DNA from: Candidatus Omnitrophota bacterium
GTDB taxonomy: Bacteria > Omnitrophota > Gorgyraeia > VGKH01
Direction: 5' to 3'
Length of the DNA: 64,000 nt
Assembly: GCA_022703055.1 (NCBI GenBank)
Contig: JAKLEP010000001.1
Location: 154,850 to 218,849 of the forward strand
In this document: piece after piece, positions 1 through 64,000 of the stretch
Numbering within the stretch: the first letter of the stretch is position 1
Layout of the letters: every line of letters begins with the position of its first letter
The notes under the pieces: generated by a model
What the model saw: only the letters and a program-made list of their open reading frames with translations
Told to the model about the DNA's origin: nothing
The model's database searches: none
Program-made: the position numbers and the translations under genes

Positions 1-759
1 GGAGTCCTAATAAAAACTTTAGGCCTGTATGCATTGATGAGGATATTTTTTAATGTCCTGGGGGTAAGCGGGATTTATTTATCTGCGTTAATGTTTTTGG
101 GCGCTCTGTCAATAATCGTGGCTCTTGTGTTGGCCGTGGTGCAGTGGGATATAAAAAGGTTGTTGGCATATTCTACTATAAGCCAAATTGGTTATATAGT
201 CTTAGGAATTGGTCTTGGGACACCGCTCGGGATTCTCGGTGGATTATTTCATTTATTTAATCACTCGACGTCGAAATCATTGCTTTTCTTGAATGCAGGA
301 GCAGTAGATTATTCTATAAATACTCGCGATCTAAGGGAGATGTCGGGGTTGAAACAAAAAATGCCCGTGACCGCAAATACGAATTTGATCGGCTCAGTTG
401 CTATTTCCGGGATTCCTCCGTTTCACGGATTCTTCAGTAAGCTGATAATTGTCTTGGCTTGTATCCAAAGAGGATTTATCGGATACGCCTTGGCGGCAGT
501 TATAGGTTCATTATTGACGCTTAGCGCCGTGATGAAGATGCAACGGTATGCCTTTTTGGGAGAGCTAAAAGAACAATACAAAAATATCAAGGAAGTTCCG
601 TTCTTGATGAAATTCTCGATGTCATGCCTGGCGATTATTTGTATTGTTGGCGGGATTTTATTATTGCCCAATCTTAAATTTTTCTTGGACTCAGCCGTCA
701 ATGTTATTTTAGAGGGCAGAGACTATGGCCGGCTAGTCATGGAGGCATCTATAAGATGA
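1..759 (+). CDS. Antiporter-like polytopic membrane subunit (MnhD/MrpD, NuoN/MbhH family), 5' end cut by window edge
   Basis: Frame 1 is open from nt 1, before the listed ORF at 34. Sequence AYSTISQIGYIVLGIGLG...FHLFNHS..K is typical of Proton_antipo_M subunits. Followed by mnhE/F/G-like genes. Confidence 0.75.
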   Translation, partial: GVLIKTLGLYALMRIFFNVLGVSGIYLSALMFLGALSIIVALVLAVVQWDIKRLLAYSTISQIGYIVLGIGLGTPLGILGGLFHLFNHSTSKSLLFLNAGAVDYSINTRDLREMSGLKQKMPVTANTNLIGSVAISGIPPFHGFFSKLIIVLACIQRGFIGYALAAVIGSLLTLSAVMKMQRYAFLGELKEQYKNIKEVPFLMKFSMSCLAIICIVGGILLLPNLKFFLDSAVNVILEGRDYGRLVMEASIR

Positions 760-1250
760 AAAGTAGAATTTTATTATTCATAGTTAGCCTATTGGTTTGG
801 ATGCTCCTGACATGGCCTTTTGATGCGCAGTATCTTTTGGCCGGTATTTTTGTTGCCGCGTTAGTTTCATTCTTAGCCGGAGACATTTTTAGTCAAGGCC
901 CGCAGAGCGCCTTCCAGATAAAAAGATACTTCTGGTTTTTGTATTATATCTTGTTATTTTTCTGGGAGTTCCTGAAGGCTAATATTAATATTGCGATAAC
1001 TGTATTAAACCCGGGATTGGATATTAAACCCGGCATAGTGAAAGTTAAGACTTCGCTAAAATCTGATACCGCGCTTACTTTTCTGGCCAATTCGATTACG
1101 CTTGCTCAAAACGCGATAAGCGTAGATGTAAATGCGCAGGAGAAAACCCTGTATGTCCACTGGCTTAATGTTGCTACTCAGGATGCAGATAAGGCTACCG
1201 GCTTAATCGTCAAGAAGTTCGAGAAAGTCTTAAAAAGGATTTTTGAATGA
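756..1250 (+). CDS. mnhE: Monovalent cation/H+ antiporter subunit E-like (MnhE/MrpE)
   Basis: ATGA overlap with the upstream gene. N-terminal TM helices and FLANSITLAQNAISVDV..L.VHWLNV resemble the MnhE signature ANSITLTPGT...vH. Confidence 0.7.
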   Translation: MKSRILLFIVSLLVWMLLTWPFDAQYLLAGIFVAALVSFLAGDIFSQGPQSAFQIKRYFWFLYYILLFFWEFLKANINIAITVLNPGLDIKPGIVKVKTSLKSDTALTFLANSITLAQNAISVDVNAQEKTLYVHWLNVATQDADKATGLIVKKFEKVLKRIFE

Positions 1251-1618
1251 CCAAACACTCTAAATACATAACTTGGTTTTTGGGATTGCTTATTATATCG
1301 GCCATATTGTTTGTAATAAGTATTTATCCTATTGAATCAATGTTGAGGTGGCAGTCGCCATTTCTCTCAAGGTGTTTTTTCATAATTATGTTATGTTTTG
1401 CTTTTTGTCTGCTTCGGCTTATGCTTGGGCCTTCGGCGGCAGACCGGGCAATAGCCGCGGACATCATGGGCATTTTAATCGTAGGTTTCTGTGCGGTATT
1501 AAGCATACCGACGGGAAGAGATTGGTATATTGATATCGCTATTGCCTGGGCATTGCAGAGTTTTATCGGGGCTTTGGCCCTGGCGAAATTCTTAGAGGGG
1601 AAAGGATTCGATGATTGA
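1247..1618 (+). CDS. mnhF: Monovalent cation/H+ antiporter subunit F-like (MnhF/MrpF)
   Basis: Small 3-TM protein with GPSAADRAIAADIMGILIV motif. Overlapping stop/start with its neighbours. Confidence 0.68.
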   Translation: MTKHSKYITWFLGLLIISAILFVISIYPIESMLRWQSPFLSRCFFIIMLCFAFCLLRLMLGPSAADRAIAADIMGILIVGFCAVLSIPTGRDWYIDIAIAWALQSFIGALALAKFLEGKGFDD

Positions 1619-1937
1619 GCTTGCGGGATACGCATTCATAATATTAGGCCTTTGTTTTGATTTGATCGGATGCATTGCCATTGTCCGCCTGCCGGATGTC
1701 TATAGCCGTCTTTTGGCAGCCATTAAAAGCGTAGTCTTTGGGACTACCTGTATGCTTTTGGGCACTATTATTATTAAGGGCTTAAGCGCCACGGGAGTAA
1801 AAGCTTTCTTATGCATGATATTTATAATCATGACCGCTCCGTCAGCAGCTTCTGCTTTAGCTAGAGGCGCGCATGCCTCTGGAGCCAAGCTCTCCGAGGA
1901 AGGCGTTTGCGACAAATACGAGGATGACAAGAAATGA
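1611..1937 (+). CDS. mnhG: Monovalent cation/H+ antiporter subunit G-like (MnhG/MrpG)
   Basis: IGCIAIVRLPDVYSRLLAAIKS matches the MnhG RfPDvytRlHA-type motif. 3 TM helices. Confidence 0.72.
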   Translation: MIELAGYAFIILGLCFDLIGCIAIVRLPDVYSRLLAAIKSVVFGTTCMLLGTIIIKGLSATGVKAFLCMIFIIMTAPSAASALARGAHASGAKLSEEGVCDKYEDDKK

Positions 1938-2554
1938 AATTGCCCGGAATTCTGCAGTTTAGAATCTTGAAGGAGGCGTTAAAGGCGGTATTTTGCGGGC
2001 CTTATACTTCGGGGTATCCTTTTAAGCCGCATGTGCCGGCAGAGCGTTTCCGCGGTAGGCCGGAATATTATGAAAAAGATTGTATGGGTTGTTCTGCTTG
2101 CGCTCAAGTGTGTCCCGCAGGGGCCATAACCTTTAAGGATGAGATAAAAGACGGCAAGGCCGTCCGCAAATTCGTATTAAGGTACGATATATGTATTTTC
2201 TGCGGCCAATGCCAGGCGAATTGTCCGACGGAGAAAGGCATAAAGTTAACCCGGGAATTCGATATGGCCACTACCGGCAAGAGAAAGGATTTATTTACAA
2301 CAGTTGAGAAGGAATTGATGTTATGCGAATGTTGCAAAGAGATTATTGCTCCCAAAGACCAGATTGTGTGGGTTGCCAAGCGGCTCGGGCCATTAACCTT
2401 CTCAAACGCAAGCCTCATGTTATTTTATTTGAAGCAGCTATCACTCTCGAGTTCCCAACCTATGCCATCCTTAAAAGAAAATCAGCTATACCGCGCTGAT
2501 CGCGTTCGCGTATTATGTCCGAAATGCCGGCGCGAAGCCATCCTAAAATCTTAA
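1934..2554 (+). CDS. 2x[4Fe-4S] ferredoxin-type subunit (NuoI/MbhN/HycF-like) with C-terminal Cys4 extension
   Basis: Two CxxCxxCxxxCP motifs (CMGCSACAQVCP, CIFCGQCQANCP). Extra CECC...CPKC pair at the C-terminus. Sits between the Mrp-like genes and a hydrogenase protease. Confidence 0.75.
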   Translation: MKLPGILQFRILKEALKAVFCGPYTSGYPFKPHVPAERFRGRPEYYEKDCMGCSACAQVCPAGAITFKDEIKDGKAVRKFVLRYDICIFCGQCQANCPTEKGIKLTREFDMATTGKRKDLFTTVEKELMLCECCKEIIAPKDQIVWVAKRLGPLTFSNASLMLFYLKQLSLSSSQPMPSLKENQLYRADRVRVLCPKCRREAILKS

Positions 2555-2560
2555 AATTAA

Positions 2561-2588
2561 TCGACAAACCTATAAATTGTGCTAAAAT
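2561..2588 (+). promoter_or_regulatory. Candidate sigma70 promoter with extended -10
   Basis: TCGACA (2561-2566), 16-nt spacer, then TGcTAAAAT (TG 2580-2581, -10 at 2583-2588), 26 nt before the ATG at 2614. Confidence 0.4.
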
Positions 2589-2613
2589 AAATACAAATTA
2601 ACCATTTTTATAT

Positions 2614-3093
2614 ATGATTAGCACTATCGAGAAGAATCTAGGAGAAGCCTTAAAAGGAAAAGTAATTATTTTAGGAATCGGCAATCCTTTAAGAAAAGAC
2701 GATGGTTTTGGTTCTTTGTTAGCGGTGAGGCTACAGGGTAAGGTTTCCGCTTTAGTTATAGACGCCAAGAGCACTCCCGAAAATCATCTAAATAAAATAA
2801 TAGAAGAAGCCCCTGATACGATTTTAATCTTGGATGCAGCTGATTTTAAAGGTAATCCTGCAGAAATGCGGGTCCTCGACCCGCGCGAGGCTTCAAATTT
2901 ACAATATTTTTCTACGCATAATTTGCCTTTAAATTTGATTGTCGAATTCTTGGAGCATAATTGCCAGGCCAATATAGTGTTTCTTGCTTTGCAGCCGAAA
3001 TCTATCGGTTTCGGAGAAGATGTAAGTCCGGAAGTAATAGAGAAAATCAGGATTTGTGAAGAGCTGTTAAAGAAGTTTCTGCCTAATAATTAA
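2614..3093 (+). CDS. [NiFe]-hydrogenase maturation endopeptidase (HycI/HyaD family)
   Basis: N-terminal ILGIGNPLRKDDGFG motif and about 160 aa size are typical of this family. Confidence 0.75.
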   Translation: MISTIEKNLGEALKGKVIILGIGNPLRKDDGFGSLLAVRLQGKVSALVIDAKSTPENHLNKIIEEAPDTILILDAADFKGNPAEMRVLDPREASNLQYFSTHNLPLNLIVEFLEHNCQANIVFLALQPKSIGFGEDVSPEVIEKIRICEELLKKFLPNN

Positions 3094-3107
3094 AAGGGGA
3101 GAAAGCC

Positions 3108-3506
3108 ATGATTAAAAGTAATTATATTAAATTCATTAGTTTATTTATAATTCCTTTCTTAGGGCTTTATATTTGCGGATGCGCAGCGTTTGTGGTCGGC
3201 GGTGCTGTGGGATTATTAGGCGGATATGCCATCAGCAGAGATACGATTCAAGGCGAAACCGAAAAAGGCTACGATTCTTTATGGAATGCAGCTTCCACGG
3301 TTTTAAACAGCATGGGAGCCAGTGAAATAGATGACAGTAACAGAGGAATTGTCAGGGCCAGAATAGGGAAAAGCAAGGTTTATATCACGATGGAACAATT
3401 AACGCCGCATTCGGTAAGGCTAAGGGTAAAATGCCGCAAGAATGTGATGCCTGATTTGACATTATCCCAGAAATTATACGTGCGAATAATAGAGCAGGCC
3501 GAGTAG
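3108..3506 (+). CDS. Hypothetical lipoprotein
   Basis: Signal peptide ending in the lipobox-like LYICGC. SD GGGGAG upstream. No catalytic motif recognised. Confidence 0.5.
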   Translation: MIKSNYIKFISLFIIPFLGLYICGCAAFVVGGAVGLLGGYAISRDTIQGETEKGYDSLWNAASTVLNSMGASEIDDSNRGIVRARIGKSKVYITMEQLTPHSVRLRVKCRKNVMPDLTLSQKLYVRIIEQAE

Positions 3507-3578
3507 CAGGGCAAGCTTTTTAGATTTCGCCTCGCCCCAAGATAAAAATATCCCCAGATACATGAATTCTCTAATGTG

Positions 3579-3606
3579 TTGACAGTTTTTTAATGTTTGG
3601 TAGAAT
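3579..3606 (+). promoter_or_regulatory. Candidate sigma70 promoter for the tRNA locus
   Basis: TTGACA (3579-3584), 16-nt spacer, TAGAAT (3601-3606), 33 nt upstream of tRNA-Phe. Confidence 0.55.
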
Positions 3607-3638
3607 ATTGCTTAACCGATTTTAGCACCAAGTTTAAT

Positions 3639-3714
3639 GCCGAGATAGCTCAGGTAGTAGAGCGCGGGCCTGAAAAGCCCGGCGTCGCCAGTGCAAGTCT
3701 GGCTCTCGGCACCA
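3639..3714 (+). tRNA. tRNA-Phe (GAA), CCA encoded, atypical T-loop
   Basis: Hand-folded cloverleaf: GCCGAGA/TCTCGGC acceptor, GCTC/GAGC D-stem, CGGGC/GCCCG anticodon stem, loop CTGAAAA, GCCAG/CTGGC T-stem. T-loop reads TGCAAGT. Confidence 0.85.
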
Positions 3715-3734
3715 TTCTTTTTTGAGCTATACTT

Positions 3735-3780
3735 GCCGAGATGGCTCAGTTGTTAGAGCAGCGGTTTCGCCCCTCGGCAA
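3735..3780 (+). pseudogene. tRNA-like fragment: acceptor and D-arm resembling tRNA-Phe, no anticodon or T arm
   Basis: GCCGAGATGGCTCAGTTGTTAGAGC parallels the 5' half of the tRNA-Phe at 3639, then closes directly with CTCGGCA. No cloverleaf can be completed. Confidence 0.4.
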
Positions 3781-3798
3781 TCAAATGATTAATTTTTA

Positions 3799-3828
3799 CC
3801 TCGGGATTCCTCGCCGAGTGTCCCGAGG
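3799..3828 (+). other. Perfect 8-bp GC-rich hairpin
   Basis: CCTCGGGA (3799-3806) pairs with TCCCGAGG (3821-3828) around a 14-nt loop that contains another GCCGAG copy. Confidence 0.5.
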
Positions 3829-3846
3829 CTGATATAATAACTTTGC

Positions 3847-3919
3847 GCTGGCGTAGCTCAGTTGGTAGAGCAGGGCTTTCGTAAAGCTCAGGTCGGAGGT
3901 TCAATCCCTCTCGCCAGCT
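3847..3919 (+). tRNA. tRNA-Thr (CGU), no encoded CCA
   Basis: GCTGGCG/CGCCAGC acceptor, GCTC/GAGC D-stem, anticodon loop TTCGTAA, GGAGG-TTCAATC-CCTCT T-arm. Confidence 0.9.
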
Positions 3920-3933
3920 TTATTGTGAGTATG

Positions 3934-3979
3934 GCGAGGGATAAATCGCAGGTCGTGGGTTCGATTCCCCCCGCCGGCT
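3934..3979 (+). pseudogene. Orphan tRNA 3' half (variable loop, T-arm, 3' acceptor strand)
   Basis: AGGTC-GTGGG-TTCGATT-CCCCC-CGCCGGC-T is a canonical tRNA 3' portion. No matching GCCGGCG 5' strand or D-arm lies upstream. It sits 15 nt after tRNA-Thr. Confidence 0.4.
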
Positions 3980-4016
3980 TTATTTTGAATTATTTCGGTA
4001 TCTCCAACCTAAAAAC

Positions 4017-5282
4017 ATGAGCAGATTTAGAGAAATATTAAAAAATAAGAATTTTTCTTTATTATTCGTAGGTCAGATTGTCTCGCAGTTCGGAGACAGG
4101 ATCATTCAGATGGCCCTAATCGCGCTTGTCTATGCGGTTGCCCCGGGCTCAACCTTCCAATTGGCTAAAATAATTTCTTTTACCATAATCCCGGTTTTCC
4201 TTATTGGTCCGGTGGCCGGGGTGTATGTCGATAGGTGGGATCGCCGAAAAACCATGCTTATTAGCGATCTATCGAAGACGATTTTAATGTTCATAATACC
4301 TTTAGTCTTTATGTCTATGGATTCTTTGATTTTAATCTACATAGTAATATTTTTGGTCTTTTGCATCAGCCGGTTTTATGTGCCGGCCAAACTTTCAATA
4401 ATCCCCGACCTTGTCCAAGAGAAACAATTATTAATCGCCAATTCCCTGGCCAATATGACCGGCATGGTTGCCGCAGCATTAGGTTTTGGCTTGGGAGGGA
4501 TTCTCGTTGATTCTTGGGGCGCAAAAGGCGGATTTTATTTATCTGCCGGATCATTTTTATTTTCCGCGCTAACCATCCTTTTAATTGGCACAAAGATAAT
4601 GGGTCATATCAAGAAAAACGAGATTTTCGAATTAGGCAAAGAGGTAATGGAGGTTATCAGAAAATCAGTGGTTGCCGAGATTAAGGATGGGGTATTATAT
4701 TTAGTGAATCAAAAGGAGATAAGCTTTATTGTTAAGATTTTATTCTTATTATGGTCGGCGTTAGGCGCTATTTATGTAGTCTCGATCGTCTTTGTCCAGC
4801 ATGCCCTGGGTACGGTGACAAAAGACCTGGGACTTTTGATAATGTTTTTAGGCTTGGGGCTGTTTGTAGGCTCTTTAGTCTATGGTAGGCTGGGACATAA
4901 GATTTCTCATTTAAAAATTATATTCTTTTGTTTTACATTAAGCGGAATTGTGTTAAACTCTTTTGTTGTTGTTTTAACAGCCTACCCGGTTTTTATTATC
5001 GCTGCAATTTTAGCTTTTATTTTCGGCTTGGTTGTTTCTCCGATCATGGCAGCGGTCAATACCCTGGTCCATGAGGCGAGCACAAGCTCGATGAGGGGCA
5101 AGGTTTTTAGCTCTTTAGAGATAGTCATGCATTTTGCGTTCTTGCTTTTTATGTTGATAAGTTCCAAACTCGCCGATGTAGTTGGTGAGTCTAGGTTTTT
5201 ATTATATTTAGGAATCGTAATAATTGTTGTTGGAATAATCGGTATCATAAAGTATTCTTTTGTAAATAAAGTTAATATATGA
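4017..5282 (+). CDS. MFS transporter
   Basis: About 12 predicted TM segments. N-terminus NFSLLFVGQIVSQFGDRI and DRWDRRK loop are typical of MFS_3-type exporters. ATGA overlap into rnfC. Confidence 0.75.
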   Translation: MSRFREILKNKNFSLLFVGQIVSQFGDRIIQMALIALVYAVAPGSTFQLAKIISFTIIPVFLIGPVAGVYVDRWDRRKTMLISDLSKTILMFIIPLVFMSMDSLILIYIVIFLVFCISRFYVPAKLSIIPDLVQEKQLLIANSLANMTGMVAAALGFGLGGILVDSWGAKGGFYLSAGSFLFSALTILLIGTKIMGHIKKNEIFELGKEVMEVIRKSVVAEIKDGVLYLVNQKEISFIVKILFLLWSALGAIYVVSIVFVQHALGTVTKDLGLLIMFLGLGLFVGSLVYGRLGHKISHLKIIFFCFTLSGIVLNSFVVVLTAYPVFIIAAILAFIFGLVVSPIMAAVNTLVHEASTSSMRGKVFSSLEIVMHFAFLLFMLISSKLADVVGESRFLLYLGIVIIVVGIIGIIKYSFVNKVNI

Positions 5283-6559
5283 TTAAGCTTAGAGAGAGCA
5301 AAGAGGCTACTTTCCATAAGCCAACAAAAAAGGCGAAGCTGCCGACAAGGGTCATAATCCCTTTAAGCCAGCATTTTGGGGCTATTTGTGAGCCTATGGT
5401 TAAAATAGGGGACCAGGTTAAGGCTGGTCAGCTCATCGGCAGTTTAGACAAGGGTTTGTTTTCTCCTATTCATGCTTCCATATCAGGAACAGTATCAGCA
5501 ATCCAAGATTATCCTCATCCTTCACTTGGCAGAGTCAAGGCAGTGGTCATTGATAACGATGGCGCTGACTCAAAAACAGAACAGAGACCAAGAACCGAAC
5601 AAGAAGTCGCAAGCCTTTCTGTAGAACATTTGCGAAAAATAATCTTTGATGCCGGAATCGTAGGTTTAGGCGGAGCGGCATTTCCTGCCCATGTAAAATT
5701 ATCACCTCCCAAAAAAATCGATTCTTTTATCTTAAATGGCGCGGAGTGCGAGCCATATCTGACCAATGATTTTGCGCTTATGAAAGAGAAGGCCAGGGAG
5801 ATTATCCAGGGCGCCAAGATTGTGTTAAAAATCTTAGGTAATCCGCAAGGTTATATCGCCATTGAAAACAACAAGCCGGAAGCGATAAAGATAATGCGTG
5901 AGGCGATTAAGGATACAAATTTTACATTAAAGGTTTTAAATTCAAGCTATCCTCAGGGCGGAGAAAAACAGCTGACCAAATCGGTATTAAACCGCGAGGT
6001 TCCCTCGGGCGGGCTCCCCTTTGATATCGGAGTCGTAGTGCATAATGTGGGCACCGTATATGCTATTTATGAAGCAATCTATAAATCCAAACCGCTTTAT
6101 GAAAAAGTGGTTACTTTGACTGGAAGTTGTCTTTCTAACCCCCAGAATCTTTTGGTAAGAATCGGAACCACCATTAGGGATTTATTGGAGGATTGTGGAC
6201 CTTTTAAAAATGAGCCGGCAAAAATCGTTTTCGGCGGCCCGATGATGGGAATCGCCCAATATACCTTAGATGTCCCTGTGATAAAAAGCACTACTGGAAT
6301 TATATTTTTCTCTAAAGATGAGCTTTCCAACAGGGAAGACCGCGTCTGCTGCCGTTGCGGCCGCTGCGTGGATGTCTGTCCAGCAAGAATTATGCCGGCA
6401 TTTATCACTATGGCGGCAGAGCAAGATAAATTTACCATAGCCAAAGATTATGACATTATGGATTGTATTGAGTGCGGACTCTGCAGCTATGTCTGTCCGG
6501 CTCGCAGGGATTTAGTAGGTTTGATAAAATATGCCAAATCAAGACTTAAAGCTAAATAA
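5279..6559 (+). CDS. rnfC: Rnf complex subunit C
   Basis: GGAAFPAHVKL and NGAECEPYLTND motifs plus two ferredoxin motifs (CCRCGRCVDVCP, CIECGLCSYVCP). First gene of the rnfCDGEAB order. Confidence 0.9.
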   Translation: MIKLRESKEATFHKPTKKAKLPTRVIIPLSQHFGAICEPMVKIGDQVKAGQLIGSLDKGLFSPIHASISGTVSAIQDYPHPSLGRVKAVVIDNDGADSKTEQRPRTEQEVASLSVEHLRKIIFDAGIVGLGGAAFPAHVKLSPPKKIDSFILNGAECEPYLTNDFALMKEKAREIIQGAKIVLKILGNPQGYIAIENNKPEAIKIMREAIKDTNFTLKVLNSSYPQGGEKQLTKSVLNREVPSGGLPFDIGVVVHNVGTVYAIYEAIYKSKPLYEKVVTLTGSCLSNPQNLLVRIGTTIRDLLEDCGPFKNEPAKIVFGGPMMGIAQYTLDVPVIKSTTGIIFFSKDELSNREDRVCCRCGRCVDVCPARIMPAFITMAAEQDKFTIAKDYDIMDCIECGLCSYVCPARRDLVGLIKYAKSRLKAK

Positions 6560-7514
6560 CTTAGTCGTTTCTTCCGGACCGCATATCCAGGTTGAAGGCG
6601 ACCATATCATAAAAAGGATGTGGGCGACGCTTATCGCGCTTATTCCAGCGGGAATTGCCGGAGTTTATATTTTTGGCCTGTATTCATTAAATGTAATCGC
6701 GGTATCGGTCATTACTGCAGTAATATGCGAATCAGCATTTCAGAAGATATTCCGCAAGAAGAATACTATTTTAGACGGCAGCGCCATTATCACCGGACTT
6801 TTATTAGCCTATAACCTTCCGCCGAGTGCGCCGCTTTGGATGGCTGCCTTGGGAAGTTTTTTTGCCGTCGTGGTAGGAAAACAGTTATTTGGGGGTTTAG
6901 GATTTAATATTTTTAATCCGGCTTTAGTAGGTCGGGCATTCTTGATGGCATCCTGGCCAAAATATATGACTTATTGGAGCAATCCCCGTTGGCAGATCGA
7001 TGCAGTGACTACCGCAACTCCGCTTGGAATTGTAAAAGAGAAATTATCTTATCAACTTCCGACTTATTGGGATTTGTTTATAGGCAACCGCGGCGGTTGT
7101 ATCGGAGAAGTTTGTATCATAGCTTTGCTCATCGGCGGTGTTTATCTGCTTTATAAACGCTATATTTCCTGGCAGATACCGGTTTATTATTTATTGACGG
7201 TGGCGATCTTGAGTTTTGTCCTGATGGGAAATAAACTGTTTTCAGGAGATGTTTTATTTGCGTTATTATCCGGCGGACTCGTGCTAGGCGCGTTTTTTAT
7301 GGCAACAGATTATGTCTCAGCACCAATATCTATCAAAGGAAAGACAATTTTTGCCGTCGGCTGCGGTTTGCTTACCGTAGTTATCAGAAAATGGGGAGGA
7401 TATCCCGAAGGCGTTTCTTATGCGATTCTTATGATGAATGCCGCCACGCCGATTATTGACCGTTTTGCCAGGCCCAGAAAATACGGAGCACTGAAAAAAA
7501 GAGGTGCCAAATGA
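6531..7514 (+). CDS. rnfD: Rnf complex subunit D
   Basis: N-terminal VSSGPH motif, polytopic, MATDYVSAP FMN-attachment region. Confidence 0.88.
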   Translation: MPNQDLKLNNLVVSSGPHIQVEGDHIIKRMWATLIALIPAGIAGVYIFGLYSLNVIAVSVITAVICESAFQKIFRKKNTILDGSAIITGLLLAYNLPPSAPLWMAALGSFFAVVVGKQLFGGLGFNIFNPALVGRAFLMASWPKYMTYWSNPRWQIDAVTTATPLGIVKEKLSYQLPTYWDLFIGNRGGCIGEVCIIALLIGGVYLLYKRYISWQIPVYYLLTVAILSFVLMGNKLFSGDVLFALLSGGLVLGAFFMATDYVSAPISIKGKTIFAVGCGLLTVVIRKWGGYPEGVSYAILMMNAATPIIDRFARPRKYGALKKRGAK

Positions 7515-8038
7515 TAAGATACGGATTGATTTTATTGCTTATTTGTTTTTGCGCTGCCTTGGTATTAAGCGTAACCTATAAATTCACCCATACTCGTATT
7601 GAAGCCCAGGCGATCACTGAAGAGAAGGCTGCTTTGGATGTGGTTTATCCCCAGGCATCTGATTTTAGTGAAGAAAAATTAGGAGATGAAACCTATTACG
7701 CGGCAAAAAAAGACAATAAACTCATTGGTTATATTATTAGAGCTAAAACCAGGGGATACTCCAGCACTATCAATATGCTTGTCGGTTTTGATCCCAAGGG
7801 AGAAATCAAAGGGATAAAGATTCTTTCGCAGGAAGAAACTCCGGGATTGGGCGCAAAGATTAACGAGGTGCGTTTCGGAGACAGCAAGCCCTGGTTTTTA
7901 AATCAGTTTGAAGGCAAAAAAGCTCAAGAGTTGGATTTAAAGAGTATCCAGGCAATTACCGGGGCAACGATTAGTTCCAGCGCCGTCATTGATGGCGTCA
8001 GAGATTCAGCTAAAGATTTTATTTCTAAAATAAAATAA
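7511..8038 (+). CDS. rnfG: Rnf complex subunit G (FMN-binding)
   Basis: Single N-terminal TM helix, ETPGLG and TGATISS FMN-binding motifs. Confidence 0.88.
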   Translation: MIRYGLILLLICFCAALVLSVTYKFTHTRIEAQAITEEKAALDVVYPQASDFSEEKLGDETYYAAKKDNKLIGYIIRAKTRGYSSTINMLVGFDPKGEIKGIKILSQEETPGLGAKINEVRFGDSKPWFLNQFEGKKAQELDLKSIQAITGATISSSAVIDGVRDSAKDFISKIK

Positions 8039-8670
8039 TGAAGAGATTGTTTAACGAGTTTAAAAAAGGCATTACCATTGAGAATCCGACCTTCGGTTTG
8101 GTCCTGGGACTTTGTCCGACGCTGGCAGTTTCAACTACCGTAGTCAACGCCATCGGCATGGGGATAGCGGCGACATTTGTATTGCTCGGTTCGAATATTT
8201 TTATTTCTTCTTTGAGGAATTTTATTCCCGGTAGAATCAGGATTCCCTGCTACATTGTTATTATTGCGACATTCGTTACTATTAACGAAATGGTGATGAA
8301 GGCATATTTTCCGGCGCTTAATCGTTCGCTAGGAATTTTCGTGCCTTTAATAGTGGTTAACTGTATTGTTTTGGGCCGCGCCGAGGCATTTGCTTGTAAA
8401 CGTCCGGTGCTTGATGCGATTTTTGATGCTTTAGGCATGGGCGTAGGTTTTACCATTGCTTTAATCATTATCGCCGCTATAAGAGAATCGTTGGGTAATG
8501 GTACGATACTAGGAATTCCTTTGGTAAAAGGTTTTGAACCGGCGACAATGATGATCTTAGCTCCGGGCGCTCTGCTTACTATTGGAATTTTAATCGGGAT
8601 TATTAATTTTGCGCATATCCAACAAAAAACTCGTAGAGAAATAACCAAGGAAAGATTCGATGGACGCTAG
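8038..8670 (+). CDS. rnfE: Rnf complex subunit E
   Basis: NPTFGLVLGLCPTLAVS and PLIVVNCIVLGRAEAF motifs are typical of RnfE/NqrD. Confidence 0.88.
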   Translation: MKRLFNEFKKGITIENPTFGLVLGLCPTLAVSTTVVNAIGMGIAATFVLLGSNIFISSLRNFIPGRIRIPCYIVIIATFVTINEMVMKAYFPALNRSLGIFVPLIVVNCIVLGRAEAFACKRPVLDAIFDALGMGVGFTIALIIIAAIRESLGNGTILGIPLVKGFEPATMMILAPGALLTIGILIGIINFAHIQQKTRREITKERFDGR

Positions 8671-9268
8671 TCAATTAATAATGATTTTTATCAGCATGGT
8701 CTTTATCAATAACTTCATTCTCTCGAAGTTTTTGGGGCTGTGTTCCTTTATCGGCGTTTCTAAGGAAACCGGCCCGGCGATGAGCATGGGGCTTGCGGTT
8801 ACATTCGTTACCACCATGTCGTCGATTATCACCTGGTTAATTTACCGATTTGTTTTGATTCCTTTTGACATTACCTATATGCGCACGATTTCATTTATTT
8901 TGGTTATTGCAACTTTCGTCCAGCTTGTGGAGATGTTTATCCGCAAGACCAGCCCACATCTATATAAATTCTTCGGGATTTATCTGCCTTTGATTACTGT
9001 TAATTGCGCGGTTTTGGGAGTGGCGGTATTAAACAGCGAAACATTTTTCTCGGGTAGTCGTATTATGCCGGGAAGTTTTATCTTCTCGGTTGTGCAGGGA
9101 TTTTTCGCCGGGGCAGGGTATTGCCTGGCAATGCTCTTAATGTCAGGAATCCGCGAACGGCTTGAATTGGTAAGGGTACCCAGAAGTTTTAAAGATGTGC
9201 CTCTGGCATTTGTCATCGCATCTTTGATGAGTCTTGCGTTTATGGGATTTTCGGGATTTAAATTTTAA
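8660..9268 (+). CDS. rnfA: Rnf complex subunit A
   Basis: NNFILSKFLGLCSFIGVS and LPLITVNCAVLG motifs are typical of RnfA/NqrE. Confidence 0.88.
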   Translation: MDASQLIMIFISMVFINNFILSKFLGLCSFIGVSKETGPAMSMGLAVTFVTTMSSIITWLIYRFVLIPFDITYMRTISFILVIATFVQLVEMFIRKTSPHLYKFFGIYLPLITVNCAVLGVAVLNSETFFSGSRIMPGSFIFSVVQGFFAGAGYCLAMLLMSGIRERLELVRVPRSFKDVPLAFVIASLMSLAFMGFSGFKF

Positions 9269-9347
9269 AAGTAGATAGGAGATAGCAGGTAGTAGGTGGG
9301 GTTTTTTAGAGTCAGCCCCAAGACCTACATTCTACCTACTACATACT
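9269..9347 (+). promoter_or_regulatory. Long imperfect hairpin filling the rnfA-rnfB intergenic gap
   Basis: Purine-rich 5' arm (9269-9301) pairs with pyrimidine-rich 3' arm (9316-9347). GGGG 9298-9301 pairs with CCCC 9316-9319. Outer AAGTA/TACTT pairing abuts the rnfB ATG. Confidence 0.55.
9324..9341 (-). repeat. 18-nt exact repeat TAGTAGGTAGAATGTAGG (reverse-strand copy)
   Basis: CCTACATTCTACCTACTA at 9324-9341 is the exact reverse complement of 31442-31459. Confidence 0.9.
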
Positions 9348-9348
9348 T

Positions 9349-10146
9349 ATGATGGAAATATTAATTCCGGTTTTAACTTTAGCTTCTTTAGGCATGATTT
9401 TTGGCGTAGGCTTGGCTATTGCCGCCAAGAAATTATGCGTAGAACAAGACCCTAAAATTTCCGCTGTTTTTTCTCATTTGCCTGGGGCAAATTGCGGCGC
9501 ATGCGGTATGGCGGGATGCATGGGATTCGCCGAAGGGCTTATCAACGGAACCTGCACCGTAGAGCGTTGCGTGGTGGCCTCTGAGAAGATCAGGACAGAA
9601 ATTTCAAAAATCTTAGGCGTTGAGGCCAAAGCTAAAATTAAAACCGCTGCAGTTTTGCATTGTAACGGCGGCAATAAAGTAAAAGATAAATTTCAATATC
9701 AAGGCATTAAAGATTGCGTGGCGGCAAATCAGCTGCAGGGAGGGCAGAAGGCCTGCGTCTGGGGCTGTCTTGGTTTTGGCAGTTGTGCAAAAGTTTGCCC
9801 CTTTAGCGCCATAACGATGAGCCAAGAAACGGGCCTTCCGGTAGTAGATGAATCAAAATGCACCGCTTGCGGGAATTGTGTGAAGATTTGTCCCAAGCAT
9901 CTTTTTACGCTTATCGATGTTAAGAAGCCGGTGTACATCGCTTGCAGTTCGCACGACAAAGGAAAGGCAGTAATGGATGTTTGTAAAGTAGGCTGCATCG
10001 CCTGCTTAAAATGCGAAAAGCAGTGCGCCCCCGGATTATTTAAAGTTAAAGACAATTTATCCCAGATAGATTATAATAGTTATGTGCCTTGTGATGATTG
10101 TATAAAAGTTTGCCCGACCAGCACGATCAGAAAAAGGGGAGCCTAA
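9349..10146 (+). CDS. rnfB: Rnf complex subunit B (polyferredoxin)
   Basis: N-terminal TM helix, CGACGMAGC cluster motif, and several CxxCxxCxxxCP ferredoxin motifs. Confidence 0.88.
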   Translation: MMEILIPVLTLASLGMIFGVGLAIAAKKLCVEQDPKISAVFSHLPGANCGACGMAGCMGFAEGLINGTCTVERCVVASEKIRTEISKILGVEAKAKIKTAAVLHCNGGNKVKDKFQYQGIKDCVAANQLQGGQKACVWGCLGFGSCAKVCPFSAITMSQETGLPVVDESKCTACGNCVKICPKHLFTLIDVKKPVYIACSSHDKGKAVMDVCKVGCIACLKCEKQCAPGLFKVKDNLSQIDYNSYVPCDDCIKVCPTSTIRKRGA

Positions 10147-10211
10147 ATGAACCCCGCCCTTCCTAAATAGAGGAAGGTTGGGGTATAAGAATAGAAAGGA
10201 AGTGCGGGGTG
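10147..10211 (+). promoter_or_regulatory. Structured leader (copy 1) that can sequester the purN SD and GTG start
   Basis: CCCCGCCCTTCCT (10152-10164) can pair with AGGAAGG..GGGGT (10171-10184) or with AGGAAGTGCGGGG (10197-10209). A near-identical element lies at 35840-35899. Confidence 0.6.
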
Positions 10212-10808
10212 AATTTTGCGGTATTTGCTTCCGGTAACGGCACGAATCTGCAAGCGATAATAAAAGCGCTGAAAAAAGGAAAGATCAACGCAAACTTAGC
10301 GCTTGTACTTTCCGATAATAAAGAAGCCTACGCTCTTAAAAGGGCCAAAAGAGCTAAGATAAAAACGGTTGTGGTCGAAGCCAAAAATTTTAGCTCAAGA
10401 GAAGACTACGACGCTGAAATTGTCAAGATTTTAGAACAAGAAAAAATAGATTTTATCGTTTTGGCTGGTTTTATGCGTATCATTACCTCAGTCTTGATTA
10501 ATAACTTCCGCAACAAAATCTTAAATATCCACCCAGCATTGCTTCCCTCATTTAAGGGAACCCACGCAATTGTAGATGCCTTTAATTACGGCGTCAAAGT
10601 AACCGGAGTGACGGTGCATTTTGTAGACGAAAAAATGGACCACGGCCCGATAATATTGCAAGGTTCGGTCAAGGTAGAAGAAGACGATACTGCCGAGACA
10701 CTTGAAGCCAAGATCCATAAGATCGAACACAAAATTTATCCTGAGGCTATCCGTTTATTTTCCGAGGGAAAAATAAAAATAGAAGGAAGAAAGGCAAGAA
10801 TAGCTTAG
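10209..10808 (+). CDS. purN: Phosphoribosylglycinamide formyltransferase
   Basis: GTG start. N-terminus FAVFASGNGTNLQAII and NIHPALLPSFKG are typical PurN motifs. Confidence 0.9.
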   Translation: MNFAVFASGNGTNLQAIIKALKKGKINANLALVLSDNKEAYALKRAKRAKIKTVVVEAKNFSSREDYDAEIVKILEQEKIDFIVLAGFMRIITSVLINNFRNKILNIHPALLPSFKGTHAIVDAFNYGVKVTGVTVHFVDEKMDHGPIILQGSVKVEEDDTAETLEAKIHKIEHKIYPEAIRLFSEGKIKIEGRKARIA

Positions 10809-10823
10809 GCGGGGCGGGAGTCT

Positions 10824-11663
10824 TTATCTAAAGTCTTCCAGAGATTTCCTGTTGTAGGTATTGAGTTTTCCAGAGTAAGAATCTTCTATCGATACTGTGT
10901 CAAAATCCTTAAAATCGTAGGCAAAGAATACTTCGGCTATAATCTTCAAGGCAAGGCTGGTAAAGTCAACGTCATATCTGAATTTATCCACTCCTTTAAT
11001 ATCAAGGACAAATTTAATATTGTTATCTTCGGGGATAGCTTTTACTTTTTCTAGCTTAAATTTAGATAAAATACTGTCTTGGTCAAAACGCAAAGCGATT
11101 CTTTGTTCAATCTGAGAAAAGATAAATCCGGCAAGAGACATATTAAAAAATGGAAGATGGAGCCCTTCTTCGTCTCCTAGCGCCTTGGGATTCAACCCGA
11201 ATTTTATAACCTGCCGCCTTAAGAATTCTTCCCGAGAAATAAAATTATACAAATATTTTTTTACGTCTAATATATAGCCGACAACTAAATAATCAGCCCC
11301 TATATCTTTAGTGTCCGAAGCTAATATGGCATAGAATTTGGGAGGAGCTTTAGTGCTCATAATTACGCGGTTGATACTTAAGACTACGTGGTTTAAGGTA
11401 TCGATAAATTCTTTATCGACATTGCCAGATTGGTCAACGAAACGTTGGATCGGGATATACAGCCAGAGTGTGTCTTCGACTATATCAACCTTAACGTTTA
11501 AGTTATATTCGTTTTTACAAATTTTGATGATTTGTTCGGGGATCTTCTCGGCAGGGTAATAAGATTCAGTTTCTTTTATACAACTAGATAGTATCGCGGC
11601 TGAGATAAAAAAGATCAAAAGGCATAAAATGCTTCTATGTTTAGAATGCCGGATTGTTTTCAA
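10824..11663 (-). CDS. Hypothetical lipoprotein, co-operonic with the FtsH-like gene
   Basis: Signal peptide with lipobox ILSSC. 4-nt overlap with the upstream protease gene. No recognisable domain. Confidence 0.55.
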   Translation of the reverse strand: MKTIRHSKHRSILCLLIFFISAAILSSCIKETESYYPAEKIPEQIIKICKNEYNLNVKVDIVEDTLWLYIPIQRFVDQSGNVDKEFIDTLNHVVLSINRVIMSTKAPPKFYAILASDTKDIGADYLVVGYILDVKKYLYNFISREEFLRRQVIKFGLNPKALGDEEGLHLPFFNMSLAGFIFSQIEQRIALRFDQDSILSKFKLEKVKAIPEDNNIKFVLDIKGVDKFRYDVDFTSLALKIIAEVFFAYDFKDFDTVSIEDSYSGKLNTYNRKSLEDFR

Positions 11664-13348
11664 GTTCTTCTTTTGTGGCCGTACTCGTTAAATATGGCCT
11701 GAATCTGGTCATAGTCGAGCTCTTCTTTTTCCAGTAATTCCTTGGCAAACCTGTCGAGCAGATTCTTTTCCTTGCTTAAAAGCTCATTTACGTCTTTGAG
11801 GCAATCATGGATTATTTTCTGGGTTTCGTGGTTGAGTTTGTTTTTTAAATCTTCCGAAAGCTGTTCTGTCGGAATAGACATATAGTCACCGATAATATTG
11901 GCGTCTGACATTCCCCAGCGCCAGACCATGTTGTGTGCAAGGCTTGTAGCTTTGCTGAAATCATTTCCCGCCCCGCTAGAAGTCGTGCCAAATACTACTT
12001 TTTCTGCTGCATACCCGGCTACAGCGGATTTGATGCTTCCCAAAATCATGTCGCGGGTGTAATTATGCAGTTCTTCTCGGGGAGGAGTGTATACTGCGCC
12101 CAAACTTGGCCCGTGGGGAATAATTGTAGCCTTAAAGACATCATCAGTGGGATGATAAAAATAGGTGACGATTAGATGGCCCGCTTCATGGTAAGCGGTC
12201 ATTTCTTTTTCCCGGGAGGTGAGGGTAATTTTTCTGGTGATACCCATCTCTATGCGTTCCATGGCTTCGGATATCTCTTTTAAACCCACGGTTTCTTTTT
12301 TGTTTCTAATGGCTATAAGAGTTGATTCCCTGACAATATTGGCGATATCTGCCGGGGTTTTACCTACGCTTCTTCGCGCCAGGTGGCCCAAGTCCATGCT
12401 TTTGTCATAATTGATCTTTGAGAGGTAGTATTCATATATTTTCTGCCTGTCGCTTAGATTAGGTTCATAAACATAGATTTTTCTATCGAACCTGCCAGGC
12501 CTTAATAGGGCTTGATCAAGCGAATCTTCTTTAACGTTGGTCGCGCCAATCAGCACTACGTTATAATCTTTTTCTTTTAAGCCGTCCATCTCGACTAAAA
12601 GCTGGTTTAGGGTGGTATTGTGTTCGGTGGTGCCGCCGAATCCCTGGTCCATTGCCCTCTGGGCGCCCACGGCGTCGATTTCATCGATAAATATGATACA
12701 GCCGCCTTCGGTGTAGGCTAGCTGTCTGGCATTTTTGAATAAGCTTCTGATGCGGCTTGCGCCCACGCCGACAAACATCTCCACAAATTCAGAACCTGAC
12801 ATAGAAATAAAAGGAAGGCCCGCTTCAGTGGCAATGCCCTTGGCAAGATAGGTTTTCCCGCAGCCGGGAGGACCTAGAAGAAGTATACCACGCAAGATCT
12901 TTCCGCCGATACGTTGTAGCTGGGCTCGGTCTTTAAGCAATTTTACCACTTCTAAGGCTTCCTGTTTGGCTTCTTCCATGCCGATTATGTCTTCCCATTT
13001 TACTCCGACATCCTCTCCGGCGATTGCTTTCTTCTTGGTATGGGTGAATTGTTGGAATCCGCCGCCACGAAAGAGGACCCAGTACCATAAAAATACAAAT
13101 ACCACACCGTTGATCATGCCTCCGACGCTGTAGAGATAAAGGCTCATAGGAAGCCCGGCCTTGGTTTGTTCCCTAAACCAAGGATCGATATTCTGCCAGG
13201 ACTTTAGGCCCAGGCTTATCAATATTACTAAAGAAATGGTTACCGCAATAAGAGCAATAACGACAACTAATTTTATCCAATTGAATTTGAAGAAGAGCTT
13301 TATCTTTCTAAAAAACATAATTTGCCCCTTTCTTATATGAGTAAACAT
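11660..13348 (-). CDS. FtsH-family AAA+ zinc metalloprotease (short extracytoplasmic loop)
   Basis: Walker A GPPGCGKT, Walker B IIFIDEIDA, second region of homology ATN...RPGRFDR, zinc motif HEAGH. Two N-terminal TM helices. Confidence 0.88.
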   Translation of the reverse strand: MFTHIRKGQIMFFRKIKLFFKFNWIKLVVVIALIAVTISLVILISLGLKSWQNIDPWFREQTKAGLPMSLYLYSVGGMINGVVFVFLWYWVLFRGGGFQQFTHTKKKAIAGEDVGVKWEDIIGMEEAKQEALEVVKLLKDRAQLQRIGGKILRGILLLGPPGCGKTYLAKGIATEAGLPFISMSGSEFVEMFVGVGASRIRSLFKNARQLAYTEGGCIIFIDEIDAVGAQRAMDQGFGGTTEHNTTLNQLLVEMDGLKEKDYNVVLIGATNVKEDSLDQALLRPGRFDRKIYVYEPNLSDRQKIYEYYLSKINYDKSMDLGHLARRSVGKTPADIANIVRESTLIAIRNKKETVGLKEISEAMERIEMGITRKITLTSREKEMTAYHEAGHLIVTYFYHPTDDVFKATIIPHGPSLGAVYTPPREELHNYTRDMILGSIKSAVAGYAAEKVVFGTTSSGAGNDFSKATSLAHNMVWRWGMSDANIIGDYMSIPTEQLSEDLKNKLNHETQKIIHDCLKDVNELLSKEKNLLDRFAKELLEKEELDYDQIQAIFNEYGHKRRT

Positions 13349-13383
13349 ACCACAATTATATAATTAAGTCAATCTTTGGATGA

Positions 13384-13430
13384 GGCGAGCCGACGCGGCT
13401 TGTCTGGCGTAAGGTAAGCGTCGGCTCGCC
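13384..13430. repeat. Perfect 13-bp GC-rich inverted repeat with 21-nt spacer
   Basis: GGCGAGCCGACGC (13384-13396) pairs with GCGTCGGCTCGCC (13418-13430). Lies in the divergent ftsH-like/eno intergenic region, 36 nt from the ftsH-like start. Confidence 0.85.
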
Positions 13431-13467
13431 GAATGTATCAAACATTTAGGCTTGACTTATTGGTTAA

Positions 13468-14793
<1,326 letters not shown>

Positions 14794-14806
14794 ATAGGCG
14801 ATAGGG

Positions 14807-15073
14807 ATGAAGCTTAAAAAAGCCACTTGGCTGTTTGCATTTGCTTTTATAGTGTTTATAATTTTTCTTCCCGGCTATAGTAAGCTGCAGGATTTAAAAC
14901 AAAAGAATCTGGAGCTTGAAAACAAAATAGCCGAGTTGCAGAAGAAAAATACCGAACTGACAAATAAGGAAAAGCTTTTAGAAAATGATCCCTTTTACCT
15001 CGAGAAGGTCGCTCGGGAGAAGATGGGCGTGACTAAGAAGGGCGAAGTAGTTTACAAAATCACTGGAGAATAA
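14807..15073 (+). CDS. ftsB: Septum formation initiator (FtsB/DivIC family)
   Basis: One TM helix, a coiled coil, and the DPFYLEKVAREKMG motif. Confidence 0.75.
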   Translation: MKLKKATWLFAFAFIVFIIFLPGYSKLQDLKQKNLELENKIAELQKKNTELTNKEKLLENDPFYLEKVAREKMGVTKKGEVVYKITGE

Positions 15074-15090
15074 TACTTTTATATAGATAT

Positions 15091-15167
<77 letters not shown>

Positions 15168-15174
15168 ATTAAAA

Positions 15175-15201
15175 ACCTATCGTTAAATCGGTAGGTTTTT
15201 T
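15175..15201 (+). terminator. Rho-independent terminator after the initiator tRNA
   Basis: ACCTATCG/CGGTAGGT 8-bp stem (one G-U), 6-nt loop, then TTTTTT. Confidence 0.7.
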
Positions 15202-15209
15202 ATTTGGCG

Positions 15210-15250
15210 GTCCCGAGTCGCCGTTGATTTTCTTGTTAGCGACGAGGGAC
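15210..15250. other. GC-rich hairpin with tandem G-A/A-G internal mismatch
   Basis: GTCCCGAGTCGC (15210-15221) pairs with GCGACGAGGGAC (15239-15250), 10 of 12 pairs. No flanking T-run on either strand. Confidence 0.5.
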
Positions 15251-15330
15251 AACCCAATAAAACTTCGCAATTAGATTAATTTTGGATTTATTATAGAAAC
15301 AGAGCAAAAGGTAGAATTAAGTAAGGTGGT

Positions 15331-16305
15331 CTAAAGCCATTTTTTACGCTTGAAATAGACAAGCATCAATACGGAAAGAACAACCATAACGGACATAATC
15401 GCTGGGTAGCCGAGAGGATGGGTTATTTCAGGCATATACTTAAAGTTCATGCCGTAAATGCTAGCGATTAAAGTAAGGGGCATCATTATGGTGGCGATAA
15501 CGGTAAGAGTTTTCATTATTTCATTTAAGCGGTTTGAGACTATTGATACATAAGCTTCCATGGCACCGGCGATAATATCCCGCGAAGTTCCGACTACATC
15601 ATTCATGCGCACCAGGTTATCATAAATATTTCTGAAATATATTAAAGTTGAGCGCGATATAAATTCATAATCGCCGCGTTCCAAGAGGTTTATAACGTCT
15701 GCCTGGGGGCCGATAGTGCGCCGCAGATGAAGAATTTGGTTTTTCAGCAAATATATTTTTTTCAAGACTTCGTTGCTTGGGTCTTTGAATAATTCATCAG
15801 TCATAACATCGACCTTATCGTCAAATTCGCCTATGACCGGCATGTAGCTGTCTACGCATGAATCAAGGAGCGAATAAAGAAGCATATCAGCTCCGTTCTG
15901 CATCATTGGAGATTGTTTTCTAATTCTATCTTTGCATAAATTCAGCGAGTTTACCGGACATGCATGAAACGTTATCAGAAAATTCTTCCCCAGACAGCAA
16001 TCAAGCTCCGTAGTTTTGATTGCACCCTTTTCATTGCCATTTAAAGATTCCAGAGAAAACATAACTAGAAAGATATAGTCTCTGAATTTTTCAAGCTTCG
16101 GTCGGGCATTCGGCATGATAAAATCTTCTATGGTAAGCGGGTGAAGATTAAACACCGAGGTCAGAAAATCGATGTCTGAATCTTCGATGTCTAGAAGGTC
16201 AATCCACAAAACCGAACGTTCATCTTTCAGCGACTGGGTTATTTCTTCCGCGGAGACTTGAGTTTGCAATCCTTTTTCGGGATTATAGATGAAAGACTCA
16301 AACAT
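15331..16305 (-). CDS. corA: Magnesium/cobalt transporter CorA
   Basis: C-terminal two TM helices with the YGMNF signature. Confidence 0.88.
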   Translation of the reverse strand: MFESFIYNPEKGLQTQVSAEEITQSLKDERSVLWIDLLDIEDSDIDFLTSVFNLHPLTIEDFIMPNARPKLEKFRDYIFLVMFSLESLNGNEKGAIKTTELDCCLGKNFLITFHACPVNSLNLCKDRIRKQSPMMQNGADMLLYSLLDSCVDSYMPVIGEFDDKVDVMTDELFKDPSNEVLKKIYLLKNQILHLRRTIGPQADVINLLERGDYEFISRSTLIYFRNIYDNLVRMNDVVGTSRDIIAGAMEAYVSIVSNRLNEIMKTLTVIATIMMPLTLIASIYGMNFKYMPEITHPLGYPAIMSVMVVLSVLMLVYFKRKKWL

Positions 16306-16399
16306 ATTTTAATTTATTTGAAAGCGTTTAACGTTTTTGTTCTTCCCAGTAGACTTTTATCATAAATATTAAAGACAAGCAACAAAAAATAATATTTAT

Positions 16400-16428
16400 T
16401 TGTTTTGGCTGAAGTTTTGGGATATAAT
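16400..16428 (+). promoter_or_regulatory. Candidate sigma70 promoter
   Basis: TTGTTT (16400-16405), 17-nt spacer, TATAAT (16423-16428), upstream of the gene at 16482. Confidence 0.45.
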
Positions 16429-16481
16429 TCCAGATAAGTTTACAAAGGCAATAATTAATTTTCCTGTGAAAGGAGGTCGAT

Positions 16482-16940
16482 ATGAGAAAGATTATTGCAA
16501 TTTTCGTCTTTATATTAATGGCGGCAGCATTAGTCAGCTGTTCAGCCAAGAATCAAGAGCAGGCGATTCCGCAGACAGATAATACAGTGGAAAATAATAC
16601 AGCCATTGTCGAACAAACAGTCCCTGTGGTTGAAGCTACAAAAGAGCAGGCACAGTCGCAAGCTGCAGTTACTCAGGCAGTCAGCAGCCAGCAAGCCACA
16701 TCAAGCCCTGCAGCCGAAGTTAGTGTAAAACCAACTAATGAAGAGATTCAGAAGGCCTTGAAGAACGCCGGACTTTACAATGGGACTATTGACGGAGTAA
16801 TAGGCAAGAAAACTAGGGCAGCCATTGAAGATTTTCAGACTAAAAACAATCTACAGGTTGACGGAAAAGTCGGGCCTAAGACTTGGGAGGCATTAAAGAT
16901 TTATTTATCAGCTCCTCAGGCCAATTCGGCTTCCGAATAA
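16482..16940 (+). CDS. Lipoprotein with C-terminal peptidoglycan-binding domain (PG_binding_1)
   Basis: Lipobox LVSC, Q/A/T-rich linker, then IQKALKNAGLYNGTIDGVIGKKTRAAIEDFQ..L.VDGKVGPKTW. Confidence 0.75.
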   Translation: MRKIIAIFVFILMAAALVSCSAKNQEQAIPQTDNTVENNTAIVEQTVPVVEATKEQAQSQAAVTQAVSSQQATSSPAAEVSVKPTNEEIQKALKNAGLYNGTIDGVIGKKTRAAIEDFQTKNNLQVDGKVGPKTWEALKIYLSAPQANSASE

Positions 16941-16971
16941 TTTAGCCCTTCAGTCGTCTTGGAAATGCTCG

Positions 16972-17008
16972 AGCGAGGACTCCAATATACTGTCCTCGCT
17001 TTTGCTTT
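16972..17008 (+). terminator. Rho-independent terminator
   Basis: AGCGAGGAC/GTCCTCGCT 9-bp perfect stem, 11-nt loop, then TTTGCTTT. Confidence 0.65.
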
Positions 17009-17107
17009 AGTTGTTATATAATTGCAAACGAATTTGTTGACAAAGGCTAAATTTTATGTTAAAAAATTCAACAAGATATTTTTAATTTCATAAAAAGGAG
17101 GAATTTC

Positions 17108-17305
17108 ATGAGAGAGAAGGTGGAATGTATTTCCTGTGGGGAATATTTTGACCTGGACGAAGACCGCAATATAGACGATATTATCTATTGCCCCGAATGC
17201 GGCAGTCAGCTTAAGATAATATCCCTTAATCCTCCGGAAGTCGAGCCCGTAGAGAACGAAAATCTTCGCGAAGATTTAGACGAAGATAACGAAGAAGATT
17301 TGTAG
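17108..17305 (+). CDS. LysW-like zinc-ribbon protein with acidic tail
   Basis: CxxCG..(16)..CPECGSQLKIISLNPPEVEP parallels the LysW/ArgW carrier pattern. SD AAGGAGG upstream. The C-terminus is acidic but ends ...EEDL. Confidence 0.55.
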   Translation: MREKVECISCGEYFDLDEDRNIDDIIYCPECGSQLKIISLNPPEVEPVENENLREDLDEDNEEDL

Positions 17306-17336
17306 TCGCAATAGTTTTGTAAAAGAAGGAGGCCTT

Positions 17337-17897
17337 ATGAAAACAAGGCTTTTGATATTAGCAGTAATTTTTACTTTTATCTTTGTAGTTTCTGGCTTAG
17401 CCCAGGAACAGGTTACAAAAGAAGACATCGATAAGGCTATGGAGCAAGTTAAGCAGGCTTTACCGCAGCAAATTCCAGCTGAAGCTGTTAACTCCGCCGC
17501 GCAAAAACAAACTATTGATGTGCCGGCAGCAAAAGATCTGAACTTAGAAGAGATCAAAGGCACGGTCAAAGAAATTGCAGAAGACGGAAGCTATATAACG
17601 GTAAATGACACCAAGATTACGACAAGCAAAGAATTTCTGGCTTATTACCCAGTTAAAGAAGGAGAAGAAGTCATCGTTATGGTGGCATCGGCTGCCGAAG
17701 GTATGGTGGCAGTAAGTATTAATCCCGTAGATAATAGTAAAGAAGAAGCTTCCAAAGAGGCAGGACAGGCAGCTACAGAAGAAGGAGTGATTTCTGAAAC
17801 TAATAAGTCAAATGAGGGGCAGAAAGAGGAGCCTTCTGAGGCAGTCTCAAACGAAGAAGCGCCTTCCGGGGATGCTTCCCAAGAAGTTGTTAAATAA
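17337..17897 (+). CDS. Secreted acidic hypothetical protein
   Basis: Signal peptide (..VSGLAQE), SD GAAGGAGG, E/S-rich C-terminus. Confidence 0.55.
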   Translation: MKTRLLILAVIFTFIFVVSGLAQEQVTKEDIDKAMEQVKQALPQQIPAEAVNSAAQKQTIDVPAAKDLNLEEIKGTVKEIAEDGSYITVNDTKITTSKEFLAYYPVKEGEEVIVMVASAAEGMVAVSINPVDNSKEEASKEAGQAATEEGVISETNKSNEGQKEEPSEAVSNEEAPSGDASQEVVK

Positions 17898-17943
17898 AGT
17901 TAATATATTTTGTTAATCAAGATAAGTATTATAAAAAAGAAAA

Positions 17944-17967
17944 AGCCCGTTTCAAGCGGGCTTTTTC
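17944..17967 (+). terminator. Rho-independent terminator (A-tract upstream, T-tract downstream)
   Basis: AGCCCG/CGGGCT stem (17944-17949 with 17957-17962), 7-nt loop, then TTTTC. Confidence 0.75.
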
Positions 17968-18035
17968 TTTTGCTAAATTGCCTTGATTTTACCTAAATAG
18001 GCTCCTATAATTACGTTATATACATATTCGCCGAT

Positions 18036-18593
18036 ATGGTAATCGATAGGCAATATAAAAGTATGAAAATCAAAAAATTAATAATTTTAATTATTATTTT
18101 ATCGGTAGTTTTTCTTTTTTCCGGCAACGTCTATTCTCAGGATAAAGAGTTCTATAATAAAGCAGTCAAATACGCACGCCAGAAAAATCTGGATTTCGCC
18201 TTTACTTATTTGGATATGGTTGTAAATATCTATCCTAATTCGAAGTTCTTTGAGAATTCGTTGTTTTCTTGCGGGGAATATTATTTCATTTCCGGAGATC
18301 ATTTTAGCGCCAAAAAAACATTCGAGAAATTCACCGCCTTATTGCCAAATTCTAAAGCCAAGCCTTTTGCCCTGGCATATCTATTAAGAATTGCCGAAGA
18401 AGAAAAGAAGCAAGATATCATAGAGGGCCTTCAAAAACAGATTATAAGCTATAAACAGCTCAGTCTCGTTTTCAGGGATTTTAAAGAACATAGCTACCTA
18501 TCTGCCTTGGATAGAGAATATAAAATAATTTATTTTATCGATAGGGCAGAAATTTATATCGATGGGGATTTATTTGCGAAAATACCTTTCTAA
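18036..18593 (+). CDS. TPR-like secreted protein (YbgF-like); start probably at M10 (18063)
   Basis: The signal peptide begins at MKIKKLIILIII. Helical repeat content (..AVKYARQKNLDFAFTYLDMVVNIYPNSKF..). Confidence 0.5.
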   Translation: MVIDRQYKSMKIKKLIILIIILSVVFLFSGNVYSQDKEFYNKAVKYARQKNLDFAFTYLDMVVNIYPNSKFFENSLFSCGEYYFISGDHFSAKKTFEKFTALLPNSKAKPFALAYLLRIAEEEKKQDIIEGLQKQIISYKQLSLVFRDFKEHSYLSALDREYKIIYFIDRAEIYIDGDLFAKIPF

Positions 18594-20613
18594 AATTCTC
18601 TTCTTTATAATCCTACTTATAATATCCTTAATAGTAGTTTTCTTTTTTTCTGCCAGTTCTATATTGAATTCCCAGAAGGGAACGATAGAGGAAATCTTAA
18701 GCAGATTCCTGCAACAAAGAGTGGCGATCCAGTCCGTTAGCTACCAGCCTATCAATTCGATTGTTTTGGAGAATATGTCCATCCTGAGAGCGCAAGATTC
18801 AGGCTATAAGCAGTTAGTTTCTGTTGACAAGTCTAAACTGACCTTTTCTTTGGTAGAATTGATAACCAAAGGGAAGTTTGTCTTAACCGATATTTGCTTG
18901 ACTAAGCCGGTAAGCAAGATTGTCGATTACAAATTCTTCACCAAAACAGGCCTCTACCAATTTATCGGCGTGGTTAACGCGTTGTTTAAGAACCAATCTT
19001 TGAATATTAAGATTGAAGAAGGTATCCTGCCTCTATATGAACAGAAAGATTTATCCGATTACGTTGTTATAGATAGCAAAATAAAGATAAAGAGCAAGGG
19101 AGTTGTCTCCAGCAATGGCTCAATTGATTTTCGGATTGCTTCGGGTTCCCCGGCTGCGCAAGAAGATAAATTAGATTACAATTTCAGCGGAAATTTTACC
19201 AAGAGTGGGATCTTGGTAGATAATTTAGAGATCGAGAAGGAAAACTTATATTTTAAATCCTGGGGCGAATTGGATGGCGATTTATTCCGATTAAGCGGTA
19301 GCATCTTTTCGGTTAGGCCGATGGGCACATATTATCTCAGGAAGCCTAAATTTATAGATAAGTTGGAAAAGATTCTTGGCCGCAAGGCAAAGCCCGAAAC
19401 CCAGATTATCTTACCCAGCTTGTCAGGATTGAATGTTTTTGATTTGAGTTGCCTTATAAAATTCATCCCCAACGGCCTTTCGATAGAAAACTTAAATTTT
19501 TCTTTGCAGGATATGCCGCTACGCATTAAAGGGGATATCCTGTTTCTTGAGCCTATCCATTTAAACCTGCAGGTTTCATCTTTTCCGTCTCAGCCGCAAG
19601 CCGAGAGATTGCAAAATTCCAGGAGGTTTGACTTGGAGCTGGACGGAGATTTGGAAGATAATAGGTTCAACGGAAGAATCAGCCTGGATTTCTTGGCAGA
19701 AATAAGGGCAAATAAATCCCAGGAGACTTTAGAGGCGAAATTAAAAGATTTTTCATTCTATCCTGTCAGCAAAAACCGCCTGGGCCTTAGCTTTAAAGAA
19801 GCCAATGTATCATGCTTGGCAAACAATAATTTGTATAATGTCTTTCTAGATAATTTTAATGGTCTGGTTAGTATTGAAAATAAGAATATATTATCCGTTG
19901 AATTTCTGTCCGGTTTATTTGACGGATCAATCAAAGGCGCAGGAAGTCTCAATGCAAGCCAGATACCATTCAAGACCAGCCTAAAACTCAATATAGCCGA
20001 TGTCGAAGCCAATAAGCTGAGTTCTGCCCTGGTTTTTCTTTCCAGGGTTTATGGCAAGTTGTCTAGCGAAATATCTTACCGAAATTATCCTGCGAATAAT
20101 TTAGAGGGGAAGCTCTCGATAAGCGAAGGCTATTTAGATAATTTGAGTTTTTTCGGCTGGTTAGCCGATTTTTTCAGCCTGCCGCAGTTAAAAAAGGTGG
20201 ACTTTGATAAAATCTCGGCCAATTTTCTGGTTAACGACCAAGCGTCAACTTTAAAAGACATAGCTTTGGATTCAAAAGATATCAAGCTGTATGGATCTTT
20301 CGAACTTTCGGCAAAAGATTTGACCTCAGGAAATCTCTCTTTGACATTTTCAAGGCTGCTCCTTGATACTTCAGAAAAATTCAAGAAATTGCTCAATCTT
20401 TTGGATAAAGACGCTTTGGCTGTGAATTTTGATTTTCAGCTCTCCGGGCTATACCAGAGTATAAATTTCAAATGGCTACAGTCCGATTTTAAAAAAGGCC
20501 TGCAGAAATTGATGCCTGCGGGCATGGAAAGAAATTTTGAACAGCAGATCGAAGATGCGGTAGCCACCATCTCCGCGAATAAAGAGCAGACAAATGAAGG
20601 AAGCGTTAAATAA
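18562..20613 (+). CDS. Large membrane-anchored envelope protein (AsmA-like, tentative)
   Basis: 683 aa with a single N-terminal TM helix, then long beta-rich sequence without catalytic motifs. Overlaps both neighbours. Confidence 0.45.
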   Translation: MGIYLRKYLSKILFFIILLIISLIVVFFFSASSILNSQKGTIEEILSRFLQQRVAIQSVSYQPINSIVLENMSILRAQDSGYKQLVSVDKSKLTFSLVELITKGKFVLTDICLTKPVSKIVDYKFFTKTGLYQFIGVVNALFKNQSLNIKIEEGILPLYEQKDLSDYVVIDSKIKIKSKGVVSSNGSIDFRIASGSPAAQEDKLDYNFSGNFTKSGILVDNLEIEKENLYFKSWGELDGDLFRLSGSIFSVRPMGTYYLRKPKFIDKLEKILGRKAKPETQIILPSLSGLNVFDLSCLIKFIPNGLSIENLNFSLQDMPLRIKGDILFLEPIHLNLQVSSFPSQPQAERLQNSRRFDLELDGDLEDNRFNGRISLDFLAEIRANKSQETLEAKLKDFSFYPVSKNRLGLSFKEANVSCLANNNLYNVFLDNFNGLVSIENKNILSVEFLSGLFDGSIKGAGSLNASQIPFKTSLKLNIADVEANKLSSALVFLSRVYGKLSSEISYRNYPANNLEGKLSISEGYLDNLSFFGWLADFFSLPQLKKVDFDKISANFLVNDQASTLKDIALDSKDIKLYGSFELSAKDLTSGNLSLTFSRLLLDTSEKFKKLLNLLDKDALAVNFDFQLSGLYQSINFKWLQSDFKKGLQKLMPAGMERNFEQQIEDAVATISANKEQTNEGSVK

Positions 20614-22465
20614 AACAGAGATAAAGTTTATTCTCAGCAATATCTATCCCTTTAATAAGTTAAGAGATAATGATATTGATAGGTTCCTGTCGATATCCGA
20701 AATAAGGGAATATAGAAATCAGGAGATTATCTATAAGGAAGGAGACCCTCCGGATTATTTTAACCTTATATTAAAGGGCAGGGTATTAGTCTTGACTAAG
20801 CAGGCAGGTTATGACCACGAAATAGAGCTTCTAAAGAGAGGCACAAGTTTTGGAATAATTTCTCTTTTTAATGAGGAGCTGCATTCAGTTACCTCAAAAT
20901 CAATTGAGCACTCTGTAATCTTAAGAGTAAAAAAGGAGAAATTTAAGGATTTCTTAAAAAGGCATCCGGCGATATCCCTGGAATTCTCCCGTCTTCTTTC
21001 CGAAAGGGTGAAGAGCCGATTCCAGCCCAAGAAGATATTCCAGAGTAAGAGAGTTTCCATCCTTGGCACCAGAAGCTCAGGGAAAACCACCTATATGTAT
21101 AGCCTGGGCCTCAAAATAAAAGAGCAGACCAAAAAGACGCTTGTTTGCATTGAATTTTCTCTAAGAGGAGATTTTAGCCTGCCATCATTTATCAGGAAAG
21201 ATGTCAAAGTCTTAAGGCTTTCAGAGTTTAAAGAGGAAACCATCAGCGCATTCATCTTACCGGATGCGATTGATTTTCTTTTAGTAAGAATCGACGAGAG
21301 GACGAATCTGGTTTCTTTGCTTAATTTCTTGTCGGAAAATTATCATTTTGTTCTATACGAGATTCCATTCGATATAAAAGACAGTTATATCCTGGAGTTT
21401 GTATCTTTGGCGCACTATATCCATTTCGTTTTTCCTCCTATAAAAGAAGAGCTGGAAAGATATGCATTCCTTATTGATAACCTAAAGCAGAAAGAAGCCT
21501 CTAACAAAGACAAGATAAAAGTTATTATAAATGAGTTTATCCAATCGGATGGTTCATCTCTGGAGGCAAAAAGCGAAATTGTGGATTGCCCGATATACGC
21601 TACCTTGCCTAAGTACAGCGAAGAGAATTATTTCAAGGTTTTAAGGAGGATAGCCCGCGAATTAGGAGAGCTTACTACGGGCCTAGCGCTGGGAAGTGGA
21701 GCCGCTTACGGTTTTGCCCATGTAGGGGTCTTGAAAGTTTTTGAGAAAAATAATATCCCCATAGATATGGTTTGCGGCTCAAGCACCGGGGCGCTTGTGG
21801 CTGCGATGTGGGCCTTGGGATATAAAGTTGAAGAGATAGAAAAAACAGTGATTAACGTAGCAAAAAAGTTTAGTTTATTCTCCCTGCGCGGCCTGGCTTT
21901 TCCTTTTAAGGGGGTATTGCGTGCTAAGCGACTTGAAAATACATTCAGGAAGATATTCCAGGATAAAACCTTCTATGATTTAAAACACAGCCTTAAAATC
22001 GTCACCTTTGATTTTATAAAAAGGGAACCTAAGATTCTGGAAGAGGGCTTGCTTTATAAAGCCGTTGCCGCAAGTTGCGCTATGCCCGGAGTTTTTGAGC
22101 CGGTGAATTTTAAGGCGGAGATTCTTTTGGACGGCGGGATACTAAAGCCGCTTCCTTCGAACATACTGGTAAGTTACGGCGCCAAGAAAATTATTGCCGT
22201 CAATATTACTCCTACCAAGGAAGAGATCAACCGCCAATACAAAACAAGAGATAAATTACATATATTTGATTTTATCTTCGGCAGTATCGAAACCATGCAG
22301 AGAGAGTTTATCGATGAAGCCATCAAGATCTCCGACGTGGTTATCCATCCTGATTTCGAAGGTATCGGCTGGATGGAATTCGAAAAAGTGGAAGATTTTA
22401 TCAGGCGCGGGGAAAAGGCCGCCTTGGCTAAACTTGAAGATATAAAGAAATTACTTACTTCCTAA
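20594..22465 (+). CDS. cNMP-binding / P-loop (MinD-ParA-like) / patatin-like phospholipase tri-domain protein
   Basis: N-terminal CAP-effector-type domain, Walker A GTRSSGKTT, patatin GxGxxG (GSGAAYG) and GxSxG (GSSTG) motifs. Confidence 0.75.
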   Translation: MKEALNKTEIKFILSNIYPFNKLRDNDIDRFLSISEIREYRNQEIIYKEGDPPDYFNLILKGRVLVLTKQAGYDHEIELLKRGTSFGIISLFNEELHSVTSKSIEHSVILRVKKEKFKDFLKRHPAISLEFSRLLSERVKSRFQPKKIFQSKRVSILGTRSSGKTTYMYSLGLKIKEQTKKTLVCIEFSLRGDFSLPSFIRKDVKVLRLSEFKEETISAFILPDAIDFLLVRIDERTNLVSLLNFLSENYHFVLYEIPFDIKDSYILEFVSLAHYIHFVFPPIKEELERYAFLIDNLKQKEASNKDKIKVIINEFIQSDGSSLEAKSEIVDCPIYATLPKYSEENYFKVLRRIARELGELTTGLALGSGAAYGFAHVGVLKVFEKNNIPIDMVCGSSTGALVAAMWALGYKVEEIEKTVINVAKKFSLFSLRGLAFPFKGVLRAKRLENTFRKIFQDKTFYDLKHSLKIVTFDFIKREPKILEEGLLYKAVAASCAMPGVFEPVNFKAEILLDGGILKPLPSNILVSYGAKKIIAVNITPTKEEINRQYKTRDKLHIFDFIFGSIETMQREFIDEAIKISDVVIHPDFEGIGWMEFEKVEDFIRRGEKAALAKLEDIKKLLTS

Positions 22466-22483
22466 ATTTTTAAAAATAAGAAA

Positions 22484-23065
22484 ATGAAAAACGAGGAATT
22501 TGCTTACAATAAATCCGGATGGAATCTCCATATGATGCCGGTCGGCTATTTGATGATTGAGCACAGGCTTATCGAACGGATGATCAAGCTCATGGCAGAT
22601 GAGCTTGTGCTAAATATCAAAAATGGTAAAGTAAATTTAAGCTTTATCGATGCCGCGATAGATTTTATCAAGAACTACGCCGATAAATGCCACCATGGAA
22701 AAGAGGAAGACATTTTGTTTAGAGACCTCACCAAGAAGAATATGTCCGCTGAACACAAAAAGATAATGGAGGAGCTTATCCAGGAGCATGTAATTGGTAG
22801 GCAGACCGTTGTCAGGTTAGTCAGCGCTAAGGAAGAATACGCATCCTCAAAAACCAAAAGCACAGCCGAGATAGAGAAAAATATAAAATGGCTCATTGAA
22901 TTTTATCCTAAGCATATCGCCAAGGAAGATAAACAATTCTTCCTGCCTTGCATGGGTTATTTTGATAAAGAAGGGCAAGCCAGGATGCTGGAGGAATTTT
23001 ATGCCTTTGATGGAGAAACTATCCAGGACAAGTATAAAAAAATAGTCAAGGATTTGGAAAGATAA
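22484..23065 (+). CDS. Hemerythrin-like metal-binding domain protein
   Basis: IEHRLIERM, CHHGKEEDILF and EH..GR spacing are typical of hemerythrin HHE domains. Confidence 0.65.
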   Translation: MKNEEFAYNKSGWNLHMMPVGYLMIEHRLIERMIKLMADELVLNIKNGKVNLSFIDAAIDFIKNYADKCHHGKEEDILFRDLTKKNMSAEHKKIMEELIQEHVIGRQTVVRLVSAKEEYASSKTKSTAEIEKNIKWLIEFYPKHIAKEDKQFFLPCMGYFDKEGQARMLEEFYAFDGETIQDKYKKIVKDLER

Positions 23066-23088
23066 GGTTAAACTAAAGGAGGAGAGCA

Positions 23089-24054
23089 ATGAAGGTCGCT
23101 GAAATAAAACTAGAGGATTTAAAACCTACAGAATTTATCGATGAGCAAGTAAAGGCAATTTCTTCGGCAGTGGGAAAAGAATTGGCGATTAACGCGCTTT
23201 CCGGCGGCGTAGACTCATCAGCCGTTACATTATTAGGCCACAAGGCGCTCGGCAGCAGATTAAAAACTTATTTTATTGAGAACGGAATTATGAGAGAGGG
23301 CGAGCCGCAGAGGATAGTATCGCTTTTTAAGAATCTGGGAGTTCCGGTTGAAATAGTCGATGCCAGAAAAGAATTTTTTGGCGCTCTTAAAGGTTTAATC
23401 GACCCCGAAGAGAAAAGAGAGGCTATCACCCAGACATTTTATAAAACCGTCTTTGGTAGATTAGTCAGGGAAGGAAGAGCAAAATACCTATTGCAGGGGA
23501 CAAATTATACTGATGTCGAAGAGACGGTTGCCGGAGTGAAGAGGCAACATAATATTTTGGAGCAATTAGGAATTGATACTCAAAAAGAATTCGGCTATAA
23601 AGTTATAGAGCCGATAATCCAGCTGAGAAAAACCGGCGTGCGCTCAGTCGCTAGAGCGCTCGGCCTGCCCGAAGAATTATACAACCGTCCGCCTTTTCCC
23701 GGGCCGGCGTTGGCAGCTAGAGTAATCGGCGAAGTTACCCCCGACAGAGTGGAATTGGTTAGGCTGGCTACAAAGGTTGTCGAGGAGGAATTATCGAATA
23801 CAAAAGCTTTTCAGTATCTGGCGATTTTGCATGAAGATAAAGTTACCGGCGTAAGAAACAATAAAAGAGACTTTGGCTTTCAGATTGAAGTAAGGTGCTG
23901 GGACAGCAGTGATGCTGTAACCGCTAAACCGACGCGGCTATCTTTTGATATCTTAGAAAGATTGTCCCAGAGAATAACTACAGAAGTGCCCGGAGTAGTA
24001 AGCGTGACTTACAATATTGCCACAAAGCCACCATCAACCATTGAGGCGGTCTAA
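23089..24054 (+). CDS. Stand-alone GMP synthase ATP-pyrophosphatase subunit (GuaA subunit B-like)
   Basis: PP-loop SGGVDSS, then LLQGTNYTD...IEPI..L.K..VR..A..LGLP...RPPFPGPALA. No GATase domain in this ORF. Confidence 0.72.
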   Translation: MKVAEIKLEDLKPTEFIDEQVKAISSAVGKELAINALSGGVDSSAVTLLGHKALGSRLKTYFIENGIMREGEPQRIVSLFKNLGVPVEIVDARKEFFGALKGLIDPEEKREAITQTFYKTVFGRLVREGRAKYLLQGTNYTDVEETVAGVKRQHNILEQLGIDTQKEFGYKVIEPIIQLRKTGVRSVARALGLPEELYNRPPFPGPALAARVIGEVTPDRVELVRLATKVVEEELSNTKAFQYLAILHEDKVTGVRNNKRDFGFQIEVRCWDSSDAVTAKPTRLSFDILERLSQRITTEVPGVVSVTYNIATKPPSTIEAV

Positions 24055-24059
24055 ATAAG

Positions 24060-24311
24060 ATGTCAAGTTTTGCCGTAGGAATACTTGCGGGAACACTGTG
24101 CACCATATCTTTTATCCCGCAGATAGTAAAGATTTTTAAAACCAGGCAGGCTAAAGATTTATCTCTGATTACTTTTTCCGTATTCGCCTCGGGAGTATTT
24201 TTCTGGTTTATCTACGGAATAATGATAAAAGAGTTTCCGGTGATACTGGCAAACGGAATTACTTTGGTCTTAGTGGCGATAGTAATAGCGGCAAAATTAA
24301 AGTTTGGATAA
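24060..24311 (+). CDS. SemiSWEET (PQ-loop) transporter
   Basis: 83 aa, 3 TM helices, SFIPQIVKIFKT PQ motif. Confidence 0.75.
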   Translation: MSSFAVGILAGTLCTISFIPQIVKIFKTRQAKDLSLITFSVFASGVFFWFIYGIMIKEFPVILANGITLVLVAIVIAAKLKFG

Positions 24312-24312
24312 T

Positions 24313-25515
24313 ATGCTTAAAGACAAAAGAATATTATTGGCCGAGACTGATCATGCGCTGGTCGAGATCCTAAAGACTTTGCTTTTGGCTATGGGTACCA
24401 AGGTGACTGTCGTCGGCGACAGCCATAGCTTGATTGAGACCGCCTCTAAAGAGCATCCGGACCTTATCATGGTTGATTGCGATGTCCCGCAGATAGACGG
24501 TTTTAATGTTACCAAGGATTTAAAGACAGATTTTTTAACTTCATACATCCCCCTGATAATTTTAATCGACAAAAAGCAAATCCGCAAAAAGATGCTGCAG
24601 ATTGAACAGGGCATTGATGATTATATTGTGAAACCCCCCGACCCAATTGATTTGGAAGTAAGAATCGATATGGCGCTCAGACGCACCGAACATCAGGTCC
24701 ATGCCAATGCCCTTACCAAGCTTCCCGGCTCAAGAGAGATAGAAAAGCTCATTAAGGAAAAATTACACGGAAACCATTTGTTTTCCTTTGCCTATTTAGA
24801 CATAAACAATTTCAAATCTTTCAATGATAAATATGGTTACTTAAAAGGCGATAGCCTTATCTTGCAGACCGCCCATATAATAAGTAGCACAGTTAAACGT
24901 TTCGGTAATAAATCGGATTTTGTCGGTCATATCGGAGGAGATGACTTTGTCATCATCACTAATCCAGAAAAAGAGGAGATAATCGCCAAAGAAATAATCA
25001 AATCTTTTGATAGACTGATTCCGCTTCATTATAATAAGGAAGACCGGGATAAAGGATTCATCAGGGTAGAAGATAGATCCGGCAAAGCCCGGAATATTCC
25101 TTTAATGAGTGTCTGTATTGCGGTGATTAATAATAAAATCCGTAAAATTCATAATATCATTCAGCTTACCGAGATTGCCTTTGAGATTAAAAAGTACCTT
25201 AAAACCGTATCCAAGAGTAGTTACCTCATTGATAGAAGAAGCCAGGACCATGGAATGTATAAAAGGCAGGAGAACCTTGCTCTTATCCAGGAGCAATTAA
25301 AGATTCACCAGACGCAAAAGTCTAAATATTTTAAGCCGTTGGGACAAATTTTATTAGAGAACCAATTGATTACCCATGAACAACTTAGCGAAGCTCTAAA
25401 AAAGCATTGGCTTTCCAGTAAACGCCTTGGTGAGGTATTAATTAACATGGGGGTAATCAATGTTGAGCAGCTGGATAAGGTTTTGGCAGACTTCAAAAAT
25501 TCGGTTCTAGTTTAG
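24313..25515 (+). CDS. Response regulator: REC + GGDEF-family domain (GGDDF) + C-terminal tandem MshEN/GspE-N-like motifs
   Basis: REC acceptor region DLIMVDCDVPQIDG. GGDEF-type core ..DINNFKSFNDKYGYLKGD...HIGGDDFVIIT. C-terminus has LGQILLENQLITHEQLSEAL and RLGEVLINMGVINVEQLDKVL. The ATG at 24313 is preferred over the TTG at 24304. Confidence 0.75.
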   Translation: MLKDKRILLAETDHALVEILKTLLLAMGTKVTVVGDSHSLIETASKEHPDLIMVDCDVPQIDGFNVTKDLKTDFLTSYIPLIILIDKKQIRKKMLQIEQGIDDYIVKPPDPIDLEVRIDMALRRTEHQVHANALTKLPGSREIEKLIKEKLHGNHLFSFAYLDINNFKSFNDKYGYLKGDSLILQTAHIISSTVKRFGNKSDFVGHIGGDDFVIITNPEKEEIIAKEIIKSFDRLIPLHYNKEDRDKGFIRVEDRSGKARNIPLMSVCIAVINNKIRKIHNIIQLTEIAFEIKKYLKTVSKSSYLIDRRSQDHGMYKRQENLALIQEQLKIHQTQKSKYFKPLGQILLENQLITHEQLSEALKKHWLSSKRLGEVLINMGVINVEQLDKVLADFKNSVLV

Positions 25516-25663
25516 GTATTTCTTTTGAAAACCACAATTTTTTTATCCATTTTAGCCTTCCAATATCCCTAGATTCCTATAACCTACATAATATCAGTGG
25601 GTTATAAACTATTTTTATCGCGAAAAAAAGTGCTATTTTTTTGCATTTTCCGCATGATTTTCA

Positions 25664-25692
25664 TTGACTAAATTATTTATTTTTGTTATACT
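25664..25692 (+). promoter_or_regulatory. Candidate sigma70 promoter for purB
   Basis: TTGACT (25664-25669), 17-nt spacer, TATACT (25687-25692), 51 nt before the purB ATG. SD AAGGAG at the start. Confidence 0.6.
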
Positions 25693-25743
25693 ACTCCCTC
25701 ATTCCTGAAACGTAATAATTCTTTTAAAAAAGGAGCGGTAATC

Positions 25744-27036
25744 ATGATAGAACGCTACGTCCTGCCAAAAATGAGTAACATCTGGAACGACGAAAACAAA
25801 TTCTCTATTTTCCTGAAAATTGAACTGTTAGTCTGCGAGGCCTTGACCAAGCTAGGCAAGATTCCTAAGCCCGCAATGGTGAAAATCAGAAAAAAGGCCA
25901 AATTCGATTTAGAAAACATCTTAAAACTGGAAGAAAAGACCAAGCACGATGTCGCTGCCTTTGTGGCCGATGTCGCCGAAAGGCTCGGGCCCGAAGCGCG
26001 CTACATCCATTTTGGCATGACATCTTCCGATTTATTGGATACCACTTTAGCCGTGCAATGCGTTCAATCTGCCGATATTCTTATCGATGATACCAATAAA
26101 TTATTGGCGGTTATGGCTGACAAGGTCAAGAAATATAAAGATACTATATGCGTTGCCCGCACCCACGGAGTGCATGCTGAGCCTACAACCTTTGGATTCA
26201 AGCTTGCCGTCTGGTATGATGAGACCAAACGCAACTTAGAGAGGCTTCAGCAGGCAAAAGAAATCATTAGATTCGGTAAGATCTCCGGGGCAGTGGGGAC
26301 CTTTGCCCACATTGAGCCTTCAGTTGAGGAATTTGTCTGTGAAAAACTAGGGCTTAAACCCGCAGCCATATCCACTCAGATAGTTCAAAGAGACCTGCAC
26401 GCCCAATTCATGGTGATTTTAGCGATTGTCGGTTCATCCTTGGAAAAATTCGCCACCGAAATCAGGCATCTACAGAAAACCGAAGTCTTGGAAGTGGAAG
26501 AGACGTTTTTTAAGGGCCAGATCGGTTCATCCGCCATGCCACATAAGAAGAATCCGGTTACCTGCGAGAGAATTTGCGGTCTGGCGCGGTTATTAAGGAC
26601 CAATGCCGCCTCAGCTTTAGAAAATGTCAACCTCTGGCATGAAAGAGATATCAGCCATTCATCGGTTGAGCGCGTGATTTTGCCTGACAGCACCATGATG
26701 CTCGATTATATGTTGAATAAATTCATCCAGATAATGGATAATTTGACCGTGCACAGTAAGAACATGATCCTTAATCTTGCCAAGACTAGAGGCCTGATTT
26801 ATTCCCAGAGGATTCTCTTGGAGCTTATGAAAAAAGGCCTGCCGCGCACCGATGCTTACGATACCATCCAGAAATGTGCGATACTTACTTGGCAGAGCGG
26901 CTCGGAGTTTAAGGAAGCGCTCTTGCGCGATAGAAAAGTGCGCAGATACTTAAGCTCCGATGAAATTGACGCCTGTTTCAACGTAAAATACTATTTAAGA
27001 AATATAGAAAAAGTCTACAAAAGATTAGGACTTTAG
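25744..27036 (+). CDS. purB: Adenylosuccinate lyase
   Basis: MIERY...W N-terminus and the fumarate-lyase signature GSSAMPHKKNP. Confidence 0.92.
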   Translation: MIERYVLPKMSNIWNDENKFSIFLKIELLVCEALTKLGKIPKPAMVKIRKKAKFDLENILKLEEKTKHDVAAFVADVAERLGPEARYIHFGMTSSDLLDTTLAVQCVQSADILIDDTNKLLAVMADKVKKYKDTICVARTHGVHAEPTTFGFKLAVWYDETKRNLERLQQAKEIIRFGKISGAVGTFAHIEPSVEEFVCEKLGLKPAAISTQIVQRDLHAQFMVILAIVGSSLEKFATEIRHLQKTEVLEVEETFFKGQIGSSAMPHKKNPVTCERICGLARLLRTNAASALENVNLWHERDISHSSVERVILPDSTMMLDYMLNKFIQIMDNLTVHSKNMILNLAKTRGLIYSQRILLELMKKGLPRTDAYDTIQKCAILTWQSGSEFKEALLRDRKVRRYLSSDEIDACFNVKYYLRNIEKVYKRLGL

Positions 27037-27270
27037 TTTATAATAGTGGGGTAAACAAGGATTGATTACGTTGCGATTGAAGTGTAGCCAAAGAAGCCTA
27101 CCGGAACACAAATTTAGATTTAAAATCGCATTAGAAAAGATTTTAGGACAAATTTCTGCAATGGCGCAGAGGAGCTAGAAGCTGCATTGACGCAGTGGCT
27201 TGGATGAAGTGTTTTTTGTTAAGCTGCAAAGAAGTCCTCATTTTTAAACATTTATAAAAGGGAGAATAAA

Positions 27271-29490
27271 ATGCCTACCGTAAGCGTCAAAGACGTGAAA
27301 ATCACTAAAGAGATAATTGAAAAAGAAGGTTTAACCATGGAGGAATATGATCGGCTAAAGAAGCTGATCGGTCGAGAGCCAAATTATACGGAACTCGGCC
27401 TTTTTTCTGCCATGTGGAGCGAGCACTGTTCCTATAAAAATTCCCGCCCCGTTTTGAAATTGTTCCCCACTAAGGGAAAACAAGTTCTTCAAGGCCCGGG
27501 AGAGAATGCCGGTATCGTGGATATCGGCGAAGGATACGGTGTGGCTTTCAAAATGGAATCGCATAATCATCCCTCGGCTGTCGAGCCTTACGAAGCATCG
27601 GCCACCGGCGGCGGCGGATGTCTTCGCGATATCTTCACCATGGGTGCAGATACCGTGGGTTTGCTTGGTTCCTTAAGATTAGGAAGGCTCACCGATAAAA
27701 AAGTAAAATGGTTATTCAAAGAAATCGGACGCGGTTTCAGCAGCTACGCTAATGTTGCCTTGGTTCCTATCGTGGGCGGAGAAATTTATTTTGATGAAAG
27801 CTATGAGGGAAATCCCTTAGTCAATGCTATGACTGTTGGCGTGGTAAAACACAATGAAATTACCCGCGCCAAAGCCGCAGGAATCGGAAATATCGTAGCC
27901 ATGATCGGCGGAGATACCGGTAAAGACGGTGTAGGCGGCGCAGCATTCGCATCCGGCGCTATTGCCGAAGGTGCAGAAGAAGATACTTCATCAGTTGCTA
28001 TCGGTGATCCGGTAATGGGATTAAAACTAAGACGGGCCAGCCTGGAACTTATCAGAGCAGGCGTCGTCGTAGGAATGCAGGACATGGGCGCAGCCGGTTT
28101 AGTGTGTTCAACTTCCGAGACTGCCACCAAAGGCGGAGTGGGAATTGAAATTGACTTAAATAAGGTAAGAAAAAGAACTCCTGATATGAATGCCTATCAG
28201 ATGATGCTTTCCGAAAGCCAGGAGAGAATGTTGGTCATTTTGGAAAAGGATAAAATCGAAGACGCCAAGAAAATCTGCTCAAAACACGGCGTGCCCTTAG
28301 ACATCATCGGCTTTGTGAAAAAAGGCGATAAGCTCACGGTCAAAGAAGGCGACACCGTGGTGGCGGAAGTTCCGGCAAGAGCCTTGACCGAAGATGCCCC
28401 GGTTTACATCCGCGAAGAAAAAGAGCCAGATTTTTCCCAATACAAATTAAATCTTGGCGACATAAAGGAACCTAAGGATTACAACCAGACGTTCTTAAAG
28501 TTGCTGAGTTCATCGACTATTGCCGATAAGAGCATGGTTTATTCTAAGAGCGACCCCAAGTTATTCGGTAACGTCGTGGTAAAACCCGGCGAAGCTGATG
28601 CCGCAGTAATTAAAGTTGTCGGCAAAAGAGGATTTGCCGCCACCGCAAATTGCAACGGCACCTACTGTCGGATTAATCCGCGTTTAGGCGGACAGATTGC
28701 CGTCGCTGAATCAGCGAGAAACCTGGCTTGCGTTGGCGCAAAACCACTGGGACTCACCGACTGTTTGAATTTCGGCAATCCTTTTAATCCGGAAGTTTTC
28801 TGGGGATTCAGGAAATCCTGCGAAGGAATCTCGGATGCCTGCAAAGCTCTGGATGTGGCGGTAGTTAGCGGAAACGTCAGTTTCCACAATGAGAATCCTA
28901 AAGGCACAGTTGATCCTACCCCGGCAATCGGCATGGTGGGAGTGGTTGAGGATGTAGGAAAGGTCGTCAAGCAAAGCTTCAAGTCCGAAGGCGACACAAT
29001 CATCCTTTTGGGTGAAAATAAAAATGAGCTGGGCGCATCAGAATATCTAAAGACTCTCTACAATTTAAAGAAAGGCGATGTGCCAAGCCTGGATTTGAAA
29101 CAGGAAAAGGCGCTGGTGGATACTTTGCTTTCAGCGATTGACAAGGGCCTGGTTGTATCAGCCCATGATTGTTCTGAAGGCGGAATCGCCGTGGCTTTGG
29201 CGGAAAGCTGCATCACTGATAAGAAAATCGGCGCGAGCGTAAAATTAGATGATAAGAATATGCGTAAAGACGCGCTTTTATTCGGCGAGACACAATCGCG
29301 GGTCATCGTAAGCGCCAAACCCCAAGACGCAGATAAAATCCTGGATATCGCTAAGAAAAATAAACTCTCGGCAAAGATTATCGGTAAAGTCGGTGGAAAC
29401 AAACTGGTTATCAACGACTTGATTAATCTCACCACTGATGAATTATCCAACACCTGGAGAACGGCGATAGAGAAGGAATATAATAGCTAG
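27271..29490 (+). CDS. purL: Phosphoribosylformylglycinamidine synthase II (small PurL)
   Basis: 739 aa. EPNYTELGLFSAMWSEHCSYK and ESHNHPS motifs. SD AAGGGAG upstream. Confidence 0.92.
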   Translation: MPTVSVKDVKITKEIIEKEGLTMEEYDRLKKLIGREPNYTELGLFSAMWSEHCSYKNSRPVLKLFPTKGKQVLQGPGENAGIVDIGEGYGVAFKMESHNHPSAVEPYEASATGGGGCLRDIFTMGADTVGLLGSLRLGRLTDKKVKWLFKEIGRGFSSYANVALVPIVGGEIYFDESYEGNPLVNAMTVGVVKHNEITRAKAAGIGNIVAMIGGDTGKDGVGGAAFASGAIAEGAEEDTSSVAIGDPVMGLKLRRASLELIRAGVVVGMQDMGAAGLVCSTSETATKGGVGIEIDLNKVRKRTPDMNAYQMMLSESQERMLVILEKDKIEDAKKICSKHGVPLDIIGFVKKGDKLTVKEGDTVVAEVPARALTEDAPVYIREEKEPDFSQYKLNLGDIKEPKDYNQTFLKLLSSSTIADKSMVYSKSDPKLFGNVVVKPGEADAAVIKVVGKRGFAATANCNGTYCRINPRLGGQIAVAESARNLACVGAKPLGLTDCLNFGNPFNPEVFWGFRKSCEGISDACKALDVAVVSGNVSFHNENPKGTVDPTPAIGMVGVVEDVGKVVKQSFKSEGDTIILLGENKNELGASEYLKTLYNLKKGDVPSLDLKQEKALVDTLLSAIDKGLVVSAHDCSEGGIAVALAESCITDKKIGASVKLDDKNMRKDALLFGETQSRVIVSAKPQDADKILDIAKKNKLSAKIIGKVGGNKLVINDLINLTTDELSNTWRTAIEKEYNS

Positions 29491-29508
29491 GAATATAGCG
29501 AAATGTAA

Positions 29509-29555
29509 GAAGTCCTTCGACAGATCCCGGATCCATCGAAGGACTTCTTTATTTT
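29509..29555 (+). terminator. Rho-independent terminator after purL
   Basis: GAAGTCCTTCGA/TCGAAGGACTTC 12-bp perfect stem (29509-29520 with 29536-29547), then TTTATTTT. Confidence 0.85.
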
Positions 29556-29574
29556 CGGTTGTTGAGGTGGTAAG

Positions 29575-29880
29575 ATGAAAAAGATTTTGATTGTTTTGGT
29601 GTGTTTGGTGTTGGTTGGATGCGGATTGTGCCCGGCATATATGAGAAGCCAATCCGATTATATGAAAGTTTCCAATATCGCTATCGGTGGCGCATCAAAA
29701 TCGAGAGTAAAAATGATGTTCGGAGAGCCTGATTCAAAAGAAGTTTACGAAGATAAATCAGAAAAATGGATTTATAAAAATAGAGAAGATAATAAGACTA
29801 TCGTGTTTCTATTTACTCCTAGTGGCGCTGTTGGCTTGACGCAAATTATTCCGCCAGAGGGCGTAGAACAAAATAAATAG
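29575..29880 (+). CDS. Small lipoprotein (BamE/SmpA-OmlA-like, tentative)
   Basis: Lipobox LVGC. SRVKMMFGEPDSKEVY...W.Y resembles SmpA/OmlA domains. Confidence 0.5.
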   Translation: MKKILIVLVCLVLVGCGLCPAYMRSQSDYMKVSNIAIGGASKSRVKMMFGEPDSKEVYEDKSEKWIYKNREDNKTIVFLFTPSGAVGLTQIIPPEGVEQNK

Positions 29881-29934
29881 GGGACAGGCTTAGGAATAAA
29901 TCGGAGAAGGTCCCTAAATTAACAGGAGAAATGT

Positions 29935-31173
29935 ATGTCAAAGAACCCAGATTTAGGTTTTTCTCATTTTTCAGTTAAACAACTGAAAAGATATTATGAT
30001 AATGGAGAAATTTATATTAATCCAGAATATCAAAGAAGTTTTGTTTGGAAACCTACCCATCAAAGAAATTTGATTACTTCCATTCAAAATGGAAAATCAA
30101 TGGGTGTATTAGTGATATGGAAAAATAAGCAGGGCAAATACGAAATCTTAGATGGCCAACAAAGAATAATTACAATAATAAAGTTTCTTGACAAAAAATT
30201 TACTAATGATGAAAACAAGCAATTTGACGAACTTTCCGTTACAGAACAATCAGAAATAGAAGGATACAGTATTTATTACCTTGAGCTTAAAACTACTTTA
30301 AAAGAAGATGAGATTTCAGATATCTTCACTAGATTGCAAGAAGGGATACCTTTAAATCCTGCTGAAAAAGTTAACGCACTTAGAGGTCTATTTAGAGATT
30401 TTTTTATGCAAGCATACATTAGAAATAAGATTTTTTTTGAAAAATTAAATAATCATAGATTCCGAGCTCGATTATTAGCAGCGCAACTTTTATTATTAGA
30501 ACTCGAAACAAATTTTAATAAGAAAATGTTTCCTAACGCAGAATACGAAGACTTTAAAAGCATAAATAATAAATATTCTCAAAGAAATATTTCTTCGCAA
30601 AAAATAAAAGACTATAATAATTATTTAAATTTCTTAGGATTTAGATTGCAAAAAGAATTAAGGGCGATTAATTTTAGAGACTTGATTTCGTTGTATCTAT
30701 TAGTTTCTTTTCTAAGTAAAACAAGCGTAAATAAAGGTGATCTCTCGCTTTATATCAGAAAATTTGCAATAGAATTTATTAATAATTTGGAAAGTTTTAG
30801 TATATATAAACCAATAAAGCCAAAAAATTTGAATAAAAAAATATTTAATAGATATGTAGAGTATAAACAATATGCTAGGCAAGCAACAACGGCAGAATCA
30901 TTTGAAAGACGGTTTAAGTTCATACTTTCTGAATATAAGCGCTTATTCCCAAATATTAAATTTAAAGATAAGAATAGATTATTTGAAGAAAGACAGAAAA
31001 TACAAATATATTTTAAACAAAAATGCTTGTGTGCTTTTTGTAAACAACCCTTAGTTTATGAAGAGGCTCATTGTCATCATAAAGACGAATATTCAAAAGG
31101 TGGCAAGACAAGAATATCTAAGGGCGCAATGGTGCATTTTAAATGCCATAATAAAATTCATCACAAAAAATAA
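29935..31173 (+). CDS. DUF262 (ParB-like NTPase) + C-terminal HNH nuclease protein (GmrSD/SspE-like)
   Basis: N-terminal INPEYQRSFVW and ILDGQQRI DUF262 motifs. C-terminal CAFC...HCHHKDEYSKGG...FKCHNKIHH HNH motif. Markedly AT-rich gene. Confidence 0.78.
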   Translation: MSKNPDLGFSHFSVKQLKRYYDNGEIYINPEYQRSFVWKPTHQRNLITSIQNGKSMGVLVIWKNKQGKYEILDGQQRIITIIKFLDKKFTNDENKQFDELSVTEQSEIEGYSIYYLELKTTLKEDEISDIFTRLQEGIPLNPAEKVNALRGLFRDFFMQAYIRNKIFFEKLNNHRFRARLLAAQLLLLELETNFNKKMFPNAEYEDFKSINNKYSQRNISSQKIKDYNNYLNFLGFRLQKELRAINFRDLISLYLLVSFLSKTSVNKGDLSLYIRKFAIEFINNLESFSIYKPIKPKNLNKKIFNRYVEYKQYARQATTAESFERRFKFILSEYKRLFPNIKFKDKNRLFEERQKIQIYFKQKCLCAFCKQPLVYEEAHCHHKDEYSKGGKTRISKGAMVHFKCHNKIHHKK

Positions 31174-31207
31174 CAAGATTGTCTATTGATAAATTTAGGG
31201 AGATGAA

Positions 31208-31363
31208 ATGGTAAAGTGGGTCCGATATTTAGTGATAAAAACATTACAATTTCTCGGAATTGATATTATAAAGGAGAACAAAGAACTTCAGGATAGAGTG
31301 CTTGAGCTTGAAAATAAACTGAAGCAGTTGGATTCTACGCAAAATGAAAGCTATCTTCACTAA
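31208..31363 (+). CDS. Possible 51-aa coiled-coil protein (below ORF-track cutoff)
   Basis: ATG preceded by AGGGAG. Translates to MVKWVRYLVIKTLQFLGIDIIKENKELQDRVLELENKLKQLDSTQNESYLH. No homology assessable. Confidence 0.3.
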   Translation: MVKWVRYLVIKTLQFLGIDIIKENKELQDRVLELENKLKQLDSTQNESYLH

Positions 31364-31441
31364 AACATAGGACCGTTTCCAGATAAGTAATTGTAATTTA
31401 ATAAGTTTTGATAGAAGTGTCCCCGTTCAGTAGGTAGGGGT

Positions 31442-31459
31442 TAGTAGGTAGAATGTAGG
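31442..31459 (+). repeat. 18-nt exact repeat TAGTAGGTAGAATGTAGG (forward copy)
   Basis: Exact reverse complement of 9324-9341. Preceded by the related CAGTAGGTAGGGG. Confidence 0.9.
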
Positions 31460-31502
31460 GCAATTATATTTCGGAGGTTATATGGCAAAAAATAAAGTAC
31501 TC

Positions 31503-31556
31503 ACCCGCGCCCTTTCACCCGTAGGAGCGATTCTTTGCAGTAAGAAAGGGCGGGGT
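31503..31556. repeat. Third, degenerate copy of the CCCCGCCCTT...GGGCGGGG hairpin element
   Basis: ACCCGCGCCCTTTC (31503-31516) pairs with GAAAGGGCGGGGT (31544-31556), 13 bp with a 1-nt bulge. The reverse strand reads AACCCCGCCCTT, identical to 10150-10161. Confidence 0.6.
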
Positions 31557-31563
31557 TAAATTC

Positions 31564-31618
31564 GCAGACGGCCTTTGGCCTACGACTTACGTCGCTAAAG
31601 CTTCCGTAAGTCGTCTGC
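31564..31618 (+). promoter_or_regulatory. Three-way-junction-like structured leader before the LOG-family gene
   Basis: GCAG/CTGC closing stem, GGCC-TTT-GGCC mini-hairpin (31570-31580), ACGACTTACG/CGTAAGTCGT 10-bp hairpin (31582-31614). Then AAGGAG and the ATG at 31637. Confidence 0.45.
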
Positions 31619-31636
31619 TCAACTAAGGAGTTGAAA

Positions 31637-32284
31637 ATGAAGAAAGTTTTAAAGGATGATTTTACCACGGAAGAGACTTGGCGGATTTTTAGGATTATGG
31701 CCGAGTTTGTGGAAGGTTTTGAGGTTTTATCCAAAATCGGGCCGGCGGTTTCCATTTTTGGCTCGGCAAGGCTAAAGCCCACAAACCAGTATTATAAACT
31801 TGCGGTTGAAACTGCCAAGCTTCTGGTTAAAGAGGGCTATGCGATTATCTCCGGCGCCGGCCCGGGCATCATGGAGGCAGCCAACAAAGGCGCCAAAGCC
31901 GCCAAAGGCCAATCCGTGGGCTTAAATATCGAAGTTCCGTCAGAGCAGAGGCCGAATTCCTATGTGGATATCCTTTTAGATTTTCATTATTTCTTTGTGC
32001 GAAAAGTCATGTTTGTGCGCTACGCCAAGGCATTCGTGATTTTCCCCGGCGGATACGGCACGCATGATGAATTGTTTGAGTCCTTAAATTTGATTGAGAC
32101 GCTAAAAATCCCCAAATTCCCCGTAGTTTTAGTGGGAGCAAAATACTGGAAAGGGCTGTTCGACCATCTTAAAAATTCCGTCATCAAGGAAGGTTGCTTA
32201 AAGAAGGAAGAGCTGGCGATTATGAAAGTTGTGGATACACCGCAGCAAGTTGTGGAGGAGATAAAGAAGTTTTATCATAAATAG
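31637..32284 (+). CDS. LOG-family (TIGR00730-type) nucleotide 5'-monophosphate nucleosidase/phosphoribohydrolase
   Basis: GSAR...GGGPGIMEA-like region (SGAGPGIMEAANKGA) and the PGGYGTHDE motif. The ATG at 31637 has better SD spacing than the listed TTG at 31631. Confidence 0.8.
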   Translation: MKKVLKDDFTTEETWRIFRIMAEFVEGFEVLSKIGPAVSIFGSARLKPTNQYYKLAVETAKLLVKEGYAIISGAGPGIMEAANKGAKAAKGQSVGLNIEVPSEQRPNSYVDILLDFHYFFVRKVMFVRYAKAFVIFPGGYGTHDELFESLNLIETLKIPKFPVVLVGAKYWKGLFDHLKNSVIKEGCLKKEELAIMKVVDTPQQVVEEIKKFYHK

Positions 32285-32334
32285 GTTACGGTCAGGGTAA
32301 CGAAGCCCGTATCGGTTAAGGTAACGGTGGCGTA

Positions 32335-32736
32335 ATGGAAGAGAAAAAGAGAATAACAAGTTTTAAAGACTTAGAAGTTTATCAGAATTCATATAAGGCT
32401 ATGCTTGAAGTTATGAAAGAGGTTGTGCCTAAGCTACCGGATAGCGAAAAATACGATTTAAAAGACCAATTGAGCCGAGCATGTAAGGCGATTCCCAGAT
32501 TGATAGCTGAAGGTTATGCTAAGCGTCATCAAAAGTTCGGTTTTCAGAAATATATTGACGATGCAATGGGAGAATGTAATGAGATGGTTGTTAGTTTAAG
32601 TCAGGCTAGAGATATTTATTCTGCACAGGTCAATAATAGTTTTTGTGATGGGTTAATTGATATTTACGATAAAACAGGCAGGCAACTTTATAAATTAGGC
32701 GATAGTTGGACGAATTTTAAAAGACGCCAGACGTAA
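32335..32736 (+). CDS. Four-helix-bundle protein (23S rRNA intervening-sequence protein family)
   Basis: FKDLEVYQNSYKA...DQLSRACKAIPRLIAEGYAKR matches the family hallmark. Flanked by a 19-nt imperfect inverted repeat. Confidence 0.8.
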   Translation: MEEKKRITSFKDLEVYQNSYKAMLEVMKEVVPKLPDSEKYDLKDQLSRACKAIPRLIAEGYAKRHQKFGFQKYIDDAMGECNEMVVSLSQARDIYSAQVNNSFCDGLIDIYDKTGRQLYKLGDSWTNFKRRQT

Positions 32737-32781
32737 CCTAAAGACGAAACGGGCATCGTAACCGTAGCCTATAGACTTTCA

Positions 32782-34194
32782 ATGAAGATGAGTAAAGACA
32801 GGCCTAAAGAATATTGCGGACTTTTCGGCATTTTTGGCCATAAAAATGCCACTGATCTTACCTATCTTGGCCTTTATGCGCTGCAGCATCGTGGAGAAGA
32901 ATCCTGCGGTATTGTCTCAAGCGACGGCAAGGATTTTTATCTGCACAAAGAAATGGGTTTAGTCGGCGACGTCTTTAACCGGGAAATCCTGGCTAAATTA
33001 AAAGGCGATATCGCCGTGGGACATACCCGATATTCCACTACCGGTTCAAGCGTGATTAAAAACGTCCAGCCGCTTTTTGCCAATCATCGCGATAAATCTT
33101 TAGCCATTGCCCATAATGGAAACCTGACCAATAGCTTTGCCTTAAAGAAGAAATTGGAATCGCAAGGCTCGATATTCCAATCATCCTGCGATAGCGAGAT
33201 CATCATTCATCTGATGGCGAGAGAAAAATCTCCGGATATCGTGGAGAAATTAAAGGGCGCACTAAAATCGGTTGAGGGCGCGTATTCTTTGATTTTAATG
33301 ACCCAGGATAAACTTATCGGCGTACGCGATCCATTGGGATTCCGTCCGCTGGTTTTGGGCAAAATCGGCAATGCCTATTGCTTAGCCTCCGAAACTTGCG
33401 CCTTTGATTTGATTGAAGCAAAATATATCCGCGAAATCCAGGCCGGAGAAATCGTGGTCATTGATAAAAACGGGATTAAATCGTATAGATTCGCCGCGCA
33501 AAAAAAGAAGGCCCAGTGTATTTTTGAACATATCTATTTTTCCCGTCCAGATTCATTTATCTTCGGCCAGACCGTGCATTTGGTCAGGCAAAGCTTAGGC
33601 GAGAGATTAGCCAAAGAACATCCGGTAAAAGCGGATTTGGTGATTCCGGTGCCGGATTCCGGGATGTCTTGTGCTTTGGGATTTTCCCATGCTTCCGGGA
33701 TTCCGCTTGAATGGGGGATTATCCGTAACCATTATGTAGGCAGGACTTTTATCCAGCCGCATCAGGAGATAAGAGACCTGGGAGTAAAAGTTAAGTTTAA
33801 TCTTCTAAAAGAAGTGGTCAAGGGAAAAAATATTGTGATCGTAGATGATTCGATTGTGCGCGGGACAACTTCTAAGAAACGTATAAGAGGATTCCGCGAG
33901 GCAGGGGCCAAAGAGGTACATTTAAGGATCGCCTGTCCGCCGCATCGCTTCGCCTGTTTTTATGGTATAGATTTTCCCACACAGTCCGAATTAATCGCCC
34001 ACAAATACAGCATTAATAAAATTAAAGAGTTTTTAGGAGTTGATAGCCTGGGTTATTTAAGCGTTGAGGGAATGCTAGCTTGCGTGAAAGATAAAGCTAA
34101 TTATTGTACTGCATGTTTTAGCGGAAAATACCCCACGAAATTTGATAAAAAGAATACTAAATTATCACTAGAAAACAAATGCGAGAAAGGATAA
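32782..34194 (+). CDS. purF: Amidophosphoribosyltransferase
   Basis: Propeptide followed by CGLFGIFG Ntn active-site Cys. PRPP loop VIVDDSIVRGTT. C-terminal Cys ligands for an Fe-S cluster. Confidence 0.92.
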   Translation: MKMSKDRPKEYCGLFGIFGHKNATDLTYLGLYALQHRGEESCGIVSSDGKDFYLHKEMGLVGDVFNREILAKLKGDIAVGHTRYSTTGSSVIKNVQPLFANHRDKSLAIAHNGNLTNSFALKKKLESQGSIFQSSCDSEIIIHLMAREKSPDIVEKLKGALKSVEGAYSLILMTQDKLIGVRDPLGFRPLVLGKIGNAYCLASETCAFDLIEAKYIREIQAGEIVVIDKNGIKSYRFAAQKKKAQCIFEHIYFSRPDSFIFGQTVHLVRQSLGERLAKEHPVKADLVIPVPDSGMSCALGFSHASGIPLEWGIIRNHYVGRTFIQPHQEIRDLGVKVKFNLLKEVVKGKNIVIVDDSIVRGTTSKKRIRGFREAGAKEVHLRIACPPHRFACFYGIDFPTQSELIAHKYSINKIKEFLGVDSLGYLSVEGMLACVKDKANYCTACFSGKYPTKFDKKNTKLSLENKCEKG

Positions 34195-34197
34195 AAA

Positions 34198-35199
34198 ATG
34201 GTCAAGCGGCTGACGTATAAATCAAGCGGAGTAGATATTGCCAAGGCAAATAAGTTTAAGAAAGAAATCAAAACTTTAGTGGCTAAGACCTTTACGCGCG
34301 AAGTCATGGGCGGAATCGGCGGTTTTGGCAGCCTCTATGATTTCTCATCCGCCCAATATAAACATCCGATTTTGGTTTCATCTTCCGACGGAGTAGGGAC
34401 AAAGCTTTTAATCGCCAAATTGGTGAATAAACACGATACCGTGGGCATTGATTTAGTGGCGATGAATACCAATGATATTTTGTGCCTGGGCGCAAAACCG
34501 ATTTTCTTTCTGGATTATATCGCATCGGGCAAATTAGAGCCGCAGGTTTTAAGAGATGTGGTTAAAGGTATTGCCGATGGCTGCAAGCAGTCGGCCTGCA
34601 GTTTAATCGGCGGCGAGACCGCGGAGCTGCCGGGAATGTATAAGCCAGGCGATTACGATTTGGGCGGATTTACCGTGGGAGTAGTGGATAAGGCCAAGAT
34701 TATTAACGGCTCAAAGATTAAAGTCGGCGATGTAATCTTAGGCCTTGAATCAAACGGAATTCATTCTAACGGTTATTCTTTAGTGAGAAAAGTTTTTTCT
34801 GCTGCACAACAGAAAAGATTGGCCCGTGAATTGCTTAAGCCCACCAGAGTCTATGTCCGTCCGGTTTTGGATATTATCAAAAATGTAAACATTAAAGGCA
34901 TATCGCATATTACTGGCGGCGCATTTTACGGAAAAATCCCGCGGATCATTCCTCGCGGTATGGCGGCCTTGGTTTATAAAAAATCCTGGCCGGTGCCCAA
35001 GATTTTCAAGATGATTCAAAAAAACGGCAATGTTGAGGAAAAAGAGATGTTCAGGACTTTTAATATGGGCATTGGCATGGTTTTGGTAATGTCGGCCAAA
35101 GAAATTCCCAAAGCCAAAAGGATATTGGCAAAATACAGATTGAAATCCTGGGTCATCGGTAGAATCGTAAAAGGAAATAAAGAAACGCGTATAGTTTAG
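34198..35199 (+). CDS. purM: Phosphoribosylformylglycinamidine cyclo-ligase (AIR synthetase)
   Basis: TYKSSGVDI N-terminus. GGFGSLYD and DGVGTK motifs. Confidence 0.92.
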   Translation: MVKRLTYKSSGVDIAKANKFKKEIKTLVAKTFTREVMGGIGGFGSLYDFSSAQYKHPILVSSSDGVGTKLLIAKLVNKHDTVGIDLVAMNTNDILCLGAKPIFFLDYIASGKLEPQVLRDVVKGIADGCKQSACSLIGGETAELPGMYKPGDYDLGGFTVGVVDKAKIINGSKIKVGDVILGLESNGIHSNGYSLVRKVFSAAQQKRLARELLKPTRVYVRPVLDIIKNVNIKGISHITGGAFYGKIPRIIPRGMAALVYKKSWPVPKIFKMIQKNGNVEEKEMFRTFNMGIGMVLVMSAKEIPKAKRILAKYRLKSWVIGRIVKGNKETRIV

Positions 35200-35214
35200 A
35201 AGGAGCGAAGTAAA

Positions 35215-35829
35215 ATGAAAAATAATAAACAGAGAGTACTTATTTTCTTGTTTGTTGTTGCAGCTATTTTTTTAGCGCGTTTTGCTTTTGCCCATTGTGA
35301 TACTATGGAAGGGCCGGTAGTTAAAGACGCAAAAATTGCCTTGGAGAAATCCGATATTACTCCGGTCCTAAAATGGGTAAAACCGGATCGCGAGGCAGAA
35401 GTTATTATTGCTTTTGAAAAGGCTTTGTCGGGAAGAAAAACGCAAGATAAAGAAAAATCAGATATGGGATTTTTTGAAACTTTAATCCGTATCCACCGAG
35501 AAGGTGAAGGCGCGGGTTTTGAAGGAATAAAGCCTGCGGGTAGCGAGGTTGAACCGGCGATAGTAGAAGCAGATAAAGCTTTGGAAGAGGGTAAGGCCGA
35601 TAATTTGATTAAATTAGTTACAGATGATGCTGCCGCCGGGATAAAACAACGTTTTGACAATGCCCTGGAGAAGAAAAAACACAAGGATGAAAGCGTTGAA
35701 CTAGGTCGGGAATTTGTCGAGGCCTACGTAGAATTTACGCATTATGTGGAAAGGCTGCATAAAGATATTTTAGGCGAGGTTTCGCATCATGGCGAACATC
35801 AAGAGGCAGAAAAAGAACATAAGGAATAA
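35215..35829 (+). CDS. Secreted hypothetical protein, mature N-terminus HCDTMEGPVV, His/Glu-rich C-terminus
   Basis: Signal peptide ..ARFAFA|HCDT. SD AAGGAG. C-terminus HHGEHQEAEKEHKE. Inserted between purM and purD. Confidence 0.6.
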   Translation: MKNNKQRVLIFLFVVAAIFLARFAFAHCDTMEGPVVKDAKIALEKSDITPVLKWVKPDREAEVIIAFEKALSGRKTQDKEKSDMGFFETLIRIHREGEGAGFEGIKPAGSEVEPAIVEADKALEEGKADNLIKLVTDDAAAGIKQRFDNALEKKKHKDESVELGREFVEAYVEFTHYVERLHKDILGEVSHHGEHQEAEKEHKE

Positions 35830-35839
35830 ATATTTAGTA

Positions 35840-35899
35840 AAATGAACCCCGCCTTTCCTAAAAAAGGCTGGGTTTATAAATGGAAGGAATAGCGGGGTG
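35840..35899 (+). promoter_or_regulatory. Structured leader (copy 2) that can sequester the purD SD and GTG start
   Basis: AAATGAACCCCGCCTTTCCTAAA...GCGGGGTGAA. The 5' arm (35845-35859) can pair with the proximal 35863-35874 or with the distal SD/start segment 35885-35897. Confidence 0.6.
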
Positions 35900-37171
35900 A
35901 AGATTTTAGTCATTGGTTCAGGCGGCAGGGAACATGCTTTGGTTTGGAAGATTGCGCAATCAAAGCTAGTTGATAAGATTTTTTGCGCGCCGGGTAACGG
36001 CGGTATCGCCGAAATAGCAGAGTGCGTGAATATCAAGGTTGATGATATCGCTGGGCTTTTGAAATTCGCTATCGAGAAAAAAATCGATCTTACTGTGGTC
36101 GGGCCAGAGATACCATTGGTAGCGGGCATTGTGGATAAATTCCAGGCTAAAGGACTAAAGATTTTCGGCCCTAATAAATTCGCCGCACAATTGGAAGGCA
36201 GTAAGGTTTTTGCCAAAGAATTTATGGTAAGGAATAATATCCCTACGGCAAAATTCAAGTCTTTTGACGACAGCTTAAATGCCAAGGATTATATCGATGA
36301 AGTCGGTGCCCCATTAGTTGTAAAGGCCGAAGGCCTGGCTTCCGGCAAGGGCGTAATAATTTGCTCAAGCGAAACCGAAGCGGAAAGTGCCATAGATTTA
36401 ATCATGGAAGAAAAGGTTTTTAAAGAAGCGGGAAACCGGGTAGTCATCGAAGAATATCTTGAAGGCGAAGAGGCATCGATTTTAGCGATTTCCGACGGAG
36501 AAAATTTCGTGGTTTTGGAATCATCGCAGGACCATAAAAGGATTTTTGATAATGACCAAGGCCCTAATACCGGAGGGATGGGCGCATATTCGCCGGCGCC
36601 GGTTGTCTCGGAAAATTTAAAGCAAGAAATCGCTCAAGAAATCCTAAAACCGGTAATTGACGGCATGAAGAAAGAGGGCCATGAATTTCGCGGCGTTCTT
36701 TACGCGGGACTAATGATTACCAAGGAAGGCCCCAAGGTTTTGGAATTCAATGTCCGCTTCGGCGACCCCGAAACCCAGGCGATTTTGCCGCGTTTAAAAT
36801 CAGATTTAGTGGAAATAATTTTTGCAGCTTTAGATGGAAAATTAGCCGATTTTAAGTTAGAATGGGATAGTCGTCCATGCGTCTGCGTGGTTATGGCAGC
36901 AGGTGGATATCCGGGCGATTACGAGAAGAATAAGCTCATTTCAGGGTTAGATAAAGCCAAAGAATTAAAAGATATCGTGGTTTTTCACGCCGGAACTAAA
37001 CGCGAAAACGGTAAAATCCTTACTTCCGGCGGAAGAGTTTTAGGTGTTACCGGTTTGGGAAACGGCATAACAGACGCGATTGACAAGACATACCAGGCGG
37101 TAGCTAAGATTAGTTTCGAAAAAGCGCATTTCCGCAAAGATATCGGGGCAAAAGCCATCAGGAGGATGTAG
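35897..37171 (+). CDS. purD: Phosphoribosylamine-glycine ligase
   Basis: GTG start. MKILVIGSGGREHAL N-terminus and ATP-grasp body. Confidence 0.92.
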   Translation: MKILVIGSGGREHALVWKIAQSKLVDKIFCAPGNGGIAEIAECVNIKVDDIAGLLKFAIEKKIDLTVVGPEIPLVAGIVDKFQAKGLKIFGPNKFAAQLEGSKVFAKEFMVRNNIPTAKFKSFDDSLNAKDYIDEVGAPLVVKAEGLASGKGVIICSSETEAESAIDLIMEEKVFKEAGNRVVIEEYLEGEEASILAISDGENFVVLESSQDHKRIFDNDQGPNTGGMGAYSPAPVVSENLKQEIAQEILKPVIDGMKKEGHEFRGVLYAGLMITKEGPKVLEFNVRFGDPETQAILPRLKSDLVEIIFAALDGKLADFKLEWDSRPCVCVVMAAGGYPGDYEKNKLISGLDKAKELKDIVVFHAGTKRENGKILTSGGRVLGVTGLGNGITDAIDKTYQAVAKISFEKAHFRKDIGAKAIRRM

Positions 37172-37173
37172 TA

Positions 37174-37659
37174 ATGAAGAAAAAAATCGCGATAATCATG
37201 GGCAGCGAATCTGATCTGCCGATAGTTGAAGAGGCCTTGAAGATTTTAAAGGATTTCTCTGTCGGATATGATGTTAAGGTTTTATCCGCGCATCGCACTC
37301 CTGATCTGACCAGCCAATATGCTAAGCGCGCTGAATCAAATGGCATAGAGGTTATTATCGCCGCAGCCGGTATGGCCGCAGCCTTGCCGGGAGTAATTGC
37401 ATCTCATACCAATATTCCCGTTATAGGTATTCCGATTGAAACCAAAACTTTCAAAGGCGTTGATTCGCTTCTTTCCATAGTCCAGATGCCCGGGGGGATT
37501 CCGGTAGCGACGATGTCAGTGGGTAAATCCGGAGCCAAAAACGCAGCCATTTTTGCATTGGAGATATTGGCTTTGAAAGACAAAAATATAAAAAGAAAAT
37601 TAGTGAATTTTAGAAAAAAACAGATTTCAGCAATTAAAAAGATAAAGGTAAAAATTTGA
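37174..37659 (+). CDS. purE: N5-carboxyaminoimidazole ribonucleotide mutase
   Basis: IIMGSESDLPIV and AAGMAAALPGVIAS motifs. Confidence 0.9.
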   Translation: MKKKIAIIMGSESDLPIVEEALKILKDFSVGYDVKVLSAHRTPDLTSQYAKRAESNGIEVIIAAAGMAAALPGVIASHTNIPVIGIPIETKTFKGVDSLLSIVQMPGGIPVATMSVGKSGAKNAAIFALEILALKDKNIKRKLVNFRKKQISAIKKIKVKI

Positions 37660-38717
37660 TTAATACCGAAGTTATCAAGCTTGACCCGGAGAATCCGGAT
37701 AGAAGCAAAATCCAGAAAGCAGCCGTTATCTTAAGGAAAGGCGGGCTAGTGGCATTTCCTACTGAGACGGTTTATGGGCTGGCCGCCAGTCTTACCAACC
37801 AAAAGAGTATCGACAGGCTCATGGAAGTTAAAAACCGTCCGGCGGAGAAGCTTTTTACCATTCATATCGCGGATAAAGATAAAGTCGAAGAGTTCGCCAA
37901 GGATATTTCACTTGAGGCGTATAAATTGATCGATAAATTCTGGCCCGGGCCTTTGACATTGGTTTTTAAATCCAAGAAGAATAATAACCAGACCGTGGGA
38001 ATGCGCATGCCCAGCAATAGAATCGCCCATGAACTGATAAATATTACAGCCGTGCCCATTGTTGCGCCTTCGGCAAATATATCCGGCGATAATCCTGCTA
38101 CAACTATTGAAGAGGTCCTATCAGGTCTTGATGGCAAAATTGATATGGCCTTAGACGGAGGCAAGACTTCTTTAGGCGTTAGCTCGACGGTGGTGGATGT
38201 TACGTTGGAGAAGCCGCAGATAAAAAGGGAAGGCGCCATAAAGAAGGCGGACATAGATAAGGCGCTACGCACCAAGAATATTCTTTTTGTCTGTACGGGA
38301 AACAGCTGCCGTTCGGTCATGGCTATGGAATTATTAAAGAAGAAAATGGCTAAAAGAGAAGACGTTAATATTTCTGCCGCCGGCCTGGCGGTTTTACCGG
38401 GGATGGGGGCGAGCTTTGAGACGCGTAGGCTGCTTGAGGCAGAAGGCATAGATGTTTCCAAACATCGGGCAAGGCCATTGACGGCGGAAATAGCCAAAAG
38501 GGCAGACTTGATTCTGGTCATGCAGAAGGCCCATGAGCAGAAGATTTTGCGCGAATACCCATTTGTAAAAAATAGGTTATATCTTTTGAAGGAATTTGCT
38601 AAAATAGATGATGGCGATTTGGATATTTACGATCCGATTGGCAAATCCGAAGAGTATTACAAGGCCATCTTTGAATTAATAAGGCAGGCCGTAGACAGGG
38701 TTTCTCAATTAATATAA
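37656..38717 (+). CDS. Fusion: threonylcarbamoyl-AMP synthase (TsaC/YwlC, Sua5-YrdC domain) + low-MW phosphatase (YwlE-like)
   Basis: GGLVAFPTETVYGL and PSAN motifs in the N-terminal half. LFVCTGNSCRS CX5R(S) P-loop in the C-terminal half. TTG start overlaps the purE stop. Confidence 0.82.
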   Translation: MINTEVIKLDPENPDRSKIQKAAVILRKGGLVAFPTETVYGLAASLTNQKSIDRLMEVKNRPAEKLFTIHIADKDKVEEFAKDISLEAYKLIDKFWPGPLTLVFKSKKNNNQTVGMRMPSNRIAHELINITAVPIVAPSANISGDNPATTIEEVLSGLDGKIDMALDGGKTSLGVSSTVVDVTLEKPQIKREGAIKKADIDKALRTKNILFVCTGNSCRSVMAMELLKKKMAKREDVNISAAGLAVLPGMGASFETRRLLEAEGIDVSKHRARPLTAEIAKRADLILVMQKAHEQKILREYPFVKNRLYLLKEFAKIDDGDLDIYDPIGKSEEYYKAIFELIRQAVDRVSQLI

Positions 38718-38719
38718 TC

Positions 38720-39181
38720 ATGAAGAAAGTCTCAAAAAAAATAATTTTTGTCGGTTCTGATCACCGGGGATTTAATCTAAAATCCGGAATAATTAATTTC
38801 CTGGTAGCCAAGGGTTATAAGGTTTTTGATAAGGGAACTTATTCTAAGGATTCTTGCGATTATCCCAAGATTGCCTACGAAGTAGCGAGGGCAGTCGCGC
38901 GCAATAAGAAATCAGCTGGGATTTTAATCTGCAAGACCGGCATCGGAAATGCGATTGTCGCCAATAAAGTAAAAGGTGTGCGCGCCGCCCTTTGCTATAA
39001 CATTATGGCGGCGCGCCTTTCCCGCCAGCACAATGATGCCAATGTCTTGGTTCTGGGCTCGGATTTCATCAATAAAAAGAGCCTTAAGACTTTGATAACG
39101 GTTTGGCTTTCTACCGAGTTCGAGGGCGGTAGGCACAAGCGCAGGGTAAACCAAATATCCGCAATAGAAAAGAAGTCTTAA
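38720..39181 (+). CDS. rpiB: Ribose-5-phosphate isomerase B
   Basis: VGSDHRGF..K and CKTGIGNAIVANK motifs. About 150 aa. Confidence 0.88.
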   Translation: MKKVSKKIIFVGSDHRGFNLKSGIINFLVAKGYKVFDKGTYSKDSCDYPKIAYEVARAVARNKKSAGILICKTGIGNAIVANKVKGVRAALCYNIMAARLSRQHNDANVLVLGSDFINKKSLKTLITVWLSTEFEGGRHKRRVNQISAIEKKS

Positions 39182-39207
39182 AATAATCTTTAGGGGGTTT
39201 TTGTTTG

Positions 39208-40452
39208 ATGGAACATCTTAAGAAAACAGACAAGCAGGTCTACGATATCATTGTAGAGGAAATAGAGAGGCAAAAGCAAAATATCGAGCTTATCGCCTCG
39301 GAGAATTTTGCATCCTTATCGGTTTTGGAAGCACAGGGTTCGGTCCTTACCAATAAATATGCCGAAGGTTATCCTCATGCACGCTGGTACGGTGGTTGCG
39401 AAGTTGTCGATGAGGTTGAAAGCCTAGCTAAAGAGCGGGCAAAAAAGATTTTTGGCTCAGACCATGTAAACGTCCAGCCGCATTCCGGCTCCCAGGCCAA
39501 CATGGCGGTTTATTTTGCCGCGCTTAATTTAGGGGATACCGTTTTGGCAATGGATTTGGCCTGCGGAGGGCATCTCACTCACGGCCATCCGCATAATTTC
39601 TCGGGTAAATTTTATAAGATTGTCACCTACGGAGTCAATCGTAAAACCGAGATGTTGGATTATGACGAGATTGCTAGTTTAGCCAAGACGCATAAACCTA
39701 AAATGATTTTGGCTGGCGCCTGCGCATATCCCAGAATTATTGATTTTAGGAAATTTCGCGAGATTGCCGACAGCGTCGGGGCGTATCTTTTTGTGGATAT
39801 GGCCCATATCGCCGGATTGATTGCCACAGGTTTGCATCCGTCGCCTATTCCTTACGCAGAATTCGTCACCACCACGACGCATAAGACATTACGCGGCCCG
39901 CGCGCGGGAATGATTTTCTGCAAAAAGGAATTCGCTAAAAAGATTGATGCTGAGGTTTTTCCTGGTATTCAAGGAGGACCATTGATGCACGTTATCGCCG
40001 CCAAAGCCGTTGCTTTAGGCGAGGCATTAAGGCCGGAATTCAAAATTTACCAACAGCAGATTGTAAATAATGCCAATGCATTGGCGGACGCTATGAAAAA
40101 TAAAGGATACCGGATTGTCTCCGGCGGAACAGATAATCATCTTATGTTGGTTGACGTGACTTCCAAAGGGGTTGACGGAAAGCTTGCTGCAACTACCTTG
40201 GACAAAGCCCGCATCACCGTAAATAAGAATTTAATTCCTTTCGATAAAATGCCTCCTGCGGTGACCAGCGGCATACGGCTAGGAACTCCGGCAGTAACCA
40301 CCAGAGGCATGAAAGAAAAAGAAATGAAATTGATTGCCGAGTTAATCGACAGGATAATATCAAACCATAGCGACGAGAAAATTATAAAACAGGTTGCCGG
40401 AGAAGTCACCAAACTTATAAAAAAGTTTCCTTTGTATAAGGATATCAGTTAG
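39208..40452 (+). CDS. glyA: Serine hydroxymethyltransferase
   Basis: ELIASENF, and [12 protein letters not shown] with the PLP lysine. The ATG at 39208 is preferred over the listed TTG at 39205. Confidence 0.93.
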
Positions 40453-40460
40453 GGCAAAAT

Positions 40461-40922
40461 ATGAAGACAAAACACGTTCGTCCCAGCTGGGATGAATATT
40501 TCTTAGAAGTCGCTGAGCTTGTTTCAAAACGCGCGACCTGCCTTAGGCGCCATGTCGGAGCTGTGCTAGTTAAAGATAAAAGGATTCTAGCCACAGGATA
40601 CAACGGTGCTCCTTCGGGCATCAAACATTGCTTGGATGATGGGGATTGCCTTAGAGTAAAATTAGGTATTCCTTCCGGACAACGCCATGAGCTCTGCCGA
40701 GGCCTGCACGCCGAGCAAAATGTCTTGATTCAAGCGGCACTACACGGCATCAGCACCAAAGACAGCATCCTTTATCTTACCAACCAGCCCTGTATTATCT
40801 GTGCAAAAATGTTGATTAATGCCGGGATCAAGGAGATTGTCATCAGCGACGGCTATCCCGATGAGATGTCGCGCAGTTTATTAAAAGAGGCCAAGATAAT
40901 CTTGAGAAAACCCAAGAAATGA
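40461..40922 (+). CDS. dCMP deaminase (ComEB-like)
   Basis: Zinc motifs HAEQN and [14 protein letters not shown]. Confidence 0.85.
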
Positions 40923-41377
40923 AATGCCCTTTTTGTGGGAATAAAAATAATAAAGTTGTCGATTCAAGAGAGAGCCTGGAAGGCGCATCCATCAGGCGAA
41001 GACGTGAATGCCTGAAATGTAAAAGAAGATTCACTACTTATGAACATGTCGAAGAGATGCCTTTAATGGTGATTAAAAAGGATGGCCGCAGGGAACCGTA
41101 CGATAGAAAGAAGATTTCCTCCGGTTTAATCAAAGCCTTTGAGAAACGGCCTATCAGCATGGAAAAGATAGAGGAAATCGTCGAGAATATCGAAAGACAG
41201 GTTATGCGCAAGTTCGATAAAGAAGTGCCTTCTCAAGATATCGGTGAGTTCGTTATGGAGAAACTTGCCAAGCTTGATGAGATTGCCTATGTCAGGTTCG
41301 CATCGGTTTACCGGCAGTTTAAAGATGTCAGCCAGTTCATGAAAGAGTTAAAAATTATTCTGGATAAGCAGGGTTAA
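40919..41377 (+). CDS. nrdR: Transcriptional repressor NrdR
   Basis: MKCPFCG...VVDSR...[15 protein letters not shown] zinc ribbon plus an ATP-cone. Confidence 0.92.
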
Positions 41378-41388
41378 AAGGGAATACT

Positions 41389-41796
41389 ATGGTTGAGATG
41401 GAGCTAAATAAGATTATTATTGATGAAAAAAGACATGACCAGGTGATTGTCTTAAGGGAGAAGGGCGGCAACCGCCGGCTTCCCATAATCATCGGGTTCT
41501 TAGAGGCTTCAAGCATCAAAATGAAGGTAAGCGGGATGCAACCGCCCCGGCCATTAACCCACGATTTATTAAAATCGGTGATAGAAAATCTTGACGGAAA
41601 ATTAGAAAAAGTGGTGGTCGATAAATTACAGGATAATACTTTTCATGCCAAGCTTCTAATAAAACAGGATGGCAAGATAAAAACGGTAGATGCCCGTCCC
41701 TCCGACAGTATCGCCTTAGCAGTCAGAACCAAGACTCCTATCTTTGTGGAAGAAGAGGTCTTAGAGAAGGCCTCGTCTTTAAAAGAAGAGTTATGA
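41389..41796 (+). CDS. Bifunctional nuclease family protein (DUF151/BFN)
   Basis: RPLTHDLL, F.AKL and DARPSDSIALAVR motifs. Confidence 0.8.
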   Translation: MVEMELNKIIIDEKRHDQVIVLREKGGNRRLPIIIGFLEASSIKMKVSGMQPPRPLTHDLLKSVIENLDGKLEKVVVDKLQDNTFHAKLLIKQDGKIKTVDARPSDSIALAVRTKTPIFVEEEVLEKASSLKEEL

Positions 41797-42260
41797 AAAT
41801 CGGTTTAATTTCTGATACGCACGATAATCTAGAAAAAATAAAAAAGGCAGTTAAGCTTTTTAATTCGAAAAAAGTGGAGCTCGTACTTCACGCCGGAGAT
41901 TTTGTCGCCCCCTTCACAATCAATTATTTGGATAGGCTAAATTGCCAATATCTAGGCGTATTCGGCAATAACGACGGAGAAAAACAAGGCTTAACCAAGA
42001 AATCCGGCGGCAAAATCAAAGAAGGGCCAATAGAATTGGCTTTGGGAAATTTAAAGATTGCTCTAGTCCATGATATTAATACTTTGGCTTCCGGGGATTT
42101 TGATATTGTTGTTTTTGGCCATAGCCATAAAAAAGAATTGAAAAAAGAAGGCAAGACTTTGTTTGTGAATCCCGGAGAGTGCGGAGGTTGGCTTACCGGA
42201 AAATCTACCGTCGCAATCTTGGATACCGATAAATTATCGGTTAAATTCTTTAATATTTAA
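41793..42260 (+). CDS. YfcE/MJ0936-family metallophosphoesterase
   Basis: ISDTHDN, HAGD, GNND and GHSH metal-ligand motifs in the canonical order. Confidence 0.82.
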   Translation: MKIGLISDTHDNLEKIKKAVKLFNSKKVELVLHAGDFVAPFTINYLDRLNCQYLGVFGNNDGEKQGLTKKSGGKIKEGPIELALGNLKIALVHDINTLASGDFDIVVFGHSHKKELKKEGKTLFVNPGECGGWLTGKSTVAILDTDKLSVKFFNI

Positions 42261-42278
42261 TAAACGCAAAATGCGCAT

Positions 42279-43730
42279 ATGGATCCTCTCGTCAATAAAC
42301 TACTCAATAATCCTTTCTTAAGAATAATTCAGAAAAAATCCAAGAAACACAAAATTCCTATTTTTCTTGTCGGTGGTTACTTGCGCGATTTGATCTTAGG
42401 AAGAGAAAAAAGCGAATTTGACCTTGATTTTACTCTGAAAAAATACTCTATAAAGATCGCTAAAGAAATTGCCAGGGAGCTCAAAGCGGGTTTTGTAATT
42501 TTGGATAAAGAACGCGGCTGCGCCCGGGTAGTTTATAATAAAAATGGCAAGGTATTTACCTTAGATTTTGCCGATTTTCGTGATAAGAACCTGGAAAGAG
42601 ACCTTTTGCTTCGCGATTTTACCATCAATTCCTTGGCAGCGGACGTAAATAATATAAGCGTAAAGAAAAATTTGCGCCAGATTATAATTGATCCCTATCA
42701 GGGCATTATAGATTTGAAAAAAGGCGTAATCAAGATGACTTCCAAGGATAGTTTTAAGGATGATCCTTTGAGGATCGTGCGCGCTTTTAGCCTGGCAGGG
42801 ATTTTGGATTTTAAACTTGAGCCCCAGACACTTAACAAAATCAAAAAAGAAAAAGATAAAATCCCAACGGTTGCATACGAGAGAATCCGCGATGAATTCT
42901 TTAAGGTTTTAGAGCTGGATAATTCGATCAAGCACTTAAAACTTATGGACAAAAACCGCGTATTGGAGAAAATTATTCCTCATATCAATGTCATGCGCAA
43001 TGTAAAGCAGGGCGGTTATCATCATCTGGATGTTTGGAATCATACCCTAGAGACAGTTTTGCAGCTTGAGAGAATATTCGAGGAATCACAGGACAGCCCC
43101 GACATTAAAAATTATCTTAATGAGGATATCGTTTTGAAACGTTCAAGAAAATCACTTATGAAATTGGGCGCTCTTCTGCATGACATCGGAAAACCCAAAG
43201 CCAAAATGCAAAAAGACGGCAAAACTTTATTTTACGGTCATGAAAGGATCGGAAAAGAAATCACCGAGAATATCGCCGGCCTTTTAAAACTTTCCACCAA
43301 AGAAAAAGATGCCTTGGAGAAGATGATTTTCTGGCATCTTCGTCCTGGATATCTGGCCGAAACCAAGATGCCCACAGAAAGAGCGATATTCAGATATTTT
43401 CGTGATACCGCAGATGAGGGCGTAAGTATTTTGCTTCTATCCTTGGCTGACCAGCGCGCCACAAGAGGTCCTTTGACCGATCCGATTCAGAGAAGGCGCC
43501 ATGAGAAATTAATCAAAGAATTAGTTCAGCGTTATTTTGATAAACTAAAAGAGAAGCCTTTTGTAAGATTAATCGACGGAAACGATTTGATTAAGAAGTT
43601 AAGGCTTAAGCCATCGCCGGATTTTAGCAAAATACTGCGCGAAGTCGAGGAGGCGCAGGCTGAAGGTTCAATCAAAACTAAAAATCAAGCATTAGAATTG
43701 GCTAAGAAAATCGCAAGGAAGTTAAAATGA
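42279..43730 (+). CDS. cca: CCA-adding enzyme / poly(A) polymerase family protein with HD domain
   Basis: [15 protein letters not shown] nucleotidyltransferase motif. RDFTIN. HD region HH..V..H...LLHDIGK. Confidence 0.8.
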
Positions 43731-44659
43731 AAATTAAAGATACCGAGATAAAAATTATTAAAGCTGATATCACCGAACTAGAAGTTGATGCGATTGTAAA
43801 TGCCGCTAACAATAAGTTGGTTATGGGAGGAGGAGTAGCTGGTGCAATCCGCAAGAGAGGTGGCAAATCAATTGAAGATGAGGCGGTAAAGAAGGGGCCG
43901 ATAAAAATCGGCGAGGCGATTGAAACTGGCGCGGGTTCATTAAAGGCTAAATATGTCATTCATGCAGCAACAATGGGTATGGATTTCGCCACCGATGAAA
44001 TAAAAATCCGTCAGTCTTGCGCAAATTCTTTAAAGGTTGCCGAGAAACTGAGGATTAAATCTATTGTGTTTCCAGCTTTGGGCTGCGGCGTGGGAAATTT
44101 TCCACTTGTCGCCGCAGCAAAAATTATGTCACAGGAAGTCTTGAAGCATTTGCGCGAAAACAAATCGGGATTAAAAGAAGTTATCTTTTGCCTTTATGAT
44201 GATCAGGCTTATCAAGTGTTTGAAAAAAATGTCTTTGGATATCTTGAATATATTCAGCATAAACTATCCCTGGGTCCTTTTACGACGGTAGATGCGATTA
44301 TTGAGTTAGCCGAAGGAATTATACTTATCGAAAGATCCAACCCGCCTTTTGGCTGGGCTCTTCCCGGCGGATTTGTGGATTACGGCGAAAGCCTGGAAGA
44401 TGCTGTAAAGCGTGAGGCTAAAGAGGAAACCAATATGGATTTGGTTGAAATTCATCAATTCCATACTTATTCTGATCCGGAACGCGACCCGCGTTTTCAT
44501 ACCATCGGCACGGTTTTTATAGCTAAAGCCAAAGGTAGCCCCAGGGCCGGCGACGATGCCCAGGGCTTAAAGATTGTAAAATACGAGGATTTATTGAAGC
44601 TTGATTACGCCTTTGACCATAAAAAGATAATCCAGGATTATCTCCAGTCCAGAAAATAA
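43727..44659 (+). CDS. Fusion: macro domain + Nudix hydrolase
   Basis: Macro: [26 protein letters not shown]. Nudix box: [23 protein letters not shown]. Confidence 0.82.
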
Positions 44660-44676
44660 TACTTCGCCTAAATAAA

Positions 44677-46512
44677 ATGCTAAAAGACATGAAACATTTG
44701 CTTAATTTTTTAAGTAAAAAGAGCAATTATGTTTTGCTTTACGATAATCGCAATGATGGTGAGCATTCGAATAGTTATTTATTTATTGATCCGATAGAGG
44801 TCATAAATTGTTTCGAAGGTAAATATCTAAAAGATTGTTTCGCGAAGTTGGAGACTTATTTAGACGGGGGTTATTACGCCGCCGGTTTTTTATCGTATGA
44901 AGCAGGGATATTTTTTGAAGATATTCTAAACAAGACTATTTCTGTAAAAAACGATTTTCCTCTTTTTTGGTTTGGAATTTATCAAAAACCAATTGTGTAT
45001 GAAGTTTTGAAGATTAAAGATGATTTTCAGCAAAGAGGATCAGGATACAAAATAAGTAAAGGCAGATTTAATACCGGCATGGAAGAGCACTCAAAGAATA
45101 TTAACAAGATAAAAAAGTATATCCAACAAGGCCAAACCTATCAGACAAATTATACGATTAAATATAAATTCTTGCTTCAAGGTTTAGTTAATAACTTTTT
45201 TGGCGACCTTTGTCGCAAACAGCACGTGCATTATGCGGCCCTGGTGGACACTAGAAGCCATAAAATCATTTCTCTTTCCCCGGAATTATTTTTTAAGCGC
45301 AAAGAAAATAAGGCAATCTTGAAGCCGATGAAAGGGACTCTCGATAGGGGGTTTAATTTGCGCGATGACAGCTACAAATCCGAAGCGCTAAAGAGCTCCT
45401 TTAAAGACCGCGCCGAGAATATTATGATTGTGGATTTAATCCGCAATGACATAGGCCGTGTTTCCGTCGGAGGCGGAGTTAAAACACAGAGTATATTCGA
45501 TGTAGAGAAATTCGATACCTTGTTCCAAATGACTTCCACGGTTTCGGCAAATCTAAAGGAAAATATTAGTTGGTTCGAGCTTTTTAAGAATATTTTCCCT
45601 TCGGGCTCGGTTACTGGCGCTCCCAAAATCCGCACTATGCAGATAATATCATCTATGGAGAAAGAACCGCGCAATATTTATACCGGCGGCATTGGGTTTA
45701 TGTCTCCTAAAAAAACAGGGGTTTTTAATGTTGCCATAAGGACTATTCTTTTTGATAAGAAATCCTCCAGAGCCGAAATGGGTATTGGAAGCGGGGTAGT
45801 CTGGGATTCAGACGCCAAGAAGGAATACGAAGAGTGTAAGTTAAAATCAAAATTTTTAACCGATAAATACAATGATTTCCAGTTAATCGAGACGATGTGC
45901 TGGCAATATGTTGATGGATTCCCTCTTTTAGATTATCATTTGAGCCGTCTGGAGCAATCCGCTGCATATTTCGGTTTTTTATTCGATAAAAAGGAAATAA
46001 TCAAAAAACTGGATAAAAAGGCTAGTTCATTTGATAGGAGGCAAAAATATCGCATAAGACTTCTTTTGTATCAAGGCGGCAAAATTAAAATTGAATCAAG
46101 AATTCTATCCGGCTTAAATGGCCATAATCTGATAGCTTTTTCAAATAGAAGGACTGACTCTAGCGATCGCTTCCTTTTTCATAAAACTACCCAAAGAAAA
46201 CTTTACAATGAGGAATACGCAAGATGTAGCCGGAAAGGATATTTCGATGTGATATTTTCAAATGAAAAGAACGAAATTACCGAAGGAGCGATTTCTAATA
46301 TTTTCATCGAGAAAAACGGGATTTTCTATACTCCCCCGCTAGCGTGCGGAGTTTTAGGTGGAACTTATAGAAGTTTCCTTATAAAAACGAAAAAATTCCC
46401 CGTTGTTGAGAAGATTTTGTATAAGAATGATATAATAAATGCAGACAGAGTTTATCTTACTAATGCACTGCGTGGTATGGTAGAGGCAAAAGTAGTTAAT
46501 AAATCGAAATAA
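44677..46512 (+). CDS. Fusion: aminodeoxychorismate synthase component I (PabB) + aminodeoxychorismate lyase-like class IV aminotransferase (PabC)
   Basis: Chorismate-binding motifs (PSGSVTGAPKIRTMQII, GGIG). C-terminal roughly 200 aa has a class IV aminotransferase-like fold sequence. Confidence 0.8.
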   Translation: MLKDMKHLLNFLSKKSNYVLLYDNRNDGEHSNSYLFIDPIEVINCFEGKYLKDCFAKLETYLDGGYYAAGFLSYEAGIFFEDILNKTISVKNDFPLFWFGIYQKPIVYEVLKIKDDFQQRGSGYKISKGRFNTGMEEHSKNINKIKKYIQQGQTYQTNYTIKYKFLLQGLVNNFFGDLCRKQHVHYAALVDTRSHKIISLSPELFFKRKENKAILKPMKGTLDRGFNLRDDSYKSEALKSSFKDRAENIMIVDLIRNDIGRVSVGGGVKTQSIFDVEKFDTLFQMTSTVSANLKENISWFELFKNIFPSGSVTGAPKIRTMQIISSMEKEPRNIYTGGIGFMSPKKTGVFNVAIRTILFDKKSSRAEMGIGSGVVWDSDAKKEYEECKLKSKFLTDKYNDFQLIETMCWQYVDGFPLLDYHLSRLEQSAAYFGFLFDKKEIIKKLDKKASSFDRRQKYRIRLLLYQGGKIKIESRILSGLNGHNLIAFSNRRTDSSDRFLFHKTTQRKLYNEEYARCSRKGYFDVIFSNEKNEITEGAISNIFIEKNGIFYTPPLACGVLGGTYRSFLIKTKKFPVVEKILYKNDIINADRVYLTNALRGMVEAKVVNKSK

Positions 46513-46513
46513 G

Positions 46514-46804
46514 ATGAGAATTAACCTTGTTGGGCTTTGTATAGTATGCATGGGCAAGGGCATATTTCTTTCGAAAAAATGCTCTGAATGTAACGGAAAA
46601 GGTGGTACAATTATAAGGTGTTCGCAAGCAGCGAAAGATTTGTTTTTCGCAAAGCTAAACCTTTTTAGCGAACAGGAAATAGCTCTTTTTGAAAATTATT
46701 CCCAAGGGCTTTCTCACGAACAGATTGCAACCGCTATGGATATACCATCTAGCAAAGTAGTGAGCGTCCTTTATTCGATAGAAAGTAAATTAAATAAAAG
46801 CTAG
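46514..46804 (+). CDS. Small protein: two DnaJ-type CxxCxGxG zinc-finger motifs + LuxR/sigma70-region-4-type HTH
   Basis: CIVCMGKG and CSECNGKG. Then LFSEQEIALFENYSQGLSHEQIATAMDIPSSKVVSVLYSIESKL. Confidence 0.6.
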   Translation: MRINLVGLCIVCMGKGIFLSKKCSECNGKGGTIIRCSQAAKDLFFAKLNLFSEQEIALFENYSQGLSHEQIATAMDIPSSKVVSVLYSIESKLNKS

Positions 46805-46825
46805 AAAGTCTTGAAAGGGGGAGGC

Positions 46826-47200
46826 ATGCTATATTTTCTTTATCTAATTGCGTTTCTGTGGTTGGTTGTTGGTCTTTCATTGTTGGTTCTTCCGGAACTG
46901 GTGCGAAAGGCGTATTTAAGAAAAGTGGCAAAAGTCGCAGTCATAAAAATCATAGCTATTGTGCCTATGTCAGTAGGTATTCTGTTCTTTTTATCGACAA
47001 ACAACTTATTGGTTGATGGGTTTGGTTATGCCATGGGTCTTGTAGCGTTGTTCAAAGGCCTCACTTTCTTGTTGGTTAAAAAGGAAAGAATGACACAGGT
47101 AATTAATTGGTGGGTCGAGGCGCCTTCAGAAGTCTTAAGAATGGGAGGAGTTTTATTACTTGCCTTGGCACTGACCCTTTTAAGTTTGATAGTAAGATAA
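46826..47200 (+). CDS. Hypothetical 4-TM membrane protein
   Basis: Hydrophobic throughout. G-rich SD (AAGGGGGAGG) before the ATG at 46826. The listed ORF starts at TTG 46811. Confidence 0.45.
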   Translation: MLYFLYLIAFLWLVVGLSLLVLPELVRKAYLRKVAKVAVIKIIAIVPMSVGILFFLSTNNLLVDGFGYAMGLVALFKGLTFLLVKKERMTQVINWWVEAPSEVLRMGGVLLLALALTLLSLIVR

Positions 47201-47231
47201 AATTATTATAGAATTATTTATCGTCTGAAAA

Positions 47232-48368
47232 TTGGAACAAGTCGACATTGTTGTTATAGGAGCGGGTGTCATTGGCTTGGCCGTTAGCGCCGAGCTTTCT
47301 GTATATGGGCGTTCGCTCTACTGCATTGAGAGACATAATTCTTTCGGCCAAGAAACAAGTTCCAGGAATAGTGAAGTAATCCACGCTGGTATTTATTATC
47401 CCAAAGAATCTCTGAAGGCGCGTAGCTGCATTGAAGGCAATAAGTTATTATACGAGCTGTGTATAAAAAATAAAATTCCCCACCGACAAACACAAAAACT
47501 AATTGTCGCAACTTCCGATGCCGAAATCGCCGATTTAAAGGATCTGTTTAAAAAAGGAACAGATAACGGAGTAAGCGGTTTACGGCTTATTGACAAAAAA
47601 GAAATCAGCCGTATCGAACCCGAGGTAAAAGCTGCCGCCGCCTTAGTTTCTCCTTCCACCGGGATAATAGATTCGCACCGGTTTATGCAGTTTCTTGTCA
47701 GCAGGATGAAAGATAATAATGCCGAAGTAATTTATAATTCTGAGGTAGCTAAAATACAAAAGACCGGTAGTAATTATAAAATAACCATAAAGGAACAAAA
47801 ATCAGAGGAATTTAGTTTTGAATCCCGCATTGTGATTAATAGCGCAGGCCTTGAGTCAGACACGATCGCTAGCAAAGTCGGTATTGATATTGAAAGTAAA
47901 GGCTACAGGCTTAAATATTGTAAGGGACAGTATTTTAGGGTAATCGATTCTCTAAAATCAAAAATGGTTAACCGATTAATTTATCCTGTGCCCAAGCCAA
48001 AATCGGCAGGCTTAGGGATACATGCGACACCGGATTTAGCGGGTAGCCTTCGCCTCGGTCCCGACGACAAATATATAGGTAGAGACCAGATAAATTTTGA
48101 TGTTGATATTAACCAAAGGGATAAATTTCTAGATAGCGCCAGGAATTTTCTTCCCTTTCTGGAGAAAGGCGATCTTATCCCCGACACATCCGGAATAAGG
48201 CCTAAACTCCAAGGCGAAGGAGAGGACTTTAGGGATTTTGTGGTTAAGGAAGAAACCGATTCGGGGTTTCCCGGATTTGTAAATCTTGTAGGAATAGAAT
48301 CGCCTGGCTTAACGGCTTGCCTTTCTATAGCTAAATATACAAAAAAATTAATTAATCATTTATTATAG
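47232..48368 (+). CDS. FAD-dependent oxidoreductase (L-2-hydroxyglutarate oxidase/DAO-like)
   Basis: TTG start. Dinucleotide-binding VVIGAGVIGLA followed by ETSSRNSEVIHAGIYY. Confidence 0.72.
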   Translation: MEQVDIVVIGAGVIGLAVSAELSVYGRSLYCIERHNSFGQETSSRNSEVIHAGIYYPKESLKARSCIEGNKLLYELCIKNKIPHRQTQKLIVATSDAEIADLKDLFKKGTDNGVSGLRLIDKKEISRIEPEVKAAAALVSPSTGIIDSHRFMQFLVSRMKDNNAEVIYNSEVAKIQKTGSNYKITIKEQKSEEFSFESRIVINSAGLESDTIASKVGIDIESKGYRLKYCKGQYFRVIDSLKSKMVNRLIYPVPKPKSAGLGIHATPDLAGSLRLGPDDKYIGRDQINFDVDINQRDKFLDSARNFLPFLEKGDLIPDTSGIRPKLQGEGEDFRDFVVKEETDSGFPGFVNLVGIESPGLTACLSIAKYTKKLINHLL

Positions 48369-48376
48369 ATTTAATT

Positions 48377-48571
48377 ATGGCAGAATATATATGTCCGAAT
48401 TGCAAGAAACCAATTTATGACGACGAGGCGTTGCTTTGCCTTTATTGCGGCGAAAGCCTAAGAAGATCCACAGGTTTTATAGGCAGGCTTAAATATTCTG
48501 GTTTCAAGCTCATTGTAGTTATGGTTATCTTGATTGTTGCCGTAGCATTTCTGTTATTGGTTATAAGATAG
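48377..48571 (+). CDS. Zinc-ribbon protein with C-terminal TM anchor
   Basis: CPNC...CLYCG followed by a hydrophobic helix. Confidence 0.5.
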   Translation: MAEYICPNCKKPIYDDEALLCLYCGESLRRSTGFIGRLKYSGFKLIVVMVILIVAVAFLLLVIR

Positions 48572-48585
48572 AACGGAAGGAAAAT

Positions 48586-48978
48586 ATGCTTAGCAAAATT
48601 GCGTTGTTTTTCAGTTTTCTGGTTTTACTTTCTAGCTGTTCGATAATTACTCGTACTAATCAAATGCTGACATTAAAAAGCTTAGGTGATGACCAGGCGC
48701 TTCAGACAAAATTCTTAAAACAGCAGGAAAAGAATTTCCAGCTACTGCTTTCTGATGTGCAAAATGGCATATTAAAGAAGGGCGCTACTCGTAAAGATAT
48801 GCTTTCTCGGTATGGCGAGCCTATAGCTATAAAAGAGATGACAAAAGATTCTCTGTTTGCAGAGCAGTTTGTCTATCGGCATCCAGAGCAATTTTTTGAC
48901 TCCGAGAAAGTTTACCTATTTTTTGACAAAGACCAGGCATTGGCAGAATGGAAATACGAACCTGCCCCAGAAAAATAA
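48586..48978 (+). CDS. Hypothetical lipoprotein
   Basis: Lipobox LLSSC. SD GGAAGGA upstream. Confidence 0.55.
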   Translation: MLSKIALFFSFLVLLSSCSIITRTNQMLTLKSLGDDQALQTKFLKQQEKNFQLLLSDVQNGILKKGATRKDMLSRYGEPIAIKEMTKDSLFAEQFVYRHPEQFFDSEKVYLFFDKDQALAEWKYEPAPEK

Positions 48979-48983
48979 AGCAA

Positions 48984-49790
48984 ATGCCAAAAATTGTAAT
49001 TTATTTAATTTTATTTTGTATTTTTGTATTTGTTTTCGCCAGATACATCGAGCTTCGCAGCATTTTCTTCCCCATGAAGCAAATCGAGATTACTCCGCAG
49101 CAAGAAGGCCTTGTCTTTGAAGACATTTATTTTAAGACTGAGGACGGAATAAATTTAAATGGTTGGTTGGTTAAGAATCCTAAAGCTAAGGCCACGATTT
49201 TATTTTTCCACGGTAATGCCGGGAATATCAGCCATCGGATAGAAAAAATAATAATATTTAACCAGCTAGGTTTTAATGTCTTTATAATTGATTATCGCGG
49301 CTATGGCAGGAGCCAAGGCAAACCTTCGGAGAGCGGTATCTATAAGGATGCAAGGGCGGCCTTTGATTATCTATCCAGCCGCCCGGACATCAATAAAAAT
49401 AAGATAATCGATTACGGCGAATCAATCGGCGGAGCGGTAGCCGTAGATTTGGCCGCCAAAAGAGACGTCGCCTGCCTAATCGTAGATTCATCGTTTAGTT
49501 CTGCCAAGGATCTGGCAAGAAAATTCTATCCTTTTATTCCGTCATTTTTATTCATGACGAAATTTGATTCGGTAAATAAGGTAAAAACCATAAAATCACC
49601 CAAGCTTTTTATCCATAGCATTAACGATGAGATCGTGCCTTTTGAATTAGGTCAGAAGCTTTACCAGGAGGCTATCCCCCCAAAAGAATTTTTTCAAATT
49701 CACGGCAGCCATAACAGCGGTTTTCTAGAATCTAAAGATAAAATTGTAGAAAAACTTAAAATTTTCCTGGGAAACCTTGATTTAATTTAA
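48984..49790 (+). CDS. Alpha/beta hydrolase (membrane-anchored)
   Basis: N-terminal TM helix, HGNAGN oxyanion region, nucleophile elbow GESIGG. The ATG at 48984 avoids overlap with the upstream gene (listed ORF starts at 48948). Confidence 0.75.
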   Translation: MPKIVIYLILFCIFVFVFARYIELRSIFFPMKQIEITPQQEGLVFEDIYFKTEDGINLNGWLVKNPKAKATILFFHGNAGNISHRIEKIIIFNQLGFNVFIIDYRGYGRSQGKPSESGIYKDARAAFDYLSSRPDINKNKIIDYGESIGGAVAVDLAAKRDVACLIVDSSFSSAKDLARKFYPFIPSFLFMTKFDSVNKVKTIKSPKLFIHSINDEIVPFELGQKLYQEAIPPKEFFQIHGSHNSGFLESKDKIVEKLKIFLGNLDLI

Positions 49791-49807
49791 GATTTCGGAG
49801 GATATCC

Positions 49808-50206
49808 GTGAAAGAATCATATTTAGAAAAAAAGATTTATTACCATGATACCGATTGCGGCGGCGTAGTTTATTATGCCAATTATCTAAAATATCTTGAG
49901 GAAGCCAGGACCGTGTTATTTTCCGAAAGAGGCATCGAAATTACGGAATGTGTCCAGAAAGGCACGAATTTTGTTGTGGCGCATGTAGACATTGACTATA
50001 AAGCCCCCGCCCATTACGGAGATAAAATTAGGATAATTAGTCGTATCGAGAAATTGGGTAAATCTTCAATCTATTTCTACCAGGAAGTTAAAAAAGATGA
50101 ATCTGTTCTAATTAAGGCCATTGTCGTTCTTGCCTGCGTAGGATTGAACCTGAAGCCGAAATCCATGCCCGAAGAGATGAGAAAATCTTTAGAGGAGGAG
50201 TCATGA
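49808..50206 (+). CDS. Acyl-CoA thioesterase (YbgC/4HBT family)
   Basis: YYHDTDCGGVVYYANYLKYLEEAR hot-dog motif. GTG start with SD GGAGG. Confidence 0.8.
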   Translation: MKESYLEKKIYYHDTDCGGVVYYANYLKYLEEARTVLFSERGIEITECVQKGTNFVVAHVDIDYKAPAHYGDKIRIISRIEKLGKSSIYFYQEVKKDESVLIKAIVVLACVGLNLKPKSMPEEMRKSLEEES

Positions 50207-50493
50207 GCGAAATTCAAGTCCAGAAGCTAGATAAAAATAAAATGAAACAATTAAATATACCTGAGACTGCGAAAAATACAGGCGTCTGGTCGGTTTGGGA
50301 GTGCGAGCCGTCGACTTTTGATTGGCAGTATTCCGACCAGGAAATCTGTTATATATATGAAGGGAAAGTCACGGTTAAAACTCCTAAGGGCGATACCAGG
50401 TTTCAGGCTGGAGATTTGGTGATATTCCCCAAAGGCTTGAAATGTCAATGGCAGGTTCACGACAAAGTGAGAAAGGTATATAAATTTGAATAA
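50203..50493 (+). CDS. Cupin domain protein (DUF861-like)
   Basis: W.CEPS.F.W.Y...E.CYI.EG.V.V ... GD.V.FP.G motif pattern. Confidence 0.65.
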   Translation: MSEIQVQKLDKNKMKQLNIPETAKNTGVWSVWECEPSTFDWQYSDQEICYIYEGKVTVKTPKGDTRFQAGDLVIFPKGLKCQWQVHDKVRKVYKFE

Positions 50494-51541
50494 AACCGCT
50501 TTGGATTTATTGGAGATAGACGGAGATTATCTGGAAGGTGGCGGACAGATCTTGCGTACGGCAGCAGGTCTTTCTTGCATTACGGGAAGGCCAATCAGAG
50601 TAAAGAATATCCGCGCCAGGCGCTCTGAACCAGGCCTCAAAGCCCAGCATCTAAATACCTTAAATACATTAGCCAAACTCTTTGATGCCGATACCGAAGG
50701 CCTGGAGATGAATTCGCAGGAGATTACTTTCTTGCCTCGACGGGATAAGGCCTTAAGACAGACTTTGGATATAGATATCGGAACCGCCGGAGCAATAGGG
50801 CTTTTGTTACAGCCGCTTTTATTAGTAGCCGCTTTTAAATCCGAAGGATTATCTTTGAATATCAAAGGCGGGACTTGCGGTTTAGGCGCGGTTCCAATTG
50901 ATTATTATCCTAATTGCATATTTCCGATTTTAGCCAAATCCGGGCTTCGCGCAGAATTGAAGATTTTTAGAAGAGGATATTACCCGCAAGGCGGAGGCGA
51001 AGTATCGGTTAGTATTGAACCTATAAAATATCCTAAACCCATAGATTTGACCCAGCAGGGCGTGCTTAAAAGAATTTCCGGCCTAAGCGTTGCTTCCCGC
51101 GATCTAATCAAAAAAGATGTAGCCCAGAGACAGGCAAAAGCTGCAAGAGAGTTCTTGGAGGATAAATTTTCATGCCCTATAGGAATCAGCGCAGAATACG
51201 TCGAGACTTATTCTGTAAGCTCGGAGATAAATCTTTATGCGCATATGAATGAGAGAATTATTTTAGGCGCGGATTCCAGAGGAGAAATAACAAAACCTTC
51301 TGAGGTAGTGGGTAGGCAGGCAGCCCAGATTTTATTAGACGAAATTAATTCTGGTGCCGCCTGCGATACGCATTTGGCAGATAATATTATCCCTTGGCTT
51401 TCTGTTCTGGGAGGAGAAATAAGGGTTTCTCAGATTAGTAGCCATACCCAGACCAATATCTGGGTTGCCGAGCAATTTTTCGGTAAAATATTCAGAATAG
51501 AAGGCAATACGATTTTAGTCGATAACAATGAGGCCGTATAA
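50486..51541 (+). CDS. rtcA: RNA 3'-terminal phosphate cyclase
   Basis: IDG...EGGGQILRTA N-terminus and about 350 aa length. TTG start overlaps the upstream stop. Confidence 0.82.
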   Translation: MNKTALDLLEIDGDYLEGGGQILRTAAGLSCITGRPIRVKNIRARRSEPGLKAQHLNTLNTLAKLFDADTEGLEMNSQEITFLPRRDKALRQTLDIDIGTAGAIGLLLQPLLLVAAFKSEGLSLNIKGGTCGLGAVPIDYYPNCIFPILAKSGLRAELKIFRRGYYPQGGGEVSVSIEPIKYPKPIDLTQQGVLKRISGLSVASRDLIKKDVAQRQAKAAREFLEDKFSCPIGISAEYVETYSVSSEINLYAHMNERIILGADSRGEITKPSEVVGRQAAQILLDEINSGAACDTHLADNIIPWLSVLGGEIRVSQISSHTQTNIWVAEQFFGKIFRIEGNTILVDNNEAV

Positions 51542-51659
51542 GAAGCCAAAATACAAAATCGATCCTACCAAAATCGTCGTGAAAAAAGACCAGGATCTTT
51601 CCGAAGAAGACTTGTATCAGGAGATGTTGCGCTCCAAAACCAGGCTTAGACGCAAATGA
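51528..51659 (+). CDS. Possible 43-aa basic peptide bridging rtcA and the next gene
   Basis: The ATG overlaps the rtcA 3' end and the TGA overlaps the next ATG (ATGA at 51656-51659). Translates to MRPYKKPKYKIDPTKIVVKKDQDLSEEDLYQEMLRSKTRLRRK. Confidence 0.35.
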   Translation: MRPYKKPKYKIDPTKIVVKKDQDLSEEDLYQEMLRSKTRLRRK

Positions 51660-52588
51660 CAAAAAATAAAACCCAGGATGTTTTAGAAGAGATTTATCAA
51701 AAATTATTTTCCCGCTTCGGAAAACAGCATTGGTGGCCGGCACAAGCACCGTTTGAAGTGATCGTCGGTGCAATATTGACCCAGAATACCAATTGGGGCA
51801 ATGTCGAGAAGGCGATTGCCAATCTGAAAAAAAGTAATTTGCTTAAGCCAAGAAAGATAAAAGAAATTCCGATAAAGAGGTTGGCGAAATTAATCCGCCC
51901 CTCTGGCTATTACAATGTAAAAGCTAAAAGGATTAAAAGTTTTGTTGATTTTCTGTTTAAGGAATATCATGGTTCTTTAAAAAATATGTTTGAGGATGAT
52001 TATCTGAAATTACGGGCTAAATTGCTGAATGTAAAAGGTATCGGCCTTGAGACTGCCGATTCGATTTTATTGTATGCCGGTGAAAAACCGATTTTTGTCG
52101 TCGACGCCTACACCAGGCGAGCGCTTTTAAGGCATAATCTTATTGAGAAAGCCGCAAGTTATTCTCAGATCCAGAATCTTTTTATGGACAATTTGTCTTG
52201 CGATGTCAAATTATTCAATGAATACCATGCGCTTATTGTAAAATTAGCCAAAACTCTTTGCAAAAAAGTTCCTCAATGCCACATCTGCCCCCTGAAGGAG
52301 GTAAACAGGGAAATTAAGCATGTTTGCGATTCTTGCGGCAAGAATTTAGAGAAGCCCATCGATAGATATATCCTGAAGATAGAGCTTTATGCTTCGCCGG
52401 AAGTAGAATTTACCAAAGAAGATTTTAAAAAAGACACTCAGAAGCAAATCAGAGAACTTATAGAACAAATGAAGGATATAGATCCCAAGCAATTGGAAGA
52501 AGATGTACATGTATTTTATAAACTAACCTTATGTAAGCGCTGCCGCGATACTTTCCTGCAGCGCATAAAAAATAAAGAATTTGTTTAA
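51656..52588 (+). CDS. Endonuclease III-related HhH-GPD protein with C-terminal Cys4 extension
   Basis: WWPA...FEVIVGAILTQNT.W, HhH LLNVKGIGLETADSILLY and VVDAYT motifs. The extra roughly 90 aa carries CDSC...CKRC. Confidence 0.75.
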   Translation: MTKNKTQDVLEEIYQKLFSRFGKQHWWPAQAPFEVIVGAILTQNTNWGNVEKAIANLKKSNLLKPRKIKEIPIKRLAKLIRPSGYYNVKAKRIKSFVDFLFKEYHGSLKNMFEDDYLKLRAKLLNVKGIGLETADSILLYAGEKPIFVVDAYTRRALLRHNLIEKAASYSQIQNLFMDNLSCDVKLFNEYHALIVKLAKTLCKKVPQCHICPLKEVNREIKHVCDSCGKNLEKPIDRYILKIELYASPEVEFTKEDFKKDTQKQIRELIEQMKDIDPKQLEEDVHVFYKLTLCKRCRDTFLQRIKNKEFV

Positions 52589-52589
52589 A

Positions 52590-55337
52590 ATGTCCGAAGG
52601 ATTCCTGCTGCACGATAAATTTTCCAAAACCTGCCAGGCAAACGCCGATAAAATTGCATTTGTAGAAACTCAGGCCAGCCAAATCAAGAATTATACCTAT
52701 TACGAGATTTACAGGCAGGCGAAAAATATCGCCAGCTGGCTCATAGATAACGGAATAAAGAAACAGGATAGGGTAGCAATTATTTTAGATAATTGTCCGC
52801 AGTGGTCCATTGCCTATTTTGGGATTATTTTATCGGGAGCAACAGCTGTCCCTTTAGATGCTAAGTTATCGGATTTTGAGTTTCATAACCTGCTTATCGA
52901 CTGTGAAGCCAAAATTATATTCAGCTCGGCTAAATTCCTGAATTTCTTCGAGAAAGATCTTGTAAATTTAGCGAAAGTTAAAAAGGTAATTCTCGTAGAT
53001 AGAGCAGAAAATAAATCGCCTTACATTTCATTTAAGGAAGCGTCTTTAACGTTTTATCCTGCAAGCCTTTTCCCATCCGTCTCTGCCGAAGATACAGCCT
53101 CGATAATATATACCTCTGGCACCGTCGGAAAACCCAAGGGCGTAATGCTCTCGCATAAGAATTTCTCAGCCAATTTCTTAAGTTTTGAAAAATTGAATAT
53201 TTGTAGCCAAAAAGATTGTTTCATTTCTATTTTGCCGCTGCATCATTCTTTTGCTTTTAGCGCAACGCTTATCTTCCCCGTATTCCTAGGCGCCAAGATT
53301 GTGTATCCATATACTTTAAAAAGCGAAGAGTTCTTAAAGACTATACGCGAAAATGCAGTCACGATGTTTATCGGGGTGCCTGAAATTTTTAATATGTTAC
53401 ATAAAGCTATTTTTGACAAGATCAAACAACAGTCTTCTGTAAAAAGAATATTATTTGTATTATTAATAAATTTTTCTTTTGTATTTAGGCGTTTTACAAA
53501 AATCAACCTAGCTAAAATTTTCTTTGGCACGATTCATAGAAGTTTCGGCGGTCAAATTCGATATTTAGTAAGCGGTGGCGCCAAGCTCGATACCGAGATA
53601 GCCCAAGATTTCTTGAGGCTAGGTTTTACAATTTTAGAAGGATATGGTCTGACTGAAACATCGCCGGTAGTAAGCCTAAACCTCGCTGCCTTAAACAAAC
53701 TAGGTTCCGTCGGAAGGCCTGTATACGGCGTAAGGGTAAAAATAGGCAGCGATAATGAAATTCTAATCCAGGGCGACAATGTTATGAAAGGTTATTACAA
53801 TAATCCCGAAGAGACAAGCCAGGTGATAAAAGACAGCTGGTTTTATTCCGGTGATGCCGGGCGCATCGATAAAGACGGATATATTTATATCACCGGAAGG
53901 TTAAAAGAGATAATCGTCTTGAGTTCGGGAAAAAATATCTATCCCGAAGAGATAGAAAGTTATTTTAAAAAAAGCGAATTTATAAAAGAGATATGCCTGC
54001 TTTCTGTAAAAAATACAGAAGGAAATGAAATCCTGGCTGCAGTTGTAGTACCTGATTTTGAGCAGTTTAAGAAAGTCGGCGATGCCAACGTAAACAGGAA
54101 AATCAAATGGGAATTGGAGAATCTCTCGGTAAAATTGCCGTCCTATAAACGCATAACAGATTTCTTTATTACCAAAGATGAACTTCCCAAGACGCGTTTA
54201 GGAAAAATTAAACGTTACGAAGTTGAAGCTCTGTACAGGGATAAATTCACGGGAAAGAGATGGTTGGTAGAGGATGCTTATAGCCCCAGCCTAGAAGATA
54301 TCAGTATCTTGAATTCGGAGATTGGTAAGAAAGTCATGAATTTTCTTTCTAAGAAAACTTCTTCCAAGAAGGACATTAAGCTCGATGACCACTTAGAATT
54401 GGATCTGGGATTTGATTCCTTGGCTAGGGTGGAATTAGCCATGGGGTTACAGAATATTTTTAAAATAATCATTCCAGATTCTCTAGTAACCGAGATTTTT
54501 ACTGTTAGAGAGTTAATTCTAAAATTAAACGATTTCCTCTTTTCTAGCGATTCCTCGTCAAAGGTTGGGCAAGCCGTGCGTTCCTGGAAAGACCTGTTGG
54601 ATTTGCCCCCGCCCAAAGAGCTTATTGAAAAAATTAATTTTTCTCCCGGAGGATTTAACAAATTGCTTAGTTTTGTCATCCCAAAAATATTATTCGCGAT
54701 GTTTAAATTATTCTTCTTTTTGAAAATTGAAGGAAGACAAAACCTGCCAACAAAAGGCAGATATGTTTTGTGCGCTAATCATTCCAGCTATCTCGACGGT
54801 TTTATCGTGGGATCGTCTGTCCCATTTAAGACTTTAATCAAATTATATTTCTTGGGCGATAAGAATATATTCGAACACCGCATGATAAGGTGGGCATTGA
54901 CAATAGCAAGGCTTGTTCCGATAGATCCGACCAAAGAATTGATGAATACTCTGCAGGTCTCAAGTTATATCTTGCGGCATGACAAGATGCTTTGTATTTT
55001 TCCTGAGGGGCTTCGTTCTTTTGAAGGGAAGCCCGGGGAGTTTAAGAAGGGTATCGGCATTTTGGCTAAAGAATTCAGCATCGATAACCGGGAAGGCGCG
55101 ATAAAAATCATTCCGGTTGCGATTTTAGGGACATACCAAGCCTGGCCGAGGACCAGGCGTATCCCTCGTCCGCATCCGGTTAAAATCGTATTTGGTGAGC
55201 CGATAACTTCTGAGAATCTTCTGTCAAAAGGCAAAGGATATGGTATAGTTGATGATTACGAGGCCATCTCATTTGCGATCAAAAAAGAAGTAGAGGAATT
55301 GTTTTATAAAAGTTACGATGGATACAAACAAGCCTGA
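52590..55337 (+). CDS. Tri-domain: acyl-CoA/acyl-ACP synthetase (AMP-binding) + carrier domain + PlsC-type acyltransferase
   Basis: YTSGTVGKPKGV and GYGLTE AMP-binding motifs. LGFDSL phosphopantetheine site. NHSSYLDG (HX4D) and FPEG acyltransferase motifs. Confidence 0.82.
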   Translation: MSEGFLLHDKFSKTCQANADKIAFVETQASQIKNYTYYEIYRQAKNIASWLIDNGIKKQDRVAIILDNCPQWSIAYFGIILSGATAVPLDAKLSDFEFHNLLIDCEAKIIFSSAKFLNFFEKDLVNLAKVKKVILVDRAENKSPYISFKEASLTFYPASLFPSVSAEDTASIIYTSGTVGKPKGVMLSHKNFSANFLSFEKLNICSQKDCFISILPLHHSFAFSATLIFPVFLGAKIVYPYTLKSEEFLKTIRENAVTMFIGVPEIFNMLHKAIFDKIKQQSSVKRILFVLLINFSFVFRRFTKINLAKIFFGTIHRSFGGQIRYLVSGGAKLDTEIAQDFLRLGFTILEGYGLTETSPVVSLNLAALNKLGSVGRPVYGVRVKIGSDNEILIQGDNVMKGYYNNPEETSQVIKDSWFYSGDAGRIDKDGYIYITGRLKEIIVLSSGKNIYPEEIESYFKKSEFIKEICLLSVKNTEGNEILAAVVVPDFEQFKKVGDANVNRKIKWELENLSVKLPSYKRITDFFITKDELPKTRLGKIKRYEVEALYRDKFTGKRWLVEDAYSPSLEDISILNSEIGKKVMNFLSKKTSSKKDIKLDDHLELDLGFDSLARVELAMGLQNIFKIIIPDSLVTEIFTVRELILKLNDFLFSSDSSSKVGQAVRSWKDLLDLPPPKELIEKINFSPGGFNKLLSFVIPKILFAMFKLFFFLKIEGRQNLPTKGRYVLCANHSSYLDGFIVGSSVPFKTLIKLYFLGDKNIFEHRMIRWALTIARLVPIDPTKELMNTLQVSSYILRHDKMLCIFPEGLRSFEGKPGEFKKGIGILAKEFSIDNREGAIKIIPVAILGTYQAWPRTRRIPRPHPVKIVFGEPITSENLLSKGKGYGIVDDYEAISFAIKKEVEELFYKSYDGYKQA

Positions 55338-56061
55338 AAGCAAAAATAACAAATTAATGTATTTTATCTCCAAAAAAGTCGGCAAAGCAGCCGGAGATTA
55401 TAAGATGATTGCCGACAAAGACAGAATTGTCGTCGGTGTATCCGGAGGAGTGGATAGCATTACGCTTCTTAAAATGCTTAAATACCGACAGACATTCGCG
55501 CCTGTAAAATTTGATATCTTGGCAGTGCACATTGATTTTGGATACTCGCGTACGCTTGCCAAGAGGCTAAGAGAATTTTTCAAAAAAGAGAAAATCGATT
55601 ATCGTATCGTAAAGGTAGATATATTTAAAAAGGCTAAAAGCAAAGACGAAATCAATTGTTTTTGGTGTTCCTGGAATAGGCGCAAGGCCCTTTTTGAGAC
55701 GGCAGCAAAATTCGGTTTTAAAAAAGTCGCATTAGGACATCATATGGACGATATTATTCAAACGGTTTTACTTAATATGTTTTACAAAGGCGAAATCAGT
55801 ACCATGAAACCAAAACAGGAATTGTTTAAGGGCAAGATAACGATTATCCGGCCGCTAGCTTACATTGAGAAGAAGGAGATAGCACGTTTTGCGCGAAAAG
55901 AAAATGATTTTACTTACGAAAAATGCAGCTGTCCCAATGCCGGCGATACCAAGCGGGCGCAAGTTGAAAAAGTAATAAGGGAGCTGGCGCAAAATAATCT
56001 TCAGATTAAAAAGAATATCTTTCGCAGCGTCCAGCGAATAAAAAAGGATTATCTCCTGTAA
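55318..56061 (+). CDS. ttcA: tRNA 2-thiocytidine synthase TtcA-like PP-loop ATPase
   Basis: PP-loop SGGVDS, CFWCS and CSCPN cysteine motifs. The start is uncertain (an alternative M lies at 55354). Confidence 0.78.
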   Translation: MDTNKPESKNNKLMYFISKKVGKAAGDYKMIADKDRIVVGVSGGVDSITLLKMLKYRQTFAPVKFDILAVHIDFGYSRTLAKRLREFFKKEKIDYRIVKVDIFKKAKSKDEINCFWCSWNRRKALFETAAKFGFKKVALGHHMDDIIQTVLLNMFYKGEISTMKPKQELFKGKITIIRPLAYIEKKEIARFARKENDFTYEKCSCPNAGDTKRAQVEKVIRELAQNNLQIKKNIFRSVQRIKKDYLL

Positions 56062-56062
56062 A

Positions 56063-57253
56063 ATGTTAAAGACAAAAGACAATTACATTGTAGACGAAGC
56101 AGGTAAAAAGATTGTGCTTCGCGGTTTTAATTTAGGCGGATGGCTGATGATGGAGGGCTATATTCTTTTTGCTCCTAACATCGCCGAGAGAATCTTCAAA
56201 GATAAATTCAGGCAGGCACAAGGCGCTTCTGCGCTGGAAGAATTTGAGACTAGTTTCCGGGACAATTTTATTCAGGAATCGGATTTTAAAAATATTGCTT
56301 CCTTGGGATTTAATTGCGTCAGGCTTCCTTTTAATCATAAACTAATCGAGAAAGAACCTTTTTCTTATTCCCAAGAAGGGTTATCCTATTTGCAAAAAGC
56401 TGTGGCTTGGGCGAAAAAATACGGAATTTGGGTGATTTTGGATTTGCATGCCGCGCCAGGCAGCCAAAATACCGACTGGCATTCTGATAGCACGGGGGAG
56501 TCTGGGCTTTGGAATAGTCCGTCTAATATTGAAAGGACTATAAAGCTTTGGTCTTTTCTCGCCGAGGTATTTAAGGATGAAGAGGCGGTGGCTGGATACG
56601 ATCTTTTGAATGAGCCAATCGTATCGGCAGGCGCATTGAATAGATTCTATGCAGAGTTAGTGCAAGAAATCAGAAAAACAGATAAAAATCATATTCTTTT
56701 CCTTGAGCCGGTCAATTGGGCGCAGGACTTGGATACACTTAAAAAGCCAAAATACGAAAATCTGGCTTTCAGCATCCATTTTTATCAGCCTTTAGAGTTT
56801 TGTTTTAATACCGAGCCTACTCCGGTTTATCCGTTTGGGGATTATCTTTACAAGAAAGGCATGCAAGATAACATTAAGCACCTAAAAGATTGTTTCAAGA
56901 TATCCCAGGGATTAAAGGTTCCGATTCTAGTGGGTGAATTCGGGGTGAATGACCGCTTAAATCAACACGGTGAGAAGGATTATATCCGCGATTTAGTAAA
57001 ACTTTTCGCAGGGCTTGATTTTAGCTGGACCTACTGGACATACAAGGCGGTAAAAAATACAGCTTTCCCCGACGGATTTTACCATTATGTTGAGGATCCG
57101 GCCTGGGTCAACAGGCAAGGTCCAATCCGCGGCTGGGACAATTACAGCTCTCTTTGGCAGGCGCATAAAGATGAGATAATTGATTTCTGGAAGACAGCTT
57201 CTTATGGAATAGACAGTCAGCTTTTAGCTTCTTTAAGAGAGCAAAAATTATAA
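56063..57253 (+). CDS. Glycoside hydrolase family 5
   Basis: Acid/base LLNEP and nucleophile VGEFG motifs. FNCVRLPF near the N-terminus. Confidence 0.8.
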   Translation: MLKTKDNYIVDEAGKKIVLRGFNLGGWLMMEGYILFAPNIAERIFKDKFRQAQGASALEEFETSFRDNFIQESDFKNIASLGFNCVRLPFNHKLIEKEPFSYSQEGLSYLQKAVAWAKKYGIWVILDLHAAPGSQNTDWHSDSTGESGLWNSPSNIERTIKLWSFLAEVFKDEEAVAGYDLLNEPIVSAGALNRFYAELVQEIRKTDKNHILFLEPVNWAQDLDTLKKPKYENLAFSIHFYQPLEFCFNTEPTPVYPFGDYLYKKGMQDNIKHLKDCFKISQGLKVPILVGEFGVNDRLNQHGEKDYIRDLVKLFAGLDFSWTYWTYKAVKNTAFPDGFYHYVEDPAWVNRQGPIRGWDNYSSLWQAHKDEIIDFWKTASYGIDSQLLASLREQKL

Positions 57254-57271
57254 TAAGAGATAATATATTTG

Positions 57272-57280
57272 TGCTATAAT
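57272..57280 (+). promoter_or_regulatory. Candidate extended -10 promoter element
   Basis: TGcTATAAT (TG 57272-57273, TATAAT 57275-57280), 36 nt upstream of the PilZ gene. No good -35. Confidence 0.4.
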
Positions 57281-57315
57281 CCTTCTGTTGATTTTAGCCC
57301 ATTTTAAGGAGTAAT

Positions 57316-57735
57316 ATGCCGACCTTTGAGTACAGAAAACTTTTCCGCGCCAACATCATCTTAAGAGTCGATTACCACTCTTTAAGCGATCCCGAAATAA
57401 CCGGGACGGCTTTTTCCAAGAATATAAGCCCTACGGGACTCAATATCGTCATGCCCGATAAATTAAAAGAAGGTTCTGAGTTGGAACTGAAGATTCATAT
57501 TGTTGAAGGCAAGGAACCAATATATGCCAAAGGGAAAATCATCTGGATACAGGAATGCCCGCCAGTTTTTAAGACCGAGAAAAAATATTATTCTTGTGGT
57601 ATCCAATGCAATTATATGTCGTCCGAAGATGCCATCAGCACCTCGGATTTTGTGCGCGATATCGTCAAAGAACAAAGCGAAAGCCAAATCAAGGAAATCA
57701 TTTCCCGGATAGAGAAGATAAAAGGAGCAAAATAG
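57316..57735 (+). CDS. PilZ domain protein
   Basis: RxxxR (RKLFR) near the N-terminus and N.S.TG (NISPTG) c-di-GMP-binding motifs. SD AAGGAG. Confidence 0.78.
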   Translation: MPTFEYRKLFRANIILRVDYHSLSDPEITGTAFSKNISPTGLNIVMPDKLKEGSELELKIHIVEGKEPIYAKGKIIWIQECPPVFKTEKKYYSCGIQCNYMSSEDAISTSDFVRDIVKEQSESQIKEIISRIEKIKGAK

Positions 57736-58727
57736 TGATATTAGCAATTTTAGGCGGAATAATTGTAGCGATAGTGATAATCATAGGATTTGTCTGGAAG
57801 ATGTCCTCCGAGATGAACCACCAAATGAATAACCAGATGAATGCCTTAAGGGGCGAGCTTAATCAGCGCCTTCAGGATACCTCTGATGCGCTTCGCCAGA
57901 CCGATAAAACCGTCGGGGAGCAGCTATTAAGAACCACCGGAGTGATGGGCGATGTGAAGAAAAGCCTGGGCGTTGTTGAGGAATCTTATCGACAGATTAA
58001 TGAGAAGATGCGCGAGATTTCAAGCCTGCAGGATATGCTTCGCCCACCTCAGATGCGCGGAGGAATCGGAGAGACGCTTCTTGAGAATATAATTACTCAG
58101 GTTTTTGGCGAACATAAAGAATTTTATTCTTTCCAACACCAGTTTAAAAATGGCCAGAAGGTAGATGCGGTTATCCATCTAGGTAAAAACATTGTTTCTA
58201 TTGATGCCAAGTTTCCGCTGGAAAGTTTTCAGCGCTTAATCGATTCAAAAACTGACCAAGATAGAAAAACTAATACACGCGATTTTACAATAAGCGTAAA
58301 AAACAAAGTTGATGATATCGCTTCCAAATATATCCTCCCCGACGAAGGGACATCGGATTTTGCGCTGATGTATATCCCGACTGAATCGATTTATTACGAG
58401 ATCATTAAAAACGAAACTATCTGGTCTTACGCGGTATCCAAGAAAGTCATTCCTGTCTCGCCCAATACCTTCTATCCATATCTATATGTTATTTGGAGAG
58501 GGATGGAGGGGCAGATTATACGAGACAATATTAATGATGTGTTAATTAATTTAGCCAGATTGAAAGATGATTTAGTGCGTTTCCGGGATGATTTCAGGGT
58601 TTTAGGTAGCCACATTAAAAATGCGCGCGATAAATTTGAGGATTCTGATAGGCGCCTGGAGCGTTTCAGCGACAGGTTAAGCAGCGTGCAGAAATTAAAA
58701 ATCAGCGATAAGGAAAGCGATAACTAA
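57735..58727 (+). CDS. rmuC: DNA recombination protein RmuC
   Basis: GTG at 57735 preceded by AAGGAG, overlapping the PilZ stop (TAGTG). N-terminal TM helix, a coiled coil, and the VDAVI....V.IDAKFPLE nuclease-fold motif. Confidence 0.8.
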   Translation: MILAILGGIIVAIVIIIGFVWKMSSEMNHQMNNQMNALRGELNQRLQDTSDALRQTDKTVGEQLLRTTGVMGDVKKSLGVVEESYRQINEKMREISSLQDMLRPPQMRGGIGETLLENIITQVFGEHKEFYSFQHQFKNGQKVDAVIHLGKNIVSIDAKFPLESFQRLIDSKTDQDRKTNTRDFTISVKNKVDDIASKYILPDEGTSDFALMYIPTESIYYEIIKNETIWSYAVSKKVIPVSPNTFYPYLYVIWRGMEGQIIRDNINDVLINLARLKDDLVRFRDDFRVLGSHIKNARDKFEDSDRRLERFSDRLSSVQKLKISDKESDN

Positions 58728-59023
58728 TGGATGATAAGAGGCACCGCGCAGGAATTGCTGCGGTCCTGTCATTTGTTTTTAACGGTCTTGGGCAGCTTTA
58801 CGTGGGCAAGATTAAACAGGGTTTGGTTATCATGGCCGTGTCTGCCTACAGCATGATTTTGATTATTGTGGGAGCAGTATTTTCCGGGCATTGGATAATT
58901 TCTCGCATCTTTTCCATCTGGGAATTGATAATCGGTTTGGCTTTATTTGTCATCGGTATAATTATCGCCTGCGTCGTCGGGATATACAGTATAAACGACG
59001 CCTACAAAGAAGCTTTAAAGTAA
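58727..59023 (+). CDS. Small 3-TM membrane protein
   Basis: TAATG overlap with rmuC. LSFVFNGLGQLYVGK motif. Confidence 0.5.
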   Translation: MDDKRHRAGIAAVLSFVFNGLGQLYVGKIKQGLVIMAVSAYSMILIIVGAVFSGHWIISRIFSIWELIIGLALFVIGIIIACVVGIYSINDAYKEALK

Positions 59024-59045
59024 TTCCTTCCTAATTTTTTAAAAT

Positions 59046-59768
59046 ATGATTAAGCGAAAAGGCGCATATTTTTTTGGAAAATTGAATAGATTCCCTATCG
59101 TGGCAGCCTTCAGCGATAGAAAACTTGATTTAAGCTTTGATGCAAACCCGCAAAACAGAAAAAAGTTCTTAAATAGATTAGGAATCGACTATCGAAACCT
59201 TGTTTGCGTAAAACAGCCGCATAAATCGAAAGTTGTAGTAGTTACTGGAAAACATAAAGGAAAAGGCGCTTTAGGTCGCCAAAATGCAATTGCCGGTTTT
59301 GACGGATTAATTACAAACAAACGCAATATTCCTTTGGCGGTTTTTACCGCTGATTGTTTATCAATATTCTTGTTTTGCCCTAAAACAAAAACTATCGGCC
59401 TGGTGCATGCCGGATGGCGGGGTACCAGAGAGAAAATTGTCAAAAAAGCGATTTCAATTTTTAGGCAAAACTTTAATTCTCAGCCAAAGGATATTATTGC
59501 AGCGTTTGGTCCTGCGATAAGAAACTGCTGTTATGAGGTCGGTCCGGAATTTGCGAAATATTTTAAGCAAGGTTTAATAAAAAGAGATAACGGGTTATTT
59601 TTAGATTTAATTGCCATAAATAAAAACCAACTTGTCTCTGCTGGGATTGAAAGGCAGAATATAGTCGATAGTAAAATCTGTACTTCTTGCCAAAACAAAA
59701 ACTTTTTCTCGTACCGCAAAGAAAAGAATAAAGCCGGCAGGATGATGTCGGTTTCGATGCTAAAATAA
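59046..59768 (+). CDS. pgeF: Laccase-domain protein YfiH/PgeF family
   Basis: TADCLSIFLF and HAGWRGT motifs with a C-terminal CT.C. Confidence 0.82.
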   Translation: MIKRKGAYFFGKLNRFPIVAAFSDRKLDLSFDANPQNRKKFLNRLGIDYRNLVCVKQPHKSKVVVVTGKHKGKGALGRQNAIAGFDGLITNKRNIPLAVFTADCLSIFLFCPKTKTIGLVHAGWRGTREKIVKKAISIFRQNFNSQPKDIIAAFGPAIRNCCYEVGPEFAKYFKQGLIKRDNGLFLDLIAINKNQLVSAGIERQNIVDSKICTSCQNKNFFSYRKEKNKAGRMMSVSMLK

Positions 59769-59779
59769 AGGAGGAAAAT

Positions 59780-60256
59780 ATGGCGCAAATTTTGGTGATT
59801 TATTATACGCAATCCGGTAATACAGAGAAGATGGCTCAGGCGATAGCTGAAGGCATCGAGAAGGAAGGAGTCCAATACCAACTGAAGAAAGTCCAGGATG
59901 CTAAGCCCGATGATTTATTAAAGGCCGACGGAATATTAATCGGTTCGCCCACATATTATGGCAGTATGGCCTTCCAGATTAAGGAGTTATTGGACCAATC
60001 AGTCAAGTTCCACAGTAAGCTAGATGGCAAAGCAGGAGGGGCATTTTCTTCCAGCGCCAATATCGGCGGAGGCAACGAAACAACAATTTTAGATATCTTG
60101 AACGCCATGCTCATTCATGGTATGATAATTCAAGGCGATCCTTCTGGAGATCATTACGGGCCGGTGGCTATCGGTAGCCCAGATGCAAGAGCCTCAAAGC
60201 AATGCGTCAGATTCGGCCAAAGATTCGCTAAATTGGTTAAAAAGACAAATCCTTAA
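59780..60256 (+). CDS. Flavodoxin-fold protein (WrbA/flavodoxin-like)
   Basis: ILVIYYTQSGNTEKMA FMN-phosphate loop and GSPTYYG. Confidence 0.78.
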   Translation: MAQILVIYYTQSGNTEKMAQAIAEGIEKEGVQYQLKKVQDAKPDDLLKADGILIGSPTYYGSMAFQIKELLDQSVKFHSKLDGKAGGAFSSSANIGGGNETTILDILNAMLIHGMIIQGDPSGDHYGPVAIGSPDARASKQCVRFGQRFAKLVKKTNP

Positions 60257-60265
60257 GGAGGAATT

Positions 60266-60502
60266 ATGGCTAATGTTAAAGTTTATTCTACGCCAACTTG
60301 TCCTTATTGCGTCAGGCTTAAAGCCTATCTGGATAGTAAGGGTGTGCAATACGAAAATTTTGATGTCTCAAGCGATGAGAATAAGTTGCAGGAGATGATT
60401 AGTATCTCCGGACAGATGGGAGTACCTGTTATTGAGATAGACAGTAAAGATGTAGTCATAGGATTCGACAAAGAACAGATTGATATCCTGTTGAAACTCT
60501 AA
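60266..60502 (+). CDS. Glutaredoxin-like protein (NrdH/YruB type)
   Basis: 78 aa with CPYC active site and a GVPV cis-Pro region. Confidence 0.8.
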   Translation: MANVKVYSTPTCPYCVRLKAYLDSKGVQYENFDVSSDENKLQEMISISGQMGVPVIEIDSKDVVIGFDKEQIDILLKL

Positions 60503-60814
60503 ATGTTTATAGTAGTCTTGATAACCTGCGCAAATAAAGCTCAGGCGCAAAAGATAGCGCAAGCCTTGATTAAGGCTAGGCTAGCTGCCTGCGTAAATTT
60601 AGTCAATCCTGTAAATTCATTATTCTGGTGGCAGGGTAAAGTCGATTCTTCCAAAGAAACCTTATTGATTATTAAGACTAAAAAAAATCTTTTTTCCAGG
60701 CTTGAGAAATTAGTAAAGTCTTTGCATAGTTATGATGTCGCGGAAATAATTGCCTTGCCCATCGTTAAAGGCAGTAGGAAATATCTATCTTGGATAAATG
60801 AATCTACAAGGTAA
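60503..60814 (+). CDS. cutA: Divalent-cation tolerance protein CutA
   Basis: RLAACVNL...S.F.W.GK..S..E.LLIIKT motif pattern. About 100 aa. Confidence 0.82.
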   Translation: MFIVVLITCANKAQAQKIAQALIKARLAACVNLVNPVNSLFWWQGKVDSSKETLLIIKTKKNLFSRLEKLVKSLHSYDVAEIIALPIVKGSRKYLSWINESTR

Positions 60815-61466
60815 TTTTCTGGATTATTTGCTGGTTTTTGGCGGAGGTGTTTTGATAAGTTTTTCTCCCTGCGTCTATCCGCTTTTGCCCGTCAGTATCG
60901 GATATATCGGTTCTAGAAGTCCAGATTCAAAGATCAAAGGGTTCATATTAAGCTTAGTTTATGTCAGCGGGATTGCGATTACTTACTCTGCGCTTGGATT
61001 AATCGCTGCTCTGACAGGAAAGCTCTTTGGCAGGATTGCCACGCATCCTGTATCGAATTTAGTCGTGGGGATAGTTTTTATTATATTCGGTTTTTCTTTG
61101 CTAGAACTGTTTAATTTAAAGCTGCCGCAGGTATCGGTCAAGAAATCGGGTAAGAAAGGCTTTATTGCAGTTTTTATTGTTGGATTGATTTCAGGCTTGG
61201 CAGTCGGCCCTTGTGTGGCCCCGGCGCTGGGTGCGATATTGGTGTATATCGCTTCCAAAGAAAATGTTTTGTATGGAGCCAGCCTTCTTTTTGTCTTTGC
61301 CTTCGGGATGGGGTTTCTTTTGATTTTAGCCGGGACTTTTAGCGGGTTTCTTCTGAGCCTGCCCAAACCGGGGAAATGGCTAACATTAATGGAGAAAATA
61401 GCGGGGATAATCTTAATTATTGCCGGAGTGTATTTTATTTTAAAAGCAGGAAGGATAATTCTATGA
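60798..61466 (+). CDS. ccdA: Cytochrome c biogenesis / thiol-disulfide transporter CcdA (DsbD TM domain)
   Basis: 6 TM helices with SPCVYPLLP and GPCVAP conserved Cys-Pro motifs. Confidence 0.85.
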   Translation: MNLQGNFLDYLLVFGGGVLISFSPCVYPLLPVSIGYIGSRSPDSKIKGFILSLVYVSGIAITYSALGLIAALTGKLFGRIATHPVSNLVVGIVFIIFGFSLLELFNLKLPQVSVKKSGKKGFIAVFIVGLISGLAVGPCVAPALGAILVYIASKENVLYGASLLFVFAFGMGFLLILAGTFSGFLLSLPKPGKWLTLMEKIAGIILIIAGVYFILKAGRIIL

Positions 61467-61963
61467 AAAAAATTTTTATGGTTGCTTTAGTTGTTTTTTT
61501 ATCGCTGATGGTGTTTAACGAATCCTTTGCCATGGGTAGGCAGATTAAAGAAAATGTGGTTTTGAATAGCCAGGCTCCGGATTTTACCCTTTACGATATG
61601 AAGGGAGAAAAAGTATCCCTATCGGATTTTAAGGATAAGAATAGCGTTTTGCTTTTCTTCTGGTTTATAAAATGTCCTTTCTGTCGACGGGAGATAGATA
61701 CCCTAAATAAAATTTATCCCCAGATGCAGAATGAAAACCTTAAAATCTTATCTATAGATATCGGGGATTCCTCGGAGACGATTAATAGGTATACCAAAGA
61801 GAAGAATATCGCATTCCCCATACTTCAAGATAAAGATACTACGGTTGCTTTAAGATATAATTTAGTAGGTGTGCCAACTTATGTCCTGATTGACAAGAAT
61901 GGCATCGTGAAGTTTATAACCAATGATTTTCCCGTAGATTACAAGGAACTTCTAGCCAAATAA
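61463..61963 (+). CDS. Secreted thioredoxin-fold thiol:disulfide oxidoreductase (TlpA/ResA-like)
   Basis: ATGA overlap with ccdA. Signal peptide. WFIKCPFCRRE CxxC motif. The listed ORF start at 61376 is an upstream extension. Confidence 0.8.
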   Translation: MKKIFMVALVVFLSLMVFNESFAMGRQIKENVVLNSQAPDFTLYDMKGEKVSLSDFKDKNSVLLFFWFIKCPFCRREIDTLNKIYPQMQNENLKILSIDIGDSSETINRYTKEKNIAFPILQDKDTTVALRYNLVGVPTYVLIDKNGIVKFITNDFPVDYKELLAK

Positions 61964-61965
61964 TT

Positions 61966-63348
61966 ATGGAGCAAGATACGAATAATAAAATTAATTTATC
62001 TATGCTGCTTGATTTGTATGAAATCAGCATGTCGGCCAGCTATTTTCAGTTTAAAAATAACGCCAAGGCTGTATTTGATTTGTTTATAAGGCGTATGCCT
62101 GCCAATCGTTCTTTTTTTATGGCCGCAGGGCTTGAGGATATCTTAGATTATTTGAGTAATTTTAGTTTTGATCCTGCTTCCATCGAATCCTTGAGAAACA
62201 TGGGTATTTTCCAAGAAAGTTTTCTGGGGTATCTAAGCAAATTGCGTTTTTCCGGAGATGTCTGGGCTTTGCGCGAAGGGGAAATATTCTTTCCCAATGA
62301 GCCGGTGATACGGGTAATCGCGCCGATTATTGAGGCACAATTGGTCGAAAGTTACCTTTTAAATACCGTTAACCTCAACACTACGATAGCGACAAAGGCC
62401 AGCCGCGTGACTATGGCGGCAAAAGATAGGGGAGTTTATGATTTTTCCCTGCGCCGCACTCACGGAGTCGACGCTTCGCTTAAAGCGGCTAGGGCGTCTT
62501 ATATTGCCGGCTGCAAGGGCACATCCAATGTTCTGGCGGGAATGAAATACAAAATTCCTGTTGCCGGAACCATGGCGCATTCCTTTGTAATGTCGTTTGA
62601 CAATGAATTGGATAGCTTTAGGGCTTTCGTATCGACTTTTCCTAAACATTCGATCTTGCTTGTTGATACCTACGATAATTTTAGCGGCGTAAAAAATGCT
62701 ATTGTTGTGGCAAAAGAAATGGAAAAAGCAGGTTGCAAGTTAAACGGGATAAGGCTGGATAGCGGAGATCTCGCGAAGCTATCTAAAAAGGTAAGGATAA
62801 TGCTGGACAAAGCCGGCCTTTCATATGTAAAGATATTCGCCAGCGGAAATTTAGATGAATATAAAATCGCCAAGCTATTGAAGAAAAGGGCGCCGATTGA
62901 TAATTTTGGCGTCGGTACTAACATGGGAGTTTCGGAAGATGCCCCTTACTGCGATGTCATTTATAAAATCAGCGAGGTAACAGATGCTAGCGGTGAATTC
63001 TTGCCGACGATGAAGCTAAGTATCGGAAAGTCTACCTATCCGGGCAGAAAACAAATTTATAGGATATTGGACAACAAAGGGATGTTTGCCAGAGATATCC
63101 TGGCTTTAGAGTCCGAAAGCATAAAGGGGATGCCTCTTCTTGCCAAGGTGATGGAGAGTGGAAAATCTATTTATATGGCACCGCTTCTTGATGAGGTAAG
63201 AAGGGTCGCCCAGGATAACTTGTTAAGGCTTCCCGATAAATACAAGAGACTTAATAAATCGTATAGATATCCGGTAGCTATAAGCCAGGGATTGAAGATT
63301 CACACCAAGAAAGTCTTAAAAAGCATAAAGCACAGATCAAGACAATGA
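61966..63348 (+). CDS. pncB: Nicotinate phosphoribosyltransferase
   Basis: LLDLYEISM N-terminus and GTMAHSFV motif. About 460 aa. Confidence 0.85.
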   Translation: MEQDTNNKINLSMLLDLYEISMSASYFQFKNNAKAVFDLFIRRMPANRSFFMAAGLEDILDYLSNFSFDPASIESLRNMGIFQESFLGYLSKLRFSGDVWALREGEIFFPNEPVIRVIAPIIEAQLVESYLLNTVNLNTTIATKASRVTMAAKDRGVYDFSLRRTHGVDASLKAARASYIAGCKGTSNVLAGMKYKIPVAGTMAHSFVMSFDNELDSFRAFVSTFPKHSILLVDTYDNFSGVKNAIVVAKEMEKAGCKLNGIRLDSGDLAKLSKKVRIMLDKAGLSYVKIFASGNLDEYKIAKLLKKRAPIDNFGVGTNMGVSEDAPYCDVIYKISEVTDASGEFLPTMKLSIGKSTYPGRKQIYRILDNKGMFARDILALESESIKGMPLLAKVMESGKSIYMAPLLDEVRRVAQDNLLRLPDKYKRLNKSYRYPVAISQGLKIHTKKVLKSIKHRSRQ

Positions 63349-63938
63349 AAAAAATCGCCTTCGTCGATATAGACACCCAGTTTGATTTCATGAAAAAAAA
63401 GGGGCGTCTTTCTATCAGGGGTGCTGAAAGAATTATCCCGAATTTAAGAAAACTTACCCAATTCGCCGATAAATATAAAATTAATATCATCGCTTCAGTC
63501 GATGCGCATTCTGTCCGGGATCCAGAATTTAAGCTATTTCCCGCACACTGCGTTAAGGGAAAAACAGGCCAGAAGAAGATAAAAGAGACTTTGCTAAAAA
63601 ATCGCGTCTATGTCAATATCAACAAACGTTCCCCAAAGGAACTAAGTAATTTATTAGATAGATACAGACAGATTATTCTGGAAAAGAAGACAATAGAAGT
63701 ATTTTTAAGCCCTAACATCGCGGTCATATTGAAAAATATAGATACTGCTTTTGTCTATGGTGTTGCCACGGATTATTGTATTAAGACAGTAGTCTTAGGA
63801 TTGCTCAAATTGAATAAAAAAGTATTTATAGTAGAAGATGCTATCAAAGCCATATCGGTAAAAGAAGGCAATAAAGTCTTAAAGATGCTCGCTAAGAAAG
63901 GCGTAAAATTAATTAAGACAAAAACCTTGATTAATTAA
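63345..63938 (+). CDS. pncA: Isochorismatase-family hydrolase (nicotinamidase PncA-like)
   Basis: FVDIDTQ.DF and GVATDYCI catalytic-Cys motifs. ATGA overlap with pncB. Confidence 0.75.
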   Translation: MKKIAFVDIDTQFDFMKKKGRLSIRGAERIIPNLRKLTQFADKYKINIIASVDAHSVRDPEFKLFPAHCVKGKTGQKKIKETLLKNRVYVNINKRSPKELSNLLDRYRQIILEKKTIEVFLSPNIAVILKNIDTAFVYGVATDYCIKTVVLGLLKLNKKVFIVEDAIKAISVKEGNKVLKMLAKKGVKLIKTKTLIN

Positions 63939-64000
63939 ATTTTCCTTAATATAATAGTAGCGTTTTTTAATCCACCTTAGCAAAAGATTATTTAAAAAAT

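Follow-up and report, generated by a model that had tools for sequence, protein, structure and literature searches.

The nucleases of the GmrSD family (Eco94GmrSD, EcoCTGmrSD, BrxU, HEC-06 and GrwA) are single polypeptides of ~580–620 aa in which a DUF262 domain carrying QR and DGQQR motifs is joined through a helical linker to a C-terminal His-Me finger, a DUF1524 domain with the motif (D/E)HxxP. They are type IV restriction enzymes, characterised by NTP-stimulated cleavage of modified (hmC, glc-hmC or 5mC) DNA, and occur as solitary genes or in defence islands, BrxU being associated with BREX. [quoted passage not shown] Computational reports have described the ParB/DUF262 core fused to HNH, PD-(D/E)xK or HEPN nucleases and tied it to R-M/defence loci (PMC3632139, PMC3710099). 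The COG1479 or 'ParB-like and HNH nuclease domain' proteins (Makarova 2013, PMC3632139; Anantharaman 2013, PMC3710099) belong to exactly the architecture class of the protein studied here, and for this PF01844-type subfamily we found neither biochemical nor phage-challenge data in the literature searched.

Here, we analysed a locus in an Omnitrophota genome, within a 64-kb stretch of DNA that we refer to as the window. At its core is a gene for a 412-aa DUF262-helical-HNH protein (29935–31173, + strand), which shares the single-chain order of the GmrSD family but carries a zinc-finger PF01844 HNH domain (CxxC...HxxC, HH...K...H) in place of DUF1524, is considerably shorter, and has a presumed motif III of the form FxxxQ. 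SspE also differs in nuclease family, the window protein being about half its size. NsnA follows the same two-domain sensor logic; however, the window gene is followed by a 51-aa ORF and a LOG-family gene rather than by NsnB and NsnC, and its effector is fused in cis. Our preferred reading, which we hold at a probability of roughly 60%, is that a segment of ~1.9–2.0 kb (~29575 to ~31500) entered this Omnitrophota species by horizontal transfer and became inserted in the purL–LOG spacer, its sole recognisable cargo being a solitary nuclease built like GmrSD, BrxU and SspE and proposed to act by analogy with them.

The block is a lineage-specific insertion between purL and a LOG-family gene

The upstream neighbour of the block is purL (27271–29490 in the ORF list), which ends in an intrinsic terminator (29509–29555, + strand) consisting of a 14-bp stem followed by UUUAUUUU and marking the ancestral spacer's left boundary. 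A first reading of the locus, made from the sequence only, had called this terminator strong, in agreement with a folding energy dG of −29 kcal/mol (z −6.3) that none of 200 shuffled sequences reached. The same sequence-only reading described an AT-rich block splitting the purL–purF region. While the insertion after purL stands, its right neighbour is not purF but a LOG/TIGR00730 Rossmann-fold gene (31637–32284, + strand; NCBIfam TIGR00730 1.9e-40, Pfam Lysine_decarbox 2.3e-34).

Comparing the junction between relatives revealed that purL is followed by the LOG-family gene and then purF, with the block missing, in both L090 (PurL 93% identical) and L093 (PurL 76% identical), and that an unrelated 157-aa ORF occupies the purL–LOG site in the 80% relatives L091 and L092. 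An equivalent hairpin and T-tract follow purL in L090, and the left-side homology with this relative stops at ~29574. The ancestral order is purL–LOG–purF, with LOG as the ancestral downstream neighbour of purL, and because relatives with 93% and 76% identical PurL have purL directly before LOG and purF, the block of lipoprotein ORF, nuclease gene and 51-aa ORF is a lineage-specific insertion. The converse scenario, an ancestral block lost in the relatives, was rejected on the composition of the block, its orphan neighbours, the patchy distribution of the family and the two independent empty sites. The insertion shows that single-gene cargo, here of a defence type, can enter even a compact biosynthetic operon of an Omnitrophota lineage that has yet to be cultivated. 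At least three separate lineage-specific genes interrupt the pur cluster.

The block has a foreign composition and carries two small ORFs

The nuclease gene had been judged foreign on three G+C counts (14, 10 and 38), all of which were exact on recount, and the sliding-window profile agrees: the GC minimum of the entire 64 kb falls on the nuclease gene, in the 1.2-kb interval at 30001 (0.2725; mean 0.409, sd 0.031). The gene has a GC of 0.272 and a GC3 of 0.206, compared to 0.473 and 0.496 for purL and 0.433 and 0.452 for purF. The family stays at 28–33% GC even in a host of 57% GC (L088).

Two small ORFs flank the nuclease gene, and all ORF positions given by the first reading agree with the ORF list. 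Upstream, a 101-aa lipoprotein-like ORF (29575–29880, + strand; GC 0.376) starts 20 nt past the purL terminator and has a signal peptide and the lipobox LVGC. It is species-specific, matching only itself among 5.8e9 proteins, and no copy was found in the junction of the relatives or at the loci of the homologues. Its residues 1–73 gave a weak PHROG match (phrog_3135, E 6e-10), for which tblastn against phages returned no backing match. Downstream, 3' of the nuclease gene, a putative coding ORF of 51 aa (31208–31363, + strand) is preceded by GGGAG 6 nt before its ATG; annotations differ at this point, NCBI giving 51 aa and JGI 43 aa. The 51-aa ORF had no Pfam, PADLOC or PHROG match, and neither it nor the overlapping 43-aa ORF has homologues beside other family members.

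The 412-aa protein joins a DUF262 domain to a zinc-finger HNH domain

NCBI annotates the protein merely as 'DUF262 domain-containing protein'. Pfam assigns residues 19–148 to GmrSD_N/DUF262 (PF03235, E 1.9e-21) and residues 366–411 to HNH (PF01844, E 6e-6), and no match to DUF1524 (PF07510) was obtained at E<=0.01. The ParB-like DUF262 NTPase domain (aa 1–150; 29935–30384, + strand) carries motif I as Q33-R34-x3-W38 and motif II as D73-G-Q-Q-R77, according to published motif definitions (PMC12065111, PMC4619093). Across 47 homologues, Y32, Q33, R34, W38, D73–R77, F131, R133 and Q135 are invariant. The putative third motif is a variant, F131-T-R-L-Q135, reading FxxxQ with Q in 47/47 homologues, its correspondence to FxxxN having been made by eye. 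The DUF262 models matched in PADLOC were NsnA (6e-19, its best match), PD-T4-2_A and HEC-06, the NsnA profile extending through residue 239 and thus taking in DUF262 plus some of the helical domain. A PADLOC match to REase_II (9e-18) was also considered; a classical type II restriction enzyme was rejected, the window lacking a methylase.

An AlphaFold2 model was obtained with high confidence (pLDDT 89.9, pTM 0.78). Its middle domain (aa 152–337; 30388–30945, + strand) is all helical at pLDDT 81–97, a counterpart of the GmrSD linker or the 'ParBDB' DNA-binding domain. The C-terminal nuclease domain (aa 352–412; 30988–31170, + strand) is modelled with strands at 379–382 and 397–400 and a helix at 402–411, as in a beta-beta-alpha-metal fold. 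Foldseek returned BrxU (7p9k, E 2.8e-4) as the top match for the whole chain, followed by ParB/Noc/KorB CTPase folds, Gme HNH, McrA and, weakly, SspE (7drs); Gme HNH (4h9d) superimposed with an rmsd of 2.5–2.7 A over 58 columns (prob 0.99–1.0). BrxU is hence the best structural match, whereas its sequence similarity is limited to ~40 residues (E 0.17). In a PDB profile search, the HNH domain matched the group II intron maturase En domain (6me0, 1.6e-8), EcoKMcrA (6ghc, 1.1e-5), Cas9 HNH and Gme HNH 4h9d, with E values from 1.6e-8 to 1e-3. In sequence, the C-terminal 55 residues are nearest to the first two, which share the HxxC-H zinc/metal arrangement, but their recognition domains, a 5mC reader at the N-terminus of McrA and a reverse transcriptase in the maturase, are entirely different.

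The predicted zinc ligands are well conserved among the 47 homologues (C366 in 46, C369 in 47, C404 in 46; at position 401 H in 39 and C in 7), as is the predicted general base H382 (47/47), while the predicted metal-binding positions vary more (405: H 38, N 8; 381: H 25, D 21). Pfam, the profile search and the structural model thus bear out the proposed order of a DUF262 module and a His-Me-finger nuclease. The assignment to the GmrSD/BrxU/SspE design needs qualification, as the architecture is shared but the PF01844 HNH in place of DUF1524 means that the protein is not a strict family member.

Homologues share no partner gene and occur with alternative effector domains

The family comprises 867 clusters at 50% identity (E<=1e-30), one homologue being named 'uncharacterized protein with ParB-like and HNH nuclease domain' by JGI. 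Homologues reside in mobile or defence contexts: one adjoins a PIN/MazE pair (L088), one a BsaWI-type R-M system plus SNase (L094), one lies within a conjugative element near PDDEXK, C5 methylase and MutH-like genes (L095), and one adjoins a NACHT/STAND NTPase (L096). No partner gene was conserved beside the homologues in the five other contexts examined, and PADLOC detected no methyltransferase, dnd/ssp or BREX genes among the 68 ORFs of the window; Pfam annotation of ±10 kb around the nuclease likewise contained no dnd/ssp genes. The earlier proposal of a solitary system is upheld by these surveys, and the locus differs from those of BrxU and SspE in lacking BREX components and sspABCD or dnd genes, respectively. 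Phage genomes yielded only partial N-terminal matches covering <=34% of the protein, and weak DndB Pfam matches occur in homologues (E 0.002–0.009).

In sister proteins, the N-terminal 340 aa (45–55% identical) are fused to HEPN_Swt1, with an intact Rx4H motif, or to Schlafen AlbA_2. Both variants keep the helical middle region, the match ending at 343–353; the homologue in L096 is of the HEPN type.

Proposed activity and alternative explanations

By analogy with the characterised DUF262 nucleases, the 412-aa protein is most likely an anti-phage enzyme, and it is from these likenesses that we infer its NTPase and nuclease activities, the nature of its cue and its anti-phage role. Following the mechanistic literature (PMC4619093, PMC8565348, PMC9646914, PMC12137116, PMC12065111), the DUF262 and helical modules would recognise invading DNA, as in GmrSD, BrxU and SspE. 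The cue would most probably be a modified base, given that a nuclease acting alone, with no cognate methylase, must spare host DNA. Binding and hydrolysis of NTP at the QR/DGQQR pocket would then drive a conformational or dimer rearrangement, which may license nicking or cutting of the DNA by the HNH site, with His382 as general base and His381 and His405 as metal ligands. Since there is no DUF1524 domain, transferring this mechanism crosses different nuclease families and holds by analogy. The presumed motif III also counts against it, reading FxxxQ instead of FxxxN, although the family shows FxxxQ without exception. The architecture itself had been noted by comparative genomics, making this a fairly ordinary defence gene with an inferred function, and the finding at present a solid annotation and no surprise. 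Its interest lies in the large uncharacterised branch of DUF262 nucleases to which the protein belongs, where a canonical zinc-finger HNH replaces DUF1524: work on any one of its members would carry the GmrSD/BrxU/SspE paradigm further and might bring to light another modification-dependent enzyme.

The effector variants suggest that the function may be a different one, in which the DUF262 and helical modules sense a cue from the phage, be it DNA or something else, and free a toxic effector that damages the host as well, the HNH version degrading DNA indiscriminately once triggered instead of carrying out type IV restriction. HEPN_Swt1 and AlbA_2 effectors on the same module are incapable of DNA restriction, a HEPN variant adjoins a STAND NTPase, and Makarova 2013 (PMC3632139) raised the possibility that COG1479 fusions act as modules of programmed cell death. 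Even so, the characterised DUF262 and His-Me nucleases (GmrSD, BrxU, HEC-06, GrwA and SspE) are all DNA-selective (PMC8565348, PMC12137116, 10.1101/2024.01.29.577857), and no antitoxin-like partner is conserved beside the homologues examined, so that we regard such an abortive-infection switch as unlikely, if well worth keeping in mind. In its more general form, the 340-aa module would be a self-contained invader sensor placed on interchangeable effectors (HNH DNase, HEPN-Swt1 RNase or Schlafen/AlbA_2), so that the family would be an abortive-infection system combining, in a single chain, a sensor with a swappable toxin, and not a type IV restriction enzyme. We put this idea forward tentatively and rather doubt it; if it were true, comparing the three effector versions would reveal what the DUF262 sensor detects.

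Compared to these functional readings, the conservation of the catalytic residues leaves less room for a decaying passenger, that is a recent acquisition that is unexpressed or impaired in catalysis and serves no function today. The sequence-only reading had listed an Asn in the HNH motif; the canonical positions are, however, H382, K396 and H405, the Asn it named (N406) is not the motif Asn, and the motif reads H381-H382-K-D-E with Pro absent. The NTPase motifs QRxxxW and DGQQR, His382, His405 and the zinc ligands have all been retained, whereas Lys396 stands in for the structural Asn, a substitution that could lower or abolish activity. Homologues, however, differ at this position (N 29, K 8, H 3, D 2; n=47). 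A sigma-70 scan identified no convincing promoter for the nuclease gene (16 sites vs 11.5 expected), a strong terminator lies immediately upstream and the neighbouring ORFs are orphans, all as expected for a passenger. Furthermore, the six assemblies compared differ by SNPs located exclusively in purL (17/17), with 0 in the block, and this lack of polymorphism fits a very recent arrival and renders dN/dS for the block not computable. On the other hand, the 412-codon frame is unbroken at 27% GC, where stops arise easily, and the protein is identical across at least six independent assemblies from different samples. A functionless passenger therefore appears quite improbable.

The manner of insertion brings to mind a selfish free-standing homing-type HNH endonuclease that cuts the empty purL–LOG junction and is copied in by repair. 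Consistent with such an element, the block is a single-gene insertion between conserved genes, at a site that is filled in some relatives, empty in others and recurrently occupied; no integrase, target-site duplication or terminal repeats were found, and the HNH domain is nearest in sequence to a maturase En domain. The only match around the block, a 14-nt inverted match of 86% (29542–29555 / 31489–31502), lies within A/T-rich terminator tracts and was judged to be chance or terminator-related. What speaks against homing is that five homologues occupy five unrelated, non-orthologous contexts with no conserved target, that ParB-type NTPase sensors are not a feature of homing enzymes, that RNase or Schlafen domains take the place of the effector in sister proteins, and that matches in phage genomes remain partial; we consider homing highly improbable. 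Independent of its mechanism, the window and L090 provide a clean before/after pair for the insertion of an integrase-less islet. Least probable of all is that the nuclease is the restriction arm of an SspE- or DndB-like, host-modification-dependent system with modification genes elsewhere in the genome. SspE shares this overall layout and may be encoded apart from its partners, homologues show the weak DndB matches, and the 64 kb surveyed belong to a genome no smaller than 550 kb. However, dnd, ssp and methylase genes are absent from the window and, except for an unrelated R-M pair, beside five homologues, and the gene moves unaccompanied among hosts that differ widely in GC.

Elements at the right edge of the block

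The sequence-only reading had placed repeat elements at 31.43–31.56 kb, which did not hold up, as the region has no high-copy window repeats and comprises instead a short motif, a hairpin and a conserved structured element. The 18-nt motif GTAGTAGGTAGAATGTAGG (31442–31460, + strand) has one other copy in the window, at 9323–9341 (− strand); two copies arose in 0/100 shuffles. The GC-rich hairpin CCGCGCCCTTTC...GAAAGGGCGGGG (31505–31555, + strand) is host-like in composition and probably represents the right limit of the foreign DNA; in L091, 20-nt matches to it lie upstream of purB as an inverted pair. Rfam had no match in 29400–32400 at E<=1, and across the window it identified three tRNAs and nothing else. 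Directly before the Shine-Dalgarno sequence and start of LOG, at 31556–31625 (+ strand), we observed an unannotated covarying element, folding as a three-way junction/hairpin, that is found in many Omnitrophota-like metagenome contigs; it is an element of the host lineage and no part of the nuclease gene.

A low-GC block inserted between purL and the LOG gene

ORF listing and sequence inspection of this Candidatus Omnitrophica/Omnitrophota MAG revealed that purL (27271-29490) is followed by a 101-aa ORF carrying a signal peptide and lipobox (29575-29880), the 412-aa nuclease ORF (29935-31173) and a 51-aa ORF (31208-31363). A strong terminator, composed of a hairpin and U-tract at 29509-29555 (dG -29 kcal/mol, z -6.3), closes purL, and the 51-aa ORF is separated from the LOG/TIGR00730 gene (31637-32284) by a non-coding, structured stretch of ~270 nt. 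Further downstream are the gene of a four-helix-bundle 23S rRNA intervening sequence protein ('23S rRNA IVP', 32335-32736, GC 0.356) and purF (32782-34194). According to Pfam annotation, the 20 kb flanking stretch consists of housekeeping genes, and a PADLOC scan of all 68 window ORFs revealed no methyltransferase, dnd/ssp genes or BREX components.

Relatives were identified by a PurL search of a large protein collection, and the contigs of the closest ones were fetched. In L090, a contig whose PurL is 93% identical, purL is followed by 170 nt, the LOG gene and then purF, and in L093 (PurL 76% identical) a 25-nt spacer separates purL from LOG. With LOG coming straight after purL at both junctions, the block is an insertion in this lineage, as the sequence-only reading had claimed. 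When aligning the window and L090 spacers, homology spanned the terminator and T-tract and ended at ~29574, one base before the start codon of the lipoprotein ORF. The right edge is less sharply defined: host-like composition is regained at ~31500, and the hairpins at 31505-31625 are part of a lineage-wide intergenic element. Around the block, a repeat search and annotation yielded neither an integrase nor a target-site duplication nor any terminal repeat that was convincing, in line with the earlier observation that the first two are not evident. In the related contigs L091 and L092 (PurL 80% identical), the same junction holds an unrelated 157-aa ORF (L091 9388-9861, L092 3736-4209) without a Pfam match, suggesting that the downstream side of the purL terminator is an insertion hot spot. 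Among six same-species assemblies from different samples, the block showed zero differences, all 17 SNPs residing in purL, which fits a recent arrival. Fourteen of these SNPs crowd into a 155-nt purL tract (window 28454-28608, compared with contig L006), 13 of them at third codon positions, a cluster that resembles a short tract of recombination.

Nowhere in the 64-kb window is GC lower than in the nuclease gene. A 1.2-kb segment at 30001 has a GC content of 0.2725, the whole-window mean being 0.409 (sd 0.031), and the gene itself has a GC of 0.272 and a GC3 of 0.206, where the pur genes reach 0.43-0.47 and 0.45-0.54. Recounting the bases of the three lines tallied in the sequence-only reading gave exactly the same values. 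The lipoprotein ORF had zero homologues among 5.8 billion proteins, and the 51-aa ORF had none in any fetched locus. Residues 1-73 of the lipoprotein weakly matched the profile of phrog_3135, a phage family of unknown function (E 6e-10); the score may partly be owed to the signal peptide, and tblastn against phage genomes found nothing. If the match is real, the block could stem from a phage moron such as an exclusion lipoprotein.

Domain organization of the nuclease

The 412-aa protein has a 100% match at NCBI, encoded on contigs of 500-551 kb and annotated simply as 'DUF262 domain-containing protein'. Pfam assigns residues 19-148 to GmrSD_N/DUF262 (E 1.9e-21) and residues 366-411 to HNH PF01844 (E 6e-6); neither DUF1524 nor any NCBIfam model is matched. 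The PADLOC matches (NsnA, 6e-19; REase_II, 9e-18; PD-T4-2_A; HEC-06) are all DUF262-containing sensors and span the N-terminal part only. Across 47 aligned full-length homologues, neither motif I (Y32-Q33-R34...W38) nor motif II (D73-G-Q-Q-R77) varied, and the motif III region contained an invariant F131-x-R-L-Q135, that is, FxxxQ, where FxxxN has been described for GmrSD (PMC12065111, PMC12137116). The HNH zinc ligands C366, C369, H401 and C404 are all present, as are the general base His382, His381 (H or D across the family) and the metal-binding His405 (H in 38 and N in 8 of the 47 homologues).

AlphaFold2, provided with the 47-homologue alignment, yielded a confident model (mean pLDDT 89.9, pTM 0.78) in which residues 1-150 form a ParB-like domain of mixed alpha/beta structure, residues 152-337 a domain made up of helices only, and residues 379-411 a beta-beta-alpha unit. 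Foldseek against the PDB ranked BrxU first (7p9k, E 2.8e-4), followed by ParB/Noc/KorB CTPase domains and then Gme HNH (4h9d, rmsd 2.5-2.7 A, 58 columns), EcoKMcrA and SspE. The family sequence profile matched the En (HNH) domain of a group II intron maturase (1.6e-8) and EcoKMcrA (1.1e-5), and also Gme HNH and the HNH domains of Cas9 and IscB. The DUF262-HNH architecture is already known: the ParB-like core of COG1479 is said to be 'often fused to HNH-type, PD-(D/E)xK-like and HEPN domains' (PMC3632139), ParB(DUF262)-HNH-HEPN combinations have been listed (PMC3710099), and JGI labels one homologue 'ParB-like and HNH nuclease domain'. The literature searched contained no experimental work on the PF01844-type DUF262 branch.

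Predicted function and family contexts

GmrSD, BrxU, SspE, HEC-06 and GrwA use a DUF262 NTPase as the sensor of (modified) DNA, and it is nucleotide turnover that licenses their His-Me nuclease (PMC4619093, PMC4437046, PMC8565348, PMC9646914, PMC12137116, 10.1101/2024.01.29.577857). The anatomy of the window protein matches this logic, making a solitary, horizontally acquired, NTP-regulated defence enzyme the most likely reading. Its insertion, composition, architecture, motif integrity and contexts are observed, and all enzymatic properties are predicted. Although expected to work like the GmrSD family, the nuclease lacks the defining C-terminal DUF1524 with (D/E)HxxP. Because a nuclease acting alone, with no methylase to match it, has to leave the host's DNA uncut, modification-dependent (type IV-like) recognition would be its most economical mode.

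A full HMM search over 1.84 billion cluster representatives retrieved 867 family members at E<=1e-30 and 10,566 at E<=1e-10, the top matches mostly having 400-435 aa and the same architecture end to end. Named sources include Omnitrophica, CPR groups (Nealsonbacteria, Kaiserbacteria), Abyssobacteria and Flavobacteriaceae. Phage genomes and plasmids gave distant matches only, mostly N-terminal, one Rhizobium plasmid match reaching 26% identity over 93% of the query; PHROG matches comprised families of unknown function, ParB-like families and HNH families. Some homologues (P0240, P0233, P0239, P0248, P0196, P0203, P0214, P0216) carry N-terminal extras, namely pentapeptide repeats, whose fold mimics DNA, a further DUF262 domain or a stretch of ~270 aa that has no annotation. 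In sister proteins, with an identity of 45-55% across the first 340 residues, the HNH domain is replaced by HEPN_Swt1 with an intact Rx4H motif in some and by Schlafen AlbA_2 in others. Since the same sensor thus carries HEPN or Schlafen effectors, the main rival to a restriction-type defence nuclease is an abortive-infection sensor-effector.

An impaired relic is less likely. It would account for Lys396, which occupies the structural Asn position of the HNH (N 29, K 8, H 3 and D 2 in the family), and for a nuclease gene with a terminator upstream and no evident promoter. A homing-type selfish HNH gene is also less likely, being contradicted by the sensor domain and the non-orthologous contexts of the homologues. 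Of five located on their contigs, one is flanked by unrelated housekeeping and hypothetical genes (L087), one adjoins a PIN/MazE pair (L088), one has a BsaWI-type R-M pair and a gene for a staphylococcal nuclease in its vicinity (L094), one resides within a conjugative element, adjoining genes for a PDDEXK protein, a C5 methylase and a MutH-like protein (L095), and a HEPN variant adjoins a NACHT/STAND NTPase (L096); no neighbour gene recurs across the five. The L088 homologue (8001-9245; 57% identical) is at 29% GC and its host at 57%, and family genes stay at 28-33% GC in hosts that span 31 to 57%, a constancy indicating that transfer from donors of low GC has been frequent and recent. The defining partner genes of Menshen, Ssp and BREX-linked BrxU are absent beside the window nuclease; it is likewise less likely that the nuclease is the SspE-like arm of a modification system to which it is not linked.

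A structured element upstream of LOG

Directly 5' of the LOG Shine-Dalgarno sequence, ~70 nt at 31556-31625 (+) fold as a three-way junction or hairpin. The element has one copy in the window and no Rfam match. Over its ~60-70 nt, AAUUC is followed by an outer stem of 4 bp, a mini-hairpin insert that is optional, an inner stem of 10 bp, the loop UCGCUnnnGCUUC and finally UCAyUUAA. A 75%-identical copy precedes purE in L090 (8693-8786), and an exact-core pattern scan of metagenome contigs recovered 37 loci (L097-L133). The eight stem pairs outside the fixed search pattern are 93.8% paired vs 73.4 +/- 2.3% in shuffles, with 0/2000 shuffles reaching the observed value, and 34 sequences contain 24 distinct stem variants, many of them compensatory. 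About two-thirds of the copies lie 10-35 nt upstream of start codons of diverse housekeeping genes, including dnaK, atpE, clpP, rplS, nusB, purE, ptsH (HPr) and others. The element may be an RNA, either 5'-UTR or intercistronic, or else a small palindromic sequence that is mobile in Omnitrophota.

A GC-rich hairpin at 31505-31555 (+), CCCGCCCTTT...AAAGGGCGGGG, precedes the element, a position taken by a sequence-variable hairpin in most metagenome copies; the arms of the window hairpin recur as an inverted pair upstream of purB in L091 (4510-4529 and 4628-4647). An 18-nt motif, GTAGTAGGTAGAATGTAGG, has two copies, both intergenic, at 31442-31460 (+) and 9323-9341 (-), two copies being found in 0/100 shuffles; the inverted partner CCTACTACC follows the copy near 9.3 kb.

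Other changes in the pur cluster

Two further single genes break up the cluster and are absent from the close relatives L090 and L093, namely the 23S rRNA intervening sequence protein gene between LOG and purF, and a DUF6448 gene (35215-35829) between purM and purD, where L090 has a TPR gene instead. The pur operon spacers look like recurrent landing sites. In relatives, purC (SAICAR synthase) is located between purB and purL (L091 6012-6716, L093 6007-6711). As purB adjoins purL in the window, separated by a 234-nt spacer (27037-27270), purC has either moved or been lost from this position.

Follow-up and report, generated by a model that had tools for sequence, protein, structure and literature searches.

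Mycobacterial MIRUs are described, in the passages on them in PMC12548453 (citing Supply et al., 1997), as apparently mobile elements that insert at start codons and carry an internal open reading frame (ORF) coupled to the gene at a −4 spacing. The corresponding lines of a second source list tetranucleotide direct repeats, imperfect inverted ends and GC-rich internal inverted repeats among their features (PMC3184786). For translational coupling, RNA-unfolding and re-initiation models have been proposed, with MS2 coat/lysis and E. coli rpmI–rplT as examples of the former (PMC12548453). Here, we report that the element at 35843–35901, which precedes purD in a window of 64,000 nt (the whole stretch of DNA analysed), is probably a short (about 51–70 bp) non-coding interspersed palindromic repeat of an Omnitrophota lineage, which is MITE-like and behaves most like the mycobacterial MIRUs. 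The literature search returned no description of this repeat family in Omnitrophota, and such repeats are unmentioned in a 2026 preprint on complete Omnitrophota genomes. The family therefore appears to be undescribed, while its kind, a MITE- or MIRU-like insertion in start codons, is already known.

As far as MIRUs (40–100 bp) are characterized in these passages, the Omnitrophota element resembles them in lying between co-oriented genes at start codons, in its tetranucleotide direct repeats and tandem copies, in its imperfect inverted ends and GC-rich internal inverted repeats, and in an internal short ORF, which in MIRUs overlaps the neighbouring genes at −4 spacing and thereby hands translation on. 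Nevertheless, there are distinct differences. The host belongs to another phylum (Omnitrophota) and the sequence is presumably unrelated, and the likeness, drawn from descriptions, is one of kind rather than of descent. Unlike what the MIRU summaries relate, the element has its own strong Shine–Dalgarno (SD) sequence and creates a GTG from its terminal G; its 13–14-bp end helix is also predicted to bury the SD and start, with an internal decoy segment in competition. Finally, the −4 spacing that those summaries give for MIRUs, in which the internal ORF exactly overlaps the gene, is found in only about one third of the listed Omnitrophota copies and in neither window copy.

The element also shares features with the bacterial MITEs (Neisseria Correia, Nezha and ERIC), being small and non-coding with terminal inverted repeats, target-site duplications and empty and filled sites in relatives, and probably also being co-transcribed with genes and forming stable RNA hairpins (PMC3184786). 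Compared with Correia, Nezha and ERIC, however, it is much shorter (~55 bp) with a 4-bp TGAA-type duplication, and its SD-bearing copies, all in the same orientation, occupy start codons and bring the SD and the start with them. Neisseria REP2 and Borrelia IR are similar in that they lie directly upstream of ORFs, supply a ribosome-binding site (RBS) and an initiation codon and contain internal stem-loops, although REP2 lacks terminal inverted repeats, is longer and carries a promoter (PMC3184786); the Omnitrophota element shows no promoter-like site. A further likeness is to the RAYT-mobilized REP/BIME/REPIN sequences, which are short, GC-rich, many-copy extragenic palindromes whose paired inverted units form a long hairpin. 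REPs usually follow stop codons and have a conserved 5′ tetranucleotide, no duplication and no translation signals, whereas the Omnitrophota element shows direct repeats and sits at gene starts. The predicted logic of anti-SD, anti-anti-SD and SD would also be that of translational riboswitch platforms, and an upstream ribosome can open a structured RBS (PMC12548453). Unlike those platforms, the element shows no aptamer or gene-function specificity and would have no ligand, and its structure arrives on a mobile repeat.

In the window, purD (phosphoribosylamine–glycine ligase) occupies 35897–37171 and all features of the element lie with it on the plus strand. The match to TIGR00877 (E = 1.1e-176, residues 1–421) begins at residue 1, so the GTG at 35897, which was made by the insertion, is the true purD start. 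Upstream of it, a relic ATGAA at 35842–35846, recognized from the empty site in the related locus L200 (L-numbers are labels of metagenomic loci compared with the window), contains the original purD start codon (ATG, 35842–35844) and, by the same comparison, the left TGAA (35843–35846) of a 4-bp direct repeat. The repeat core, CCCCGCC...GCGGGG with its inverted ends (35847–35897), follows directly, and its final G is the first base of the purD GTG. This core matches the family profile with E = 9.5e-8 (nhmmer) and belongs to the 94-copy alignment A2. The right TGAA (35898–35901) completes the arrangement: together with the preceding G it forms the GTG start, followed by AA.

The 5′ arm AACCCCGCCTTTCCT (35845–35859) can be read as both anti-SD and anti-start and has two alternative partners in the sequence, a nearby segment and the SD/GTG segment of purD. 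The local pairing joins AACCC (35845–35849) to GGGTT (35870–35874) and GCCTTT (35851–35856) to AAAGGC (35863–35868); its partner is the internal decoy segment AAAGGCTGGGTT (35863–35874), and the resulting hairpin is predicted by folding to leave the SD and GTG free. The other pairing joins CCCCGC (35847–35852) to GCGGGG (35892–35897) and TTCCT (35855–35859) to AGGAA (35885–35889), so that the partner in the sequestered fold is the 3′ arm with the GTG start, AGGAATAGCGGGG (35885–35899). The SD itself, GGAAGGAA (35882–35889), is on the element with the GTG 7 nt downstream, and its equivalent, AAAGGAAG or GGAGGAAG, is near-invariant in the alignment of the repeat family. A relic short ORF, MNPAFPKKGWVYKWKE (35842–35892), runs from the old ATG through the element to a TAG 4 nt before the GTG. 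The coordinates and pairings listed for this locus in the initial annotation are all present in the sequence.

The origin of this arrangement can be followed by comparing filled and empty sites. The window has the filled site aaaATGAA[CCCC…GGGG]TGAAGATT where a relative has the empty site aaaATGAAGATT; written at greater length, gtaaaATGAA[CCCCGCC…GCGGGG]TGAAGATTTTAGTCATTGG stands against the empty site ttaaaATGAAGATTCTAGTTATTGG of L200, so that the two sites differ exactly by the element and one further TGAA. Judged from these alignments, the repeat inserted into the TGAA of an original purD ATGAA and duplicated it, and the present GTG start is composed of the terminal G of the element and the right-hand TGAA. 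The SD is now supplied by the element, and the old ATG has been left at its 5′ edge. The purD site is filled in the window and empty in L198, L200, L202, L203, L205 and L206, and further genes of this syntenic block bear a like footprint. For nrdR, the site is filled in L197 and L200 and empty in the window and L198; for dCMP deaminase, it is filled in L171 and empty in the window; and for rpiB, it is filled in L089, L170 and L042 and empty in the window and L198. The filled sites of these four genes have TGAA on both flanks and the empty sites have a single TGAA; at nrdR, the flanks are homologous as far as the duplicated TGAA. Across the window, L198 and L200, presence of the element is polymorphic gene by gene, as predicted for a mobile element.

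The direct repeats change jointly on both sides, as TGAA/TGAA, TGAG/TGAG (L106) or TTAA/TTAA (L174), and the TGAG flanks of L106 lead to an ATG start. The L106 and L174 copies were found with a flank-free family profile, and they are the only direct counter-cases to the reading that TGAA could in principle be an end of the element instead of a true duplication. The preference for start codons rests on few cases, because the pattern used to scan the metagenome forced ATGAA and GTGAA at the ends; the unforced cases are the two window copies and five SD-bearing copies (L131, L106, L181, L042 and L200), and all five of the latter are at gene starts. A parent element or transposase with matching ends, sought as arms 300–3500 bp apart in 1.7 Mb of loci, was not found.

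The window contains a second copy of the repeat (copy 1) at 10147–10213 on the plus strand, located after rnfB and before purN (TIGR00639, E = 1.9e-75), with a family-profile match of E = 8.1e-9. It has the same order of parts as the purD copy (copy 2): a relic ATG at 10147, TGAA at 10148–10151, a core at 10152–10209, a 5′ arm at 10151–10164, a decoy at 10171–10184, an SD at 10195–10202, the GTG at 10209 and the right TGAA at 10210–10213. Its relic ORF, MNPALPK, ends at 10170, 38 nt before the GTG. The two copies have AAATGAACCCCGCC.TTCCTAAA and GGAAG..GCGGGGTGAA in common, and their central regions differ in both sequence and length, as originally noted. A 15-mer search allowing up to three mismatches gave nine occurrences in the window against 2.35 expected, and none of 100 shuffles reached nine. 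Membership of a mobile repeat family accounts for the likeness of the two copies; neither duplication nor conservation of a purine-specific regulator does.

The extent of this family was determined with the pattern ATGAACCCCGCC-N25-55-GCGGGGTGAA, built from the blocks common to the two window copies and run over metagenome contigs. Matches occur in at least 117 contigs and comprise at least 119 distinct copies of 53–77 nt, with several contigs carrying 2–4; the matches listed, minus duplicates and six GC-rich chance matches, leave 114 usable copies. Blocks that the pattern left free are nevertheless conserved, namely CTTCCTAA, the decoy GGGC.GGGGT and AAGGAAG, and the family consensus is ATGAACCCCGCCCTTCCTAA-GGGC.GGGGT-ATAGATAGAA-AGGAAGAGCGGGGTGAA. 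Among the matches listed, a plausible ORF begins exactly at the GTG in 101 of the 114 copies, and the 94 longer downstream products represent 129 Pfam families, none of which includes more than four of these proteins. From their N-terminal sequences, the downstream genes include pheT, nusG, infA, purA, pyrC, argJ, cysS, ligA, aroA and rpiB, as well as those for the ribosomal proteins L1, L9, L10, L29 and L36. Further purN copies were found in three contigs (L153, L178 and L164).

The neighbouring reading frames carry traces of the insertion as well. Among the matches listed, 68 copies are preceded by an ORF, and in 47 of these it terminates on the TGA within ATGAA, a stop that we read as the relic of an ATGA overlap. 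The relic ORF ends no more than 30 nt after the GTG in 39 of the 114 listed copies, mostly with a TGA overlapping the GTG (GTGA, −4), and in 16 of the 114 listed copies it shares the reading frame of the gene. The copies are distributed over the three frames as 56, 33 and 25, with an excess in the length class whose relic ORF can end on GTGA. At the same gene (purN or pheT) the arms are identical even though the proteins of the relatives are only ~65–80% identical, which could reflect either recurrent insertion at a hot spot or host-level selection for a function that goes beyond tolerance.

Several other origins and functions were considered for the repeat. A phage origin was rejected as there were no matches to the repeat in viral contigs, and a promoter or terminator within the element was rejected as none was found. 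Leader-peptide attenuation was also rejected: the peptide MNPALPK is conserved simply through conserved DNA, and the short ORF is a relic of the gene's own start that varies in length and frame. No credible Rfam match emerged for the complete window at gathering score, nor for both copies and the 31.4–31.7 kb region at E ≤ 10, where only noise was returned. As a separate observation, tandem arrays of the repeat in L129, L138/L110, L168 and L175 share a single (G/A)TGAA junction between copies, with four copies at two sites in L175, and are reminiscent of MIRU-type variable-number tandem repeats.

Folding was examined for both states. The local hairpin of copy 2 alone (36 nt) has a predicted energy of −16.7 kcal/mol (z = −5.0), with none of 200 shuffles as good. 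The minimum for a 68-nt stretch is the fold that sequesters the SD and start (−19.6 kcal/mol, z = −2.1), whereas the local hairpin is favoured in a 91-nt context (−22.7 kcal/mol). When each rival segment was blocked in turn, the two states were calculated to be near iso-energetic, at −18.2 versus −19.4 kcal/mol for copy 2 and −22.0 versus −21.4 kcal/mol for copy 1; with the 3′ arm blocked, the decoy fold of copy 2 beat all 100 shuffled-middle controls. Over the family, the sequestered fold is the more stable, with a median of −22.2 kcal/mol versus −17.1 kcal/mol for the SD-free fold. The helix of the inverted ends comprises 14 pairs, with 93.5% of cells paired and compensatory changes at three pairs. 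The 5′ strand of the local hairpin is the shared arm, which does not vary, so covariation is not usable there and shuffled-middle controls were used in its place: in 79 of the 114 listed copies the local (decoy) hairpin is more stable than 95 or more of 100 shuffled middles. About 15–20 of the listed copies lack a decoy and form simple perfect hairpins. Thus, the two alternative pairings proposed in the initial annotation hold up as competitive states and recur across a large family.

These properties suggest how the element might act in the mRNA. The inverted ends, retained either by descent or for a role at the DNA level, would pair in the transcript and thereby bury the SD and GTG. This burial could be relieved in two ways: the internal decoy may capture the 5′ arm, or the arm may be melted by ribosomes, whether these are ending the upstream cistron or translating the relic short ORF from the old ATG. 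Such relief would match the RNA-unfolding and re-initiation models of coupling (PMC12548453). The insertion may have been tolerated because it is translationally self-sufficient. The alternative pairings are a trait of the family, with a presumed role in translation through hairpin opening or upstream ribosomes. Since the element carries the SD and the start codon of purD, it must affect purD translation; the proposed control of purD therefore survives in a generic form, and its purine-specific part does not. For purD, the expected effect would be a generic tuning of initiation or a coupling to upstream ribosome traffic rather than purine sensing.

A more ambitious reading, which we consider doubtful, is that the repeat is more than a parasite which the host tolerates, in that its start cassette (structured SD, GUG, decoy and relic ORF) prefers ATGA junctions and, in place of native start sites, puts a large share of the housekeeping genes of the lineage, such as those for ribosomal proteins, aminoacyl-tRNA synthetases and nucleotide-synthesis enzymes, under one switchable initiation signal. 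That signal could be strict upstream-ribosome dependence, temperature or a trans-acting factor. We also regard as unlikely a reading in which the repeat spread by transposition and was then kept by the host as a domesticated, genome-wide bistable switch over many housekeeping genes, with temperature, a trans RNA or protein on the decoy or loop, or strict upstream-translation coupling as the candidate signal. The arms, decoy and SD are conserved while the spacer diverges freely, and compensatory changes are seen in the helix; however, conservation of the ends is also expected of a transposase or hairpin recognition site and of young copies. The decoy is better than chance in the 79 of 114 listed copies mentioned above and absent from about 15–20 of them. 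Diverged relatives share copies at pheT (L094, L126 and L144) and purN (window, L153 and L164), and these shared copies and the over-representation of the GTGA-ending length class (56, 33 and 25) would fit host retention, but the copies are related, so their counts are not independent, and the variation in presence and absence among close relatives argues that the element is not indispensable to any single gene.

The reading given in the initial annotation was that of a 'pur leader', i.e. a purine-pathway-specific cis element, riboswitch-like or protein-bound, that alternates between SD-free and SD-sequestered states and controls purD–purE and purN. This is now very improbable. Both window copies do precede pur genes, the two folds are near iso-energetic in both, and the copy before purN recurs in the three further contigs named above. 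Nevertheless, the same element precedes genes of at least 129 Pfam families among the matches listed, with no enrichment of purine genes and no Rfam match. The middle is variable, with no conserved pocket besides the pairing segments, and the insertion footprints point to arrival by transposition. It had been stated beforehand that purD leaders of relatives lacking the element would speak against this reading, and the element is indeed absent before purD in every relative examined (54% to 86% identity), including L202 (86%), L198 (83%), L200 (79%) and L203–L206 (73–74%), and in 80 GTDB orthologues. That the resemblance of the two intergenic regions is merely one of chance inverted repeats or low complexity has next to no probability: although AT-rich genomes often contain short GC-rich palindromes and six matches in GC-rich contigs look fortuitous (L118, L135, L137, L185, L195 and L196), more than 110 copies share long unforced identity, window shuffles never match the observed count and hairpin z-scores are about −5.

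Reading the element as a MIRU-like mobile repeat removes a false riboswitch lead. It also shows that an uncultivated phylum harbours a large family of start-codon-inserting repeats of the MIRU kind, which suggests that this selfish-DNA life-style is more general than was thought. For annotation, ATG starts become GTG starts behind a hairpin, so that gene callers misplace them, and such repeats probably cause systematic start mis-annotation. An observation of this type is nrdR at L200:15038–15550, which is called as 103 residues (ATP-cone only) and whose real start is the repeat-made GTG, GTGAAGTGCCCTTATTGCGG, with the N-terminus VKCPYCG. The cassette can further be regarded as a natural portable RBS with an anti-SD and a decoy, usable for studying the effects of structure and upstream translation on initiation rate.

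Other insertions surround the pur genes of the window. The gene between purM and purD (35215–35829, plus strand) encodes a DUF6448 protein (PF20046, E = 2.8e-54) and is absent in relatives, where purM and purD overlap by ATGA; this ancestral overlap is kept in L202, L203, L205 and L206, and the gene is thus an insertion, as the initial annotation had supposed. Genes have been inserted repeatedly at the purM–purD junction, a hot spot of such events: where the window has the DUF6448 gene, L198 has a 500-residue TPR protein (L198:5765–7267), L200 an 85-residue GIY-YIG protein (L200:9660–9917) and L204 a Band_7 protein. The purine block (purB, purL … LOG, purF, purM) is likewise interrupted by selfish-looking genes at 29575–31173 and 32335–32736. 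The gap between purL and the LOG-like gene holds an unknown ORF of 101 residues and a GmrSD_N/HNH endonuclease gene (29935–31173), and that between the LOG-like gene and purF holds a gene for a four-helix-bundle protein (TIGR02436).

A second interspersed repeat family is also represented. The purF block opens with a LOG-like gene, and the stretch 31504–31621 upstream of this gene consists of a related GC-rich hairpin, CCCGCGCCCTTTC...GAAAGGGCGGGG (31504–31555), joined to a copy of the second family (31561–31621, plus strand), a long hairpin of the form TTCGC(A/G)(C/G)A..ACTTACG…CGTAAGT..GC(T/G)CA. This second repeat shows compensatory hairpin variants (GCAGACG…CGTCTGC versus GCGCAAAT…ATGCGC), and has no Rfam match. 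A GC-rich hairpin, in many cases with a CCCCGCCC…GGGCGGGG stem, and TTAA usually stand in front of it. Its end lies immediately ahead of the SD/ATG of the following gene: in the window this is the LOG-like gene, in L198 purE and in L200 purD. The loci examined contain 12 copies, including L198:8710–8777 and L200:9937–9995, and others in L098, L100, L134, L146, L161 (two copies) and L186. A 25-codon ORF, MAKNKVLTRALSPVGAILCSKKGRG, with a good SD, GGAGGTTATATATG, at 31473–31550 on the plus strand crosses the GC-rich hairpin upstream of the LOG-like gene. Other strong intergenic inverted repeats lie at 29499–29557, 13384–13430 and 9284–9347; intergenic repeats of this kind comprise one directly after purL with 29-nt arms, a perfect 13-nt GC-rich pair, GGCGAGCCGACGC/GCGTCGGCTCGCC, and a pair, AGCAGGTAGTAGGT/ACCTACTACATACT, that resembles the GTAGGTAGGGGTTAGTAGGTAG stretch at 31430.
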